IMG/VR virus record: IMGVR_UViG_3300032282_005862
Coordinates: 34,630-98,629 of that record
Length of the DNA: 64,000 nucleotides
From: a virus
Reading direction: 5' to 3' (one strand)
The number at the start of each line of letters is the position of its first letter. Within the stretch, counting starts at the first letter, position 1. Made by a program: the position numbers and the translations under genes. Shown piece by piece: positions 1-64,000 of the stretch. The notes under the pieces were generated by a model. That model saw only the letters and a list, made by a program, of their open reading frames with translations. It was not told where the DNA came from and did no database searches.

Positions 1-525
1 TACGCTTGGAAAGCTGTAAGAAATTGGGAGCTTTCTCAAGTAGATTTATTTAAACAAGATAAACCAAATCCATCTCATAGACCAAGTATTCTTGCTGATG
101 GTGGTATTAGATATCCAAAAGATTTAGTTAAAGCTATTGCTAGTGGATGTGATGCTGTTATTTGCGGTAGAATTTTTGCTGGATTATCTGATATAGTCGA
201 AGATGAAGATATTGTAGAGATTAATGGTAAAAGATTTGCTAAATATAGAGGAATGGCAAGCCAAGATGTTGTTGAAGATTATGATTTATATGATGGAACT
301 AAAAAAAATCTTTTTGTAGAAGGAGATAATACTTTAATTCCAATTATTGAAAATAAATCTATAGAAGATATTGTATATGATTTTACTAATGGATTAAGAA
401 GTGCTATGAGTTATCTTGGATTCAGAAATTTACAAGATATGAGAGGTGGATTATGGAATAATACTATACAAGCAGTTAGAAATAGTCCAAATAGTATGTA
501 CGAAGGATTTGCTCATGGAAAATAA
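1..525 (+). CDS. IMP dehydrogenase / GMP reductase family protein (5'-truncated by window)
   Basis: Frame 1 is open from base 1. Motifs ILADGGIR, GCDAVICGRIFAG, KYRGMAS and GLRSAMSYLG are typical of the IMPDH/GMPR C-terminal barrel. Confidence 0.88.
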   Translation, partial: YAWKAVRNWELSQVDLFKQDKPNPSHRPSILADGGIRYPKDLVKAIASGCDAVICGRIFAGLSDIVEDEDIVEINGKRFAKYRGMASQDVVEDYDLYDGTKKNLFVEGDNTLIPIIENKSIEDIVYDFTNGLRSAMSYLGFRNLQDMRGGLWNNTIQAVRNSPNSMYEGFAHGK

Positions 526-529
526 ATCA

Positions 530-1291
530 CTAATCAACAAATGGATTAGTTAATATTATTTTTCCTGTTGCAAATCCTCCGTATTCTGCTGAACCATATG
601 TTGCCATATTTATTGTAATTTTAGATTTATCTGATGAACCACTAGTTGATCTAAGATTTCCACAGCATCCATTTAAACTTTCATAAGTATAATAAAATGG
701 ATATATTAATTTATTATTTTTATCAATCCAGCCTCTTTTACCTTCATATGCAAGCCAAAATCCTGCTGCTACTCCAAAATATGGTTTTGGATATAGACCA
801 TCAGTTGGATAAGTACATTTTCCTCCATCGCTTCTTGTAGGAGCTTTTGGATTAGTAGTATTATCAGCTTCTGCTCCTCTTGCTGCTTCACCACAAAATA
901 AATCTTTAAGTTCTAATCCTTTTGTCTGTAAAGTAGTAGAACCGCTTGAACTCCATACACCATTGCAAGATTGTGGATTTATATTTCCTGCAGCTCCTTT
1001 GGCTTCAAAAATTATTTTAATTGAGCTTCTATTCCAAAAAAATCTCATAGCATCTTTATAAGATAATCCTATATTTGCTTCTAAATAAGGACTACTTGGA
1101 GCTGAATCAGCTAAACAAAATGGAAAAGCTACATTTTTTTCGTCTTCATCTAGAATAAGACAACCATCTTTTACTGGCGCTTTGATTTGACAAACACAAC
1201 CTTTTAATGTTTCATCCCTTCCAGCAAGAGCTTCTTCAATATATCCTTTAAGATATTTTGGAAAATCAGCATCTTTTAAACTACATGACAT
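530..1291 (-). CDS. hypothetical Cys/Gly-rich protein, preceded by GTGTAA motif
   Basis: 253-aa ORF with no recognised family. GTGTAA lies 11 nt upstream of the ATG. Confidence 0.6.
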   Translation of the reverse strand: MSCSLKDADFPKYLKGYIEEALAGRDETLKGCVCQIKAPVKDGCLILDEDEKNVAFPFCLADSAPSSPYLEANIGLSYKDAMRFFWNRSSIKIIFEAKGAAGNINPQSCNGVWSSSGSTTLQTKGLELKDLFCGEAARGAEADNTTNPKAPTRSDGGKCTYPTDGLYPKPYFGVAAGFWLAYEGKRGWIDKNNKLIYPFYYTYESLNGCCGNLRSTSGSSDKSKITINMATYGSAEYGGFATGKIILTNPFVD

Positions 1292-1302
1292 ATGTTTTAT
1301 AT

Positions 1303-1308
1303 TTACAC
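1303..1308 (-). promoter_or_regulatory. GTGTAA motif (putative phage late promoter element)
   Basis: Recurrent oriented hexamer upstream of gene starts. Confidence 0.55.
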
Positions 1309-1782
1309 TTAAAAATCATTTAAAATTTTCCAATTTTTAAATTTTGATTTTCTTATTTTATAATTTGGGCAATTTTTAAAACCGATTGCTTCTTTTTTAT
1401 CAAAACCATATAGTAATGTATTTATATCATAAGAAAAAACATTTGGAACAATTACTATATTTTCTCCAATTAATCCTAAACAATTAAAAGTAAAATCATT
1501 TATATAAAATATTTTACATAAATCAATTCTATAATTTCCATATTTTAAAACATAATGAATTTCTAAATTTTCAATAGAATCTGGTGGAAATTTTTTTATA
1601 AAATTATTATATAATTCATCAAAATTATAACATAAAATATCCACTTCTTTATTCCATTTTTCATTTATTAATATATTCCTAATAAATCCTCCAAATATCA
1701 TACAGTCTTCATTATTTAATAAATAAATTATCTGATCTGAAACTTCTGGGTAAGTTTTTATAATATATTGGTATATATCCAT
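1309..1782 (-). CDS. stand-alone poly(A) polymerase/CCA-adding enzyme head-like nucleotidyltransferase domain (divergent)
   Basis: IFGGFIRNIL...KEVDI resembles motif A (GGxVRD...DxD). INDFTFN resembles RRDFTxN. Confidence 0.5.
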   Translation of the reverse strand: MDIYQYIIKTYPEVSDQIIYLLNNEDCMIFGGFIRNILINEKWNKEVDILCYNFDELYNNFIKKFPPDSIENLEIHYVLKYGNYRIDLCKIFYINDFTFNCLGLIGENIVIVPNVFSYDINTLLYGFDKKEAIGFKNCPNYKIRKSKFKNWKILNDF

Positions 1783-1788
1783 TATATT

Positions 1789-1817
1789 ATTATAATACGC
1801 ATAGTTAGAGTATACAA
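1789..1817 (-). promoter_or_regulatory. sigma70-type promoter, leaderless (TTGTAT-17-TATAAT-6-ATG)
   Basis: Read directly from sequence. Divergent from the promoter at 1825-1853. Confidence 0.65.
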
Positions 1818-1824
1818 ATAAAAA

Positions 1825-1853
1825 TTGATTTTTAATCTATAAATATATACAAT
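1825..1853 (+). promoter_or_regulatory. sigma70-type promoter, leaderless (TTGATT-17-TACAAT-6-ATG)
   Basis: Read directly from sequence. Confidence 0.65.
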
Positions 1854-1859
1854 ATTATA

Positions 1860-2111
1860 ATGAATAAAGAAAATATTGATAAATTAACATCTATTGAATA
1901 TGCTAGAGCTACAGAATTTAGTCCAATAGTAAGAATATATCCAAAAGTACCTAGGAATACAGTTTGTTCTTTTACTGGTAAAAAATTCAAAAATTGTTGT
2001 GGTCAATTAAATCAAGATTTTTGTGAGAAAGCTAGAGATGCTCTAAAAGAACATCTTATGAAAATTGCAAATGAAAAAGAAAATCAAAACAAAAAAGAAG
2101 AAACAAATTAA
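1860..2111 (+). CDS. small protein with SEC-C-like metal-binding motif
   Basis: KVPRNTVCSFTGKKFKNCCG resembles the SEC-C consensus RNxPCPCGSGKKYKxCCG. Confidence 0.6.
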   Translation: MNKENIDKLTSIEYARATEFSPIVRIYPKVPRNTVCSFTGKKFKNCCGQLNQDFCEKARDALKEHLMKIANEKENQNKKEETN

Positions 2112-2250
2112 ATATTACGCTGTTTACAGTAGAAGTGATAATTTTCTTCATGGAGTATTTCCTCCTTCTAAAGAAGGTTTGATAAAAGCTAAAGCACATG
2201 TTCTTAAACTAGATCCTACAAATAAAAATTATAAAATTAAAAAATATTAA
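2065..2250 (+). CDS. hypothetical small basic protein (start uncertain)
   Basis: 61-aa ORF filling the gap after the SEC-C gene. Confidence 0.45.
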   Translation: MQMKKKIKTKKKKQIKYYAVYSRSDNFLHGVFPPSKEGLIKAKAHVLKLDPTNKNYKIKKY

Positions 2251-3233
2251 TGCTTAATATTTGGGTCAGCTAAGTCTGGATTATGTTGCATTTTTGTACC
2301 ACGTTTAAAATTTTTATGTAGATTTTCATAAAATACTTTAAAAGTATCTAATGGTTTATCTATAATATTTTTAATTTTTTGTTCTGTTTTTTGCAATTCT
2401 TGATTTTCTACTTTTTTAATAATTGAGTTATAAGCTATAACTAAACATACTGCTAATGGATCAAAAACAATAACAATTAATATAATAAATATTCTTACTG
2501 CAGTTTCTATTTTTAATCCAAATGCATCAGCTACAAATTTAAATGTACCAATTTCGCCTTTTGTATTATCACTCTCTAGTCTCATTATTTCTTGACTATT
2601 TTCTAGACTTTGTTTTTCTAAATTTTGAAGATCAGAAGTTACTGTAGATATTTGAGAAAATAAGTTATTGATATTAACTTGAGATCCTTCAACTATTTTA
2701 TTTTTACTTTCTACTAATTTAATATCTGTTACTTTTTCAGTTTTAGCGGAACTGAAAAATCCACCGCCAGTAGTTTTAGTTGTAGTCACATCTTGTTTAA
2801 CGGCATTATCTAGAGATGCTTGATATGTTTTTTGTAATTCAATTAAATCTTTTAATTTGCTTTTATTGAAATCTATTTGAGAAATATAAAAATTTTGTTG
2901 AGATTTTAAACTTTGAATTTTATTTAAGTTTAAAGAATATTGAGAAAAATTACGTTGAAAAGCATCAGAAAGAAAACCAAAAATACCAAGACTTGTTATG
3001 CACATCAGTAATATCGTAGCAGATAGCATATATTTTTTAAGTAAATCATGTATTACTGACCAATATCTATAAAGATAACTTGCGCTAACTAATTTTGCTA
3101 TTTCTAAACTTCCAGCCATTATTCCAACGCTCCAAAAACTAGCTGCAAAAAGTAGAGCTATTCCTTTAACTGAAAAGAATGCTGCACAAGAAGCTAATAA
3201 GAAGGCTGATAATCCAAGTATATATTTGAACAT
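2247..3233 (-). CDS. membrane protein with coiled-coil loop (3 N-terminal TM segments, 1 C-terminal TM segment)
   Basis: Hydrophobic helices flank a Q/K/N-rich coiled coil. Motifs GSLEIAKLV, SLGIFGFLS and IVFDPLAV resemble a membrane protein type common in large phages. Confidence 0.7.
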   Translation of the reverse strand: MFKYILGLSAFLLASCAAFFSVKGIALLFAASFWSVGIMAGSLEIAKLVSASYLYRYWSVIHDLLKKYMLSATILLMCITSLGIFGFLSDAFQRNFSQYSLNLNKIQSLKSQQNFYISQIDFNKSKLKDLIELQKTYQASLDNAVKQDVTTTKTTGGGFFSSAKTEKVTDIKLVESKNKIVEGSQVNINNLFSQISTVTSDLQNLEKQSLENSQEIMRLESDNTKGEIGTFKFVADAFGLKIETAVRIFIILIVIVFDPLAVCLVIAYNSIIKKVENQELQKTEQKIKNIIDKPLDTFKVFYENLHKNFKRGTKMQHNPDLADPNIKH

Positions 3234-3248
3234 AATATTTAATCTAAA

Positions 3249-3254
3249 TTACAC
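3249..3254 (-). promoter_or_regulatory. GTGTAA motif
   Basis: 15 nt upstream of the ATG at 3233. Confidence 0.55.
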
Positions 3255-3275
3255 TTTTAAAATGTAATAATATTA

Positions 3276-3791
3276 GTGATAGTATCTGAAAGAGATATTG
3301 ATTTCTTTGCTAAAAAATTGGACTTATCTCCAGAAAAAGCATTTTTACTAATCCAAGATCCAGATTGTTTGCCAGAAATATTAAATAAAATTTCAGAAGA
3401 AGATATAGATGGGATTGTTGATATAAGTTTTCCAGTATTTGCAGAAATAACTATTATAAAATATAGTAAAGATTTAAAATATTCATTTGAAGAAAAAGAA
3501 TATGTCTCAGAAGCAGTTGGTTTAAAATTCTATGATTTAATTGGAGAGCCTATTTTAAAAAAATCTATACTAGAATTCAAACATGACGAAGATACAGCTA
3601 AATCACTTTTAGTATTTTTAGGATTTTTTTATAAAAACTTACATAAAGCAAGAAGAGCTTATCCATCAGAAAATATATATTATAATATAGCAAAAAATGG
3701 ATTTGAAAATTCAGACAAAATACATATATCAGAACATCTTAAAGACTGGATTAAAATATTAAGAATAATACATAATGAAGTTTGGTTTTAA
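3276..3791 (+). CDS. hypothetical protein
   Basis: 171-aa ORF with GTG start. Confidence 0.6.
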   Translation: MIVSERDIDFFAKKLDLSPEKAFLLIQDPDCLPEILNKISEEDIDGIVDISFPVFAEITIIKYSKDLKYSFEEKEYVSEAVGLKFYDLIGEPILKKSILEFKHDEDTAKSLLVFLGFFYKNLHKARRAYPSENIYYNIAKNGFENSDKIHISEHLKDWIKILRIIHNEVWF

Positions 3792-3794
3792 TAC

Positions 3795-4120
3795 GATATC
3801 CTAATTATTTAACTTTTCTTTGATATCCAAAAGGGCTTTACCTCCAGATTTTAAATATCTGAAGTTGGGTATTATCAATCCAACTTTTCTTTTGACTCCA
3901 AATTTCACCACGATCTCAGTGATGAATGGGCCATCGCACTTACGGATCAGAGGTAGCTTCGATCACTACATTCTGCGATGCCTATAGCTACATTTCCTTC
4001 TTTAGCCATATTATGTACAAATGAAGGTTTTAATAGTTGTCAGCCCTTAGGACATTGCTATCTCAAGGATTGATAGTTGATTATTTGACATCAACAAACT
4101 GCTCTAATTGGGAACTATGT
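3795..4120 (-). ncRNA. unassigned large structured ncRNA (~320 nt)
   Basis: No long ORF. About 39% GC over 3841-4080 in an AT-rich genome. Nested inverted repeats at 3831-3837/4042-4048, 3932-3938/3974-3980, 3862-3868/3880-3886, 3904-3926, 3996-4000/4023-4027 and 4058-4062/4072-4076. A TTGACA-17-TACTAT promoter points into it with no ATG at the start site. Confidence 0.65.
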
Positions 4121-4126
4121 TAACTT

Positions 4127-4155
4127 ATAGTATATTAAGTTTGAAGTTTTGTCAA
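4127..4155 (-). promoter_or_regulatory. sigma70-type promoter TTGACA-17-TACTAT driving the ncRNA
   Basis: Near-consensus boxes with 17-nt spacer. Confidence 0.75.
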
Positions 4156-4169
4156 ATTATTTTTATAAT
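4141..4169 (+). promoter_or_regulatory. sigma70-type promoter, leaderless (TTGAAG-17-TATAAT-6-ATG), overlapping the divergent ncRNA promoter
   Basis: Read directly from sequence. Confidence 0.6.
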
Positions 4170-4175
4170 ATATTA

Positions 4176-4385
4176 ATGGAAATTATAAAAAATAAAGCCA
4201 GATGGTCAGCTTATGCAAATAAATGTGTTAAGCATTATAATATTTCTAATGAGAATATTTATGATGAACCAGAGCAATATCCATGTATCGCAATACCCCA
4301 GTTAATTTCTGATATGAATGGATCAAGAGTTAAATTTAATTTTGTTTATAAAAAAGATTGCCAAAGATTATTAAAAGCTTTATAA
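4176..4385 (+). CDS. hypothetical protein (likely start ATG 4176)
   Basis: ATG lies 6 nt after the TATAAT box. 69 aa. Confidence 0.6.
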   Translation: MEIIKNKARWSAYANKCVKHYNISNENIYDEPEQYPCIAIPQLISDMNGSRVKFNFVYKKDCQRLLKAL

Positions 4386-4386
4386 T

Positions 4387-4412
4387 GTGTAATATCAGTT
4401 AGTTCTTTAACA
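4387..4412 (+). promoter_or_regulatory. GTGTAA motif followed by boxA-like AGTTCTTTAACA upstream of tmRNA
   Basis: GTGTAA at 4387-4392. 4401-4412 resembles rrn boxA TGCTCTTTAACA. Confidence 0.5.
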
Positions 4413-4414
4413 TT

Positions 4415-4802
4415 GGGCCAGATTTGGTTTCGATTTTAGGAATTAGAATTGAAATGCAAGTGGAGGTTGAATCGAGGACTCCTTAAAAAGTTTCAATTAT
4501 ATTAACTGCCAAAACAGCAAAATATAAAGGTCATATTTCTGCAAGAGTTTCTCTTGTTGAGATGACCGCTTCTGTAGCCTAAGTTCTACAGCGTGATATC
4601 CACGACACATCTACTGGAATATTGCGTAATTAGATGTTTGAGTATAATAAGTTTTTTTATTCTTTTTTTATTCAATATCTAAAATAAAATCGCTAAGTAT
4701 GTTTGTTGTTTATCTATACGAAGTTAAAAATAAAAACAACTAAACTTGTAGTATTTTAATTTGTATTCTCTAAAAGAAGCGGTTCGACTCCGCACTGGTC
4801 CA
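4415..4802 (+). ncRNA. ssrA: tmRNA (phage-encoded); tag (A)AKTAKYKGHISARVSLVEMTASVA*
   Basis: Acceptor stem GGGCCAG/CTGGTCC with G3-U wobble and discriminator A. GGTTTCGA D-loop region. T-arm GCGG-TTCGACT-CCGC. Long P2 (TTTTAG..GCAAGT / ACTTGT..CTAAAA). PK1 (GGAG/CTCC, TTGAA/TTCAA). Resume context TAACT-GCC at 4508. Stop at 4580-4582 in the loop of CTGTAG/CTACAG. Confidence 0.92.
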
Positions 4803-4834
4803 AGTAAACGAATTGATTCGCCTCCAATTTATAT

Positions 4835-4863
4835 TAGAATATAGTTTCTCATTGATATATAAT
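4835..4863 (+). promoter_or_regulatory. sigma70-type promoter, leaderless (TAGAAT-17-TATAAT-6-ATG)
   Basis: Read directly from sequence. Supports a start at 4870. Confidence 0.55.
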
Positions 4864-4869
4864 ATAAAA

Positions 4870-5424
4870 ATGGCAGTATCTAAAATACAATTAAAATGTC
4901 TTTATTGTGGAAATATATTTGATAAATTAAAATCGGAATATAATAGAAGAGTTAGTAAAGGTAAAACTAAATTTTATTGCAGTTACAAATGCGTTGGTAA
5001 GGCTGATGTCGATAAGAATCCAGATAAATTTAAAAAATTTAGAGAAGCTAATGCTATTAGAATAAAAAAATATTGTGGATGTAGACTAGACCAATATAGT
5101 CCATTCAAATACCATGCAAATAAAGCTAGATCACGAAGTAAACAAAAAGGATACATAACAGATTTAACTACAGAATATTTAAAAGAAATTTGGGATAAAC
5201 AAAATGGAATTTGTCCATATACAAAAATACAAATGGAACTAAGTAGAACAAGCGGCGATGAAGATATTAAAAAAACTCCCACAAAAGCAAGCCTAGATAG
5301 AATCGATCCGAATATAGGATATATAAAAGGTAATGTTGAATTTGTATGTTATTGTATTAATGTAATGAAAAATGATTTTACAAAAGATCAAATGCTTAAT
5401 TTTATAAATTTAATTAAAAAATAG
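4870..5424 (+). CDS. HNH/His-Me finger-type endonuclease with N-terminal Zn-finger (putative free-standing homing endonuclease)
   Basis: N-terminal CLYC...FYCSYKC. C-terminal QNGICPYT...SLDRIDPNIGYIKGNVEFVC..IN.MK. Confidence 0.7.
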   Translation: MAVSKIQLKCLYCGNIFDKLKSEYNRRVSKGKTKFYCSYKCVGKADVDKNPDKFKKFREANAIRIKKYCGCRLDQYSPFKYHANKARSRSKQKGYITDLTTEYLKEIWDKQNGICPYTKIQMELSRTSGDEDIKKTPTKASLDRIDPNIGYIKGNVEFVCYCINVMKNDFTKDQMLNFINLIKK

Positions 5425-5439
5425 TGTATATATATTTAT

Positions 5440-7026
5440 ATGGGAGATGTAAATAAATATATAGAAGGAACTTTAGAAGCTTATAAAAATGCTACAATTT
5501 TATCACAGACATCTCAAAACTGTGAGTGTACATATACCCCAGTAAATATTGCTGGAGAAAAATCATTTCAAATTGCAACTTTTACGCTTGATATTGAATA
5601 TAGTTATAATTTTGGTGGTAGTATGACAGAAAATGCCATACAATGGCAATGGAAAGTTCTCGGCGAGCCTAAATTAATAAAAAAAGAACATTTAGAACCA
5701 ACACTTAAAGAATGGTACGACCAACATAAAGATGGATGTGCTAAATCAATGGAAAGTTCATTTAATGATGAACTCGAAAAACATTTAATGAATTTATATA
5801 AAGATCAAGAAAAAGTAATAAAAACTAAAATTAAACAATATTTTGACTTTTCAAAAAGAATGTTATATAGAGATCAATACGGAGTAGATGAATTATCTAG
5901 AATTATATCTGGGTATAACAGCCTGAGCGGAGGCGGCTTTAATGCTAAAAAAATTACAATTCAAGGAAAAGTTCAAATAAGACCAAAAATGATTATGTGC
6001 TCAAACAAAGCAGATTTTGCTAGCATGACTTATACTTCTGGTAGCAATGGAGCAACAATTAAAAAATGCGCAAGCGCAACACTTCTTCTTGGAGCAGATG
6101 CAATTAATTTTGAATTTACATTAGATAATGTAGCAAATGGAGCAGACATAACTTCTTGGCTTCCTAATGGAGCTCAGGATTTTGGTAAAGCTTTGGATAC
6201 TATGGTAAATAATATGGCTACTTTTGAAGCTGATATGGCTAATAGATATATAAAACAAAAAGGATTAATGGCATATTATCAGTATACTATTGGAAATGCT
6301 GAAAGATACCAACGATGGGCAGCTGAAATGGCAGCTAATCAAGCTACAATTACAACTAAGCAAGATAATGGATGGTTTAAATATGGATTAACATCATCAG
6401 GGCAAGGAATGTTTAATCTTCAAATTATTATTCCATTTAATGAAGGTGGATTATATTGGAATTCAACAGTAGTTGTTGTAGCATTTAATCCTGGTGTACT
6501 TGCAAAATATTATACAGCAATGAAAGAATATCGAGCAAAAGTAAGACAAGCTCAAGAATCTCGAAGAAATGCATATAATTCATGGGTACAAGCTCAAGCA
6601 TCAATTCCTCCAGCTACTAGCACAACTCCAGTAAATCTTAATCCCCTCACACCAATTAATACAGTTTTTCCAGTATCACCAGAAATTTTACATGGACCAG
6701 GAAATGGAGGAGGTGGAGGCAGAGATGTTCCTTTAGAATTAGCTCCAGATTTAAATTCATTTGATATATGGATTCCTCCATTTATTCCAAATCAATTCAG
6801 TAGTAATGGCGGAGGCGGAGATGGAGCTGGAATTGGAGGAGCTGGAGCTGGTGCTGGAGGTGGAGGAGGTGCAGGAGCTGCTGGTGGAGGCGGTGGAGCA
6901 GGTGGAGCTGGAGCAGGTGCAGGCGGATATTCTGGAGGCGGACATGGTGCAGGTAGTGCAGGGGGTGATGGGGGTGGTGGAGGACCATTTGCTGGATCAG
7001 CTACAGATGGTTTTATTCCTGTATAA
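5440..7026 (+). CDS. hypothetical protein with Pro-rich linker and Gly/Ala-rich C-terminal tail
   Basis: 528-aa ORF. GGA/GGT/GCT-rich segment at about 6800-6990. GTGTAT motif at 5424-5429. Confidence 0.7.
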   Translation: MGDVNKYIEGTLEAYKNATILSQTSQNCECTYTPVNIAGEKSFQIATFTLDIEYSYNFGGSMTENAIQWQWKVLGEPKLIKKEHLEPTLKEWYDQHKDGCAKSMESSFNDELEKHLMNLYKDQEKVIKTKIKQYFDFSKRMLYRDQYGVDELSRIISGYNSLSGGGFNAKKITIQGKVQIRPKMIMCSNKADFASMTYTSGSNGATIKKCASATLLLGADAINFEFTLDNVANGADITSWLPNGAQDFGKALDTMVNNMATFEADMANRYIKQKGLMAYYQYTIGNAERYQRWAAEMAANQATITTKQDNGWFKYGLTSSGQGMFNLQIIIPFNEGGLYWNSTVVVVAFNPGVLAKYYTAMKEYRAKVRQAQESRRNAYNSWVQAQASIPPATSTTPVNLNPLTPINTVFPVSPEILHGPGNGGGGGRDVPLELAPDLNSFDIWIPPFIPNQFSSNGGGGDGAGIGGAGAGAGGGGGAGAAGGGGGAGGAGAGAGGYSGGGHGAGSAGGDGGGGGPFAGSATDGFIPV

Positions 7027-7045
7027 TTTCAAAATTAAAAAATAA

Positions 7046-7074
7046 TAGATAAAAATTAAAAATTTCACTAAAAT
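7046..7074 (+). promoter_or_regulatory. sigma70-type promoter (TAGATA-17-TAAAAT-5-GTG) heading the glycan cluster
   Basis: Read directly from sequence. Confidence 0.5.
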
Positions 7075-7079
7075 AATTA

Positions 7080-8048
7080 GTGAATATACTTTGGCCAGAG
7101 ATGCATATATATTTGACGCAAAATATGGCGTCAGCATTTAAAAAAATGGGCCATAGATTAATTATTCCATCAGATCAATACAAACCAACTCACCATGTTC
7201 AATGGCAAAATAAAGAAAATATATGGGCTTGGAATACTTACTGGAATCAAGAAAAAGCAAAAAAAGAAATTGGTGATAATGTTTTAGTTTTATCAAAACA
7301 AGAAATATTAGATTTAAAACCTGAAATCATATTTTTAACTTGCGTTGAATCACAGCCAGAAATTTTAAATGAATTATATCCACATTTAAAAAATACAAGT
7401 AAATTTGTAGCGTATAGTGGAAATGATTATTGGGATGGAGCTTATGATTTTTATACTATTAAAAATTATCTTTGCGCAGATTTTACTGGATATCTTTTGT
7501 CTTTAAAATATGGATTAAATTATTTATATTATAAACCAGAAGTAAATTATGATTTTTTTAAATACCAAGGAATAAGTAATGGCAATATTTTTGGATCATA
7601 TATAAATAATTATAAAATAGGATTTCCTCAAGATTATGAATTTTGTTTTAATTTTATGAATAGTATAAAAGAAATAAAATTTCAACCATGTGATAAATGT
7701 ACAAGGCCAGAAATGCTTGAAAATTTAAAAAATAGTATTGGTACAATACATGTAAAACATCTTGAAGGATATGGATATTCTGTTATAGAAAGTCTTGCTG
7801 CTGGTAGGCCTGTATTTTTAAGTAGAGCTTATTCGCAAAATAAAAGTCTAAAACAATGGTGTTTAGAAAATGAAACAGCATTATTTTTTGATACTGAAAT
7901 GGATCTAAAAATGAAGATATTATATTATATGGAAAGCCAAGAACTTAGACATTACATGCAACAACAATCAGCAAAAATAGTCAGAGAAATTATAAATAAT
8001 GAAAAAGAATTTGAAAAATTAAAAAACTTTATAAATAATTTAGTATGA
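7080..8048 (+). CDS. GT-B (GT4-like) glycosyltransferase
   Basis: EGYGYSVIESLAAGRPV matches the GT4 ExFG...EA...G.P motif. Confidence 0.75.
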   Translation: MNILWPEMHIYLTQNMASAFKKMGHRLIIPSDQYKPTHHVQWQNKENIWAWNTYWNQEKAKKEIGDNVLVLSKQEILDLKPEIIFLTCVESQPEILNELYPHLKNTSKFVAYSGNDYWDGAYDFYTIKNYLCADFTGYLLSLKYGLNYLYYKPEVNYDFFKYQGISNGNIFGSYINNYKIGFPQDYEFCFNFMNSIKEIKFQPCDKCTRPEMLENLKNSIGTIHVKHLEGYGYSVIESLAAGRPVFLSRAYSQNKSLKQWCLENETALFFDTEMDLKMKILYYMESQELRHYMQQQSAKIVREIINNEKEFEKLKNFINNLV

Positions 8049-8824
8049 GAATTCCAAATCAATATATAATATTCGCAAATCAATTAGGAATAGATATAGC
8101 AGATATAGTTAGACTTGATAAATTTAAGTATATAAGAGAAGATTTTCCATTAAAATGCTTAGAAATATATAAATCACCATTTTCAAAAATTAGACTTGGC
8201 AAAGATAACGATGGTGGTTATATTATTGCTGATTTAAATAAATATGATAGTTTTTTAAGTTGTGGAGTAAAAGATGATATTTCTTTTGAAGAAGCTTTCA
8301 TTAACAAATATAATTTAAATTGCACAGCCTTTGACCATTCCATTCAACAATTACCAAGCAATAATTCTAAGATAAAATTCATTAAAAAACAAATATCTGA
8401 TATTAATTCCGAAAATGAAGATAATTTACATAATTATATAAATGATTTTAATAATATTTTCTTGAAAATGGATATAGAAGGAGATGAGTATCTTTGGATT
8501 AATACAATTAATAAAAATCAACTATTAAAATTCAAGCAAATAGCAATAGAATTTCATGAACCTTATGAAAAAATAAAATGGCGTATGATAGAAAAAATTA
8601 ATGAAACTCATTACGCCATTCATTTTCATCATAATAATTGTAGCTCAACATGTAAATTTAATAATTTGACAATGCCAGAAAACTTTGAATTAACATTTGT
8701 TAGAAAAAATGAATTTGATAATTTACCGCAATTAAATGAAGAAAAATTTCCAACACAACTTGATCAAGCTAATGACGTATCTAGACCAATTTATTTTTTC
8801 AATAAATATCCTTTTGTAAAATGA
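8045..8824 (+). CDS. SAM-dependent methyltransferase (FkbM/Methyltransf_22-like)
   Basis: RLGKDNDGGY, DDISFE, FLKMDIEGDE, QIAIEFH. Confidence 0.75.
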   Translation: MRIPNQYIIFANQLGIDIADIVRLDKFKYIREDFPLKCLEIYKSPFSKIRLGKDNDGGYIIADLNKYDSFLSCGVKDDISFEEAFINKYNLNCTAFDHSIQQLPSNNSKIKFIKKQISDINSENEDNLHNYINDFNNIFLKMDIEGDEYLWINTINKNQLLKFKQIAIEFHEPYEKIKWRMIEKINETHYAIHFHHNNCSSTCKFNNLTMPENFELTFVRKNEFDNLPQLNEEKFPTQLDQANDVSRPIYFFNKYPFVK

Positions 8825-9540
8825 AATTATTAATAAATTTGCCTACGCGTGGAAGACCAGAAAGAGCACTTAAGCTTTTAGATTTGTATATAGAGAATTC
8901 TACACATAATGATATTTATTTTATTATAAGTTGTGACGAAGATGATCAACAAATGAACAATCTTCAGACTATTGATGAGTTTCAAAAAAGAAAAAATGTA
9001 AAGGTTATATTTAATGAAAATAAAATCTTAGTAAATAATAATGGTAATATTGAAAAAAGTAATTTTACAACAAAAATAGCAGCAATTAATTCTGGAGTAA
9101 AAGATCAAAATTTTGATATATGTCTTTTAGCTAGTGATGATATGTTTCCAGAAATTAAAGGATATGATTCTATAATTGTTGAGCATATGCAAAAATATTT
9201 TCCAGATACAGATGGAGTTCTTTGGTATAATGATGGATATCAAGCTGACAAATTAAATACTCTATGTATTTTTGGCAAAAAATATTACGATAGATTCAAT
9301 TATATATACAATCCATCATATCTTTCTTTATATTGCGACAATGAATTTACAGAAGTATCAAAAATTTTAAAGAAAGTAATATATATAGATCAAATTATTA
9401 TTAGACATAATCATTGGTCAATTAATAATAATGAAAAATGTTTTAAAAAAGATAAAATAGATGAAAAAAATGATATTTTTGCTGGATACGATCAAATGAT
9501 ATTTGAACAAAGAAAATTTAATAGATTTTATTTAAAATGA
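8821..9540 (+). CDS. GT-A (GT2-like) glycosyltransferase
   Basis: LPTRGRP, ISCDEDD, LLASDDM, YCDNEF, IIRHNH. Confidence 0.7.
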   Translation: MKLLINLPTRGRPERALKLLDLYIENSTHNDIYFIISCDEDDQQMNNLQTIDEFQKRKNVKVIFNENKILVNNNGNIEKSNFTTKIAAINSGVKDQNFDICLLASDDMFPEIKGYDSIIVEHMQKYFPDTDGVLWYNDGYQADKLNTLCIFGKKYYDRFNYIYNPSYLSLYCDNEFTEVSKILKKVIYIDQIIIRHNHWSINNNEKCFKKDKIDEKNDIFAGYDQMIFEQRKFNRFYLK

Positions 9541-10376
9541 TAGTTCAAATAACAATGACAAAAAACGAATGCTTTCTGTTAAAAGAAATGCTTGAAGTAT
9601 GGAAGAATTATGCAGATGCATTTATATTTTTTGATGATGGATCTACAGATGAAACTTACGATTTTTTAATGCACAACAAGGAAAAATATAATATTTTAAA
9701 AGTTTTAAGAAATGAACAAAAAAACGAAGAACTTTGGATAGAGACAAATAATAGACAATTACTTTATGATGAAGCATTAAAATATTCTAATAAAATAATT
9801 TGTATGGATTCAGATGAATATCTTGATGGAAACATGACAAAAGAACAATTAGAAGATCTTTTAGATAAAAATCCAGATACCACATTCAATTTAGATTGGA
9901 TTCAATACACATCTCAAAATGAAATACGAGTAGATGGACCATGGAAGGTAAACACAAAAGATAGAATTGGATCATATTCAACAAGAGCATTTTTTCAATT
10001 TGCACAAATGCACTCGACTCATCTACCATATACAGCTAAAAATATTTACATAAAAACTCCAGATCTATTTATCGCTCATCTTCAATGGCTAGATAAACAA
10101 ACGGTAGCTATAAAACAATACTTTTGGAAGGTTACAGACTATTTAAATAGATTAAAATTTAATATACCAACGTTACCACCTCAAGCTTATGATGAATCAG
10201 TAGCTAATTTTAATTGGGAATATAAAAAGTTCCATTTTCCATTAAAAATAGATTCTGCTATATATAGCAAACAATCTATAGAAGATAATTATAAACTAAA
10301 ATTTATAAAAGAAAATACAATAAAATATAATATACCAAATTTAAATGATTGGGGTTTAAATTTGATTAATTTATAA
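9537..10376 (+). CDS. GT2-family glycosyltransferase
   Basis: MTKNE, FDDGSTDET, MDSDEY. Confidence 0.8.
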   Translation: MIVQITMTKNECFLLKEMLEVWKNYADAFIFFDDGSTDETYDFLMHNKEKYNILKVLRNEQKNEELWIETNNRQLLYDEALKYSNKIICMDSDEYLDGNMTKEQLEDLLDKNPDTTFNLDWIQYTSQNEIRVDGPWKVNTKDRIGSYSTRAFFQFAQMHSTHLPYTAKNIYIKTPDLFIAHLQWLDKQTVAIKQYFWKVTDYLNRLKFNIPTLPPQAYDESVANFNWEYKKFHFPLKIDSAIYSKQSIEDNYKLKFIKENTIKYNIPNLNDWGLNLINL

Positions 10377-10389
10377 TTTATAATATAAT
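10362..10389 (+). promoter_or_regulatory. sigma70-type promoter (TTGATT-16-TATAAT-8-ATG)
   Basis: Read directly from sequence. Confidence 0.45.
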
Positions 10390-10397
10390 ATATAAAT

Positions 10398-12014
10398 ATG
10401 AGCATACCAATGTATTACTGCACAGCTATAGATGACAGACATTTACCATTATTATTGAACTTAATTGGAAGTATTCATAAATTTCATTTTGATCAATTAG
10501 AAGAAATTATGGTATACGACTTAGGATTGAGTAAAGAATCTAAAGAAAAATTAGAAAATATTCAAAAATTAAAGATCTATGAAATAGAAAAACTTAATCC
10601 ACAAATTCTTGAAGATCTTCAAACTGATGAACATAGATATGTAAAGGGGTTATTCTCTTGGAAACCCGTAGTTATTAAAGATGCATTAGATAAAGTTCCA
10701 TATGTCTTATACTTGGACTCTGGAACCACCTTATTAAAACCAATAGATATTTTATTTAAACATATTATCCAAAATGGATATCTATTATTTGATTGTGGGC
10801 ATTCAATAAAATGGATGACAACTAAATATATTATAGATAAATTTAATCTTGAATCAGATGAAAATAAATGGATTTTAAATGATAATACATTTGGAATAGA
10901 CGCAGGGTTTCAAGGTATGTCTAGAAGTGTGTACGATAATTATATTATGCCTATGTATGAACTTTGCAAAGACATTAAAAACTTTGTAGATGATAAAACT
11001 TGCCCCAATGGATGGGGATGCGGAAGACACGATCAAACTCTTTATAGTATTTTAGCGAGAAAATTAAATTTACATATAGAAAATCACGACGTAGAAGGAT
11101 GTAGCCTTAATGTAGATGCTCAAAAAGTCCCATTTGATATAACCCATACTCCACATAAAGTTACAGATAAAACTTACATTTTTAGATCAAGATGGACACT
11201 ACCAAGTCAATTTACAGATCATAACATATCGATGATTAGAATCAAACAAGAGCCAAATAATATTTTATTAGAAAAAGCTAAAAATGATTTTCAGAAATTT
11301 AGTAAAGAATGGGTTAATTCAAAAGATTATAATGCAAAAATATACTCTTATTTCAAAGATCAAATAAATTTTTATCCATTTTTAAATGACCACAATGAAA
11401 TTGTAACAAAATATAATTTAGGTTATGGTGAAAAAGCTTTTAGATATCTTTGGTTTTTAGTATTATCTCAAATACCAAAAAATGGAAAATTCCTAGAAAT
11501 AGGAGTGTTTAAAGGATCAATACTTGCTCTGTCTCAAGTCGTCTCTAAACAATTCAATTTAAATATAACTTCATTTGGAATTACCCCACTTAATAATACT
11601 GGAGATAAATACTCAAATTACATAAATGAGGACTATGAAAAAAGTATTTTATTTTTATATCAACAACTAGGGTTAGATTTATTTAATACAAAAATAATGC
11701 ATGGACTATCAACAGACGAGAGCGTAAAACATCTTGCAAAAGAACATGGACTATATGATATAGTTTATATTGATGGCGGACATGATTATGAAACAGTTGT
11801 AAATGATATAGAATTAACTAATAAAATCTTGAAAAAAGATGGATTATTAATAATGGATGACGCATCTTCATTTTTAGAATTTAACCATAATCACGAAGGA
11901 TTTACTGGGCATAAAGATGTTGCTCAAGCAATAAAAGATAAGATTGATGTAGGCGATACCTACATTCACCTTTTTGCTTGTGGACATAATAGAGTATGGA
12001 GGAAAATAAAATAA
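10398..12014 (+). CDS. fusion of a GT-A-like (DUF1647-like) domain and a class I SAM methyltransferase (Methyltransf_24-like)
   Basis: N-half: VYDLGL, SWKP, YLDSG, RHDQ. C-half: FLEIGVFKG, YIDGGHDYE, GLLIMDD. Confidence 0.7.
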   Translation: MSIPMYYCTAIDDRHLPLLLNLIGSIHKFHFDQLEEIMVYDLGLSKESKEKLENIQKLKIYEIEKLNPQILEDLQTDEHRYVKGLFSWKPVVIKDALDKVPYVLYLDSGTTLLKPIDILFKHIIQNGYLLFDCGHSIKWMTTKYIIDKFNLESDENKWILNDNTFGIDAGFQGMSRSVYDNYIMPMYELCKDIKNFVDDKTCPNGWGCGRHDQTLYSILARKLNLHIENHDVEGCSLNVDAQKVPFDITHTPHKVTDKTYIFRSRWTLPSQFTDHNISMIRIKQEPNNILLEKAKNDFQKFSKEWVNSKDYNAKIYSYFKDQINFYPFLNDHNEIVTKYNLGYGEKAFRYLWFLVLSQIPKNGKFLEIGVFKGSILALSQVVSKQFNLNITSFGITPLNNTGDKYSNYINEDYEKSILFLYQQLGLDLFNTKIMHGLSTDESVKHLAKEHGLYDIVYIDGGHDYETVVNDIELTNKILKKDGLLIMDDASSFLEFNHNHEGFTGHKDVAQAIKDKIDVGDTYIHLFACGHNRVWRKIK

Positions 12015-12015
12015 T

Positions 12016-12240
12016 ATGACTAATCAAGAATTATTAGAAGCAAGAAAACTTTATATTTCAGAGGTTGATACTCCAAATTCTTGGATTGGGACAGGTTTTA
12101 GCGCTATATGCGAATTAGGCATTGCAAAAGGTTATTATCCAATAATACATTTTGGAAATGTTTTTTTTAGGTGAAATTAATTTCTTAAAAGAAAAAAATA
12201 CGATCTAAATCCAGATATTCCAAGCATGTACAATTGGTAA
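12016..12240 (+). pseudogene. small ORF interrupted between two homopolymer runs (possible compensating frameshifts or sequencing errors)
   Basis: ATG 12016 reads to TGA 12174 just after T8 (12161-12168). The shifted frame is open through A7 (12192-12198), and the original frame then runs to TAA 12240. Confidence 0.35.
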
Positions 12241-12246
12241 GAATAA

Positions 12247-13026
12247 ATGAATAAAAAGTTAGCACTCTGTTTGAGTGGAGAATTTAGATTTTTTGATCAT
12301 CCACTTATATTAGAAGGTTTTAAAAAATTTCTATTTATATATAATCCAGATATTTTTATATCAACATGGGACCACATAGGGGCATCTATGAATCATGGAT
12401 ATATTGAGCCAAATAGCAAGAAAAATACAGATACAGATATGACTCAAAAGATCAAAGAAGCGTATCCATCTATAAAATATTTAAAAATAGAAAACTATAA
12501 TGCATGGTTCGAAGGATTAGATAAAGTATTAAAAGACACTATATATTTTGGGAATTTTGATCCACGAACAGTAAATTCATATACGCAGTTGTATAAGATA
12601 TATGATTCTATTAGTTTAAAATCAAAATACGAAAAGGAAAATAACTTTAGATATGATATTGTTATTCGGGCCAGAGCAGACAATCTTTTCGTAAATCATT
12701 TTGATTTATCTATTTTACCAAAATCAATTTATAATATAAATTTTGGTGGAGCTTTCTATTCCAATAGAATTTATGATATATTATTCTATGGAGATAGTTG
12801 TTCTATGGACAAGATATCAGAAGCTTTTGTAAATTTTAAAAATTTAATTGCAAATGAGTTTAATAATGGTTTATGCAGAAGAGATGCTTGTAGAATACTT
12901 TATTTACAATCAATTTTATCAAATTTACAAGTTTTATCTACAAATTCCAGATTATGCGATATATATCGAGGAACCTCATTTGAAGAATATTACAATAATA
13001 TTAAACTTTGTGGTGAATTTAAATGA
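12247..13026 (+). CDS. putative GT-A-like glycan-modifying protein
   Basis: ALCLSGEFR, DIFISTW and YDIVIRARAD, a pattern seen in phage and capsule glycan loci. Cluster context. Confidence 0.55.
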   Translation: MNKKLALCLSGEFRFFDHPLILEGFKKFLFIYNPDIFISTWDHIGASMNHGYIEPNSKKNTDTDMTQKIKEAYPSIKYLKIENYNAWFEGLDKVLKDTIYFGNFDPRTVNSYTQLYKIYDSISLKSKYEKENNFRYDIVIRARADNLFVNHFDLSILPKSIYNINFGGAFYSNRIYDILFYGDSCSMDKISEAFVNFKNLIANEFNNGLCRRDACRILYLQSILSNLQVLSTNSRLCDIYRGTSFEEYYNNIKLCGEFK

Positions 13027-13046
13027 ATTAAATTAAAAGAAAATAG

Positions 13047-13075
13047 TTGACAGATATAAAATATACTTATATAAT
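13047..13075 (+). promoter_or_regulatory. consensus sigma70 promoter TTGACA-17-TATAAT-8-ATG heading the NDP-sugar operon
   Basis: Perfect consensus boxes. Confidence 0.8.
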
Positions 13076-13083
13076 TTGATATA

Positions 13084-14403
13084 ATGGATAAAGAATTATC
13101 TGATATTTTAACTAAAATTAGTATCTTTTTAGATAAAAGAAGTAATAAAAAATGGACACCAAAAGAACACTGGGTTCAATATGCTGGACCATATTTTAAT
13201 AATGAAGAATATTTATCAGCAATAGAGACTCTTCTTGGAGGATGGCTTGTACTTGGCGAGAAAGGGATATCCTTCGAGAATCAATTCCCTAAAATTCTAA
13301 ATAAAGAATATGGGATATTAACTAATAGTGGAAGCAGTTCTAATTTAATTATGATGTCAGCAATGACATCTAAAAGACTTTATAATTTTCCTAAAGGTAC
13401 AAAAGTAATAACTCCAATAGCTGGATTTCCAACTACAATTAATCCAATTTTTCAAGTTGGATTTATTCCAGCTTTTGTTGATATTGATTTAGATACTCTT
13501 AATCTTAATTTAGACCAAGTTGAGGAGCAAGCAAAAAATGGTGCTAAAATTATTACATTTGCACATGTTTTAGGAAACCCGCCAAACATGAGAGCTTTAA
13601 TGGAAATTGTTAAAAAATATAATTTAATACTATTGGAAGATTGTTGTGATGCTCTTGGATCAACATTTGACAATAAACCCCTTGGCAGCTTTGGAGAATT
13701 TGCAAGTTGTTCTTTTTATCCTGCCCACCATATAACAATGGGAGAAGGAGGATTTGTGGCATGTAATACTTATCAACAAGAAATTGTAGCGAGAAGTTTT
13801 AGGGAATGGGGAAGAGGATGTTATTGCGTTGGAAAAAAAGCTAATCTTTTAAAAAACGGAACTTGCAAAAATAGATTCGCAAATTGGTTGCCTTCTTTGC
13901 CAGATGAAATTTTTGACCATAAATACGTTTATGATGAAATTGGTTATAATTTAAAGCCAATAGAATTACAAGCTGCGATGGGCTTAGTTCAAATGAAAAA
14001 GCTTCCAGAGATAAATACTCTTAGAAAACTTAATCATTCTAGATTGACTCAAATCTTTTATAAGTTTGAAGAATATTTTATATTACCTAAAACTACCGAT
14101 TGGGCAGATCCAAGTTGGTTTGCTTTCGCTCTAACAATCAAAGATAATGCTCCATTTAAAAGAAAAGATATTGTTCATTTTCTTGAAGATAAAAAAATTC
14201 AAACTCGCCCATATTTTGCTGGAAATATTATGTTGCAACCAGCTTACTCTGGAATGATACCACAAGAAGATATTATAAAAAATTATCCAATTGCAAGAAA
14301 AGTAACAACTGATACATTCTTTTTAGGAACAAGTCCAGTTATAACAAATCAACAATTAGATTACGTTGAAGAAGTGGTAAACGAATTTTTTAAAACTATA
14401 TGA
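13084..14403 (+). CDS. rfbH: NDP-4-keto-6-deoxyglucose 3-dehydrase (RfbH/DdhC, PMP and Fe-S dependent)
   Basis: DegT fold with SFYPAHHITMGEGG (His replaces the Schiff-base Lys), WGRGCYC...C Fe-S motif, DHKYVY..IGYNLK. Confidence 0.9.
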   Translation: MDKELSDILTKISIFLDKRSNKKWTPKEHWVQYAGPYFNNEEYLSAIETLLGGWLVLGEKGISFENQFPKILNKEYGILTNSGSSSNLIMMSAMTSKRLYNFPKGTKVITPIAGFPTTINPIFQVGFIPAFVDIDLDTLNLNLDQVEEQAKNGAKIITFAHVLGNPPNMRALMEIVKKYNLILLEDCCDALGSTFDNKPLGSFGEFASCSFYPAHHITMGEGGFVACNTYQQEIVARSFREWGRGCYCVGKKANLLKNGTCKNRFANWLPSLPDEIFDHKYVYDEIGYNLKPIELQAAMGLVQMKKLPEINTLRKLNHSRLTQIFYKFEEYFILPKTTDWADPSWFAFALTIKDNAPFKRKDIVHFLEDKKIQTRPYFAGNIMLQPAYSGMIPQEDIIKNYPIARKVTTDTFFLGTSPVITNQQLDYVEEVVNEFFKTI

Positions 14404-15353
14404 AAATTGTATATGTAACAGGTTGTTTAGGTTTTATTGGCTCTTACATCACAAGGCTATGCCTTCAAAAAGGATGGTATGTAAAAGGCGTAGACAAGAT
14501 TACTTACGCAGCAAATAAAGATTTGCTAGATGAGTTTAATAAAAATCTAAACTTCTCATTCGTACATTGTGATATAAATGACCTTAAATTTTTATATGAT
14601 TGCGATTATATTATCAATACTGCAGCAGAAACTCATGTTGGAAATTCAATAAGCAATAGTGATGATTTTATACATTCAAATATTGATGGCGTACATAATT
14701 TGTTAGAATTAATTAGAAATTACCGACAAGAACATACAAGAGTTCCTACTCTAATCCATTTTAGTACAGATGAAGTTTATGGAGATGTTGATCAAGGAGC
14801 ACATACAGAAAAAGATTTGCTTAAGCCATCTAATCCGTATTCGGCAACAAAAGCAGCAGCAGATATGTTAATTTTAGCATGGGCTAGAACTTACAAAACA
14901 AATTATATCATTGTAAGACCTACAAATAATTATGGGATTGGTCAATATGTAGAAAAACTTATCCCAAAGACATGTAAATATTTAAATTTAGGTAGAAAAA
15001 TACCTCTGCATAACTCTGGAGCACCAATTAGAAATTGGCTTCATGCAGAAGACACAGCTAATGCAATTATAAAAATCATTGAAAATGATGTCAGAAATGA
15101 AATATATAATATTGCAGGTGGATTTGAGCAATCAAATCTAGATACAGTAAGAAAAATATTAGAGGTATATTTAAATACAAAAGATTTTAATTTATTAGAT
15201 TATGTAGATTTATCTTACTCCAGACAAGGACAAGATGTTCGATATGCGTTAGATGATACTAAATTAAGAAATTTAAACTGGATGCCAAATAAAAATTTTA
15301 ATCAAGAAATAAAAGGTATAGTTAATTACTATAATAATAAATTTATATGGTAA
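14400..15353 (+). CDS. rmlB: NDP-glucose 4,6-dehydratase (RmlB-like)
   Basis: VTGCLGFIG, DKITYAA, AAETHV, STDEVYG, NPYSATKAA, R.GQDVRYA. Confidence 0.85.
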   Translation: MKIVYVTGCLGFIGSYITRLCLQKGWYVKGVDKITYAANKDLLDEFNKNLNFSFVHCDINDLKFLYDCDYIINTAAETHVGNSISNSDDFIHSNIDGVHNLLELIRNYRQEHTRVPTLIHFSTDEVYGDVDQGAHTEKDLLKPSNPYSATKAAADMLILAWARTYKTNYIIVRPTNNYGIGQYVEKLIPKTCKYLNLGRKIPLHNSGAPIRNWLHAEDTANAIIKIIENDVRNEIYNIAGGFEQSNLDTVRKILEVYLNTKDFNLLDYVDLSYSRQGQDVRYALDDTKLRNLNWMPNKNFNQEIKGIVNYYNNKFIW

Positions 15354-15973
15354 AAGAAGATTTAATAAATTTTGAAAAAGAAATAGCCGACTTATTTAAT
15401 TCTGGTAAGATAAAATCTCCAGTTCATCTTTATTCTGGAAATGAAGATCTTATGATTGAAATTTTTAAAAATATTGATATTGAGAATGATTGGGTATGCT
15501 CTGCATGGCGCAACCATTATCAAGGTTTATTAAAAGGAATACCCCAAGAAATATTAAAGCAAAATATTTTACAAGGTAAGTCTATGGTGGCTAATTTACC
15601 AGAATATAAATTCATATGTAGTTCTATAGTTGGTGGAATTCCTTCAATTGCAGCGGGGATTGCTATGTCAATTAAAGTTAAAAATAAAACTAATAAAGTT
15701 TGGTGTTGGGTTGGGGATATGTCTTCTGAAACTGGCGCTTTTCATGAAGCTTACAAATATAGTTTAAATCATGATCTTCCAATTACATTTATAATTGAGG
15801 ATAACAAAAAATCGGTATGCTCACCAACCCAAAAGATTTGGAACAGACAAAAGCCATATTATTTAGATAAAGATTATAGTGGAGGACTATTAATTCAAAA
15901 AAATTTAATATATTATCAATATGACAATCAAAAATATCCTCACGCTGGAGCAGGGAAAAGAGTACAATTTTAA
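15347..15973 (+). CDS. ThDP-dependent enzyme, E1-alpha-like subunit (short)
   Basis: VHLYSGNE, SSIVGG, GDMSSETGAFHE...IEDN (ThDP-binding motif variant). Confidence 0.8.
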   Translation: MVKEDLINFEKEIADLFNSGKIKSPVHLYSGNEDLMIEIFKNIDIENDWVCSAWRNHYQGLLKGIPQEILKQNILQGKSMVANLPEYKFICSSIVGGIPSIAAGIAMSIKVKNKTNKVWCWVGDMSSETGAFHEAYKYSLNHDLPITFIIEDNKKSVCSPTQKIWNRQKPYYLDKDYSGGLLIQKNLIYYQYDNQKYPHAGAGKRVQF

Positions 15974-15977
15974 TATT

Positions 15978-16514
15978 ATGAAATACTTTGAAGAACTTAA
16001 AAAAGCAATGACTATGCTATCTGAGCACCCTGACACGCTTTTTATAGGGCAATCTATAGAATATGAGGGAACTGGACTTTATGATTCATTAACACATATA
16101 CCAGCTCATAAAAAAATAGAATTGCCAGTAGCAGAATATCTTCAAGCAGGTCTAGCCAATGGAATGGCAATTGAAGGTTTAATCCCAATATCTACTTATC
16201 CGAGATGGAACTTTTTATTAATGGGCACAGATCAAATAGTAAATCACGCTGATAAATTTAAAGAAATGTCTAATGGAAAATGTACCCCAAAATTAATAAT
16301 TCGAGTCGCAGTTGGTAGCGAAAGACCCGTAGATCCACAATGCCAACATAAGGGGAATTTTTCCGAAGCATTTAGATCGATGCTTACTAATACGGAAGTA
16401 ATTGAATTAAATGAACCAGAAGACATTATTCCAGCTTACGAGAAGGCTTTGAATAGAAAGGATGGACTTATAACAATTCTTGTAGAATTCGCTGATTATT
16501 CAAAAGAAAAATGA
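15978..16514 (+). CDS. ThDP-dependent enzyme, E1-beta/transketolase pyrimidine-binding subunit (likely start ATG 15978)
   Basis: IELPVAE, GLANGMA, DQIVN, QH. No C-terminal transketolase domain. Confidence 0.8.
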   Translation: MKYFEELKKAMTMLSEHPDTLFIGQSIEYEGTGLYDSLTHIPAHKKIELPVAEYLQAGLANGMAIEGLIPISTYPRWNFLLMGTDQIVNHADKFKEMSNGKCTPKLIIRVAVGSERPVDPQCQHKGNFSEAFRSMLTNTEVIELNEPEDIIPAYEKALNRKDGLITILVEFADYSKEK

Positions 16515-16520
16515 TATTTA

Positions 16521-17297
16521 ATGAAAATTTTAATTACTGGTGGAAATGGTTACCTAGCTAAATCAATAGAATACGCTTTATCTAAAACTTATACCATCAC
16601 AAGCATAAGCAGAAAAGATTTCGATTTACAGAATTTAGATTTATTTACAGAATGGTTAAAAGATAAAAATTTTGATATTATAATTCATACGGCAACAGAA
16701 GGTGTGTCAAGATCAAAGCATCAAAATGAAAAAGATCTGGAAGCCAATTTAAAAATGTTTAATAACATTAAAGCTCATAAGGATAAATTTAAAAAATTAA
16801 TATTTTTTGGATCTGGCGCAGAATTATATATGCAAGAAACATATTATGGTAAAAGTAAAAAGTTAATAAATGAAACCATACAAAAAGAAAACAATTTTTA
16901 TAATATAAGAATATTTGCTGTTTTTGATGAAAATGAATTAGATACTAGATTTATAAAATCTAATATTTTAAGATATATTAATAAAAAAGAAATGGTTATT
17001 CATGCGAATAAACTAATGGATTTCTTCTATATGCAAGATTTGATATCTTTAGTTAATTATTATATTAATGAAAAAAATCCCCCCAAAACAATAGATTGTT
17101 CTTACAAAGATAAAAAAAATTTATTAGAAATAGCTAATTTTATCAATACTTTAGATCAATACAAAGTACCAATTAACTTTCAAAAAAATACTCTAGAACA
17201 AGATTATTGTGGCGTAAGTAATTTACCAATTAAACCTATAGGCTTAGAACAAGGAATAAAAAATAGTTTTAGAGAAATTAAAACGAAAACGCTATAA
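16521..17297 (+). CDS. NAD-dependent epimerase/reductase (extended SDR)
   Basis: ITGGNGYLA, FGSGAE, YGKSK (YxxxK). Confidence 0.8.
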   Translation: MKILITGGNGYLAKSIEYALSKTYTITSISRKDFDLQNLDLFTEWLKDKNFDIIIHTATEGVSRSKHQNEKDLEANLKMFNNIKAHKDKFKKLIFFGSGAELYMQETYYGKSKKLINETIQKENNFYNIRIFAVFDENELDTRFIKSNILRYINKKEMVIHANKLMDFFYMQDLISLVNYYINEKNPPKTIDCSYKDKKNLLEIANFINTLDQYKVPINFQKNTLEQDYCGVSNLPIKPIGLEQGIKNSFREIKTKTL

Positions 17298-17303
17298 TTA
17301 TTA

Positions 17304-18470
17304 ATGAATAAGAATATAAAAGAATCGTATTATGGTAAAAAAATAGATACAGCTAATATTTTAAATATTGAAGATGCAAGTAAATTAATTAATAATAAAA
17401 AAACCGTCGTAATAACTGGGGTAACTGGACAAGACGGAAGCCATATGGTAGATTTTTTACTTAAAAATACAGATTATCTTATTTTTGGTGGAGTAAGAAG
17501 ATTAAGCGTTTATAACCACGAAAATATCAAACATATTAAGTCTGATAGGTTTCATTTAATTAATTTCGATTTAACAGATTCACATGCTATATCTAGAACT
17601 ATCGAAAAACTTCAACCAGATTATTTTATTAATTTTGCGGCTCAGAGTTTTGTAGCCAGTAGTTGGGATTTTTCAAGACAAACTTGGGCAACTAATTCAA
17701 CTGCAGTTCTTGATATTTTAGAAGCCATAAGACTTTACAAGCCTTCTTGTAGACTTTATCAAGCTGGATCTAGCGAAGAATTTGGTAATATTTTATATGC
17801 CCCACAAGATGAAAAGCATCCATTAAGGCCAAGAAGTCCATATGGAGCAAGCAAAGCAGCTTCTAGACAGTTAGTTAAGGTTTACAGAGATTCATACAAT
17901 TTATACGCAATTCAAGGATGGCTTTTCAATCACGAAGGAACTCGTAGAGGCGAAGAATTTGTAACAAGAAAAATTACTAAAAACGTAGCTAGAATTTTTA
18001 ATTCAATTAAGAATAATAAATTTTTTGAACCATTAGAATTAGGAAATATTGATGCGAAAAGAGATTGGAGTGATGCCGAAGATTTTGTAGAAGGAGTTTG
18101 GATGATGTTAAATCAAGATATTTATAATCCAAATTACAACGGAACACCAAATGAATACATCTTTTCCTCAAACGAAACTCATACAATTAGAGAATTTGTA
18201 GAAAAAGCTTTTGATTACGTTGGTATTAAAGGTAATTGGGTTTATATTGACCCAGATGCAAGAGCCGAGAATGAAATTTTTTGTAGAAAAAAAGATGATG
18301 GCGATTACGAATTGCTAGTAAAAATTAATCCAAAATTTTATAGACCAGCAGAAGTCGAATTACTTCTTGGAGACTCTACAAGAGCAAGAACTGAATTAAA
18401 TTGGAAACCTAAAATTTCATTTAATAATTTAGTTAAAAAAATGGTTATTAATGATTTAAATAATCTTTAA
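17304..18470 (+). CDS. gmd: GDP-mannose 4,6-dehydratase
   Basis: ITGVTGQDGS, AAQSFV, PRSPYGASK, LFNHE..RRGEEFVTRKI, LGNIDAKRDW, RPAEVELLLGD. Confidence 0.93.
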   Translation: MNKNIKESYYGKKIDTANILNIEDASKLINNKKTVVITGVTGQDGSHMVDFLLKNTDYLIFGGVRRLSVYNHENIKHIKSDRFHLINFDLTDSHAISRTIEKLQPDYFINFAAQSFVASSWDFSRQTWATNSTAVLDILEAIRLYKPSCRLYQAGSSEEFGNILYAPQDEKHPLRPRSPYGASKAASRQLVKVYRDSYNLYAIQGWLFNHEGTRRGEEFVTRKITKNVARIFNSIKNNKFFEPLELGNIDAKRDWSDAEDFVEGVWMMLNQDIYNPNYNGTPNEYIFSSNETHTIREFVEKAFDYVGIKGNWVYIDPDARAENEIFCRKKDDGDYELLVKINPKFYRPAEVELLLGDSTRARTELNWKPKISFNNLVKKMVINDLNNL

Positions 18471-18477
18471 ATTAAAC

Positions 18478-20322
18478 ATGAAAATCTTGATTCCGATGGC
18501 TGGTCTTGGTAAAAGATTTCAAGAATTTGGCTATTCAGACCCTAAGCCATTAATAAAAATATTTGGAGATGAAATGATCCAAAATGTTATTAGCAATTTA
18601 GATATTTCTTCTGATGATGAATTAATTATTATTTATAATAAAATTTTAGAAAAATTTAATTTTGAATCACTTCTAAATTTTAAAAACAGTATCAATATCA
18701 AATTTTTAAAATTAGAAAACGACACTAAAGGGGCAACCGAAACAGTATTTAAATATTTAGAAAAAATAAATTCAAATGAGCCAATATTAATAATTGATTG
18801 TGATACGATTTATTATGAAAATATTATTTCTAAATGCAAAAACACAAAAGAAAATAAAATTTTTTACAGCATAAATAAAGATAAAGATCCAATATATTCA
18901 TATATTAAAATTAATAATCAAGGTCTCGTGGAAGAGATAAAAGAAAAGTGCAAAATTTCCGATAATGCAAATGTAGGTGCTTATTTTTTTAAAAGCATAA
19001 ATGAATTTAAAGAATACGCATTAAAGCTAATAAATAATTCGAATGAACAAAATGAGTTGTATATTTCAAAAGTATACGATTTAATGTTAAAAGATAACAT
19101 ATCAATTCAGTCAGAACAAATTAAAGATTTTTATTGCGTAGGAACACCATTACAATTACAAAAATATTGCGCAGCACATAAAAATAATAAAAAAAGATTT
19201 GTGTTTGATTTAGATAATACTCTTGTTTCTTATCCAGAAATCAAAGGAGATTATTCAACAGTGAAGCCTATCGAGAAAAATATAAAATTTTTAAATTTTT
19301 TAAAAAGCTTGGGTAATTATATTATAATTTATTCTGCTAGACGCATGAAAACTTTTAATGGTAATGTTAAACTTGTTGAACATGATATAAGAGAAATAAC
19401 AGAAAAAACATTAAAAAAATTTAACGTTGAATATGACGAGCTGATTCTCGGAAAACCTTACGCAAATTTTTATATTGATGATTTAGCAATATATAGCTAT
19501 GATGATTTAGAGAAAAAAACTGGATTTTATAACACTTCAATAGAGCCAAGAGATTTTCATAAAATAGAGGTTTATGATAATTTAGTAGTCAAATACGGTA
19601 ATCTTCAAGGAGAATGTTATTGGTATAAAAATATACCAAAAGAAATTCATAAATATATACCTAAAATACATAAACTATCTGACTCTGTAATAGAAATGGA
19701 GAAAGTTAATGGAATAGCTTTATCCTTTTTAAATGTAAACGGAACTTTATCTAAAAAAGAACTTAATCAACTTTTTTCAATATTAAATACTATACATCAA
19801 TATAAATACGTAGAAAATATAGATATAAAAACTTTTTATTTAAATAAATTAAAACAAAGATATGAAAATAAAATATATAAAAATTTACAAAACTCATATG
19901 ATTTTTACAGTTTTTTCGTAAATTATTTTGAAAATTTAAATTTAAATAATTTATCATTAATTCATGGGGATCCTGTTTTTTCAAATATATTATATACAGT
20001 AAATAATGATATAATATTTATAGATCCAAGAGGCTTAGTGGAGCAAACAAAATGTATTTATGGAGACATATTTTATGATTATGCAAAAATTTATCAATCA
20101 ATTTGTGGATATGATTATATCCTATTAAACAAAGAACTCAATCTGGAAAGTATACAAATAAATAAAAATATTTTTAAGGAATATTTCTTACAAAAATTTT
20201 CTGAAAAAGAATTTGAATATGTTAAAATTTTAAAAGATTATTTAATATATACTTTACTGCCCTTACATTCAGATGAAGTTAAAATTATTAAATATTATAA
20301 TTTAATAGAACTTAATAATTGA
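18478..20322 (+). CDS. three-domain fusion: sugar nucleotidyltransferase, HAD phosphatase and APH/choline-kinase-like domain
   Basis: IPMAGLGKRF, then FVFDLDNTL...GKPYA..YIDD, then IHGDPVFSNI..FIDPRG. Confidence 0.8.
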   Translation: MKILIPMAGLGKRFQEFGYSDPKPLIKIFGDEMIQNVISNLDISSDDELIIIYNKILEKFNFESLLNFKNSINIKFLKLENDTKGATETVFKYLEKINSNEPILIIDCDTIYYENIISKCKNTKENKIFYSINKDKDPIYSYIKINNQGLVEEIKEKCKISDNANVGAYFFKSINEFKEYALKLINNSNEQNELYISKVYDLMLKDNISIQSEQIKDFYCVGTPLQLQKYCAAHKNNKKRFVFDLDNTLVSYPEIKGDYSTVKPIEKNIKFLNFLKSLGNYIIIYSARRMKTFNGNVKLVEHDIREITEKTLKKFNVEYDELILGKPYANFYIDDLAIYSYDDLEKKTGFYNTSIEPRDFHKIEVYDNLVVKYGNLQGECYWYKNIPKEIHKYIPKIHKLSDSVIEMEKVNGIALSFLNVNGTLSKKELNQLFSILNTIHQYKYVENIDIKTFYLNKLKQRYENKIYKNLQNSYDFYSFFVNYFENLNLNNLSLIHGDPVFSNILYTVNNDIIFIDPRGLVEQTKCIYGDIFYDYAKIYQSICGYDYILLNKELNLESIQINKNIFKEYFLQKFSEKEFEYVKILKDYLIYTLLPLHSDEVKIIKYYNLIELNN

Positions 20323-20347
20323 CTCAAATCTATATTTATGATACATT
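20319..20347 (+). promoter_or_regulatory. sigma70-type promoter, leaderless (TTGACT-17-TACATT-6-ATG, extended -10 TG)
   Basis: Read directly from sequence. Confidence 0.65.
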
Positions 20348-20353
20348 TTAAAA

Positions 20354-20686
20354 ATGAAAAGCCATAAGCTTTGTCAGTTCATAGCGAAAAAACATATAAA
20401 AGATAAGATAAATTGGCCAAGAGAGATTAAAATTGCTCAAATATTAACTAAAAGATTCAAGGAATTCGAATTTTGGGATAACTTAAGAGATTTTAAGCTT
20501 CCATCTTTGGCATGGTTTCTTAAAAGCGAAGGCAAAGCTTTCCTATTATCAGAATATGAGAAATTTAAATTAAATTTAAATATAGAAGTAATAAAACTGG
20601 AAGATAATAAAGTTCAAGATGATAAAAAGATTTGCAAAAAGCCTAAAAGTTTGATAGAATTTATAAGATATGGCAAAAAAATCTAA
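20354..20686 (+). CDS. hypothetical protein
   Basis: 110-aa ORF overlapping the recA start. Confidence 0.65.
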   Translation: MKSHKLCQFIAKKHIKDKINWPREIKIAQILTKRFKEFEFWDNLRDFKLPSLAWFLKSEGKAFLLSEYEKFKLNLNIEVIKLEDNKVQDDKKICKKPKSLIEFIRYGKKI

Positions 20687-21812
20687 AGAAGAAATTATTG
20701 AACCATCTGGTCCAAGTGCATCAGATAGACTATTATCCTTTTTAAAGGAAAATAAAGAAGATCATTACAATTTTGAAGATGAGGTATACTATAAAGTATC
20801 AACTGGTAGTTTAAACCTGGATATCGCTACAAGCGGTGGTTTATGCCCAGGTTTGCATAGATTTATTGGTATGAATGAAGGTGGTAAAACTTCAGAAGCA
20901 CTCGAAGTAACAAAAAACTTTCTTAAAACTGTAGATAATTCTAGAGCTTTGCTCTTTAAAGCAGAAGGAAGATTAAGCAAAGAAATTAAAGATCGCTCTG
21001 GTATCAAGTTCGTAACTGACGCTAAAGAATGGGTTGATGGAACTTGCTTCGTATTTGAATGTAATATTTTTGAAACAGTTTCTGAATTGATGAAAGACCT
21101 CATTCAATCAAATGATGAAAATAAAAGATATATCTTTATTCTTGATTCAGTTGATGGTTTGATGACAAAAGGTGATTCTCAAAAGAGCATGACAGAAGCA
21201 ACAAAGGTTGCTGGTGGAGCAGTCATATCTTCAATGTTGATGAAGAAGATTTCTCTTGCGCTTTCTAAACGTGGACATATGGCAATCTTTATTAGTCAAG
21301 TTCGATCTGATATTAAACTTGATCCTTATGCAGCAAATAAGGATATTCGTCAAACTACTGCAACTGGTGGAAATGCACTATTGCATTTTGCTAATTGGAT
21401 TCTTGAATTTGAACCAAAGTTTAATAAAGACCTTATCCTTGAAAAACCAAATGACAAATATGATCCAATTAAGAATAAAATTATTGGACATAATGTTAAG
21501 ATTGTTATTAAAAAATCCACAAATGAATCTACAAACTCCAAGATTCAGTACCCAATCAAATATGGTCGTAAAGATGGTTCTTCTGTTTGGAGAGAATACG
21601 AAATTATTGATCAAATCCTAGCTTGGGAATTTGCAACTGCAAAAGGAGCATGGGTTACTTTTTCTGATGAAATTATTGAAGAACTTAAAAAAGTAAATCT
21701 AGAGCTTAAGAAGCAACATCAAGGAGTAGATAATCTGAGGTCTTATCTCGAAGAAAATAAACCAATTGTAGACTATTTCTATAACAAATTCATTAATACT
21801 CTTGCGTCATGA
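20670..21812 (+). CDS. recA: RecA-family recombinase
   Basis: VSTGSLNLDIA, Walker A GMNEGGKT, FILDSVDG, FISQVR, TGGNALLHFA, KGAW. Confidence 0.85.
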   Translation: MAKKSKEEIIEPSGPSASDRLLSFLKENKEDHYNFEDEVYYKVSTGSLNLDIATSGGLCPGLHRFIGMNEGGKTSEALEVTKNFLKTVDNSRALLFKAEGRLSKEIKDRSGIKFVTDAKEWVDGTCFVFECNIFETVSELMKDLIQSNDENKRYIFILDSVDGLMTKGDSQKSMTEATKVAGGAVISSMLMKKISLALSKRGHMAIFISQVRSDIKLDPYAANKDIRQTTATGGNALLHFANWILEFEPKFNKDLILEKPNDKYDPIKNKIIGHNVKIVIKKSTNESTNSKIQYPIKYGRKDGSSVWREYEIIDQILAWEFATAKGAWVTFSDEIIEELKKVNLELKKQHQGVDNLRSYLEENKPIVDYFYNKFINTLAS

Positions 21813-22228
21813 GATTATTAAATATTAACGGCAAGCTCGTTAATAAAAATGTAAGAAATTACGAAATAGATTGGGATGGAAAATGTAGAAGTAAATTGCA
21901 ATTTAAATTCAAGCAATTCTTCTACCCTTACTGGAAAAATCACATTGTATATGAAGAGTTTCCAGTTTATGGAAGTATGCTTAAAGTAGATTTATTAAAT
22001 GCGACTAAAAAGATAGCAGTTGAGATACAAGGTAATCAACACGAGAGCTTTAATAAGTTCTTTCATGATAATTCTAGATTAAAATATCTCCAAAGCATAA
22101 AAAGAGATGTTAAAAAAGAAAAATGGTTAGAAATGAATGGATTTAAGTTTTTAGAACTCTACGAAAATGACTTAAAAAATTTATCACCACAATATATAGA
22201 AGAAAAATGCGGAATATTAATTATTTAA
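21809..22228 (+). CDS. DUF559/Vsr-like PD-(D/E)XK endonuclease
   Basis: EEFPV, KVD, IAVEIQGNQH, RD..K..W...NG. Confidence 0.7.
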   Translation: MRLLNINGKLVNKNVRNYEIDWDGKCRSKLQFKFKQFFYPYWKNHIVYEEFPVYGSMLKVDLLNATKKIAVEIQGNQHESFNKFFHDNSRLKYLQSIKRDVKKEKWLEMNGFKFLELYENDLKNLSPQYIEEKCGILII

Positions 22229-22234
22229 GTGTAA
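22229..22234 (+). promoter_or_regulatory. GTGTAA motif
   Basis: 9 nt upstream of GTG 22244. Confidence 0.5.
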
Positions 22235-22243
22235 AATTTTCTG

Positions 22244-22519
22244 GTGACAAATAAGAAAAAATTCAATTTTCCAGACTCTCTTTTAAAGCAAATTGATGAA
22301 TGCAGTTTTGGCGGATATATTCTTTTTAATTTTTCCAGCAAAGGTGAACCGCAAGTATATACAAAATTTGATAATCAAATAAATGCCATGGCACTTTTAT
22401 ATTATATTAATACATGGAGTCAAAGTATTGACCAGTTGAATTTAGAAGCAACAACAGATCAAATTGCAAGAAAAAATCAAGAAGACGATGATTTTGATGA
22501 TTCAGAAGATAAAGATTAA
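22244..22519 (+). CDS. hypothetical protein with acidic tail
   Basis: 91-aa ORF. Confidence 0.65.
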   Translation: MTNKKKFNFPDSLLKQIDECSFGGYILFNFSSKGEPQVYTKFDNQINAMALLYYINTWSQSIDQLNLEATTDQIARKNQEDDDFDDSEDKD

Positions 22520-22522
22520 AAC

Positions 22523-22551
22523 TTGACTTTTAATTTCTAATTTGGTATGAT
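22523..22551 (+). promoter_or_regulatory. sigma70-type promoter (TTGACT-17-TATGAT-9-ATG, extended -10)
   Basis: Read directly from sequence. Confidence 0.7.
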
Positions 22552-22560
22552 ATATAAAGG

Positions 22561-24045
22561 ATGATTTACTCCTTACAAGTAGAAAGACACGTATTAAGTG
22601 GTTTATTAAAGCATCAAGATCTTTTTGCGGATGTTGATGTATTTTTAACTGAAAATGATTTTTATAATGATGTTCATTCATCAATATATACTGTATTTAA
22701 AAATATTAAGCATAAAGGTGAAAATGTAGATAAAGTCTTATTAGCTGAAAAGATTAAGAATCTTGGAATTACATTCAAAGACGAAATTAATATATTTGAT
22801 TATATTGATAATTTAAGCTTCTCACAGATTACAGAAGAAGCCACAATGAACGCTTGTAAAGAGTTAATTAAATTAAGAGTCCGTAGAGAAATATCTCAAA
22901 CAGCAGATAAATTAAAAGAATATGTAAATAAAAACTCCGAAGATTCAATGGATGAGATCATTGGTAAAATTGATCAAATTTATAATAAAAAGATATCATC
23001 ATATTCAGAAAATGATGTGCCAATTAATATTTTTGAAGGAGTTGAAGATCTTGTTGAAGAAATTGGAAATAGCCCTAAAGAAGATACTGGTTTGATAACT
23101 CCATATTCTGAATTTAATAGAATGTATGGTGGTTTAAAGAATGGTAATATTTATGCAATTGCAAGTAGACCAGGTCAAGGAAAATCAACTTGGTTAAATG
23201 ATATCTGTTTTAAAACTTCAATTAATCCTAAAAATAAAACTAAAACTCTTATTCTTGATACTGAAATGCAAACAGTAGATATTCAATTAAGAATGGTTGC
23301 GTCTTTAAGTGGAGTTCCAGTTTGGTATCTTGAAACTGGTAATTGGCGTAAAAATGAAGAAATGACAAAAAAAGTAAGAGAAGCTTGGGATAAAGTTAAA
23401 AAATATGAATACTTTCATTATCATGTAGGCAATAAAAATATTGATCAAGTATGCTCTATTATTCGTAGATGGTATCTTTCTAAAGTTGGCAGAGGAAATC
23501 AAGCTATGATCGCTTATGATTATATTAAATTAACTGGAGAAAAAGTAGGTCAAAATTGGGCAGAACATCAAGCAATTGGAGATAAGATTGATAAACTTAA
23601 AAGAATCTCAGAAGAAATTCATTGTCCAATTATTACTGCTATGCAATTAAATCGAACTGGTGAAAGTTTTAATAGAAAAGGTTCAGAAGTTGTGGATGAT
23701 AGCTCTGTAATTTCTCTTTCGGATAGATTACAATGGTTTGCGTCATTCGTAGCAATCTTTAGAAGAAAAACTTTAGATGAGATTACTCTTGATGGCCAAA
23801 CATTTGGAACGCATAAATTGATTCCAACTAAAACTAGATTCCAAGGAAAAGATGCAGCTGGTCATCAAGATTTAGTTAGAAGACTAGATTGTACTGGTAA
23901 AGAAATATGGTCACAAAATTATTTAAATTATAATGTTCAAAACTTTAATATTGAAGAAAGAGGATCACTCGCAGATGTAGCAGAGCGTCAAAGAGAACAA
24001 TACGAACTTAATGATGCAAATGCAAATGACGGAGAATTATTATGA
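22561..24045 (+). CDS. dnaB: replicative DNA helicase DnaB
   Basis: N-terminal DnaB domain, ASRPGQGKS, DTEM, YDYIKL, MQLNR, KTR. Confidence 0.92.
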   Translation: MIYSLQVERHVLSGLLKHQDLFADVDVFLTENDFYNDVHSSIYTVFKNIKHKGENVDKVLLAEKIKNLGITFKDEINIFDYIDNLSFSQITEEATMNACKELIKLRVRREISQTADKLKEYVNKNSEDSMDEIIGKIDQIYNKKISSYSENDVPINIFEGVEDLVEEIGNSPKEDTGLITPYSEFNRMYGGLKNGNIYAIASRPGQGKSTWLNDICFKTSINPKNKTKTLILDTEMQTVDIQLRMVASLSGVPVWYLETGNWRKNEEMTKKVREAWDKVKKYEYFHYHVGNKNIDQVCSIIRRWYLSKVGRGNQAMIAYDYIKLTGEKVGQNWAEHQAIGDKIDKLKRISEEIHCPIITAMQLNRTGESFNRKGSEVVDDSSVISLSDRLQWFASFVAIFRRKTLDEITLDGQTFGTHKLIPTKTRFQGKDAAGHQDLVRRLDCTGKEIWSQNYLNYNVQNFNIEERGSLADVAERQREQYELNDANANDGELL

Positions 24046-24698
24046 ATGTAGATTTAATATCAATTACAAAACCAGAAATTAAAGGAATTAAAAATCCAGA
24101 AGATTTAGTAGCATTTTGTGCTAGAGTTAGTAATCCATCTAATCAAATGAATGTAGAAACTGCTCCCAAATTATTAAAATTCTTAATAAAGCATAAACAT
24201 TGGAGTCCATTTGAACTTGTTGATATGTGCGTTGAGATAAAAACTAGTAGAGGAATTGCAGCTCAAATTCTTAGACATAGATCATTTAGCTTCCAAGAGT
24301 TTAGTCAAAGATATAGTATTGCAAACGAATTTGAAGATGTTGAGCTTCGTTTGCAAGGAGATAAAAATAGGCAAGTGGGAGAGATTCTTATGCCCACAAA
24401 TACGGATGCATACGATAAAATTAATGAACTTCTAGTAGAATCTTTATCTCTTTCACAACATTGTTATGATACAATGATTGAAAACGGAGTAGCAAAAGAA
24501 GTAGCAAGAATGATATTACCCTTGAGTACTCAAACCACAATGTATATGAAAGGATCTTTAAGAAGTTGGATTCATTATATTGAATTGAGAACCGAACAAA
24601 ATACCCAAAAAGAACATAGAATGATTGCTGAAAAATGTAAAAAAATCTTTATTAAAGAATTTCCTATAATAAGCGAGGCATTAGAATGGATCAAGTAA
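24042..24698 (+). CDS. thyX: flavin-dependent thymidylate synthase
   Basis: HWSPFE, QILRHRSFSFQEFSQRY, KEVARMILP, TQKEHR. Confidence 0.95.
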   Translation: MNVDLISITKPEIKGIKNPEDLVAFCARVSNPSNQMNVETAPKLLKFLIKHKHWSPFELVDMCVEIKTSRGIAAQILRHRSFSFQEFSQRYSIANEFEDVELRLQGDKNRQVGEILMPTNTDAYDKINELLVESLSLSQHCYDTMIENGVAKEVARMILPLSTQTTMYMKGSLRSWIHYIELRTEQNTQKEHRMIAEKCKKIFIKEFPIISEALEWIK

Positions 24699-25591
24699 AT
24701 GTTTATCAAATTTTAACTGATTTAGGATATAAGTTAAAAGATTTTGGAAAAGAGTATAGAGCTAAACCCCTTTATAGAGATAGCGATAATGACACTGTGT
24801 TAAAAATTTACAAAGATACTGGTCATTGGTTTGATTTTAAAGAAAATATTAGTGGCGATTTTAGTTCATTAGTGGGAATGACATTAAAACTAGAAGATCC
24901 GAATAAAGCTAAAGAATGGTTAAAAGATAAAAATTTTGCATTTCATCAACCTAAAGAAATTTCCAAACCACTTCTTAAATCAACAAAAAAGTTTGATTTG
25001 GATCTTTTATCTAATTTAGAAAACGATAATTCATATTGGAATAAAAGAGGCATTAATAATGAGACTCTTGATCAATTTAAAGGTGGAGTAGGAAAAGCTG
25101 GAAAAATGAAAAACAGATACGTTTTCCCTATATTTGATATTAAAAATAATATTATAGGATTTTCTGGTAGAGATATTACAAATCTTTCTAAAATTAAGTG
25201 GAAGCATCTTGGAGAAAAAAGTGATTTTCTTTATCCATTATTTTTAAATTCAGAAGCTATACAATCTCAGAAAGAGATTATTCTTGTAGAAAGTATTGGC
25301 GATATGTTAAGTTTGTATCAAGCTGGAATTAAAAATATTTTAGTAACATTTGGAACAAGTTTAAGTTTAGCAATTTTAAATTATTGTTTAAAGATTGATA
25401 TGAAGAAAATTTATATTAGCCTAAATAATGATTCAGATAAAAACAACGCAGGTAATATTGGTGCAGAAAAAACCTATTCAAGACTTAAAAGATATTTTGA
25501 TGATAAACAATTAAAAATAGCCCTACCAAGTAAAAAAGATTTTGGAGAAATGAATAAAGAAGAAATATTAACATGGAAAAACAATCTCTAA
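24686..25591 (+). CDS. dnaG: DnaG-type primase (TOPRIM)
   Basis: RYVFPI, IGFSGR, ILVESIGD, KKDFGEM. Confidence 0.85.
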   Translation: MDQVNVYQILTDLGYKLKDFGKEYRAKPLYRDSDNDTVLKIYKDTGHWFDFKENISGDFSSLVGMTLKLEDPNKAKEWLKDKNFAFHQPKEISKPLLKSTKKFDLDLLSNLENDNSYWNKRGINNETLDQFKGGVGKAGKMKNRYVFPIFDIKNNIIGFSGRDITNLSKIKWKHLGEKSDFLYPLFLNSEAIQSQKEIILVESIGDMLSLYQAGIKNILVTFGTSLSLAILNYCLKIDMKKIYISLNNDSDKNNAGNIGAEKTYSRLKRYFDDKQLKIALPSKKDFGEMNKEEILTWKNNL

Positions 25592-25618
25592 AATAGTGGA
25601 GCAAAAAGGGTAAAAGTA

Positions 25619-25624
25619 GTGTAA
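25619..25624 (+). promoter_or_regulatory. GTGTAA motif
   Basis: 8 nt upstream of the endonuclease ATG. Confidence 0.55.
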
Positions 25625-25632
25625 TAATTTTT

Positions 25633-26397
25633 ATGGGATATATTTATAAAATAACAAATTTAATCAATAATAAAATATATATTGGTAAAACTACTGCAGA
25701 AAACCCTACTAGAAGGTGGACAGAACACAAAAGCAAAGCCAACAAAAGCCCAAGAACACCAATAGAATTTGCTATTAAAAAATATGGATACCAAAATTTT
25801 AAATTTGAAATAATCTTAAAATCTAATAATAAAAATCTTCCAAAATTAGAAACAAAAAATATATTAAAATATAATACTTTATCACCAAATGGATATAATT
25901 TGGAAATATATCAACCCAATAGAATTTTAACTAAAATTTCTATAGAAAAAATGAGTAAAAGCAATCAAGGCAAACTAAAGAGTAAAAATAAAACATCTAA
26001 ATATGTTGGAGTTTATAAAGATAAAAACTCTATACATACGGAATTAAGACATAGAAATATCAAATATAAAAAAGCATTTTCTTCAGAGATCAAAGCATCT
26101 ATAGCATATGATAAAATGGTTTTATTTCTATATGGGAATGAAGCAATTATAAATCATAAAAATAAAAAAAATAAATGGTCAAAACAAAATTTAAAAAATT
26201 TTTATAATTTCTTTATTAAAAAAACTTCTAAAGAAGAATCTAATTTATACTATGATCCAAAAAGAAAAAAATGGCAAGCTAGATTAAGATATAATAGTAA
26301 AACATTTCACCTAGGAAGATTTAAATCAAAAAAAGAAGCGATTAAAGCCAAAATAAAAAAAATGAAAGAATTAAAAATTTATGACCCAGCAAAATAA
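25633..26397 (+). mobile_element. free-standing GIY-YIG homing endonuclease with AP2-like DNA-binding domains
   Basis: GYIYKITN..NNKIYIGKT, PNGYN, TSKYVGV...AYD, KKWQARL..HLGRF. Confidence 0.8.
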
Positions 26398-27343
26398 AAC
26401 TTTATCTGCTTCAAGAATAAAAACTCTTGAAACGTGTTCATGGACATATTGGTTAAATTATCATTTAAAAATTCCACAAAGATCTAATGATGGAAGTGAT
26501 CGTGGTACGATTTGTCATACTATTTTTGAATTACTATTAAATAAAAGACATCTTAAAAACTATAAAAGAATTATAAAGAAAAATTCTATAGATGGCGATC
26601 AAGGGGTATCTAGGTTAGTTAAGAAGTTATCAATAAAAGTTAAACTCGATGAAAGTAATTATAAATTATTAAATGATATGATATTAGTTGGGCTTAAAAA
26701 TGATTTCTTTGGCGAAGGTGGCGAAATAGTTAAACCAGAATATTCTTTTGATATTGTAAATGAAGAGCCTAAATACCATATTAAGGGTTTTATAGATAAA
26801 CCCATTAAAATTAAAAAAGAAATGCATATAATTGACTATAAAAGCTCTAAATATAAGTTTAGGGGTGATGACCTTGAAGCTAATATTCAAGCAATGATGT
26901 ATAGCCTTGCAAGTAAGAAATTATGGCCTAAATTGAAGCCTATTGTTAAATTCTTATTTTTAAGATTTCCAAAACAGCCAATTCAAGAATTATCATTTGA
27001 TGATAATCAAATTAAAGGATTTGAGCATTATTTAGAGCATATTAATGATTATATCAATAAGTTTAATGAAGAATCTGCAAGATCTAATTTTGCAGTAGAT
27101 AATCAAAAAAATAAATGGATGTGTCAAGTTGGAGGATGGAAATGTCCATATAAAGACCCATATACATATTATGTTAAAGTTAACAATGAAGGTGAAGTTG
27201 TAGAAACTAGTCTAGAAAATAATTTTAAAAATATGAAAGGATTTAAAATAGAAACTCGAAAATATGAAGGATGTCCAAAATTTCAAACTAGTTTAGCTAA
27301 AGATGATTTTCTTGATAAATCAAAAGATGAATTTTTAGATTGA
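26381..27343 (+). CDS. PD-(D/E)XK exonuclease (Cas4/AddB-like)
   Basis: LSASRIKT..C, RGTICH, KGFID, IIDYKSSK, QAMMY, C-terminal Cys cluster. Confidence 0.8.
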   Translation: MTQQNKTLSASRIKTLETCSWTYWLNYHLKIPQRSNDGSDRGTICHTIFELLLNKRHLKNYKRIIKKNSIDGDQGVSRLVKKLSIKVKLDESNYKLLNDMILVGLKNDFFGEGGEIVKPEYSFDIVNEEPKYHIKGFIDKPIKIKKEMHIIDYKSSKYKFRGDDLEANIQAMMYSLASKKLWPKLKPIVKFLFLRFPKQPIQELSFDDNQIKGFEHYLEHINDYINKFNEESARSNFAVDNQKNKWMCQVGGWKCPYKDPYTYYVKVNNEGEVVETSLENNFKNMKGFKIETRKYEGCPKFQTSLAKDDFLDKSKDEFLD

Positions 27344-27368
27344 TTACTATTAAAAAGTCTGCTATATT
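27340..27368 (+). promoter_or_regulatory. sigma70-type promoter, leaderless (TTGATT-17-TATATT-7-ATG)
   Basis: Supports a start at 27376. Confidence 0.6.
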
Positions 27369-27375
27369 CAGTAAA

Positions 27376-28122
27376 ATGATACCATTATTTAAATCGCATT
27401 ATTCTTTAGGAAGATCTATTTTAACCCTTGAGGATAAAAGTGAGGCAGATGATTATCCAGATTCAATTATTCAAATAGCAAAAGAAAATAAACTTAAAGA
27501 GTTATTTCTTGTAGAAGATAATATGTCGTCTTTTCTAGAAGCATATACGAACACAAAAAACAATAATATTAAGTTAAATTATGGATTAAGAGTTACAGCC
27601 ACGGAGTCGATTAATGATAAAACAGATGAATCTCGCCAGAAAAATTCAAAAATAGTTATATTCTTTAGGAATAAACAAGGACATGAGCTTTTAACTAAAT
27701 TATTTAGTATAGCAGCAAAAACTGGTTTTTATTATGAACCAAGGCTGGATTATGAAACTATCAAACAAAACTGGACAGATGACTTATTACTTTGTATTCC
27801 ATTTTATGATTCTTTTATATTCAATAATACTTTAAAAAACTTTATATGTATTCCACAATTTGATTTTACAAAACCTATAGTTTTTATTGAAGATAATGAC
27901 TTACCATTTGATTTTATTGTTAAAAATAAAATTGAAAAATATGCCCAAGAAAATAATTTAGAACTTTACAAGACTAAAAGTATTTATTATAATAAAAGAA
28001 AAGATTTTAAAACATATCTTACATTCCGTTGTATAAATAATAGAAGTATTTTAAATAAACCAGAATTAGAGCATATGTCTACTAATGAATTTTCTTTTGA
28101 AAGCTATTTGGGAGCAAAATAA
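27376..28122 (+). CDS. stand-alone PHP domain of DNA polymerase III alpha
   Basis: FKSHYSLGRSI, GFYYEPRLD. Homologous to the DnaE N-terminus and adjacent to a PHP-less dnaE. Confidence 0.75.
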   Translation: MIPLFKSHYSLGRSILTLEDKSEADDYPDSIIQIAKENKLKELFLVEDNMSSFLEAYTNTKNNNIKLNYGLRVTATESINDKTDESRQKNSKIVIFFRNKQGHELLTKLFSIAAKTGFYYEPRLDYETIKQNWTDDLLLCIPFYDSFIFNNTLKNFICIPQFDFTKPIVFIEDNDLPFDFIVKNKIEKYAQENNLELYKTKSIYYNKRKDFKTYLTFRCINNRSILNKPELEHMSTNEFSFESYLGAK

Positions 28123-28760
28123 TGGATGAGCATTTATTAAGATATAACAAGAAAAAGACTTTGGTATTTATTGATTGTGAGACATTTAATCTTTGCCTTA
28201 ACTTCTGCCACAATATTCCTTGGCAAATTGCTATGATTAAAGTTCAAGGTGATAAAAAAGTTGATGAAAAGAATTATTACCTTAAATGGCAAACAGATTT
28301 AAAGATTAGCCAAGACGCAGCAAGAATTACAAGATATGATCATAAAAAAGTTCAAAAAGAAGGACATGATCCAAAAGAAATATTTCCAACTATAAAAGAT
28401 TGGTTAGATCATGCAGATTATATCGTAGGTCATAACACTCTTGGATTTGATATTTATTTAATTAAAGAGTATTATAAGTATATGGGATGTAATTGGCACC
28501 ATCTTATTAATAAATTTATTGATACCAATACTATAGCTAGAGGTATTAAATATGGAATACCATATAATCCAAAAGAAAGTTTAATTGAATATCAATACAA
28601 GATTTTTCATACAAGAAAAAAAGGAGTCAAGAGTTCTTTAACAGTTTTAGGTAAAGAAAATGGCATTGAACATGATTATGATAAATTACATGACGCAATA
28701 AATGATCTTGACTTAAATTTAAAAGTATGGAATAAATTGAAATGGCAGGTAGAAATTTAA
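28122..28760 (+). CDS. DEDDh 3'-5' exonuclease (DnaQ/epsilon-like)
   Basis: FIDCET, VGHNTLGFD, FIDT, LHDAIND. Confidence 0.85.
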   Translation: MDEHLLRYNKKKTLVFIDCETFNLCLNFCHNIPWQIAMIKVQGDKKVDEKNYYLKWQTDLKISQDAARITRYDHKKVQKEGHDPKEIFPTIKDWLDHADYIVGHNTLGFDIYLIKEYYKYMGCNWHHLINKFIDTNTIARGIKYGIPYNPKESLIEYQYKIFHTRKKGVKSSLTVLGKENGIEHDYDKLHDAINDLDLNLKVWNKLKWQVEI

Positions 28761-28761
28761 T

Positions 28762-28983
28762 ATGGCATCATTAGACAATATTTACGATATGCTTCAAAAT
28801 CTAGACGATTCTGGTATAGAATATTTACTTATAACTATTCAAAAAGGCAAGAAAACTGGAAAAGCAGATGTTTTCTTTTCATTAAAAGATAAGGCTTCTA
28901 TGAAAATTCTTTCAACAGGATTAAATGAATTTAATAAAGAAATTGATAAGATAAATCAAAAGGATGAAGATGACGAAGAATAA
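28762..28983 (+). CDS. hypothetical protein
   Basis: 73-aa ORF within the polymerase operon. Confidence 0.6.
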   Translation: MASLDNIYDMLQNLDDSGIEYLLITIQKGKKTGKADVFFSLKDKASMKILSTGLNEFNKEIDKINQKDEDDEE

Positions 28984-31558
28984 TACTTTAGAAGATAAAG
29001 CATTTTCATCAAAATTTCAAGATGTTGATCTTGGATTACATGGTGTTAGATTGCCAGAATTTACTATTGATAGTCAATCTAAAAGGCATTTAAATCTTAG
29101 CGAAGATGTTTCAAATTATGACTTCCTAAGAGGTTTAGCTTTAAATGGATTTAAAGATCTAAATATAGATAAAAGTAATTCTGAGTATAAAAGATATGTT
29201 GATCGCGCAAAGTATGAACTTGAAACACTAAAAGAACTTGGGTTTATTGATTATATTTTATTGGTATGGGATGTTATTAATTTTTGCAAAACCCATGATA
29301 TTCCAGTTGGTTTAGGCAGAGGTTCTGCTGCTGGATCATTAATTTTGTATCTTATTGGAGTAACTAGAATTGATCCAGTTAAATATAACCTTTATTTTGA
29401 AAGATTTATATCCAAGATTCGAGCTAAAAAGCAAGTTGTAGATGGAATAACCTATTTAGATGGTTCATTAATGTGTGACGTTGATTTGGATATTTGTTAT
29501 TATAATCGTCATAGGGTACTTGAATATCTTGAGACTAAATTTAAAGGCAAAACTAGTAAAATTTTAACTCTTAATACTCTTAGTGGAAAATTACTTATTA
29601 AAGAGTGCGGAAAGATTGTAGGGGAAAAAAGTGAAGAAGAAATGACGAATATTTCCTCACTTATTCCAAAGGTATTCGGTCAAGTCAAAGATATTACAAC
29701 TGCTTACGAGGAAATTGAAAAATTTAAAGAATGGTGCGATGAAAATAAAGAGGTTTATGAAATTGCTTTAAAACTTAGAGATTTAATTAAAAATAAAGGA
29801 GTTCATCCTTCTGGAGTTCTTTTATCTTATAATAACCTTGAAAAAGTATGTCCAACTGAATTTTCAAGTGATAAAGAAGCCGTTTCAAGTTTTGATATGA
29901 ATTGGGTTAGTTTATTTAATATTAAACTTGATATTCTTGGATTAAGAAGTGTTTCTGTTGTAGATGACGTTTGCAAAAGTATTGGCGTCAAAGTCCAAGA
30001 TATTGATTTGTCTCATGAATCTATTTATAGAAATTTACAAGAATTAAAATCGCCTCATGGACTATTTCAAATTGAAGCAGATACAAATTTTAAAGTATGC
30101 CAAAAAGTAAAACCGAAAAATCTAGAAGAACTTAGTGGAGTTCTTGCTTTAGCTAGACCTGGAGCACTTCAATTCGTAGACAAATATGCTAAATATACAA
30201 ATTATGGTGAACATGAAAGTATTCATCCATTCTTTGATGATATTTTAAAGCAAACTGGTGGAGTTGCACTTTACCAAGAACAGCTTATGCAAATGGCGCA
30301 TAAAATTGGGTTCACTCTTGATGAAGCAGAAATTTTAAGAAGAATCGTAGGTAAAAAGAAAACCGAAGAAATCAAAGCATGGCAAAAGAAGATTCAAGAA
30401 AAAGTAAAACAAAATAAACTACCAAAAGAAGTAGGAGAAATTCTATGGAAAATCATGGAAGATTCAGCAAATTATTCATTTAATAAATCTCACTCGCTTG
30501 CATATGCAGCCTTGGCTGCAGTTACAATCTATCTAAAATTTAATTATCCACAACAATTCTTCTTATCTCTTTTAAAAATGAGCAGAAATGAACCAGATCC
30601 AATTGGTGAAATTTCTAAAATTCAAAAAGAAATGCATGAATTTAATATTCAATTACTTCCTCCTCATATCATTAAATCTGAAATGGATTTTTCAATTGAA
30701 CAAAAAGACATCCGATTTGGATTGTTGTCAATTAAAGGTATTAGCGATAAATCAATTGAAAAACTTAATAGTTTTAGAAATAAGTATTCCAATAAATTTG
30801 AAATTTTTCAAGCAGCAGAAGAAGCAGATCTTAATATTGGAGTATTATCTGCACTTATACAAGCTGGAGCATTAAGTGGTTTTAATCAATCTAGAAGTAA
30901 AATCGTATTAGAAGCCCAACTATGGAATATTTTAACTGCTAAAGAAAAGAAATATGCAATTTCATTCGCAGAAAAATTTGATTATGATCTTATTAAGATT
31001 ATTAAACATTTAAATAAATTTACTGATGAAAAAAATCATGTAGTAATCAAAGATACAAGATTAAAAACAATTAAAAGTAAATATGATCCATATTTACAAA
31101 TTTATAATCAAAATAGCAAAAGTGAAAGTTTTGCAAATTGGTATTACGAAAAGAAACTTTTAGGATATACTTATAATAAAGATCTTAAGGAAATCTTCTC
31201 AGAGAAAAGAGAAAATTTAAAATATATTTGCGAGATTATAGATGAACCAATAAATAATAAAGTAGCGTTTGTAGGTCAAATTGAAGAAGTATTTACTGGC
31301 GTTTCCAAAAATGAAAAGAAAACTAGATATGTAAGATTAAAGATATCAGACGAAACATCATCAATTAGCGTATTAATATTTAATGATAATATTGAAAATA
31401 ATAAATTATTAAATAACAGGACTTTTGAAGAAGGAAATATAGTTATTTGCAAAGGTTCAAAAAGAGATGATTGCGTATTTGGAGACTTAATAGCTATTCA
31501 AGATCATCAAATTTATATGAAATTAAATGATCTAAAAAAGACAGATAAAAATAATTGA
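28964..31558 (+). CDS. dnaE: DNA polymerase III alpha subunit, catalytic part (no PHP domain)
   Basis: GLGRGSAAGSL, FERF, DVDLD, GVHPSG, KLDILGL, YQEQLM, YSFNKSHS, IRFGL..IKG, C-terminal OB fold. Confidence 0.95.
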   Translation: MKMTKNNTLEDKAFSSKFQDVDLGLHGVRLPEFTIDSQSKRHLNLSEDVSNYDFLRGLALNGFKDLNIDKSNSEYKRYVDRAKYELETLKELGFIDYILLVWDVINFCKTHDIPVGLGRGSAAGSLILYLIGVTRIDPVKYNLYFERFISKIRAKKQVVDGITYLDGSLMCDVDLDICYYNRHRVLEYLETKFKGKTSKILTLNTLSGKLLIKECGKIVGEKSEEEMTNISSLIPKVFGQVKDITTAYEEIEKFKEWCDENKEVYEIALKLRDLIKNKGVHPSGVLLSYNNLEKVCPTEFSSDKEAVSSFDMNWVSLFNIKLDILGLRSVSVVDDVCKSIGVKVQDIDLSHESIYRNLQELKSPHGLFQIEADTNFKVCQKVKPKNLEELSGVLALARPGALQFVDKYAKYTNYGEHESIHPFFDDILKQTGGVALYQEQLMQMAHKIGFTLDEAEILRRIVGKKKTEEIKAWQKKIQEKVKQNKLPKEVGEILWKIMEDSANYSFNKSHSLAYAALAAVTIYLKFNYPQQFFLSLLKMSRNEPDPIGEISKIQKEMHEFNIQLLPPHIIKSEMDFSIEQKDIRFGLLSIKGISDKSIEKLNSFRNKYSNKFEIFQAAEEADLNIGVLSALIQAGALSGFNQSRSKIVLEAQLWNILTAKEKKYAISFAEKFDYDLIKIIKHLNKFTDEKNHVVIKDTRLKTIKSKYDPYLQIYNQNSKSESFANWYYEKKLLGYTYNKDLKEIFSEKRENLKYICEIIDEPINNKVAFVGQIEEVFTGVSKNEKKTRYVRLKISDETSSISVLIFNDNIENNKLLNNRTFEEGNIVICKGSKRDDCVFGDLIAIQDHQIYMKLNDLKKTDKNN

Positions 31559-31583
31559 CATTTTTAAATATAATTAGTAACAT
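31555..31583 (+). promoter_or_regulatory. sigma70-type promoter (TTGACA-17-TAACAT-8-ATG)
   Basis: Read directly from sequence. Confidence 0.65.
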
Positions 31584-31591
31584 AGATTAAT

Positions 31592-32134
31592 ATGATATCA
31601 TTTTATAAACCAAATAGTAAAAATACAGGCACAGCTTGTAGTTTCAGCGTAAATTCTAAAGATAATTCAGTATGGGGATCATTAATTAAGCAAAGTTCTT
31701 GGAACGATGCCAAAAAAATCGGATCTTTTTCAGAAAATCAAAATAATCCTAATAAAAGTGTTAAAGTTAAATTTTCACTTACAGAAGCAGCTGGACTTCT
31801 TGATGCTCTAGAAAGAAATGTAGAGTTTTCAGCATATCATACTTCTGAAAAACAAATTACAAAAATTAAACTTGCGCCTTATATTAAAGATGAAAAACAA
31901 GTAGGTTTTTCATATAGTGTCAATAAAGAAGATAAGCAAAATGTTGAAAATAAACAATCATATTTAATTGGATTTTATTTTAACGAAGCTAGACTTTTAA
32001 AAGAATTTTTAACTTACTCTTTAAATTCTGTTTTCGAGGCTCAAAGAATTGAAGCGATTAAAAAGGCTAAAAATTCAACAAAAGATACTAAAGAAGTTAA
32101 TCCTGATAACCAAGAAGACAGCGAACTCTGGTAA
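31592..32134 (+). CDS. putative ssDNA-binding protein (possibly Whirly/PC4-like)
   Basis: Beta-rich with a repeated strand-helix pattern. Acidic C-tail ending in an aromatic residue (QEDSELW). Follows dnaE. Confidence 0.4.
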   Translation: MISFYKPNSKNTGTACSFSVNSKDNSVWGSLIKQSSWNDAKKIGSFSENQNNPNKSVKVKFSLTEAAGLLDALERNVEFSAYHTSEKQITKIKLAPYIKDEKQVGFSYSVNKEDKQNVENKQSYLIGFYFNEARLLKEFLTYSLNSVFEAQRIEAIKKAKNSTKDTKEVNPDNQEDSELW

Positions 32135-34053
32135 TGGACAGAAAAAAGAAAATTTTAATACAAACTGATTTTTCTTTAGCTAAAACAGGCTTTGGAAGAA
32201 GTGCAAGAGCTATATTAAAAAATTTATATTTAAAAAATAAATACGATATTGTACACTATGCATGTGGGATGACTTATAATCATCCAGATTTTGGTAAAAC
32301 TCCTTGGAAAACAGTAGGCTCTTTACCAAATACTCAACAAGAATTAGATCAATTAAATAGAGATCCACACTTAGCTAGAATGGCTAGTTATGGAGCACAT
32401 CTTTTAGACAAGGTAATTAATGAAGAAAAACCAGATGTTTATATTGCAGTCCAAGATATTTGGGGAGTAGATTTTGCAATAGAAAAGCCTTGGTTTAATA
32501 AAATCAATTCTGTTATATGGACAACATTAGATTCTTTACCAATTCTTGAATCGGCAATACAAGCGGCAAGAAAAGTAAAAAATTATTGGATTTGGAGTGA
32601 TTTTGCTACAAAAGCTTTGCATAAACTTGGATTTCCTCACGTAAAAACTCTTCATGGAGCATTAGAAAATAAAGATTTTTACAGACTTTCTGATTTTGAT
32701 AGAAATCAACTTAGAAAAAGAAATAATATAGCTCCAGACGCATTTGTTATAGGTTTTGTTTTTAGAAATCAATTAAGAAAAAGTGTTCCTAATTTGCTTC
32801 AAGGATATGCGCTATGGAAAAAACAAAATCCAGAGATTAAAAATACATACCTTCTTCTCCATACTCATTGGGGAGAAGGTTGGAACATACATAAATTAGC
32901 TGGTGAAATTGGAGTAAATCCACAAGAAATATTAACTACTTATGTATGTAAAGATTGCGGAGAATATGAAGTAAAACCTTTTAGTGGTCAAGATTTAAAT
33001 TGCAGATTTTGTAAAAGTCAAAAAACTCAAATAACTACAAACGTTGGATTAGGAGTATCAGAAGAAAAATTAAATGAAATTTATAATTTAATGGATGTAT
33101 ACTGTCATCCATTTACTAGTGGTGGACAAGAAATACCAATTCAAGAAGCAAAATTAACAGAGCTTATTACATTAGTTACAAATTATAGCTGTGGAGAAGA
33201 AATGTGCGAAAAAGAAGCTCATTCATTATCTCTTGAGTGGTCAGAATATAGAGAACATGGAACAGAGTTTATTAAAGCTTCAACATCTCCAGAGTCAATA
33301 GCAAAAAATTTAAATATTGTTTATAAAATGCCAATTCAAAAAAGAAAAGAAATGGGAGCAAAGGCTAGAGAATGGACAATTAAAAACTTTGGTGTAGAAA
33401 ATATATGCAAACAAATAGAATCATTTATTGATAGCAAAGAATTTATAGATTGGTCAAAAATTTCAGAAAGCAAAGAAGAAAAAGATCCATATTTCCAAAT
33501 TCCAGAAATTCCAAATAATATTGAGTGGTTATTATTTATGTATCATAATATTTTGAAAATGAAAGAGGTTGATCAAAATGATGATGGTTGTAAATATTGG
33601 ATGAACGAATTATCAAAGGGTGCTAAAAGACAAGACATTGAAAATTATTTTAGAAATGTAGCCGTACAAGAAAATCAAAAATTAAAGAAAATTAATTTTG
33701 AAGACTTATTAGATCAAAATGATAAAGGTAAAAGAATTTTATATGTAATGCCAGAAAGCATAGGAGATATATTTTTATCTACTTCTTTATTCGAAAATAT
33801 TAAAAAACAATATCCAGAATATAATCTTTATGTTGCTGTAAAGCAGGAATATTTTGAAATATTAGATGGAAATCCTCATATTCATAGACTTTTAAATTAT
33901 ATACCTCAAATGGATCAATTAATTTGGCTAGAAGGATCTCAAGATCATAAAGGTTATTTTGAAATAGCATTTTTGCCACACGCAGGTACACAAAGATTTT
34001 TAGATTATTTACATAATGGTAAAACTAATATACAATTCAATATAAAGGATTAA
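32134..34053 (+). CDS. GT4 glycosyltransferase with inserted CxxC..CxxC module and C-terminal GT9-like domain
   Basis: KTGFGR, RNQLRK, CKDC..CRFC, SGGQEIPIQEA, SIGDIFLSTSL...ILDGNPHI. Confidence 0.75.
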   Translation: MDRKKKILIQTDFSLAKTGFGRSARAILKNLYLKNKYDIVHYACGMTYNHPDFGKTPWKTVGSLPNTQQELDQLNRDPHLARMASYGAHLLDKVINEEKPDVYIAVQDIWGVDFAIEKPWFNKINSVIWTTLDSLPILESAIQAARKVKNYWIWSDFATKALHKLGFPHVKTLHGALENKDFYRLSDFDRNQLRKRNNIAPDAFVIGFVFRNQLRKSVPNLLQGYALWKKQNPEIKNTYLLLHTHWGEGWNIHKLAGEIGVNPQEILTTYVCKDCGEYEVKPFSGQDLNCRFCKSQKTQITTNVGLGVSEEKLNEIYNLMDVYCHPFTSGGQEIPIQEAKLTELITLVTNYSCGEEMCEKEAHSLSLEWSEYREHGTEFIKASTSPESIAKNLNIVYKMPIQKRKEMGAKAREWTIKNFGVENICKQIESFIDSKEFIDWSKISESKEEKDPYFQIPEIPNNIEWLLFMYHNILKMKEVDQNDDGCKYWMNELSKGAKRQDIENYFRNVAVQENQKLKKINFEDLLDQNDKGKRILYVMPESIGDIFLSTSLFENIKKQYPEYNLYVAVKQEYFEILDGNPHIHRLLNYIPQMDQLIWLEGSQDHKGYFEIAFLPHAGTQRFLDYLHNGKTNIQFNIKD

Positions 34054-34054
34054 T

Positions 34055-35197
34055 ATGCATTTAATTGAAAGATACGCAACATCTTGTGGGGTTAAAATTG
34101 GAAAACCTTTTATTTATGAAAAATTTTTTCCATTACCAATAGAAAAATATATATGTTTTCAACCTTTTAGTAAATATAATTCTAAAAATTATGATTATTG
34201 GCAAGAAGTATTAGAAATATTAATTCCATATTTAGAAGAATATAATATTAAAATTGTCCAAATTGGAACAAAAAATGATAAACAATTTTTAAATACTGCG
34301 TTTTTAGGTGGTCAAACAACTATAAATCAAGCAGCATATATAATAAAAAATTCAATTCTTCATTTAGGTGCAGATAGTTTTGGCGTACATATTGCTTCTG
34401 GTTATGATAAAAAAATAGTAGCACTTTATAGTAATAGCAATATTGAAAATGCTTGCCCATATTGGACAAAAAAACAAGATAAAATATTAATATCTTCTAA
34501 TAGAGATAAAAAACCATCTTATTCCGCAGAAGAAAATCCTAAAAGTATCAATAATATAAAACCAGAAGAAATAGCTTATTCAGTATTAAAACTTTTAAAT
34601 ATTAAATTTAATAACAATAAAGAAACAATTAATTTTGGTTCTGATTATAATCTACAAAGCTATGAAATAATTCCAGAAGATAATATTAATTTAACTAATT
34701 TTCTAGTAGAAAATCCTATCGTCAGAATGGATTACTGCTTTAATGAAATAGTTTTAGAACAATTATTACAGCAGAAAAAATGTATTATATTTACAAATAA
34801 ACCAATTAAAAAGGAAATAATTGAAAAATACAAAAGCAATATAAATCAAATAATTTATATAATAGAAGAAGAAAATAGTCCTAATTTTGTAAAATTATTA
34901 AAAATAAATTCTATAAATTATATATTGCTTTCATTTTTGGCTGAAGAAGTTTTAAATAAATTTAAATTAGATTATCTCGACTATAATTTAATTATAAATA
35001 AAAAACATAAAACAAAAGAAGATTTTAATATTAAAAATATAAATAATCTTCATTACAAATCTTCAAGAACATTATATGGGGCAGAAGGTAAATTTATCTC
35101 TAGATATGATTGGATTAATAAAAATGGAGATAAAGTAGTAGATGATCCAGAATTTTGGAAAGAAGCCGATAATTTCTATATTTTTAAGTTGACTTAA
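34055..35197 (+). CDS. GT9 (heptosyltransferase-like) glycosyltransferase
   Basis: SKNYDYW, IVQIG, HLGADSFGVHIA. Confidence 0.72.
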   Translation: MHLIERYATSCGVKIGKPFIYEKFFPLPIEKYICFQPFSKYNSKNYDYWQEVLEILIPYLEEYNIKIVQIGTKNDKQFLNTAFLGGQTTINQAAYIIKNSILHLGADSFGVHIASGYDKKIVALYSNSNIENACPYWTKKQDKILISSNRDKKPSYSAEENPKSINNIKPEEIAYSVLKLLNIKFNNNKETINFGSDYNLQSYEIIPEDNINLTNFLVENPIVRMDYCFNEIVLEQLLQQKKCIIFTNKPIKKEIIEKYKSNINQIIYIIEEENSPNFVKLLKINSINYILLSFLAEEVLNKFKLDYLDYNLIINKKHKTKEDFNIKNINNLHYKSSRTLYGAEGKFISRYDWINKNGDKVVDDPEFWKEADNFYIFKLT

Positions 35198-35217
35198 TAT
35201 ACAATGTATAGTATCAT
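35189..35217 (+). promoter_or_regulatory. sigma70-type promoter, leaderless (TTGACT-17-TATCAT-6-ATG)
   Basis: Read directly from sequence. Confidence 0.7.
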
Positions 35218-35223
35218 TACTAA

Positions 35224-36030
35224 ATGAGCCCTAAAATTAAATCAGAAGAAAATACTATTTCAATTGGTAGTTCAGAGTTATTCGAAGGAGTAACTGCTAT
35301 TCAGCAAGAGCAAATTACAAATAAAGTTATACCTCCAAACTTGATTACTAGAAATCAATATGGTCTGGTTGAAGATACCAATCTTAATTATATATTTAAT
35401 GATGATGGAACAATTAATTGGCGCAAGATGGTCAAAGTAGAACATCTTGTTCCTAATCGTCAAAAAACTCAAGAAACAGATGTTTCAAAGCTCCAAGATA
35501 AAGATCTTTTAATACTTTTAGGTGGAATCAAAGAATTAGCTCAAATTAGAGGCTATACTAGCGTAGAATACAAAGTGGTAGCAGCATCTGAAAGCTATTT
35601 TGCAACGAGTTGTAGGATTACTTGGCTACCAAATTATGAAACTGGAGGAAGAGAAGTAGTTTTTGAATCTCTTGCTGACGCTACTATAAATAATACAAAG
35701 AGTTTTGCTAGATTCTTTTTGGCTGCAATTGCGGAGAATAGAGCATTTGTTCGTTGTGTACGTAATTTCTTAAAAATTAATATTGTTTCTCAAGAAGAAT
35801 TAGGGGATGCAAAGCTTATCGATGATTCTTCATTTATTAATGAAAATCCTACATCCCCTCAAGCATTACTTGAAAAAGTTATGAAAGATAAAGGTGTTAA
35901 TTTTGAAAGTCTTAAAAAAAGGCTTATCAAAGAAAAATTTGAAAATGCAGAGAATATTAACTCTATTTCAGATATATCAAAAGTTAAAATATTCGAACTA
36001 ATTGATAGACTTAAGAAAGTGAAAGATTAA
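35224..36030 (+). CDS. putative Rad52-like single-strand annealing protein
   Basis: LGGIKELA..RG, then beta-strands, ADA...N, and AIAENRAFVRCVRNFL helix resembling the A.TRA..RA.R motif. Confidence 0.5.
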   Translation: MSPKIKSEENTISIGSSELFEGVTAIQQEQITNKVIPPNLITRNQYGLVEDTNLNYIFNDDGTINWRKMVKVEHLVPNRQKTQETDVSKLQDKDLLILLGGIKELAQIRGYTSVEYKVVAASESYFATSCRITWLPNYETGGREVVFESLADATINNTKSFARFFLAAIAENRAFVRCVRNFLKINIVSQEELGDAKLIDDSSFINENPTSPQALLEKVMKDKGVNFESLKKRLIKEKFENAENINSISDISKVKIFELIDRLKKVKD

Positions 36031-36323
36031 TAATCTTTATACCTGACAAGTTGATTCCTAACAAAGTAAAGATTAATAAAAAATCCACAAAAAGCACTAA
36101 ATATATTGCTAAAATAAGGATAAGTTAATTCAACAAATGGATTAATAAAAAAACTAATAGCTAAAGATATCCAAAAGCTAGAGCACTCATGACAAAGCAA
36201 TGGTTTATGAATATAAGGTATTTTTGCTATAAAATTACGAAATGGTATAGCGATTTGCGTATCACTCCAAGCATAAGTTACTGCTAAACAAAGAAATAAA
36301 TACAATAAAAATTGATAAAACAT
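36027..36323 (-). CDS. small membrane protein (DUF1360-like, CxxC...W)
   Basis: Hydrophobic, with LLCHECSSFW. Confidence 0.55.
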   Translation of the reverse strand: MFYQFLLYLFLCLAVTYAWSDTQIAIPFRNFIAKIPYIHKPLLCHECSSFWISLAISFFINPFVELTYPYFSNIFSAFCGFFINLYFVRNQLVRYKDY

Positions 36324-36785
36324 TTAAATAAAATAAACCACTAATTTATCTTCTTTTTCAATAATAGAAAAAGATTTAAAATTGATTCTTTCATCTGTTA
36401 TTTTTTTAGCAAGATTTGCCCAATCTTGTTCGGTTTTGCCAATTTGAAATATTTTTCCACCACTATTTTTATGCAAATTATATATTTGATCAAGATGACT
36501 TAGTTTTGATGGAATAGAATTTATAATTTCTTCGTTTTTTTCTGATATTAATTTTTTAATTTCTTCAATATTTATTAAATCGTTAAAATAATTTACTTCA
36601 TTAGTAATTTTTGATTCCAAATAAGCTTTTACTCGATTTTTACATGAACAATTTGGATTATTTCTAGAACTAGTAAGATCTGCTAAAATTTCTGGAAATT
36701 TTTGTTTTAAAGAATTAAAAAAAATATCATTTTTAATAAAAATATTAAAAAATGCCTGAGAATCTAATAATTTTTGAAATGTCAT
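36324..36785 (-). CDS. hypothetical protein
   Basis: 153-aa ORF containing NPNCSC. TAGAAA-16-TATAAT promoter at 36794-36821. Confidence 0.6.
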   Translation of the reverse strand: MTFQKLLDSQAFFNIFIKNDIFFNSLKQKFPEILADLTSSRNNPNCSCKNRVKAYLESKITNEVNYFNDLINIEEIKKLISEKNEEIINSIPSKLSHLDQIYNLHKNSGGKIFQIGKTEQDWANLAKKITDERINFKSFSIIEKEDKLVVYFI

Positions 36786-36827
36786 ATATTAATATTATAT
36801 ATAATATAAATAATATTTCTATTAATT

Positions 36828-37637
36828 TTATATTCCGCTTAAGATATATGTTTGAAAATTGAGATTTAATTTAGCATCATCAGATGTACTATATCTTAAT
36901 TGAGTTTCACTATTTATTAGATTTGATAAATTTAAAGATAACAAGTTTTGATTTGTGCCATATTTTTTGAAATTTAAAGTTAAATTTCTAGAGGCAATAC
37001 CAGTAAAAATATTCGTTACTTTTTCTTGAGTATAATTACTCATAGAAAATTGAAAATTTAAAGATATAGAAATTGGATATTTTACGATTACATTTGTTGG
37101 TAAATAATTTCCAATAGTATAAACTGTTGCCCTTGGAATATCTATATTTATTCGAAATGATTCTAATCTATTATTTTGATCTGCTTCCGCTAAATTTAAA
37201 TCTACATAACAATTATCACCAATATCAAAATTATTTAAAACTTTTGGAGTATAAGAAAAAGTACCAGAAGTATTTCCAAGTTCACCTAAAATAAAACTTT
37301 TTGTATTAACTTCGGGATATTCACCAAATTTATAATTTAAAGAGTAATTTGTTAAATATCCACTTGAAAATGTAAAATAATTGTTACCATACTCAACTTT
37401 ACCACTAAATGAATTAGAGCCAGTATAACTTATAAATCTATCATTAGAACTTAATATATAGGCTAAATCAAGATTCGCTGTAACTGGTTTACCTACAAAA
37501 TAATTCAAATTAGAATTATCGATGGCTATAGAAGGATTTATATTATTATCATAACTAATTCCTAAACTTTGGATTCCAGATATTAAAGAATCATTTAGAT
37601 AAAAGTTCTGATTTTCTATAGAATATACATTAAACAT
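36828..37637 (-). CDS. tail tube-like protein (probable paralog of 54383-55540)
   Basis: Beta-rich with two repeats. IQS.GISY and LESFRINIDIPRATVYTIGNYLP parallel IQSYSLTFDLARTPIQRLG. Confidence 0.5.
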   Translation of the reverse strand: MFNVYSIENQNFYLNDSLISGIQSLGISYDNNINPSIAIDNSNLNYFVGKPVTANLDLAYILSSNDRFISYTGSNSFSGKVEYGNNYFTFSSGYLTNYSLNYKFGEYPEVNTKSFILGELGNTSGTFSYTPKVLNNFDIGDNCYVDLNLAEADQNNRLESFRINIDIPRATVYTIGNYLPTNVIVKYPISISLNFQFSMSNYTQEKVTNIFTGIASRNLTLNFKKYGTNQNLLSLNLSNLINSETQLRYSTSDDAKLNLNFQTYILSGI

Positions 37638-37646
37638 TAATTATAA

Positions 37647-37667
37647 TTACACTACTTTTAAGTGTAA
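37647..37667. promoter_or_regulatory. back-to-back GTGTAA motifs (37647-37652 minus, 37662-37667 plus)
   Basis: Located at the divergence point of two virion transcription units. Confidence 0.65.
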
Positions 37668-37688
37668 AATATAAGAGGTAAAAGGTAT

Positions 37689-38237
37689 ATGGCTAGTATA
37701 TATGATACAGTTCCGACTTGGGACCAGTCTACTACTTATAATAAGTACAGTATAGTGCTTGGTAGTGATAGTAAATATTATTATTCAATAATTGATTCTA
37801 ATGTAGGAGCAGGGAATAATCCAGTAACTCCTACTAATCTTCAAGTTGATTGGGATGGATATATTATTTTAAATGGAAATTTAATACCTAATTTTTGGTG
37901 GAAACCCTCATATAATGCTAAAATTAATGTTAATCCAAGAATTAAGATCAATAAATTTGGAAATGGATATGAACAAAGAATTGTTGATGGTTTAAATAAT
38001 AACTTAATTGAATTTAATTTAGCATTTGAAAACCGATCAGAATTAGAAACAGTTTCAATTCTTCATTTTTTAAAACAAAGAAACGTACAAGAAAGTTTCA
38101 TATATAATATTCCAACTATTTTTTCAAAATCTTCATCAAATTTAACCACAAGATTTATTTGTCCAGAATGGTCTCCTTCATATATTTCTTATAATAATTA
38201 TACAATTGAAGCAAAATTTATAGAAGTACCTATTTAA
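37689..38237 (+). CDS. minor tail protein, lambda gpM-like
   Basis: KFGNGYEQRIVDGLN, F.CPEW, IEAKFIEV. Confidence 0.85.
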   Translation: MASIYDTVPTWDQSTTYNKYSIVLGSDSKYYYSIIDSNVGAGNNPVTPTNLQVDWDGYIILNGNLIPNFWWKPSYNAKINVNPRIKINKFGNGYEQRIVDGLNNNLIEFNLAFENRSELETVSILHFLKQRNVQESFIYNIPTIFSKSSSNLTTRFICPEWSPSYISYNNYTIEAKFIEVPI

Positions 38238-38246
38238 TTTTTAATT

Positions 38247-39611
38247 ATGCCAACTTCTTCAGAAATTTATAATCTTGTTGTAAGCGGAAGCTCTTCTTTA
38301 AATAAAGAAATAGCTTCATTAACTCCATCTACGCAAATTCAATTTTATGAAATAGATCTTTCTAAAATTGCCCCATCAATAATTAATTATAACCAAAATC
38401 AATCAACAACTAACACTCAACCAATAAATAATAGCATTTTTAGAATATATAATGATTATAATTTATTTAATATTACCTCAAATCCATATGGTACTATAAA
38501 ATGGCAAGGTAACTATTATTACCCATTTCCAATTTTCGCAGAAGGATTCGAATATTCTTCTGCAGGAACTTTACCTACTCCTAAAATTTCAATATCAAAT
38601 TTATCACCAGATAATTCTTATAATTCATTTTATAAATATATAAGAATGCAAATTCAATCTTTAGGAGATATTATCGGAGCAAAATTTACTAGAATTAAAA
38701 CTTTTTTAAAATATTTAGATGGCATAAATTTTTCTGGAAATGTAAATCCATATAATCCAAATACTGGAATCTATGAAATAGAATTACCTAAAGATATTTA
38801 TTATATTGATAGAAAAACAATAGAAAATAGAGATGTAATCGAATATCAATTAGCCTCAGTATTAGATGTCGAAAATGTAGTTCTTCCTGCGCGTACAATT
38901 TTATCTAATAGATGCCCATTTCAATATAGAGGAGAAGGATGTATTTATGAATATAATAGCAGGTTAACGTATCTGCATAGTGGAATTTATGCAAATACTA
39001 CTGATCCTAGAGTAATTAGAGGTTTAGAGACTGCACCTCCAGTTGCAACAGCAAATGATCAATTGTTTATAGGTGGAGTTTTTGCAACGACTGGAATTAG
39101 TACTGGAGCGATATTTCGCTTAAGCGGAGGATTAGGTAATTCTGGTTTATGGCAACAAAGTGGAAATTATATTTCTGGCGATTTTGTTTATTTTGAAAAT
39201 AATGGATTAAAATTTTATTATGTATGTATTAATAATCATACATCTAACGTATTTAATGCTCCACCAAACATTAATTATTGGATAGGAGATTCATGTGGTA
39301 AAAGTATTTCTTCATGCAGATCTAGATGGTTAAAAAATCCAGCATTTAGACCAGTAATATGGCCAACCAGTAGAAATGGAGAAACTTATAATCAATTTGC
39401 TCTTAGACTCTCAAGATTATACACTACTGGAGAACTTTCTTTATTTAGATATAATTCTTCAAATACAGGATTTCTTTTTCCAAGAAGACCAGGAGCAGAA
39501 GATCCATTATCAGAACGGGCTCATGGCATACCAAAAGATTATCAAGGAAATTATTTAAATGGATTTTTACCTTTTGGTGGATTTCCTGGGACAAATCAAC
39601 CGCAAATTTAA
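38247..39611 (+). CDS. minor tail protein, lambda gpL-like (with insertions)
   Basis: WQGNYYYPFPI.AEGFE, LPTPKI, TFLKYLD, CPFQYRGEGC, D.CGK..SSC, LPFGGFPG. Confidence 0.88.
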   Translation: MPTSSEIYNLVVSGSSSLNKEIASLTPSTQIQFYEIDLSKIAPSIINYNQNQSTTNTQPINNSIFRIYNDYNLFNITSNPYGTIKWQGNYYYPFPIFAEGFEYSSAGTLPTPKISISNLSPDNSYNSFYKYIRMQIQSLGDIIGAKFTRIKTFLKYLDGINFSGNVNPYNPNTGIYEIELPKDIYYIDRKTIENRDVIEYQLASVLDVENVVLPARTILSNRCPFQYRGEGCIYEYNSRLTYLHSGIYANTTDPRVIRGLETAPPVATANDQLFIGGVFATTGISTGAIFRLSGGLGNSGLWQQSGNYISGDFVYFENNGLKFYYVCINNHTSNVFNAPPNINYWIGDSCGKSISSCRSRWLKNPAFRPVIWPTSRNGETYNQFALRLSRLYTTGELSLFRYNSSNTGFLFPRRPGAEDPLSERAHGIPKDYQGNYLNGFLPFGGFPGTNQPQI

Positions 39612-39612
39612 T

Positions 39613-40329
39613 ATGATTGATAAAAAAAATAAAAATTTTATTATAAATGAATCTTTAAAAAATTCAAATGAAGAAATTTGTGGTTTTATAATTTTAAAAA
39701 ATAATAATTTTATATGCGTACCATGTAAAAATATTGCAAAAAATAAAAAAGAAAATTTTATGATATCATCGATAGATTATATAAAAATAAAAAATTATGC
39801 AGATAAAATTCTTTATATTTACCATACTCATATAAATGATAATGAAAATTTAAGTGAGCAAGATATTGCTTGTTCTGAAAATCTTTGCCTACCAATCATA
39901 ATGTATAATTTAAATAAAAAAATATTTAAAATTTATGAACCAATAAATATAAATAAAAGTTATATTGGGAGATATTTTGAAATAGGAAAATATGATTGCT
40001 ATACATTAATTAAAGATTTTTTAAAAAATGAATTAAATATAGATATTTCAGCTTTAATTCATTATAACGATTTTATTCAAGCTCAAAATGTTTTTAATGA
40101 AAATTTATCTTTAAATTTTTTTGAGAAAAAAGGATTTAAGATTATAGAAAATAAAGAATCCTTAGAAAAAAATGATATTTTGATTTTACAAAATAATTTA
40201 GGTAAACATTTCGCTCTATACCTTGGAAATAATAAAATATTGCATCAACCAATGCTTAGTTTCTCAAAAATAGAAAATTATTGTAATTTCTATAAGAGGC
40301 ATACGGAGTTAGTATATAGAAAGGTATAA
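39613..40329 (+). CDS. tail assembly protein, lambda gpK-like (JAB/Mov34 plus NlpC/P60); likely start ATG 39613
   Basis: EEICGFI, YHTH, LSEQD, GKYDCY, HFALYLG..KILH. Confidence 0.88.
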   Translation: MIDKKNKNFIINESLKNSNEEICGFIILKNNNFICVPCKNIAKNKKENFMISSIDYIKIKNYADKILYIYHTHINDNENLSEQDIACSENLCLPIIMYNLNKKIFKIYEPININKSYIGRYFEIGKYDCYTLIKDFLKNELNIDISALIHYNDFIQAQNVFNENLSLNFFEKKGFKIIENKESLEKNDILILQNNLGKHFALYLGNNKILHQPMLSFSKIENYCNFYKRHTELVYRKV

Positions 40330-40330
40330 T

Positions 40331-41110
40331 ATGATAAGAGTAAATTTACATGGTAAATTAGGACAAGATATTGGCGAATCCTGGGATTTAGATGTATCTA
40401 CTGTATCTGAAGCGCTTAGAGCGATAGATGTCAATACTAAAAAATTAAGAAAATGGCTAATTGATTATAAAGATGAATATGAATATGAAATTTTAGTTGA
40501 TAATAATAATTTATTTACAGAAAGTAAAGATTTTAAAAATATAGAAGAAATTAAAAATTCTGAATTTTGTTTAAATATAAAAGGCAAAGTACAAACAATA
40601 GATATTGTACCATCAATTATAGGGTCGGGTGGATTTTTTGGAGGTGGAATCGCTAAAATTGTTCTTGGTGCATTTGCTGTAATTGGCGCAGTAGCTTTAG
40701 CTGTATTTACGCCTTTTGTATTACCTGCAGTTGCAATTGGTTTTGCAGGACTAGGATTAGTTGCAGCAGGAACTAGTCAATTGCTTTCAAAACCACCTCC
40801 TAGCGTACCATTCACAGCACAACAAGTCAATCCAATCGCTGGCGAAGGAGAAGCTGGTGGTCCAACGTCTTATCTTTTTAATGGTCCAGTAAATACAGTA
40901 GGAGAAGGAGGCGCGGTTCCAATAGGATATGGAGAATTAGTTGTAGGTGGAAATAATGTATTTAGCAATTATGATATTTTATATAGAGCATATTTAGCGA
41001 GTTATGATAGTTCAACTTTAGAAATAAGTTTTACTGGAAGTAATCAATATTTATTTAATAATAAATGTTATTTAATTTCGAAAGAATCTTTAAACAGTCT
41101 TCCTTTCTAA
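40331..41110 (+). CDS. tail assembly protein, lambda gpI-like (ubiquitin-like N-terminus)
   Basis: VNLHGKLG, SEALRAI, IVPSIIGSGG, hydrophobic segment, SYLFNGPVN..GEGGAVPIGYG. Confidence 0.88.
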   Translation: MIRVNLHGKLGQDIGESWDLDVSTVSEALRAIDVNTKKLRKWLIDYKDEYEYEILVDNNNLFTESKDFKNIEEIKNSEFCLNIKGKVQTIDIVPSIIGSGGFFGGGIAKIVLGAFAVIGAVALAVFTPFVLPAVAIGFAGLGLVAAGTSQLLSKPPPSVPFTAQQVNPIAGEGEAGGPTSYLFNGPVNTVGEGGAVPIGYGELVVGGNNVFSNYDILYRAYLASYDSSTLEISFTGSNQYLFNNKCYLISKESLNSLPF

Positions 41111-41111
41111 T

Positions 41112-44100
41112 ATGGGTAATGCAAATAAATATGCTGATGGTTTAGAGTATCTCCTTTTTCCAGGAAATTTTGGGATGGGTACTTGTGGTTATAATTTTCC
41201 AGAAAGTACAGCTCAAGATTTAGATGGAGGCGCAATTTCTTTATCTTTTAGTGGAAGTACTCTTCCTTTAGGTAGCACTCAATCAACAATAGCTTATAAA
41301 TATGGACCAAGTGGTTATTATACCGTTTTTACTCCAATGGCAGTTTTAAGTGGAAATACTATTCAAAGATTTGACTCGTCAAGCGTTACTGGTCTAGAAA
41401 GAGCAAATCTTGAGAGAGGCGGTCCAGATTTTAGAACAATATTTAGATCAAGTGCAGTTAAAGCTACAGAAGATGCTGTTCCACAAACATTTAAAGATAG
41501 TAGAGCTTATAATTCTATAACACAAGTAAATATTTTAGATTTAATAAGTGAAGGACCAATTGAAGGATTTGTATCTGGAATTTATATTCCAGATCTTAGT
41601 GGTAAAAATACTGGAGATATTGGATATTCTAAAGTTACTTTTCAACCATATTCACAAACATTATCTAATCCAGAAACAAGATCAATTTTTTATGATGATG
41701 TTCCTATTACAGATTTCAGAGGATACTATAATTTCCAATTTCTTGATTATAAATATACTTATGGAGAAAAAACAAATGATCATACTATTTATAATCCATA
41801 TTTAAATCTTTATGAAGATAGAAGAGATTATTTTGGAAAACAAGTCGATATAAATCAAATTCCATTACAAACATCAGTTACTAAAAGTATAGGAGAAACA
41901 ATATATGGAGCATATTTAGTAAGTGGCGGAAGTTCTTATGCCACTCAAATAATAACTCCTAAAAGATACTATGTATATAATACAAATATTTCAGCTTTAA
42001 AAGTAAATATAAAAGTTAATTCTTTATTTCAACAAATATTAACGGGTTCAAATGCAGGAGATGTAGAAAGACAACTTTTGTCATTTAGATTTGCTATATG
42101 GAGAGTTTTAAAAGATGGTCAAGTTGTTATGCTTGATACATCTAAATATTATCCATATATATCAAATTATTACTCTTATGATGAAATAGCATTAAAGGGT
42201 AAAGTAACAAATCCATTAATTTTCACTTATGAAATTTCTTTAAGACCTTTTGCAGAAAATAGTCCATGGTTTGAATTATTTCCAAATCAAATTGGATGGG
42301 CAATAGATATTATTAAAAGTGTTTATGAGGGAGTTTCAAGTAGTTTAAGTAATTCTACAGAAGTTCATAGCATTACAGAAGTATATTCTGATCGTTTCGT
42401 TTACCCAGATGCAGCTTTAGTTTGCTCTAAGTTTGATGCAAGATATTTTAGCGAAATTCCAAAAAGAAGTTATAAACTTAGACTTTTAAAAGTTAAAGTT
42501 CCATCAAATTATGATCCAATAGCAAAAAGTTATAGTGGACCGTGGAATGGTCAATTTAAAGTAGCATGGACAGATAATCCAGCTTGGTGTTTTTATGATT
42601 TATTAACTAATAATAGATTTGGTTTAGGTAAGTATATAGATACAAGTTTAGCGGATAAATGGTCATTATATGAAATTGCACAATATTGTGATCAATTAGT
42701 TTCAGATGGAGCTGGCGGATTAGAACCAAGATTTAGATGTAATTTATATATTTCTAATAAAGAAGAGGCTTACAAAGTATTAAATGATATGGCAAGTCTT
42801 TTTAATGCAATAGTATATTATTCTGCTGGCCAAATAACTGTATCTCAAGATTCATTAAAAGATCCAATTTATATATTTAATAATAGTAACGTAATTAATG
42901 GCTCGTTTAATTATTCAGATGCATCTAAAAAAGCTAGAAAAACAGTTGCATATGTAAGATATAATGATGAAAATAATAATTACAAGCCAGCGATAGAGTA
43001 CGTAGAAAATAAAGATGCTATTTTAAAATATGGAATTAGAGAAACAGATATTACAGCATTTGGCTGTACTAATAAAAATCAAGCTAGAAGAGCTGGCACA
43101 TGGCTTTTAACCACAGAAAATACAGAAACTGAATTAGTAGATTTTCAAGCTGGAATTGATGCAAATTATATAAAACCAGGAGATATTATATTAATCTATG
43201 ATCAATATAGAAAAAATCAAATTTATGCGGGAAGAACTTTAGGATTAACTTCTGGAAATGCAATATTAGATTTACCTTATACTAATTATAATTTATATGC
43301 ACTTACTGGAGTCAATAGTTCATTTAAATTTAATGTTCTTGTTCCAACTTATAATTTAAATCTAGGTACATATCTTGGAGATTTATATGCTACTGGATTT
43401 GATATCACCTCTTCTGGAATTACAGGATTAAATAGTTCTTTTATAAGAAAATCTCAAGTACAATCAATAAATTTTGATAGCAATCTTTCAAGTTTTGTAT
43501 CTAGTGGAACTGGAATATATTCTAATAATATATCATTAAATTTTCCAAGTTCATTAGATACAACTTATGGTTTAGTGCAAAATACAGTTTGGTCAATAGA
43601 TATATCTACTACTGGATATGGAGGTATATCTGGAGGATTAGATATAAGATCCCCAATAAATAATACTCTCAAAGAAGCGTATCCAGGATATTATCTAGAA
43701 TCATATTTAAATAAACCAAAAAAATATAGAGTATTGAATATAACAGAAAAAGATCCAACGATTTTTAATATAAATGCACTAGAATATAATGATCAAAAAT
43801 ATACAAATATTGATAATTCAGCGCTTTTGGTAAATGTTCCTGTAAGACCAGATGCACCAGTTAGCCCAAATTTATTTCTAAGTGGAATTTTTAGAAGTCC
43901 AACTACAAATTCATATTGTTCAACTGGAAATTGTTCGACTATTTATACAACTAATCAAGGTGGCGTTAATAGTATAATGTACAATATAAGACCTACCCCA
44001 AATTCTCAATCAAATTCACTATACTATGTATATATTAAAAGTGGAACAAATTTTGATAGCTCTATAAATTATGAACAATATTTATATAATGTAATATCTT

Positions 44101-44312
44101 CAAATTTATTAAATACTGGAGTAGCAATTGGAAACTTTATAACAGGATTAATACCACCTTATTTAACACCATATTATACTGGAAATTATTATTTTAGGAT
44201 ATTTGCCGAAAATTCAATAGGTGAAAGATCTACTCCTGCAACTGGATTATATTCCTTAACTGCTCAAGCAAGTTTAGATAGAGTAATAGCATCTGGAGTT
44301 AATATATATTAA
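41112..44312 (+). CDS. central tail tip / host specificity protein, lambda gpJ-like
   Basis: DLISEGPIEG, VKVPSNYDP, WTDNPAWCFYDLLTN.RFGLG, DKWSLY.IAQYCD, AFGCT...QARR. Confidence 0.92.
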   Translation: MGNANKYADGLEYLLFPGNFGMGTCGYNFPESTAQDLDGGAISLSFSGSTLPLGSTQSTIAYKYGPSGYYTVFTPMAVLSGNTIQRFDSSSVTGLERANLERGGPDFRTIFRSSAVKATEDAVPQTFKDSRAYNSITQVNILDLISEGPIEGFVSGIYIPDLSGKNTGDIGYSKVTFQPYSQTLSNPETRSIFYDDVPITDFRGYYNFQFLDYKYTYGEKTNDHTIYNPYLNLYEDRRDYFGKQVDINQIPLQTSVTKSIGETIYGAYLVSGGSSYATQIITPKRYYVYNTNISALKVNIKVNSLFQQILTGSNAGDVERQLLSFRFAIWRVLKDGQVVMLDTSKYYPYISNYYSYDEIALKGKVTNPLIFTYEISLRPFAENSPWFELFPNQIGWAIDIIKSVYEGVSSSLSNSTEVHSITEVYSDRFVYPDAALVCSKFDARYFSEIPKRSYKLRLLKVKVPSNYDPIAKSYSGPWNGQFKVAWTDNPAWCFYDLLTNNRFGLGKYIDTSLADKWSLYEIAQYCDQLVSDGAGGLEPRFRCNLYISNKEEAYKVLNDMASLFNAIVYYSAGQITVSQDSLKDPIYIFNNSNVINGSFNYSDASKKARKTVAYVRYNDENNNYKPAIEYVENKDAILKYGIRETDITAFGCTNKNQARRAGTWLLTTENTETELVDFQAGIDANYIKPGDIILIYDQYRKNQIYAGRTLGLTSGNAILDLPYTNYNLYALTGVNSSFKFNVLVPTYNLNLGTYLGDLYATGFDITSSGITGLNSSFIRKSQVQSINFDSNLSSFVSSGTGIYSNNISLNFPSSLDTTYGLVQNTVWSIDISTTGYGGISGGLDIRSPINNTLKEAYPGYYLESYLNKPKKYRVLNITEKDPTIFNINALEYNDQKYTNIDNSALLVNVPVRPDAPVSPNLFLSGIFRSPTTNSYCSTGNCSTIYTTNQGGVNSIMYNIRPTPNSQSNSLYYVYIKSGTNFDSSINYEQYLYNVISSNLLNTGVAIGNFITGLIPPYLTPYYTGNYYFRIFAENSIGERSTPATGLYSLTAQASLDRVIASGVNIY

Positions 44313-44313
44313 A

Positions 44314-45726
44314 ATGAAAATAAAAAATATTGATTTGACTTTAGAATGGGAAACAATAAGAGATATTCCTAGTTTTATTGACATAAATCAACCATTTCCA
44401 AACTATAATATAAAAATAAGAAATATAGATAATATATTAATTGAAAATTATATAGGATTAACAAATTATGAACCAATAATTGAACATAAAATAGAAAATT
44501 TAGAATTTGCAAAAAAGACAAAATATTTTTCTAGTCTATTGAAAAATAAAGCCAAAAATATATTTAAATATAATTTTTTAAATAATTATGAATCATACAA
44601 AAGAATAAATAATAAAATTGGATTTTTTAAAAATCTTTTATTTGAAATTGATTATAATAATGATAATCAAGAAGATTTTAGAGTAGAAGGTGAATATCCA
44701 GAAATAGATAATATAAGCAAAAATGATCTATTTAATAAAATCTATAGAAGCAGTGATTATTTAAATGTAAAATTTCTTATAAATAAAGAATATTTTAAAG
44801 AAAAAGAAATTTATTCTTTTTTAATATTAAGTAAAGCATCTAATCGTATTATAAAAAATAAAAGTTTAAGTAATTTATTTGTAGAAAATATTCAAAAAAA
44901 TTGGTTAGACGTTAATGAAAATACAGTATTACTAACTGTACCCTTTATTGAAAGTGATATCGTAGAAATATCAGAAAATTTAAATATTACTGTAATTCCA
45001 TTAAATTATGTTCAGTCTGAAATATATAAATTTTTTAAAGATAAAGAAGACGAAAAAGATATTAATAATTTATTTTTAGAATTTTATTCAAATCAAATAT
45101 TAGATATAGGCAAAATTTATAAACAATCAGTTAATAATGAAACATTAATATTTTATCAAAATTATATTTATTTATTCAATAAAGAAAGTATTGCGACTAG
45201 TTTAAATGAAGAAGTATCAATTAATGATATGAATTTTAAAAAATATTTACCTTTATTAAGAAAAAATGAAATAAATAAAACTGTATGTCTATCAGATGAC
45301 CTTAATACAGATTCTGTATTAGATAATAATTATAATATACAAAAAGATTATATTGGATATTATGATAAAAATTTAATTAATTATATAGATGCATTAATTG
45401 ATTTAGATTACTTGCAAAATAAAAATATTTTAAAAGTTGAAATTATTAAAGTAGAAGAAATTGATAACGAATGTATTATTTATATAGAATTTATTACAAA
45501 TTTCTGCGATGATGAAAAATTTTATATTGAGAGTAGTGGAAATCTTAAATTTTATCAAAAATATAAAACTCTATTAAATAATAAAGATTATATAACATTT
45601 TTATTCAAATATTCTTATTCTTTAAATACTTTAAATGAATATCTAAATCAAAATTCTTCTATTAATAAAAATCAAGTTATCTCTGAAAAAGATTTGATTA
45701 ATTTTTCTGCAAAATTAATTTTATAA
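44314..45726 (+). CDS. hypothetical low-complexity (N/K/I/E-rich) protein downstream of gpJ
   Basis: 470-aa ORF, very AT-rich. Confidence 0.55.
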   Translation: MKIKNIDLTLEWETIRDIPSFIDINQPFPNYNIKIRNIDNILIENYIGLTNYEPIIEHKIENLEFAKKTKYFSSLLKNKAKNIFKYNFLNNYESYKRINNKIGFFKNLLFEIDYNNDNQEDFRVEGEYPEIDNISKNDLFNKIYRSSDYLNVKFLINKEYFKEKEIYSFLILSKASNRIIKNKSLSNLFVENIQKNWLDVNENTVLLTVPFIESDIVEISENLNITVIPLNYVQSEIYKFFKDKEDEKDINNLFLEFYSNQILDIGKIYKQSVNNETLIFYQNYIYLFNKESIATSLNEEVSINDMNFKKYLPLLRKNEINKTVCLSDDLNTDSVLDNNYNIQKDYIGYYDKNLINYIDALIDLDYLQNKNILKVEIIKVEEIDNECIIYIEFITNFCDDEKFYIESSGNLKFYQKYKTLLNNKDYITFLFKYSYSLNTLNEYLNQNSSINKNQVISEKDLINFSAKLIL

Positions 45727-48700
45727 TTAACGTTTTTTGCTATATACTGAACTACTTAATAAACCGCCTGGTCTTTGTTGCTCTGTGATGACTCTCATTA
45801 CTTGAGTTTTAACTTGTTCAGCTAGCATTTTAGTTCTGTTTGCTTCTTCTTGATTATTCGCGCTTGTATTTGTTTCACTTTTTTCACTTATTACATTTTC
45901 TTGATTTAAATTAATTGTTACATTTACATTACTTGTTGGAGAGTAATTAGTAGAACCTGTTCCATCAACAACATTACCAACTGCTCCACCATCTGCAAAT
46001 TTTTTAGCTCTTCCAGCGTTAAGATCATCAAAGAATTTTTTACCATACATATTAACCGCTTCTTTTTTCATTACAAATTCTCCACCCATAAGTAAAGCTG
46101 GAACATCATCTTCACTACTTCCTCCAGAAGCAAATTTTTTAACTTCTCCTCCTTTTGCTAAAAATCCTAATCCTGCTGAAGCTAAACCTAATCCAAAAGA
46201 CATATAAGCTCCTCTGCTCTTTGCACTTTTTTGAGTATTATATTGATTTTGTATTTCTTGATTTACGCGAATATTTTCTTCTAAACTTCTGCGATTACTT
46301 TCATTAACTCCAGCAACATAATTTAAATAATCATATAAAACTCGTTCTCTTTCTTGTCTTATTCTATTTTGAGGATTATTTTGATCAAGAATCGCTTGTA
46401 AACTAAGTCTTGGATCAATAATATTTTGTCCACCAGTTGGATTAAGAGGATCATTATATCTATAAACATTTTCTCCTAAAAATTTAGATTCTCCTCCATC
46501 TGCAAATTTTTGGACTCTTCCACCAAAGTTAAATTCTTGACCATCATTAAACATACGGGGTCTTAAAAAAGAACTAGTTGATCCATAAGATGATTCAGAG
46601 GAAGGGATTTGCCAATTTGTTCTTCCGCCTTGTATAAGGTTAGTCCAAAGATTTAATGTTTTTCCCCAACCCTTTAATCCACTAGCATTATTTTGCGCGA
46701 TAGCATAATCCGCATAGGCTTTTTTATTATTTAATGTAGAGACCGTGTTGCCAATTAAATTTGAAGCTCCTGTCGAAGAAATAGCATTTCCAAGAAAATT
46801 TGCAAATCCGCCTTCAGCAAATCCTTGAATTATTCCACCATATTTTAAAAATTTATTATTTTTATTTTTATTAGAAATCATCAATGAAGCAACACCTGTA
46901 AAAGGAGAATTATTAGTTGGATTCGTTTTTATTGCTTGACTAAGCCCTGCAACTAAAAGAGCAGCAGCGCCTCCAGCAAATTTTTTATCTACTTTTCCTT
47001 CATTAAGCATTTGTAAATATTCTAAACCATATTTTTTAACAGCATTTTTTCTAACAACATACTCTCCTTGACTTAACATAGCTGGAACATCATCTTTACT
47101 TCCTGATCCTCCAAAAACATGTCCTCCAGTAGAATAACCTTTAATTAATCCACCTTGTGATTTGCCAAATAAACTTCCAAATAATCCACCTCCACCGCCC
47201 CCAAATATATTGCTAGTACTACCGAAAAGTTTACCAAAAATAAGATTAGTACTAAATTCAAGAGCCAACTGTTGTATTTTATCACTGATATTAAGAGCCA
47301 TCTTTGTAAATGCATCACTAGCAGTAGCTGTTCCATTAGCAAAAGATAAGAAAGCGTTATTAAACTCGCTTTTAATTGTTCTAGCTGTATCAGCTGCTCC
47401 AAGTTGAGCTTGACGATAAGAATCCTCAGACCGATTATCAAATTCATCAAAAAATGCTTGTGAAAAATCACCTATTTTTGTTTGTTTGTTTAATATTCTA
47501 GATTCTCTTTGAGTTTGTCTTCCAGTTCTAAAATCTTCTGCAAATAATTGACCTCTTTGCCTTTTATCCAATAAAATACTACTTTCTTTCAAACTTTTTA
47601 AGGCACCTAAATATTCATCATAATCTATTTTACCTTTTAGATATTGATTAGCTAAATCTTTTTGTCCATTTATAAGATCTTTTTGAATTTTATCTCTTGA
47701 TTCAAAATTTAATACTTCTTTATCTACAGATGTTAGTAGATTTTCAAATTCTGCTCCAATCATATATGCAGGTTGATTTTCTTCTAGTTTAGCTTGCTGT
47801 TCTAAATATTTATTTATCTTTTCTCTAGTTAATTGACCTTTAGCAAAAGATGCTGCAAAACTTTTTGCGTCAACAACATTTATTTCTTCTAATTTTAAAG
47901 CTTGTTGACTTAAAGCTAATCTCTTTTGTAAATTATTAATAATAAAATCTAAAACTTTATTCTCATCACCCGTGGAAAGAGCTATATTTTTTGCTTCATT
48001 TTTAATATCTTCAAAATATTTTTGTCCCTCTACTGTAGAAGAATATATTGGATCTAAAGCACTAAATATTGCTGATAATTTTGCTGCCCCACCTTTAGTT
48101 AATTGTTGAGTACCAAATATATTCTTTTCAATTATAGGTCCTCCACCACCTCCTACTTGAACTCCGCCAATGGATATAGTTTGACCTCTTCTCAAAGCTG
48201 CTAATTGATCAACTATTTCAGAGGCTTTTTCTCTTCCTCCTTTAGTTTCTAAAAATTGAGAAACAAATCCTCTTCCTGTCGCTGGATTAATTCCGCCAGT
48301 TAATATTTTTGCTATTTTTTCTGTGTCTCCAGGTTTTTGTCCTTCAAGTTTAAGTCCTTCTAAAAATGTTACAGCTTCTTTTTCTATTAATTCTGCACTC
48401 TTTCCAAAAAGACCTTGATTTATTAAATCTGGAATTTTATCTAATTCTCCAGCATTAAAACCTTCTATTATTTTTGTACCAATTTCTTCTGGTAATTGAC
48501 TAGTTACTTCAATTATTTTATCTCTTAATAAATCTAATCTTGCTTTTTTAGTTATTTCATCTACGTTAGAAATTTGAACATTTTTATATTCTTCTATAGT
48601 TGGAAGTAGTTGTTGAACTGCATTTTGTGTACTATTAAATTCATCTTTTAATTTTTCATATTCTACCATTTTATTTTTGAAATCTTCAGATTTAATATCT

Positions 48701-51700
48701 TCTAAGTATTGATATGCCGCAAGAACTCCCCCTATTGCAAGGCCTGCTCCTGCACCTATAGCAGTTCCTATTCCAGGAGCAGCACTTCCAATAAACGCTC
48801 CAGTTCCTGCGAATGCTAACGCTGTTTGAGCAGCGTTTACTCCTCTTTGCAATCCTTTATTATTTGGAGAAAATTGTGAAACAGTTGATAGTAGAATTGG
48901 AGCTAAAGCGGATAAAAGTAAAAATTTGTCGCCAGTCATAGATAAATTCTTATTAGCTTTATTTGCAGATTTTGATAAAGATTCTATAGATTGAGTTGCA
49001 ATTTTTTGTTGTCTAGCATTTTCAGCCATAGCCGCTGTATTAGCTTTCATTTGCGTTACTAATGGATCATCAGGTCTAATATATTCAGAAAATCCCCAAT
49101 TAGAATTAGCAAAATTTGGAATAAATCCATTTGCTGCACCAGCCATTTTAGCTTTAGATCCATATCTTTGTACTCCTTGACCAAGGCCCATTGGTTCATC
49201 TTTTGTATTATAAACTCCTAGACCAAGAGGATTTGCTGAAGATGTTAATCTTGAGTCTTTACCAATTCTTATTCTAGAGATAGATGTTCCCGCTGCGACT
49301 TCTCTTCCTATCGCACTATCTAATGCTGTAAAATTAGGAATAAATCCTGCAGCTGCATTTTTTCCACCAATTAAATTTAAAACTGAAACCATGCCTTCAG
49401 ATCTTAAAATTTTAAGTGCCATACTTTTTCTATTACCACCACTATCAGAACTTTTAAAATCTCCTGGAACTCCAGGCATTGCACCAGGAAAAAATAGACC
49501 TAAATCTCTTGGAATTCTTCCTACATCAAATCCACCTCCAAGTCCAGCTTTGACACTACGACCAAATGCAGATCTAAAAGCAGACTCAAATATTCCTCCA
49601 ATTGTTCCTTCTACTGATCCAGCAAGTCCTTCAGATTCATGTTTTGCTTGTTCAATTGTTTTTGGTAAATCAATCGGAGGATTTAATTGTCTTGTTTTAT
49701 AAATACTTGTTGCAAAATTCTCAATAGAAGAATCTATAACTTTATCTAAATTTTTTCTTAAATCCGTTAACTTAAATCCAGCAGAATTTTGATTAAATGG
49801 AATTACTGGAAAATTAACATCCACATTTCCTTTAGGAGTATTAAATGTATATCCTTGTTTTCTTTCATAACGATTTAATGCTAGTAATGGAGAGTTAGAG
49901 AATATGGGAGGAATAAGATAACTTCCTGATTTTTCTTTTTCTTTTAAAAGATTTTTTTCTGCAGTATTTAAATATCCAGCTGCTCTAGCTTCTTCTGAAG
50001 TTATAACTTTTGATTTGATTGCATAAGGTATTTGAGAAGCTGAAAATCTTCTATTACCAATCATATAATCTGCAAAATTAGGAATAAATCCACCAGACGC
50101 ATAAGGATTAAATCCATGCGCTCCAATAAATTCTTTTTGATAATTTTTTCCAGCTGCACTTCCTTGTGGAGGCATAATGGCTGGTTGACTCATTCCTGGA
50201 AAATTTTTAACTGTTTCTGCGGTATTATATGTTATATTTCCTTGTCCAGGTATATTCATTTGACGAACACTTCCTGGTACATATCCACCAGCTAATGCTC
50301 CATAAATTTCTGAAGCACTAAAATTAGGTATAAATCCTCCACTTTTTGCTTTTAAAGTCCCACCTTTAGTTGAAACTCCTCTTACAAGTAAACCTTCTGT
50401 TACTGCAGCTGAAACAGCAGCAGCTCTTTCTCTTTCTAATGTTTGTTGGCGAATGATTTGTAAAATATTATTCTCTACATCTAGGACACTAATTTGTCTA
50501 TTATATATTGCGCTTATTAAATTAGGTTCTTGGGCTAATATTTGATTAATTTTAGTTTGTATTTGTGCTCTTTGATCTGCTTGAGTATTTATATTTAATA
50601 ATGTTTGAATTGATTGAGAAGCAAATTTTGCTAAATTTAAAAATAATTTTCCAAAAACTGCAGTAACTAATACTACTCCAGGACCACTTATAAATGACCC
50701 AAGTCCCTCTAATACTCCTTTCGCTATTTTACCTCCAGTTGAATTACTGTCGGTAGATAATGATTCTAGTCCTTTATTTAATAGATTTAAAGTATTTGTA
50801 AGAGTTGGAGCTAACGTAATATTTCCTACCTCAGAACCCACTTTAGTTAAGTTAACAAAAGTTTTATTTACTAATGCTGATAATGTTTGATTTAATTTTT
50901 CATTTCTTATAATAGCTTCATCTGTAGAAGATCCAGCTGTATCTAATGCATTTTTATATACAGAATATTGTTTGTTTAAATCCCCCAAAGCTGCTTTTAA
51001 AATATTAATTTGAAATACACCACCAACCAATTCTGCTGTTTGAGATTTTTGAGCATCTCCTAAACTATCATATGTTTTAGCCAAATTACTTAAAATTTGT
51101 ATTGCTGGTAAAGTATTATCTTCAGTATCTCTTACTTGAATTCCTAATCTTTCTAATTGATCTAGAACAGAAGTTCTTTCTAATCTTGTAAAAATAGTCT
51201 TTAAAGAATTTCCAATAACTGCTCCACCTCTAGCAGTAGTTTGTTGCACGCTTGTTACAATTGCTAATAATTGATCGAAACTAACTCCTGCGTCAGTTGC
51301 AGACGAACCAACTCGTTTAATTGCTTCTGCAAGATCGCCACTACTTACTGCAAATGCTGCGTCAACATTAGCTAATTTATTAATTACGGCAGTTGAATCT
51401 AAACCCGCTTTATTAAAACTATTAAGAGTAGCAGTTAAAGCTTCTACAGAACTAATAGTATCTAAACCGCTTAAACGTGTTAATATCAGTGCGTCTTTTG
51501 TTCTTTTTAAAGTTTCTTCTAATGTTAGACCTTGTCTTGCAAATTCTGTTGCAGCTTGAGCTACTGTATCGAAAGATTGAGCTGTATTTTTAGCAATATC
51601 AAATAAACTATTCCCAAATCTTTGTAAATTAGAAGAATTGGTATTTAAAATAACATTAATATCAGTTAATGATTTTTGTACATCTATTGTACTTTTAACT

Positions 51701-51951
51701 AATGATGTAAAAGCTTTTTCTACGGAATATATTAAACCTGCACTCGCACCGAATGCAATAACACGCGCATTTGATGCATCTAATGATTTTTGGAATTCAT
51801 TAGCAGCCCCAGTAATACGCCCAAGAGGTTGGGTAAAGGCTTTTTCACTAAATCCTTTGAATTTAAAATCACGCGCCAAAGCGCTCTGAATATCTCTTTC
51901 GAGCTGCCTTGTATCTGCACCTACTGAAATTGTAGCCGAAGTTTTAGCCAT
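45727..51951 (-). CDS. tail tape measure protein (2074 aa)
   Basis: N-terminal TP901-type TMP domain (AATEFARQG, TARGGAVIGNSLKTIFTR). Long helical Ala/Gly-rich body. C-terminal DDVPAML..GE.V modules and QQRPGGLL. Confidence 0.92.
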   Translation of the reverse strand: MAKTSATISVGADTRQLERDIQSALARDFKFKGFSEKAFTQPLGRITGAANEFQKSLDASNARVIAFGASAGLIYSVEKAFTSLVKSTIDVQKSLTDINVILNTNSSNLQRFGNSLFDIAKNTAQSFDTVAQAATEFARQGLTLEETLKRTKDALILTRLSGLDTISSVEALTATLNSFNKAGLDSTAVINKLANVDAAFAVSSGDLAEAIKRVGSSATDAGVSFDQLLAIVTSVQQTTARGGAVIGNSLKTIFTRLERTSVLDQLERLGIQVRDTEDNTLPAIQILSNLAKTYDSLGDAQKSQTAELVGGVFQINILKAALGDLNKQYSVYKNALDTAGSSTDEAIIRNEKLNQTLSALVNKTFVNLTKVGSEVGNITLAPTLTNTLNLLNKGLESLSTDSNSTGGKIAKGVLEGLGSFISGPGVVLVTAVFGKLFLNLAKFASQSIQTLLNINTQADQRAQIQTKINQILAQEPNLISAIYNRQISVLDVENNILQIIRQQTLERERAAAVSAAVTEGLLVRGVSTKGGTLKAKSGGFIPNFSASEIYGALAGGYVPGSVRQMNIPGQGNITYNTAETVKNFPGMSQPAIMPPQGSAAGKNYQKEFIGAHGFNPYASGGFIPNFADYMIGNRRFSASQIPYAIKSKVITSEEARAAGYLNTAEKNLLKEKEKSGSYLIPPIFSNSPLLALNRYERKQGYTFNTPKGNVDVNFPVIPFNQNSAGFKLTDLRKNLDKVIDSSIENFATSIYKTRQLNPPIDLPKTIEQAKHESEGLAGSVEGTIGGIFESAFRSAFGRSVKAGLGGGFDVGRIPRDLGLFFPGAMPGVPGDFKSSDSGGNRKSMALKILRSEGMVSVLNLIGGKNAAAGFIPNFTALDSAIGREVAAGTSISRIRIGKDSRLTSSANPLGLGVYNTKDEPMGLGQGVQRYGSKAKMAGAANGFIPNFANSNWGFSEYIRPDDPLVTQMKANTAAMAENARQQKIATQSIESLSKSANKANKNLSMTGDKFLLLSALAPILLSTVSQFSPNNKGLQRGVNAAQTALAFAGTGAFIGSAAPGIGTAIGAGAGLAIGGVLAAYQYLEDIKSEDFKNKMVEYEKLKDEFNSTQNAVQQLLPTIEEYKNVQISNVDEITKKARLDLLRDKIIEVTSQLPEEIGTKIIEGFNAGELDKIPDLINQGLFGKSAELIEKEAVTFLEGLKLEGQKPGDTEKIAKILTGGINPATGRGFVSQFLETKGGREKASEIVDQLAALRRGQTISIGGVQVGGGGGPIIEKNIFGTQQLTKGGAAKLSAIFSALDPIYSSTVEGQKYFEDIKNEAKNIALSTGDENKVLDFIINNLQKRLALSQQALKLEEINVVDAKSFAASFAKGQLTREKINKYLEQQAKLEENQPAYMIGAEFENLLTSVDKEVLNFESRDKIQKDLINGQKDLANQYLKGKIDYDEYLGALKSLKESSILLDKRQRGQLFAEDFRTGRQTQRESRILNKQTKIGDFSQAFFDEFDNRSEDSYRQAQLGAADTARTIKSEFNNAFLSFANGTATASDAFTKMALNISDKIQQLALEFSTNLIFGKLFGSTSNIFGGGGGGLFGSLFGKSQGGLIKGYSTGGHVFGGSGSKDDVPAMLSQGEYVVRKNAVKKYGLEYLQMLNEGKVDKKFAGGAAALLVAGLSQAIKTNPTNNSPFTGVASLMISNKNKNNKFLKYGGIIQGFAEGGFANFLGNAISSTGASNLIGNTVSTLNNKKAYADYAIAQNNASGLKGWGKTLNLWTNLIQGGRTNWQIPSSESSYGSTSSFLRPRMFNDGQEFNFGGRVQKFADGGESKFLGENVYRYNDPLNPTGGQNIIDPRLSLQAILDQNNPQNRIRQERERVLYDYLNYVAGVNESNRRSLEENIRVNQEIQNQYNTQKSAKSRGAYMSFGLGLASAGLGFLAKGGEVKKFASGGSSEDDVPALLMGGEFVMKKEAVNMYGKKFFDDLNAGRAKKFADGGAVGNVVDGTGSTNYSPTSNVNVTINLNQENVISEKSETNTSANNQEEANRTKMLAEQVKTQVMRVITEQQRPGGLLSSSVYSKKR

Positions 51952-51982
51952 TCCTTATTCCTTTAACTATAAGGAATTACAC
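51951..51982 (-). promoter_or_regulatory. GTGTAA motif plus 8-bp leader hairpin covering the TMP SD and start
   Basis: GTGTAA-TTCCTTAT-agttaaagga-ATAAGGAA(TG). Confidence 0.5.
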
Positions 51983-52013
51983 GAAATATTATTAATTATG
52001 ATAGTATTAGCTA

Positions 52014-53024
52014 TTAAACTCCATGCATTTTCATTAGATCTTGCATGGTCAAAACTCCGCCTTTTTTCTCTGCTTCTTGATGTAAACTTATAGCATTTTC
52101 ATCTTTTCTAATCTTATCTAAATCTTCTTTTTTAGCACCTACGATGGAGGTAGCTATTGCGCCTTCAGTACCTTTATGATTTTCTTCTGTTTTATTAAGT
52201 ACTTCTTCTACATTTTTGCTACTTTCTAGCCATTCTATTAGTTTTTCTGGATCTTCAAAATATTCATCAGCTGGTTTATTTTTTGCTTCAGATAAAGCAT
52301 TTTTAAAATATTTAGCATAACCAAATACTTCCATTTGATAAAAAGTTAAATAAACTATAGGTTTTCCATATAAATTATAAGCGCTATCTGAAGATAGATT
52401 ATATAAACTAAGATAATAAGAAGATAAGGCTATCTTTTTAAGATTAATTTCTATAAAATTTTTATTAATATTATTATATATATTTAATATATCAGATAAA
52501 TCCTTATTTTCTAATTCATCAAATTGCTCTTCTGAAAAGAACTTTTCTTTTAAATTTTTATCCTTATATAATGTATTAAACATGTAATATTCATTAATTT
52601 TTTTATTAGCATAGTCTTCTACTGTAAAACCTAATAATTCTTTTCTTTCGGAGGTTAATTCAATTAATTTTAAATTTTCTTCATTAATTTTCTTATTTAT
52701 TTCATTAATATCATCACTTTTAAATAATTTAGATTTAGTTTGTTTTAATCCAGATATTGAATATTTTATATTTTTAATTTGTTCATTTTTATCTTCTGAC
52801 CATAACTCTTCACCGATTAAATATTTTTCTTTTTCAATTTCTGTTGGTAATCCATTTTTTTTAGCTTTCTCAATAAATTCCTGCCTAAGATGATCTATAT
52901 CTCCAGAATCAAAACTGGTGTTATGCTTAAAATATAATTTATTATTTTTATAATAAGCTAAACTATAGCCTTTTAATATATCAACAAAAAGTAATCTTAA
53001 TTGAGCTTTTTCTTGAGTTTGCAC
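52014..53024 (-). CDS. hypothetical protein, probable tail assembly chaperone
   Basis: Charged helical protein directly upstream of the TMP gene. Confidence 0.5.
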   Translation of the reverse strand: MQTQEKAQLRLLFVDILKGYSLAYYKNNKLYFKHNTSFDSGDIDHLRQEFIEKAKKNGLPTEIEKEKYLIGEELWSEDKNEQIKNIKYSISGLKQTKSKLFKSDDINEINKKINEENLKLIELTSERKELLGFTVEDYANKKINEYYMFNTLYKDKNLKEKFFSEEQFDELENKDLSDILNIYNNINKNFIEINLKKIALSSYYLSLYNLSSDSAYNLYGKPIVYLTFYQMEVFGYAKYFKNALSEAKNKPADEYFEDPEKLIEWLESSKNVEEVLNKTEENHKGTEGAIATSIVGAKKEDLDKIRKDENAISLHQEAEKKGGVLTMQDLMKMHGV

Positions 53025-53039
53025 TCACGTTTACCTTAA

Positions 53040-53789
53040 TTATTTATCACTTTTTTGCATTAAATTCAAAAGTTTTTCAAATTCTTCTTGAGTAGCAGCT
53101 CTTCCAATATACCAAAAACTGATTAAATAAAGTAGTTTTTGTAATGCTGTTTTTTCTAGAACATTATCGGACTCTTCAATTTCATCATATCTTTTAAGCT
53201 TTTCTTCATAAGAATTACCTATAAATAGTTCTTTTAACTTTTTATCTTCGCCCTCAATAAGACTAAGTTGAAGTACCCACCACATAATAGTTTTATTTCT
53301 AGCTCTATTTTCCGCAGTTTGCTCAAATAAATTTGCTTGAGCCATTTCATATTTTTGCAATCTTTCTCTTGCTGCAGTCATTTTTTCTATGATATTTTGA
53401 ACTTCTTTTTTCTCTTCTGGTGAACGTATAGCCTCTTCTTTAATTGATAATTTTTGAAAATCACCTTGAAGATTAAAAAAATCTACATATAAATCATTAT
53501 ATTCTTTTTGCTCTTCGTCACTTAGAACTCCACCATCATTATTAAATCTTTTAGCAAGTAGTGCGCGAGTCAATAATCCAGCTTTAATACCTTCTGAAAG
53601 TCTAACTCCATAAAACAATTCGGCTTCATCAAAAAGACTTCTTGTTGGTTTTTTAATTCCTAATTTAACTGGAATTGTACTTTTAACTTTAGAAGTTACC
53701 TTTACTTCTTCTCCTTTTTCATTAATAGAAACATCTACTTTTTCAATCTCTTTTTCTTGATAGATATCAAATTCAAACATTGTTTTCAT
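53040..53789 (-). CDS. hypothetical protein, probable tail assembly chaperone
   Basis: Charged helical protein between the tube and TMP genes. Confidence 0.5.
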   Translation of the reverse strand: MKTMFEFDIYQEKEIEKVDVSINEKGEEVKVTSKVKSTIPVKLGIKKPTRSLFDEAELFYGVRLSEGIKAGLLTRALLAKRFNNDGGVLSDEEQKEYNDLYVDFFNLQGDFQKLSIKEEAIRSPEEKKEVQNIIEKMTAARERLQKYEMAQANLFEQTAENRARNKTIMWWVLQLSLIEGEDKKLKELFIGNSYEEKLKRYDEIEESDNVLEKTALQKLLYLISFWYIGRAATQEEFEKLLNLMQKSDK

Positions 53790-54061
53790 ATTTTTTCTCC
53801 ATTATTATTAATCAAATCTTGTAAATAGCTTTTAATTTTACCATAATAAACTACTCCACCAATTGTTTTAATAAATTGATGTTTTTTATTATCATCCCAA
53901 TTTTGATAGTTTCTAATAAAATTAGGATTTTTAAATGTTGTTAAACTTGGCGTTAAGATTCCAAAATTATCCTTTAAGCTTTTTTGTATGCTTTGAACAG
54001 AAAGATTTCCTTTAATTATTTCATCTATAGGAAAGTTATAATTTAATCTTTTTGTTTTCAT
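53786..54061 (-). CDS. hypothetical protein
   Basis: 91-aa ORF with ATGA overlaps. Confidence 0.6.
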   Translation of the reverse strand: MKTKRLNYNFPIDEIIKGNLSVQSIQKSLKDNFGILTPSLTTFKNPNFIRNYQNWDDNKKHQFIKTIGGVVYYGKIKSYLQDLINNNGEKI

Positions 54062-54282
54062 TTTAGTGTTATGTTTATTTTACTGAAACTTTCTTCAATC
54101 TCTCTTACTGCATCATTAGCATTATCGAGGACTCTTTTACGAATTTTTTGATAAGTTTCATCATTTATATTATAGCCAGAATCGGATAAATCTTCAAGAA
54201 TAAAAAAGAAATTCTTATATATGTTTGTAATTTTTCTCTTTATCTGAAAAAGAGTAATATCTTTTATAGGATCGTTTTCCAT
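54058..54282 (-). CDS. hypothetical protein
   Basis: 74-aa ORF. GTGTAA at 54322-54327 upstream. Confidence 0.6.
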   Translation of the reverse strand: MENDPIKDITLFQIKRKITNIYKNFFFILEDLSDSGYNINDETYQKIRKRVLDNANDAVREIEESFSKINITLK

Positions 54283-54328
54283 AATCTTTTACCTTTATTT
54301 TAACCTTTAACCTACAATCTATTACACC

Positions 54329-54362
54329 AAAAAATAACCCCCGCATAAGCGAGGGTTATTTT
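54329..54362 (-). terminator. intrinsic terminator after the major tail gene
   Basis: AATAACCCTCGC-TTAT-GCGGGGGTTATT followed by a U-tract on the minus strand. Confidence 0.85.
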
Positions 54363-54382
54363 AATTTTAACTAAATTATATA

Positions 54383-55540
54383 TTAAACTAATCCGCTAAT
54401 ATATAATCCACGAAGTGTATCTTGTGGGCCTCCAACTTGAGCGCTAAATGTTAGAGTTACTGTCTTATTCTTACCGATATCAGAACTGAACTCTTGACTA
54501 TTTAACTTGGCACCTTTTAATTTATATTGAGCAACTGTTCTTGCTGTTGTTTTATCGCAAGCAGGCTCTTTGATTGTTATAATTGGAGTATAGGTTGTTG
54601 AATCATCACAAACTAGATCAGCAATATTTCCAGCAACAATATCTGTAACTTGTGCATCAACACTTAGATTTACAGAGAGTGGGAAATTGATTGGTCTTGT
54701 GAATGCAAATCTACTTCCTAATCTTTGAATTGGAGTACGAGCCAAATCAAATGTTAAGCTATAGCTTTGAATATTCATTGTTGTAACATCTGCTCCACCA
54801 CCAGTTGTTTGAGGTACTGTTAGAGTAATATCTCCTGGGCGCAAAGCACTAATTCCACTTGCTACACTTGTTCCCATATTTTGGACTGTGAGTGGCAATT
54901 GGTAGTAATTTGATAATGCAGAACCATCTGTTGGATTAACTGCTGGAACATAATTTCCGCTCAAGGCTTTTTGGAAATTCATATTCAAACCTTCAACTTT
55001 AATTGTTGTGGTTGGGAAGTTTCCTACAGAACCTTCTGTTGCATAAGAACTAACAAATCCGTTACCGATTCCGATAACTCCGTTATTTCCAGATGTTGAA
55101 TCTGAATAACCAACTGCATCGTTACCTTCTGGTACTGTACGGATGAAATAGTTTCTTTCGTCTTGTGTACCATTTAAAATTCCAGAAATAGCTGAAACTT
55201 CAGTTGTATCTCCAGCTTGTGAAATTGTGAATCCTAAATTGTTTTCATTAGCAAGATTTGCCAAGATATAACTAAAATCAAGATTAACTGTTGGATTTGT
55301 TAAGATAACACGATCAATAGCTGCCAATTGACCAAATTGATTTACATCAGTACGATCTACTGCAAAGCTATAATTAGCTGTTTGAATTCTTTGAAGTTGT
55401 TTTACTAAATTAGTATTTGCATTTGGTACATTTGAACTTCCACCTTGTCCAGGTGTAAAAGTTCCATAATGATATCCTGTGGCTGGTGATGGACCAGCAT
55501 ATAAAGCTTCAGATTGATAAATTATACGATTTCTTGCCAT
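54383..55540 (-). CDS. major tail tube protein (putative)
   Basis: Beta-rich T/S/G/N composition, GGAG SD, own terminator, located between neck genes and TMP. GTGTAA at 55566-55571. Confidence 0.72.
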   Translation of the reverse strand: MARNRIIYQSEALYAGPSPATGYHYGTFTPGQGGSSNVPNANTNLVKQLQRIQTANYSFAVDRTDVNQFGQLAAIDRVILTNPTVNLDFSYILANLANENNLGFTISQAGDTTEVSAISGILNGTQDERNYFIRTVPEGNDAVGYSDSTSGNNGVIGIGNGFVSSYATEGSVGNFPTTTIKVEGLNMNFQKALSGNYVPAVNPTDGSALSNYYQLPLTVQNMGTSVASGISALRPGDITLTVPQTTGGGADVTTMNIQSYSLTFDLARTPIQRLGSRFAFTRPINFPLSVNLSVDAQVTDIVAGNIADLVCDDSTTYTPIITIKEPACDKTTARTVAQYKLKGAKLNSQEFSSDIGKNKTVTLTFSAQVGGPQDTLRGLYISGLV

Positions 55541-55598
55541 ATTATTTGTTCTCCATTTATTGTTATTACACCTTATTTTTTATTTTTTTCTTCTTTTT

Positions 55599-56471
55599 TT
55601 ACCCTTCTCTAGGGTGTCTATTTTTAATTATTTCAAAATCAACAAAAGCTGAATATACATGTCTATTTAAGCTATTTGTGCCTTGTAATAATCTTGTGTC
55701 AGTTTTACTAACATTTACATCATTAATATATGAATAATCATAATCAACAATTTTACCAGTAATATGCTCAATATAATTAAAACATCCTTCTGGATCAATA
55801 ATACTTCCTAATGAATTAAATGGCATATCTTCTGGATATAATAATGGCACATTTTGACGTACAGAGTCTTTCATTATACTTGTAACAGCATCTAAATTAA
55901 ATACGCTATCAGCCATAATGATTGCTCTTACATTACTAACAGTTTGATCCATGCCACCAAATGCAAATGGTTTATTTTTGCCACCTTGATATTTTAAATA
56001 TATAATAGGATAAGTATTAGCATTAACTGGTAATCCAGTTGGATTTTGATATGTTTTTGGATTTACTTCATATGCTGTTTCAAATAATAAAAATTCTTCT
56101 GGTTTACTAGTTAAATATATATTAAAATCTTTAACTGCATAATTTCCACTTAAAGCTATAGTAGGATTAGTAATTGGTTGAGTAAAATATAATTGTCCTT
56201 CTTGAGGATTTATACCGCTTAAAGTATTTTGACCTGGAGTAGTAAAAACTCCACTTACGTATACTCCGCTTATAATACTGGCACCACTTACAGAACAATC
56301 TATTACCATTTGTTTGAATGGTGCTCCATAAGTATAATATCCATAATACATATTTGGTACTTGATAAAATACGCTTTGATAATTAGTATAAGCTTGACCC
56401 CTGGTTAAGATTTTATTATCTAACCAAAAAAGCATACTCGTCATTAAGATATTATCGTATTGTGGTAGCAT
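55599..56471 (-). CDS. putative tail terminator / neck protein
   Basis: Synteny (just upstream of the tube gene). YPIIYL motif. Confidence 0.5.
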   Translation of the reverse strand: MLPQYDNILMTSMLFWLDNKILTRGQAYTNYQSVFYQVPNMYYGYYTYGAPFKQMVIDCSVSGASIISGVYVSGVFTTPGQNTLSGINPQEGQLYFTQPITNPTIALSGNYAVKDFNIYLTSKPEEFLLFETAYEVNPKTYQNPTGLPVNANTYPIIYLKYQGGKNKPFAFGGMDQTVSNVRAIIMADSVFNLDAVTSIMKDSVRQNVPLLYPEDMPFNSLGSIIDPEGCFNYIEHITGKIVDYDYSYINDVNVSKTDTRLLQGTNSLNRHVYSAFVDFEIIKNRHPREG

Positions 56472-56472
56472 A

Positions 56473-57060
56473 TTATTTTAAACTTTTTATGAATTTATTA
56501 TATAATTCACTCATATATTTTACTGGTCTATAGTTAAGAGATCTAACTTTATTTTTAGATTGTATGCCATGTTTAGATCTGCTTTGCTTGAACATTCCAT
56601 AAACATAATAACCAAAACCAGAAATTCCATCTTCAATTCCCTTAACCCAACTAATTCCACCTTCAAATGGTAATGGAGTTGCAGATTTTATTTCATCTAA
56701 TGAAGGAGTAGTAACGTTGAATTTTAATTCAAGTTTTTCTTCGTCAAAAATAGATTTTCTATCTAAAGAAGTATTATCTTTTATAAAGTCAGTCAATTCT
56801 TTAACTGGTTTTCTATTAACATCAAAACCAATAAAAGCAAATAAATTTTCTTTTCCATCTAAAGTATCACTTAAATTTTCTCCCTCTGGACCCTCTTCTA
56901 ATTCTTTCGAGACTGGATGATTTTCAATTCCATTAATGTATTTATTTTTATTTTCCTCTAAAATTTCTCTAGCTAAACTAAGACCTTGTTGTTCGATTGC
57001 TCTTTTATAGCTATTTGAAATTTCTTTTTTAACTTGATTAAAATTAATTTTACTTGCCAT
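56473..57060 (-). CDS. putative neck / tail completion protein
   Basis: Synteny. SWVKGIEDGISG. Confidence 0.45.
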   Translation of the reverse strand: MASKINFNQVKKEISNSYKRAIEQQGLSLAREILEENKNKYINGIENHPVSKELEEGPEGENLSDTLDGKENLFAFIGFDVNRKPVKELTDFIKDNTSLDRKSIFDEEKLELKFNVTTPSLDEIKSATPLPFEGGISWVKGIEDGISGFGYYVYGMFKQSRSKHGIQSKNKVRSLNYRPVKYMSELYNKFIKSLK

Positions 57061-57061
57061 A

Positions 57062-57502
57062 TTATTTTGCCTGTTCTAATCCATAAATATAATATTTTTT
57101 ATCCAAATATACTTTAGTAACGTCTTCAGTAATAACATTCCATGATTTTCCATCAAATTCTACTTTTAAAGTTCTTCCGTTTGCTATAAAATCTCTTGCT
57201 GGTTGTTTGACTTTTAATGTGACATCCCCTCGTGCAAAAACCAATTTTAATTCACTATTTACAGCATCTACATCTCTTGCGTTATTATAATATATTCTTC
57301 CTCTAAAAACTCCTGTTACAGGTATATAGGTATAATTTACTGCATCAGATGCACCACCATATCCATATAAAGTTGGACTTTGAATTTGATTAATAACTTG
57401 TATTGGATCTTTATGTACTACAAATTCTCTTGAAAAATAATCAAAAAATTGATCATATTCTTGAGAAAATCCCGCTGCAACATCTGAAGGAATATAGCTC
57501 AT
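57062..57502 (-). CDS. putative head-closure protein
   Basis: Synteny. Beta-rich, VEFDGKSWNV. Confidence 0.5.
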   Translation of the reverse strand: MSYIPSDVAAGFSQEYDQFFDYFSREFVVHKDPIQVINQIQSPTLYGYGGASDAVNYTYIPVTGVFRGRIYYNNARDVDAVNSELKLVFARGDVTLKVKQPARDFIANGRTLKVEFDGKSWNVITEDVTKVYLDKKYYIYGLEQAK

Positions 57503-57504
57503 AA

Positions 57505-58014
57505 TTATGACGCATAGTAAATCGTTCTGATATAATATAATGGCTCTTTCTCAAATTTATAGTTGCCAGCTTCTGTATCATCGCCAGCTACTTGTAATGG
57601 AGAAGAGTTATTAAGTTTATATTGATAAACTAATTGCTTTAATTCTTCGTATTCTTGTTTACGTATCATATAGAAATTTCTTAATACTTCATTTTTATTT
57701 AATTTTTGAACACTGGCGATATCATCTTTTATCACAATATAATCATTAATTGCTAAACTTCCAGTACTTTTAATTTTAATATCAAAAAAATAAATTGAAT
57801 ACATTTTTTTAAATATGTATTTTTCTATATCTGAAAGATTAGGACTTATTTCTAATGTCGTATCATCAATTAAATAGGAATTATTTAATAAATTACCTAG
57901 ACCACCAATATTTCTTCTTACCCATGCAGCGATAGCAGCTATACTTAAATCTGATGGTTCGCCTATTTCTTCATATATTTCTTGTGCAATAGATGTTACA
58001 GTATTAATGATCAT
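57505..58014 (-). CDS. putative head-tail adaptor protein
   Basis: Synteny. Helical. GTGTAA at 58023-58028. Confidence 0.45.
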   Translation of the reverse strand: MIINTVTSIAQEIYEEIGEPSDLSIAAIAAWVRRNIGGLGNLLNNSYLIDDTTLEISPNLSDIEKYIFKKMYSIYFFDIKIKSTGSLAINDYIVIKDDIASVQKLNKNEVLRNFYMIRKQEYEELKQLVYQYKLNNSSPLQVAGDDTEAGNYKFEKEPLYYIRTIYYAS

Positions 58015-58043
58015 ACCTTAAATTACACTTTAAATATAATAAT

Positions 58044-58910
58044 TTAAAGCAAAGTTGATAGTATTTCTTCTTTATTAAAAGCCTGTAATATATTATAATT
58101 GCATTGATGGGGTAGTCCAGCGAACTCTTTTTCCATAACAATCCCATCTATATTATGCGTAAATATTTTAGCATGATCTTTTGCTAGTATATTTTTATGT
58201 ATATTATACCCTAAATGATCTGGATTAGTGCTTATCCAACAAACAGTCGAAGGTAGATTAAGGGCAGCAGATGCATGTTGAGCAAAAGAATCTATAAATA
58301 ATCGTTTTTGACTTAAGCTAATCAGACAAAAAATTTCTCTCCAATGAGCGCTAACTTTTTCTGTATGTTCATATGAAATTTGATCATTTCTTGCTATATG
58401 ATATATATGATAAGTATCTTTTAATTCATTTATTAAATCTTTAACTAAAAATTCTGGTAAATCTCTAGCCCAATTGTAATGATTTGTATCTCCTCCTCCA
58501 TTAGTTTGAAGAAGTAGTAATGGTTTATTTTTATTATATTTTTTAGCAACATCTATAACTTCTGGATAGTTTAAAAATAATCTAGGATTTTCTCCAGTAT
58601 ATTTTAATCCAAACATATTGCACCATGCTTCAATTAAATGTTTTTTTTCTACTACATATGAATGAGACTGATATACTTCATTACCTAAGAATATCACATC
58701 TTTATTTTTTATAAAATCTTCATAAAAATATTGAGCAGTATTTGATCTATAAATTCTATAAATAAATGGATTATTAAGAAAAACTTCTGGATATGGGCAT
58801 ATTACAATCAATTTTCTATCTGGATAATTTTTATTTATATTTTCGACTACAGCAGTTGCTGCTATATGTTTACCTATACCACCTTGTAAAAAAAATACTA
58901 TAGTTTTCAT
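58044..58910 (-). CDS. GT9-like glycosyltransferase
   Basis: QGGIGKHIAAT, YPEVFLNNP, LFIDSFAQHASAAL. Confidence 0.75.
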   Translation of the reverse strand: MKTIVFFLQGGIGKHIAATAVVENINKNYPDRKLIVICPYPEVFLNNPFIYRIYRSNTAQYFYEDFIKNKDVIFLGNEVYQSHSYVVEKKHLIEAWCNMFGLKYTGENPRLFLNYPEVIDVAKKYNKNKPLLLLQTNGGGDTNHYNWARDLPEFLVKDLINELKDTYHIYHIARNDQISYEHTEKVSAHWREIFCLISLSQKRLFIDSFAQHASAALNLPSTVCWISTNPDHLGYNIHKNILAKDHAKIFTHNIDGIVMEKEFAGLPHQCNYNILQAFNKEEILSTLL

Positions 58911-59716
58911 TTTAAATTACGCCAAAATTCTAAATTTGCATATTTATCAGCAACTTCTCCAAGTATTTGATATGCTTTTAGTGGCACTGGTTTTACAACT
59001 GATCTGATTGTATGGAGATCTTTGATTCTATGTATATTATCATCATCTTCTTTTGTAACTTGTATAACATTATCAAAATCATGATTATAATATTCTAAAT
59101 TTAAAAAATCATAAATATTTTTAACAGTTTCTTTTGGATAAGTTGTTAGATTATCAAATTCCATAAAGAATAATCTATCCTTATGTCCTCTATCAATTGC
59201 ATCTTTTAATCTATTAAAAGCAGAACCAAGAGGTTGACCAGCTTCACTCCAAAGCTCGCATCTACCTTTAAGTGTAAGAGATTTTTCATAATTATTTTGT
59301 TCTATATTCCATTGACTTTGACCAGTCGTATTACGCCATAATCCTTCAAAAGATGCAAGAATTTCATTTATATTTCTTACTGTGCAAATTAGTTTTACTT
59401 TTTTATCTAAAGCAAATTCAAGAGTTTCTATCATAGATAACCATCCGCGCCCTTTGTCAAATATAATATTTTTATCTGTTAAATAATAAGAATTTAAAGA
59501 TCCTTTCAATACATTTTTTAATTGATTTCTATTTATTCCTTCTGCTTGATGTTCTATTATTCTATCCCATTGATTTCTAATAGAAAATAATACTTCAACA
59601 CAACCGCTAGTTGCTTTAGTAACAAAAAATTCTGGATTTTGAGCTAAAATATTACAAAGTAATGTAGAGCCTGATCTAGGAAGGCCAGAAATAAAAAATA
59701 CTTGCTTTTCAGACAT
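58907..59716 (-). CDS. PAPS-dependent sulfotransferase
   Basis: 5'-PSB loop FISGLPRSGSTLL, 3'-PB VRN..EILAS, FDNLT..P...V..IY.FL. Confidence 0.85.
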   Translation of the reverse strand: MSEKQVFFISGLPRSGSTLLCNILAQNPEFFVTKATSGCVEVLFSIRNQWDRIIEHQAEGINRNQLKNVLKGSLNSYYLTDKNIIFDKGRGWLSMIETLEFALDKKVKLICTVRNINEILASFEGLWRNTTGQSQWNIEQNNYEKSLTLKGRCELWSEAGQPLGSAFNRLKDAIDRGHKDRLFFMEFDNLTTYPKETVKNIYDFLNLEYYNHDFDNVIQVTKEDDDNIHRIKDLHTIRSVVKPVPLKAYQILGEVADKYANLEFWRNLK

Positions 59717-59722
59717 CTTATT

Positions 59723-59751
59723 ATAATAATAAGATATAATATTAATTTCAA
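59723..59751 (-). promoter_or_regulatory. sigma70-type promoter, leaderless (TTGAAA-17-TATTAT-6-ATG)
   Basis: Read directly from sequence. Confidence 0.6.
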
Positions 59752-59763
59752 GTTAATTTTATA

Positions 59764-62700
59764 TTAATAATAACAATATATATTAACTGTATCCCTTACT
59801 CCAGAAAAACTAGGAGTAAAAGCGGGCGTAAATAATGAACAAACCACATAATCTCCAGCGTTTATAGTTACTGGTGGAGTTATCATTCCAGTGAAATTAT
59901 TGGGAATATTAGTATTGTTACTTAATATACCTGTACTTATTACCCCAGTTTGAGGTGGTATAGTAGATGTATTAATAAAATATCCAGTACAATTTAAAGT
60001 TGGCGAAATCAACGTAGTTCCAGCTATATGTTGCCATGAAGCTTTTCTTGCTATACCTGTTTCTAAAATTTGGATATATCTTCTATTTGGTCCAGATGCA
60101 TTATAACCTAAGTTATGTGGTGCAAAATAGTTATGCGAAGATGCAGTTGGTTGATCACTAGTATGTCCAAAATTTAATATAAAATAATTAGATTTATTAA
60201 TAACTTCTCCATTTAATAAAACTCCACTTCCATTTACTGTTGGCCTAGTAGTAAAATTTTTAGTTCCACTAATTGTTTGATTTCCAGTAGTATAAACAGG
60301 ATTAAATCGATCTGTTATTACTTTTTCCCAAGCGTTATTTTTTCTTATATATAAATTATCATTTACTTTGTTATAAATTGAACCATCATTTTGAGTTGCT
60401 GGTAAATTTGCTGTTTGAATTGAAAAATTTGCTCCACTATTTTGTGAAAGATTTATGCTTCCTCCAGAAATATTTAGTCCAGCATATGTATAAATATTTC
60501 CTCCTGCAGCACCTTGTGCTCCATAAGTATAAATATTTCCTCCATGTCCCCCATCTGACGCAGCGCTAGTGTTAATATTTCCACCTACAGCATTATCTCC
60601 ACCATAAGTATTAATAGATCCTCCAGGTTCACTAGCTCCACCTGGTCTAGTATCTAAACTGCCAGCTCCAGGGTTATTCATGAATATAGAACCTCCGCCA
60701 TCAGAAGTATCTATGATTCCTCCAAAAAGAGATGTATCAATATATCCTCCATTTGCATTTGTGCTAATATAACCTCCACCGTCAGAAGTATTTATGTCTC
60801 CTCCATTTCCCTCCGCATCAGCATATGTATAAATTGATCCTCCAATTTTACTGCCATCTGGGTAACCATATGTATAAATATTACCACCATAATTTGATGC
60901 ATCAATACTTCCTCCTGCATTTGAAAGATTTATATATCCACCATTATTAAAATAAATATTTCCATCTAAAAGGTTAATTCCACTTGTTCCAATTGTCACT
61001 TTATCCATCGCTAAACCACTACCAACATTAGTTGTTCTAAATAAAATATAAGTTCCTTGGCCCGTATAACCAGTTTTTGCAATCCAATTTTCGTCTGCAA
61101 TTAATCTTATTGCTGCTCTACTATTTGATGAATAATCATTTAATCCAGAAACATAACCTCTTGCTTGCAAATTAAATAAAACATCATCTTTTAATACTCC
61201 AGAAAGGCCAGTTGGAATTCCCCTGGCTCTTCTCATTAATATTTGAGCTGGATTAGTTCCATAAGCATCAATTTGTATTCCTACGTTTTCATCTGTATTT
61301 CCCCCAATATTTAAACGATAATCAAGATTAGAACTATTATATCCGTTTTCAGTATAAGCATTAAGAGACATAGTATCTGCAAAGGTTTTGACTCCACTTA
61401 TAGTTTGCTTGCCTTTTGTTAAAACTAAAGTTGGATTATTTATATTGCCACTAACATTTAAATTATTTGCTATATTTAAATTATCACTAAAATAAGCTGT
61501 GCCACTTCCTCTTATATTTCCAGTTACAATAATATCATTTTGAAAATATGTATTTGCTGAAAAAGTTTTAGTTCCAGCTATAGTTTGATTACCCGTAGTA
61601 TAAACAATTGCAGTTGGTAAACTTGCAGCTTCTCCACTTAATAAAACTGGAATTCCATTTACTGTTGGGCGATTTGTTAAGACTATATTTCCGCTTGTTA
61701 TACTTATATCTACTCCAGATAAACTTAAAATATCAATATTATTTAAATCAATAGGAGAATTAAAACTAACTTTTCCAAATATATTTGGTTTAGCAAAATA
61801 TACACCACTTGCAAAATCTATCGTTAGAGTATAAGCTCCAGAAGAATTATGTTGTCGGTTTTGACCATCTCCTAAAATTGCAGATCCATTATGATCAGGA
61901 GCAATAATTGAACAACAACCACCAACTATATAACTATTTGACGCAAGAACTTCATTAAATGCTCCTCCACCAATTATAGAATAAACTCCAGAAATTTTAT
62001 TACGAAATCCACCCATAATACTTGAAGTATCAGAACCATATTTAATTTCATTACCATATCCACCACCAATAAACGAAGTGCCTCCAAAATTACAATTATT
62101 ATATCCAGCGCCAATAAATGACATCTGAGAACAATTATAATTATAATATCCACCTCCAACGAATGAAAGACTTCCGCTTATTTTATTTTCTGCGCCCCCA
62201 ACAATTGAAGAACAATCTGCATTAATTAACTTATTAGAATTTCCTGCAATAATTGCTGAACGATTACTGTCTGTAATTTTATTACTACCTCCACCAATGA
62301 TATTTGAATACATACTAGAACTACCTGTAATTTCATTAGTAGTTCCACCAATGATGTTTGAATAACTACTGGTTGATCTGATACAATTATATGTTCCTCC
62401 AAAAACAAAAGAACCAAATGCATTTGTATTATTTAGATATCCACCAATAATAATTGATTCATTTCCATTTGCATTCGAATAATTTCCACCAATAACTATA
62501 GATTTATTTCCATTAGCATATCCTCCTAATGATCCAATAATATTTCCATAACTATTAGTAACTTGAGCTCCCACCCCTCCTAAAATAACTCCATAGTCTG
62601 ATCTTATTTGATGATTAAATCCTCCACCGATTATAGAATAGTTTCCAGAAATACAATTATTCTCTCCTCCTAATATCAAATTTTGATTACCACTAATAAT

Positions 62701-63060
62701 TTTATTATTTTTTCCAAATATTTTACTTCCAGATATATATTGATCGCCAGTAGTATAAACTATAGTATTTGGTAAAATTGTTAATACTGGATTTCCAGAA
62801 ATATAAAGTGTTCCTCCAGAAATATTAACATTTCCATTTATTAAACTAATATTTGTTCCAGAAAAATCAAATTCACTAATATTACTTAAATCTAAGGCAT
62901 TTAAAATACCAGTGCCTTGAACTTCAAGATTATTAACAAAAGTTTTGTTTCCATTTATTGTTTGATTACCAGTATTATATACCAAATTGGGAGCAATTAC
63001 TTCTTGAGAAAAAATCCCACTTTTACCTACTAAAGTTTTAGCCTTAAATATATTTGCCAT
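59764..63060 (-). CDS. fibre/spike-like virion protein with beta-helix (YadA-like) repeats
   Basis: Five V(Y/L)xxGxQxIxGxKxF connector repeats, many S.IIGG..N repeats and GG.I.T repeats. Confidence 0.75.
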   Translation of the reverse strand: MANIFKAKTLVGKSGIFSQEVIAPNLVYNTGNQTINGNKTFVNNLEVQGTGILNALDLSNISEFDFSGTNISLINGNVNISGGTLYISGNPVLTILPNTIVYTTGDQYISGSKIFGKNNKIISGNQNLILGGENNCISGNYSIIGGGFNHQIRSDYGVILGGVGAQVTNSYGNIIGSLGGYANGNKSIVIGGNYSNANGNESIIIGGYLNNTNAFGSFVFGGTYNCIRSTSSYSNIIGGTTNEITGSSSMYSNIIGGGSNKITDSNRSAIIAGNSNKLINADCSSIVGGAENKISGSLSFVGGGYYNYNCSQMSFIGAGYNNCNFGGTSFIGGGYGNEIKYGSDTSSIMGGFRNKISGVYSIIGGGAFNEVLASNSYIVGGCCSIIAPDHNGSAILGDGQNRQHNSSGAYTLTIDFASGVYFAKPNIFGKVSFNSPIDLNNIDILSLSGVDISITSGNIVLTNRPTVNGIPVLLSGEAASLPTAIVYTTGNQTIAGTKTFSANTYFQNDIIVTGNIRGSGTAYFSDNLNIANNLNVSGNINNPTLVLTKGKQTISGVKTFADTMSLNAYTENGYNSSNLDYRLNIGGNTDENVGIQIDAYGTNPAQILMRRARGIPTGLSGVLKDDVLFNLQARGYVSGLNDYSSNSRAAIRLIADENWIAKTGYTGQGTYILFRTTNVGSGLAMDKVTIGTSGINLLDGNIYFNNGGYINLSNAGGSIDASNYGGNIYTYGYPDGSKIGGSIYTYADAEGNGGDINTSDGGGYISTNANGGYIDTSLFGGIIDTSDGGGSIFMNNPGAGSLDTRPGGASEPGGSINTYGGDNAVGGNINTSAASDGGHGGNIYTYGAQGAAGGNIYTYAGLNISGGSINLSQNSGANFSIQTANLPATQNDGSIYNKVNDNLYIRKNNAWEKVITDRFNPVYTTGNQTISGTKNFTTRPTVNGSGVLLNGEVINKSNYFILNFGHTSDQPTASSHNYFAPHNLGYNASGPNRRYIQILETGIARKASWQHIAGTTLISPTLNCTGYFINTSTIPPQTGVISTGILSNNTNIPNNFTGMITPPVTINAGDYVVCSLFTPAFTPSFSGVRDTVNIYCYY

Positions 63061-63135
63061 ATCCTTATTCTTTTTATTAGCTTGCGCTAATTTGTCGCTT
63101 TTAAAGGCGAACTAAAGAATCTAATAAAATTACAC
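63061..63135 (-). promoter_or_regulatory. GTGTAA motif plus structured 5' leader (three-way junction with GCAA tetraloop)
   Basis: ATTCTTT/AAAGAAT encloses TCGC..GCGA and ATTAGC-GCAA-GCTAAT, followed by AAGGAT-ATG. Confidence 0.5.
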
Positions 63136-63144
63136 TTAATAGTA

Positions 63145-64000
63145 TTACTGTATGCTTGCAAAAGTATGTATTTTTGCACCATTTTCAGTTAAATCATCAG
63201 ATAATAAACCTGTATAACCTGTCATGTTAATATTACTTATAGTTAAATTATACAATATATTCCCTGGAACTTCTAATGTAGCTTGAATTTTAGGTATTAA
63301 ATTAAAAGGTATTGGATAATTTATTTGATAAGCATCACTACCAGGTGTTAATGATGTTGTAAATATTTGTTGATTAGATAATATTGTATTTATTTGATTT
63401 TGAAGATTTGAACCCGTTGTGTTTAAATTAATTATTGTTGCAAATTTATTATCTGCTACTCCACTGTAAGCTATAATATTTTGTACAGATGCAATATCAG
63501 ATAAAGGTGAAAGATCACTATTTCTTGTGCTTATGCCAAACTTAAATTTATTACTATGATCAAAGCCTATAATTGGACCACTATCATTTAGTCCAGTTAA
63601 TCCCGCTCCAGTAACAAAGAAAATTCCACCATCAACTGCTCCTCCAGTAAGATTTAAAAGAAGATAAGGACTTTGAACGCTAAAATTTGTTGTATTTACA
63701 ATAGTTTGAGTTCCAGTAACAATAAGATTATTAATAGTAGTATTACCATTAAAAGTTTTATTTCCTAATATAAGTTGATCACCATAAGTAAGTACAGAGA
63801 CTCCACTTAAGTCATTTATTTTTTTATCTAAAGTTGAGCCTGTTAAAGCAATATTTGTAAATATTGTTCCACCAGTAATATTCAAATTCGTTGCAAGCGT
63901 ATTTCCAGTCGTAGCTAAATTCGTTGTAAGCGTATTAATATTCGTTTGCAACGTAGTTCCAGTCGTATTCAAATTCGTTGCAAGCGTATTTCCAGTCGTA
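63145..64000 (-). CDS. fibre-like virion protein with T/N-rich coiled-coil repeats (5'-truncated by window)
   Basis: TTGNTLATNL repeats. VLTYGDQLILGNKTF connector shared with 59764-63060. Confidence 0.7.
   Translation of the reverse strand, partial: TTGNTLATNLNTTGTTLQTNINTLTTNLATTGNTLATNLNITGGTIFTNIALTGSTLDKKINDLSGVSVLTYGDQLILGNKTFNGNTTINNLIVTGTQTIVNTTNFSVQSPYLLLNLTGGAVDGGIFFVTGAGLTGLNDSGPIIGFDHSNKFKFGISTRNSDLSPLSDIASVQNIIAYSGVADNKFATIINLNTTGSNLQNQINTILSNQQIFTTSLTPGSDAYQINYPIPFNLIPKIQATLEVPGNILYNLTISNINMTGYTGLLSDDLTENGAKIHTFASIQ
63879..64000. repeat. 87-nt period direct repeat (35-nt exact copies at 63879-63913 and 63966-64000)
   Basis: TATTCAAATTCGTTGCAAGCGTATTTCCAGTCGTA occurs twice, in frame with the fibre ORF. 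Confidence 0.85.

What the first reader, a model, noticed from the sequence alone, without database searches (positions are those of the whole stretch)
3795..4155. Unassigned ~320-nt multi-helix ncRNA with its own consensus promoter, in an RNA island beside tmRNA
Seen: TTGACA-17-TACTAT (4155-4127, minus) fires into a GC-elevated stretch with no long ORF. Unlike the other promoters here, no ATG sits at +1. The transcript can form a nested architecture. Ends pair as UCCCAAUUA/UAAUUAGGA with one mismatch. A long-range helix UGUCC-U-AAGGGCU/AGCCCUU-UU-GGAUA encloses CCUUC/GAAGG, CAUCGCA/UGCGAUG (with inner GUAG/CUAC), UUCAUCAC/GUGGUGAA, AAGUUGG/CCAACUU and UUCAGAU/AUCUGGA. A CUAUC/GAUAG hairpin lies 5' of it. 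G-U pairs work on the minus strand, consistent with the promoter. I see no RNase P, tRNA, SRP, 6S or self-splicing intron hallmarks. Inference: a possibly undescribed large phage ncRNA class (ribozyme, scaffold or anti-defence decoy) expressed early.
Basis: partly seen in the sequence, partly recalled or inferred. Interest (0 to 1): 0.85.

Follow-up and report, generated by a model that had tools for sequence, protein, structure and literature searches.

The report
New knotted phage RNA gene
The gene-free, GC-richer gap beside this uncultured lake phage's tmRNA is a real, separately transcribed gene for a roughly 320-base, pseudoknotted non-coding RNA that fits no catalogued RNA family. It carries two co-evolving copies of a purine-rich tract, and its function is still unknown.

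Summary
A conserved sigma-70-type promoter (4155-4127, minus strand) starts a roughly 320-nt, ORF-free, GC-elevated transcript (about 4120 to about 3800).

I collected 94 distinct homologs in three diverged clades of uncultured freshwater phages. On a covariance-model alignment, 76 base pairs in 12 helices are 95% canonical. Forty-five pairs show compensatory double changes, far above the shuffled and slid controls.

A long-range helix closes a five-way junction, and two covarying pseudoknots cross it; a third pseudoknot is tentative.

Rfam 15 gives no hit in any clade. Cultured phages gave none, and the motif scans of prokaryote genomes gave none. There is no conserved reading frame, and G-U pairs fix the strand. 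Lake metatranscriptome contigs from four studies cover this RNA and the tmRNA but not the gap between them.

Two 17-nt purine-rich tracts are kept identical at their variable positions, with four joint changes and none single. This points to one bivalent reader, so my best guess is a trans-acting scaffold or decoy. The function is unproven.

This scan has flagged the same family before, on other phage genomes.

The parts
4150..4155 (-). -35 box TTGACA (TTGACAAA in all homologs)
   Evidence: Consensus scan. Invariant in clades A, B and C while the 17-nt spacer varies.
4127..4132 (-). -10 box TACTAT (TAnnAT in the homologs)
   Evidence: The conserved ACAUAG begins 7 nt downstream.
3800..4121 (-). 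The ncRNA gene, about 320 nt. The 5' end is inferred at 4120/4121. The 3' end near 3800 is uncertain, because no clear terminator is present.
   Evidence: Conservation block. The covariance model scores 337 bits over 3805-4098. RNA-library contigs cover 3802-4101.
4101..4115 (-). Pa: 4-bp 5' hairpin (GUUC/GAGC) with the loop CCAAUUA
   Evidence: 93 of 94 sequences are fully paired, with 8 stem variants such as GCCU/AGGC, GUCC/GGAC and GCUU/AAGC.
4076..4095 (-). Pb hairpin (GUUGAU/AUCAAC)
   Evidence: Compensatory variants occur within and between clades.
4067..4075 (-). LR1 5' strand UAUCAAUCC. This long-range helix closes the five-way junction.
   Evidence: Helix 2: all 9 pairs show double changes and 96% of cells are paired.
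3873..3881 (-). LR1 3' strand GGAUUGAUA
   Evidence: helix 2.
4032..4062 (-). Pc hairpin: GAUAG-CAA-UGUC, then the loop, then GACA-A-CUAUU
   Evidence: Helices 3 and 4, for example UA/CG at 45/48 and AU to GC in clade C.
4042..4048 (-). PK2 5' strand AAGGGCU, which lies in the loop of Pc
   Evidence: Helix 5: 99.7% paired, and 4 of 7 pairs show double changes.
3831..3837 (-). PK2 3' strand AGCCCUU (long-range pseudoknot)
   Evidence: helix 5.
3996..4027 (-). Pe hairpin (CCUUC/GAAGG) with a conserved inner stem-loop
   Evidence: Helices 6 and 7.
3986..3991 (-). Pg 5' strand GUAGCU. This pseudoknot crosses Pf and Ph.
   Evidence: Helix 8: 97% paired, and 2 pairs show double changes.
3953..3958 (-). 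Pg 3' strand AGCUAC, which lies in the loop of Ph
   Evidence: helix 8.
3929..3982 (-). Pf (GG-CAUCGCA / UGCGAUG-G-CC) enclosing Ph (UGAUC/GAUCC), with conserved internal loops
   Evidence: Helices 9 and 10.
3904..3926 (-). Pi hairpin (UUCAUCAC/GUGGUGAA). It ends in a GNRA tetraloop in clade B.
   Evidence: Helix 11: all 7 pairs show double changes.
3883..3900 (-). Tract 1: U-GGA-GU-C-AAAAGAAAAGU, unpaired in the model
   Evidence: Invariant except at positions N and Y.
3841..3864 (-). Pk hairpin (CUUCAGAU / AUCU-G-GAGG)
   Evidence: Helix 12.
3812..3829 (-). Tract 2: U-GGA-UAU-C-AAAGAAAAGU, unpaired in the model
   Evidence: N and Y are always the same as in tract 1.
3803..3807 (-). Tentative PK1 3' strand UAAUU, pairing with the Pa loop AAUUA (4105-4109)
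   Evidence: Clade C shows a swap between UAAUA/UAUUA and UAUUA/UAAUA. Overall, though, the signal is barely above an A/U-rich null.
4415..4803 (+). Neighbouring phage tmRNA gene (context only, not part of the RNA)
   Evidence: Rfam 92 bits and ARAGORN.

Best explanation
What is shown: this is a stand-alone gene for a roughly 320-nt non-coding RNA of a family not in Rfam. It is read from its own host-type promoter on the minus strand. The RNA folds into a compact body. Two small 5' hairpins (Pa, Pb) come first. A long-range helix (LR1) then closes a five-way junction that holds the hairpins Pc, Pe, Pf/Ph and Pi. Two covarying pseudoknots lock the fold: the Pc loop pairs with a strand 3' of hairpin Pk, and the Ph loop pairs with the strand just 5' of Pf.

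What is inferred: the body holds two near-identical 17-nt purine-rich tracts (N-GGA..Y-AAA(A)GAAAAGU). Their two variable positions always change together. I therefore read the tracts as the two binding sites for one bivalent partner, either a dimeric RNA-binding protein or a repeated RNA. On this reading the RNA acts in trans during infection as a scaffold or decoy. I put the reality of the gene and the fold at about 0.93. The scaffold/decoy mechanism is inference only.
For: - The promoter is conserved in all clades, with +1 at the conserved ACAUAG.
- There are 94 distinct homologs in three clades that differ by 34-38%.
- 95.2% of cells are canonical, 45 of 76 pairs show double changes, and the covariation score is 0.334 against 0.140 for shuffles (0 of 500) and 0.045-0.082 for slid controls.
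- Strand asymmetry: 392 G-U cells against 55 A-C cells.
- The RNA is the best-kept local segment: 93.5% nucleotide identity, against 84.4% for the neighbouring ORF and 86.5% for the tmRNA.
- RNA-library contigs from four lake studies cover 3802-4101 and the tmRNA, but not 4110-4420.
- There is no Rfam match.
- Tract coupling: Y is C/C in 73 sequences and U/U in 21, with no mixed case. Parsimony gives 4 joint changes on the tree. N is U/U, G/G or A/A by clade.
- The RNA gene sits in different places and orientations in clade C and in clades A/B, always with its own promoter. It therefore acts as an independent unit.
Against: - No partner has been identified.
- The tracts sit in junction strands and could be buried in the fold rather than exposed.
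- The distance between GGA and Y differs by one base between the two tracts, which is awkward for a rigid reader.
- Position N varies only between clades, so it represents only two events.
- The contigs give neither the strand nor the exact ends, and RNA libraries can carry DNA.
- No terminator is visible, so the 3' end is not fixed.
Confidence: 0.4

Rival explanations
1. It is a large ribozyme or the RNA subunit of an RNA-processing RNP. For example, it could mature or modify the phage tmRNA or tRNAs. On this reading the invariant junction strands form an active site.
For: - Its size, its multi-pseudoknotted compact fold, a GNRA tetraloop in clade B and many invariant unpaired nucleotides are typical of large ribozymes.
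- It co-occurs with a phage tmRNA in every locus where enough DNA is held.
Against: - It matches no RNase P, group I/II intron or other ribozyme model, even at E<=10.
- The order of its helices differs from that of RNase P and group I introns.
- No substrate or cleavage site is evident.
- The promoter spacing puts the 5' end at +1, so self-processing is not needed.
Confidence: 0.15
2. It is a self-assembling 'ornate' RNA like ROOL or GOLLD. Several copies would join into a multimeric particle, with the palindromic GAUAUC of tract 2 or other loops acting as contact points.
For: - It is phage-borne and lies beside a tRNA-like gene. It is large, highly structured and has no known function, like ROOL and GOLLD, which form RNA-only multimers (abstract of bioRxiv 10.1101/2024.12.08.627333, listed).
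- Tract 2 contains the self-complementary GAUAUC, or GAUAUU with G-U ends.
Against: - It has no sequence or model similarity to ROOL or GOLLD, and it is half their size or less.
- A tract 2 self-contact does not explain why tract 1 changes with it.
Confidence: 0.15
3. It is a cis-acting element: a riboswitch or leader, or an antisense regulator of the convergent 171-aa gene.
For: - In clade C the RNA lies about 100 nt upstream of nrdA on the same strand.
- In clades A and B its 3' end meets the 3' end of the 171-aa gene.
Against: - In clades A and B no gene lies downstream on its strand.
- In clade C a separate promoter-like site lies between the RNA and nrdA.
- The neighbours differ between clades while the RNA keeps its own promoter.
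- At 320 nt it is far larger than known aptamers.
- Complementarity to the 171-aa gene is limited to a few bases at most.
Confidence: 0.05
4. It is not an RNA gene at all. It could be a small protein gene on either strand, or a DNA-level site such as an origin or packaging signal.
For: Stop-free stretches of 43-97 codons occur, mostly on the opposite, pyrimidine-rich strand.
Against: - These stretches use different frames even within clade A, and they have no conserved start.
- Substitutions are compensatory in stems, and G-U pairs fit only one strand.
- The element is present in RNA libraries while its flanks are not.
Confidence: 0.03

Closest known systems
ROOL (RF03087) and GOLLD (RF01998) RNAs
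   Same: Large, intricately folded RNAs with no known function. They are often carried by phages or prophages next to tRNA-type genes, and were recognised by covariation alone.
   Different: No model match. This RNA is about 320 nt, against about 580 and 800 nt. Its helix plan is different. It has twin purine tracts. It is restricted to one lineage of freshwater phages. Multimer formation has not been tested.
Bacterial RNase P RNA (RF00010/RF00011)
   Same: Similar size, long-range pseudoknot pairing that links the 5' and 3' parts, and a multi-helix junction. Clade B has GAGGGAAAGUC, which recalls the RNase P CR-I motif.
   Different: No hit even at E<=10. The motif lies near the 3' end and pairs with a hairpin loop, unlike P4. 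The order of helices differs. No ACAGNRA-type CR-V partner was seen.
tmRNA (RF00023), the neighbouring gene
   Same: A pseudoknot-rich stable RNA with its own sigma-70-type promoter. It is carried by the same phages and is present in the same lake RNA libraries.
   Different: No tRNA-like domain and no tag reading frame. ARAGORN and Rfam find only the true tmRNA at 4415-4803. Pairing between the tracts and the tmRNA is not conserved.
Phage T4 small stable RNAs rnaC and rnaD (from my own knowledge)
   Same: Phage-encoded stable RNAs of unknown function that sit among tRNA-type genes.
   Different: The T4 RNAs are about 120-140 nt and are co-transcribed with tRNAs. This RNA is about 320 nt, has pseudoknots and has its own promoter. 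No homology was tested, because no reference sequence was at hand.

Membership tests
RNase P RNA (bacterial A/B, archaeal, nuclear) | Match to the family covariance model | tested here: not met
   There is no RNase P hit at gathering score on the window, at E<=10 on 3400-4500, or at E<=1 in the clade B and C loci.
RNase P RNA (bacterial A/B, archaeal, nuclear) | A P4 helix made by a 5' CR-I strand and a 3' CR-V strand, with P1-P3 before it and P5-P18 inside it | tested here: not met
   The covariation-supported order of helices is different. The long-range pseudoknot uses a hairpin loop as its 5' strand.
tmRNA | A tRNA-like acceptor and T arm, plus a tag reading frame | tested here: not met
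   ARAGORN and Rfam find only the gene at 4415-4803.
Group I / group II introns | Match to the intron models, and conserved exons on both sides | tested here: not met
   There is no model hit. The conserved block starts at the +1 of a promoter, and the flanks are not conserved.
ROOL / GOLLD / OLE / raiA large RNAs | Match to the family covariance model | tested here: not met
   There is no hit in any clade.
ROOL / GOLLD large RNAs | Assembly into RNA-only multimers | not testable with these tools
   This needs cryo-EM or SEC-MALS.
Riboswitch / cis leader | A regulated gene directly downstream on the same strand in most members | tested here: not met
   In clades A and B the next gene is convergent. 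Only clade C has nrdA downstream, and it has its own promoter-like site.
6S RNA | A long, mostly double-stranded hairpin with a central bubble, and a model match | tested here: not met
   There is no hit. The fold is a multi-branched junction with pseudoknots.

The most novel reading that the evidence does not exclude
This would be a new class of large functional RNA: either a ribozyme, or an RNA machine whose two co-evolving purine tracts grip one host or phage partner. That partner could be a component of translation or of trans-translation, which the phage retools together with its own tmRNA.
Probability: 0.2. Interest if true: 0.9.

Novelty: categorically new. Interest (0 to 1): 0.72.

Why it matters
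New RNA classes above 300 nt with intricate, pseudoknotted, strongly covarying folds are rare. The known ones are mostly ribozymes, RNP cores or the still-unexplained 'ornate' RNAs. This one has several features that make it a good subject:
- It is well defined, with a promoter, a fold and 94 variants.
- It is expressed in nature.
- It is more conserved than the tmRNA beside it.
- Its twin tracts evolve in lock-step, which gives a concrete experimental handle for fishing out its partner.

It would add a new item to the short list of phage-encoded stable RNAs. It may also reveal a new way in which phages manipulate host RNA biology.

Tried and rejected
- **RNase P, SRP, 6S, introns, ROOL/GOLLD:** no Rfam hit at permissive thresholds in any clade.
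- **A second copy in the same phage:** the weak model hits at G000 3031-3240 lie in Lys-rich coding sequence.
- **Tract-tmRNA pairing:** tract 2 has a perfect 9-bp complement in this phage's tmRNA (near tmRNA position 179), and tract 1 matches GACUCC. However, the tmRNA sites vary freely while the tracts are invariant, so this is chance.
- **A purine that covaries with Y (base-triple idea):** the Pk bulge (G or A) and the second Pk pair (U-G or C-G) track Y within clades A and B. They fail in clade C and in several clade A members.
both are weak. The mean longest complementary run is 4.4, against 3.8 in an A/U-rich null.
- **RNAalifold's alternative pairing of tract 2 with the Pb 5' strand:** clade B keeps a different local Pb hairpin, so this is not favoured.
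- **Bacterial homologs:** the strict twin-tract pattern found none.
- **Cultured phages:** there is no match for the RNA, the 171-aa neighbour or the tmRNA.
- **Relaxed twin-tract scan of IMG/VR:** it added only one more clade A fragment.
- **Supplement of PMC10690425:** it is not held, so overlap with that catalogue could not be checked.
- **Host:** it was not identified. The DnaE-like polymerase is under 33% identical to that of any cultured phage.

Full report
**Setting.** The window is part of a 98.6-kb IMG/VR phage record that is estimated 64% complete and has about 25% GC. The genes in the window include tail proteins (central tail fibre J type), a DnaE-like polymerase, a DnaB-type helicase and sugar-modifying enzymes. 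No cultured phage is close: the polymerase is under 33% identical to any. A tmRNA gene lies at 4415-4803 on the plus strand.

**The observation.** The stretch 3801-4100 has 38-39% GC, against about 25% around it. No ORF there exceeds 55 aa. The promoter-like site TTGACA-17-TACTAT lies at 4155-4127 on the minus strand. The single sequence folds only moderately better than shuffles (z = -2.4). The case therefore rests on comparison with homologs.

**Homologs.**
- The neighbouring 171-aa gene led to 32 related IMG/VR loci.
- An invariant motif led to further loci.
- A twin-motif pattern found 78 metagenome contigs, mostly from lakes.
- After profile searches, 94 distinct full-length sequences remained.
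- They fall into three main clades that differ by 34-38%: clade A (which includes this window), clade B and clade C.
- In the same 19 loci the RNA is 93.5% identical at the nucleotide level, the 171-aa gene 84.4% and the tmRNA 86.5%.

**Promoter.** The promoter is kept in every clade. TTGACAAA, a 17-nt variable spacer and a TAnnAT box are followed after about 7 nt by the invariant ACAUAG. This places +1 at about 4120.

**Fold.** I built a 293-position covariance model and realigned 95 matches to it.

On that alignment the model has 76 pairs in 12 helices:
- 95.2% of cells are canonical.
- 45 pairs show changes on both sides.
- The covariation score is 0.334, against 0.140 for shuffles (0 of 500 reach it) and 0.045-0.082 when the partners are slid by 1-3 columns.

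One caveat is that the alignment was fitted to the nested part of the model. However, the two pseudoknots were not in the covariance model and still score 99.7% and 97.3% paired, each with several double changes.

The plan of the RNA, from 5' to 3', is as follows:
- Hairpins Pa and Pb come first. For these, one search shows 93 of 94 Pa stems fully paired, in 8 variants.
- LR1 (UAUCAAUCC with GGAUUGAUA) closes a five-way junction that holds Pc, Pe, Pf/Ph and Pi.
- Hairpin Pk follows the junction.
- Pseudoknot PK2 joins the Pc loop (AAGGGCU) to AGCCCUU, 3' of Pk.
- Pseudoknot Pg joins GUAGCU, just 5' of Pf, to AGCUAC in the Ph loop.
- A third contact, between the Pa loop AAUUA and the 3' tail UAAUU, shows a neat swap in clade C. 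Overall it is barely above an A/U-rich null, so I call it tentative.

The helices CUAUC/GAUAG, AAGUUGG/CCAACUU, UGUCC/GGAUA, the inner GUAG/CUAC and the outer terminal pairing do not.

**RNA, not protein or DNA site.**
- G-U pairs outnumber A-C cells by 392 to 55, which fixes the strand.
- The stop-free stretches lie mainly on the opposite, pyrimidine-rich strand. They use different frames even within clade A, and they lack a conserved start.

**Expression.** Twenty-three freshwater metatranscriptome runs hold part of the 3300-4900 stretch. In the four runs I laid on it, all from different studies, contigs cover 3802-4101 at depth 2-29 and the tmRNA at depth in the hundreds to thousands. Nothing covers 4110-4420, and the flanking genes are almost bare. 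Contigs cannot give the strand or exact ends, and DNA carry-over cannot be excluded. Even so, the pattern fits two discrete stable RNAs.

**Known families.** Rfam 15 gives only the tmRNA at gathering score. On 3400-4500 at E<=10 it gives two chance-level hits, Termite-leu and SCARNA7, both far below threshold. In clade B and C loci at E<=1 it gives nothing beyond the tmRNA.

The order of helices matches neither RNase P nor group I introns. A GAGGGAAAGUC motif in clade B recalls RNase P CR-I. It sits near the 3' end and pairs with a hairpin loop, so I read it as a resemblance only.

A large catalogue of candidate viral structured RNAs from IMG/VR lists only elements of 29-151 nt (PMC10690425). 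Its files are not held. Parts of this RNA may therefore be in that list, but the whole is not.

**Distribution.**
- No match was found in 50,697 phage records.
- None was found in one genome per prokaryote species with a strict twin-tract pattern.
- A relaxed scan of IMG/VR added only one clade A fragment.
- As far as these motif-based searches reach, the family is confined to one lineage of freshwater phages.

**Context.** In clades A and B the gene is divergent from a small ORF plus the tmRNA, and convergent with the 171-aa gene. In clade C it lies 7-10 kb from the tmRNA, about 100 nt upstream of nrdA on the same strand. There it keeps its own promoter, and a further promoter-like site precedes nrdA. 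It therefore behaves as an independent, movable gene. No protein gene is constantly next to it.

**The twin tracts.** Two unpaired segments are almost the same. Tract 1 (3883-3900) is N-GGA-GU-Y-AAAAGAAAAGU, and tract 2 (3812-3829) is N-GGA-UAU-Y-AAAGAAAAGU. Earlier notes of this scan, on related genomes, said that the tracts change together, so I tested that here.
- Y is C in both tracts in 73 sequences and U in both in 21. It is never mixed.
- On a tree built without these columns, the joint state changes four times.
- N is U/U in clade A, G/G in clade B and A/A in clade C. That amounts to only two events.

A partner that reads both tracts in the same way is the simplest explanation. I tested the obvious candidate, the phage tmRNA. 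This phage's tmRNA holds a perfect 9-bp complement to tract 2, but across 60 phages the tmRNA sites vary while the tracts do not. I reject that pairing. Internal partners were also sought: the Pk bulge and one Pk pair track Y in clades A and B but not in clade C.

From general knowledge, the tracts resemble Hfq distal-face (A-R-N) repeats and carry GGA as CsrA sites do. That is a lead only and was not tested.

**Verdict.**
- The gene and its knotted fold are real and uncatalogued (about 0.93).
- My best mechanistic guess is a trans-acting scaffold or decoy that offers two equivalent sites to one partner (about 0.4).
- The rivals are a ribozyme or RNP core (0.15), a self-assembling ornate RNA (0.15), a cis or antisense element (0.05) and not an RNA at all (0.03).
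- The same family was flagged and followed up several times before in this scan, on other phage genomes, with concordant conclusions. My analysis was made independently of those reports, except for the tract lead named above.

Noticed in passing
window 4415-4803: The phage tmRNA has a 24-codon tag (AKTAKYKGHISARVSLVEMTASVA). Related sequences are very abundant in lake metatranscriptome contigs, with depth in the hundreds to thousands. The tag differs between phage clades, ending in ...SVA or ...LIAA.
   Followed up: partly
window 4176-4385 (+): A small conserved ORF of 69 aa from its ATG (78 aa from an upstream TTG) lies between the RNA promoter and the tmRNA. Its promoter-like site (TTGAAG-17-TATAAT, 4141-4169) overlaps the RNA's promoter back to back. 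It is about 40% identical in clade B and has no Pfam or PHROG match.
   Followed up: partly
window 6700-7026 (+): GC spikes to 62% in a 25% GC genome. This is the Gly/Ala-rich low-complexity C-terminal tail of the 528-aa protein (5440-7026).
   Followed up: partly
window 4813-5424 (+): An HNH / endonuclease VII-type gene lies directly after the tmRNA (PHROG 3322, E = 5e-25). It may be a mobile nuclease that has settled beside the RNA genes.
   Followed up: no
L054:1289-3996, L092:947-3655, L040:6603-9308 (clade C loci): In clade C the RNA gene sits about 100 nt upstream of a 750-aa gene on the same strand. In clade B the same three genes plus the 171-aa gene run towards the RNA from the other side.
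   Followed up: partly
window 3812-3820 and 4592-4600: Tract 2 (UGGAUAUCA) has a perfect 9-bp complement in this phage's own tmRNA (UGAUAUCCA, near tmRNA position 179). The match is not conserved in related phages, so it is probably chance.
   Followed up: yes
window 3857-3864 / 3841-3849: Within clades A and B, the second pair of hairpin Pk is U-G when the tracts carry C/C and C-G when they carry U/U. This holds in all four events. Clade C breaks the rule (C-G with C/C). It is unexplained.
   Followed up: partly
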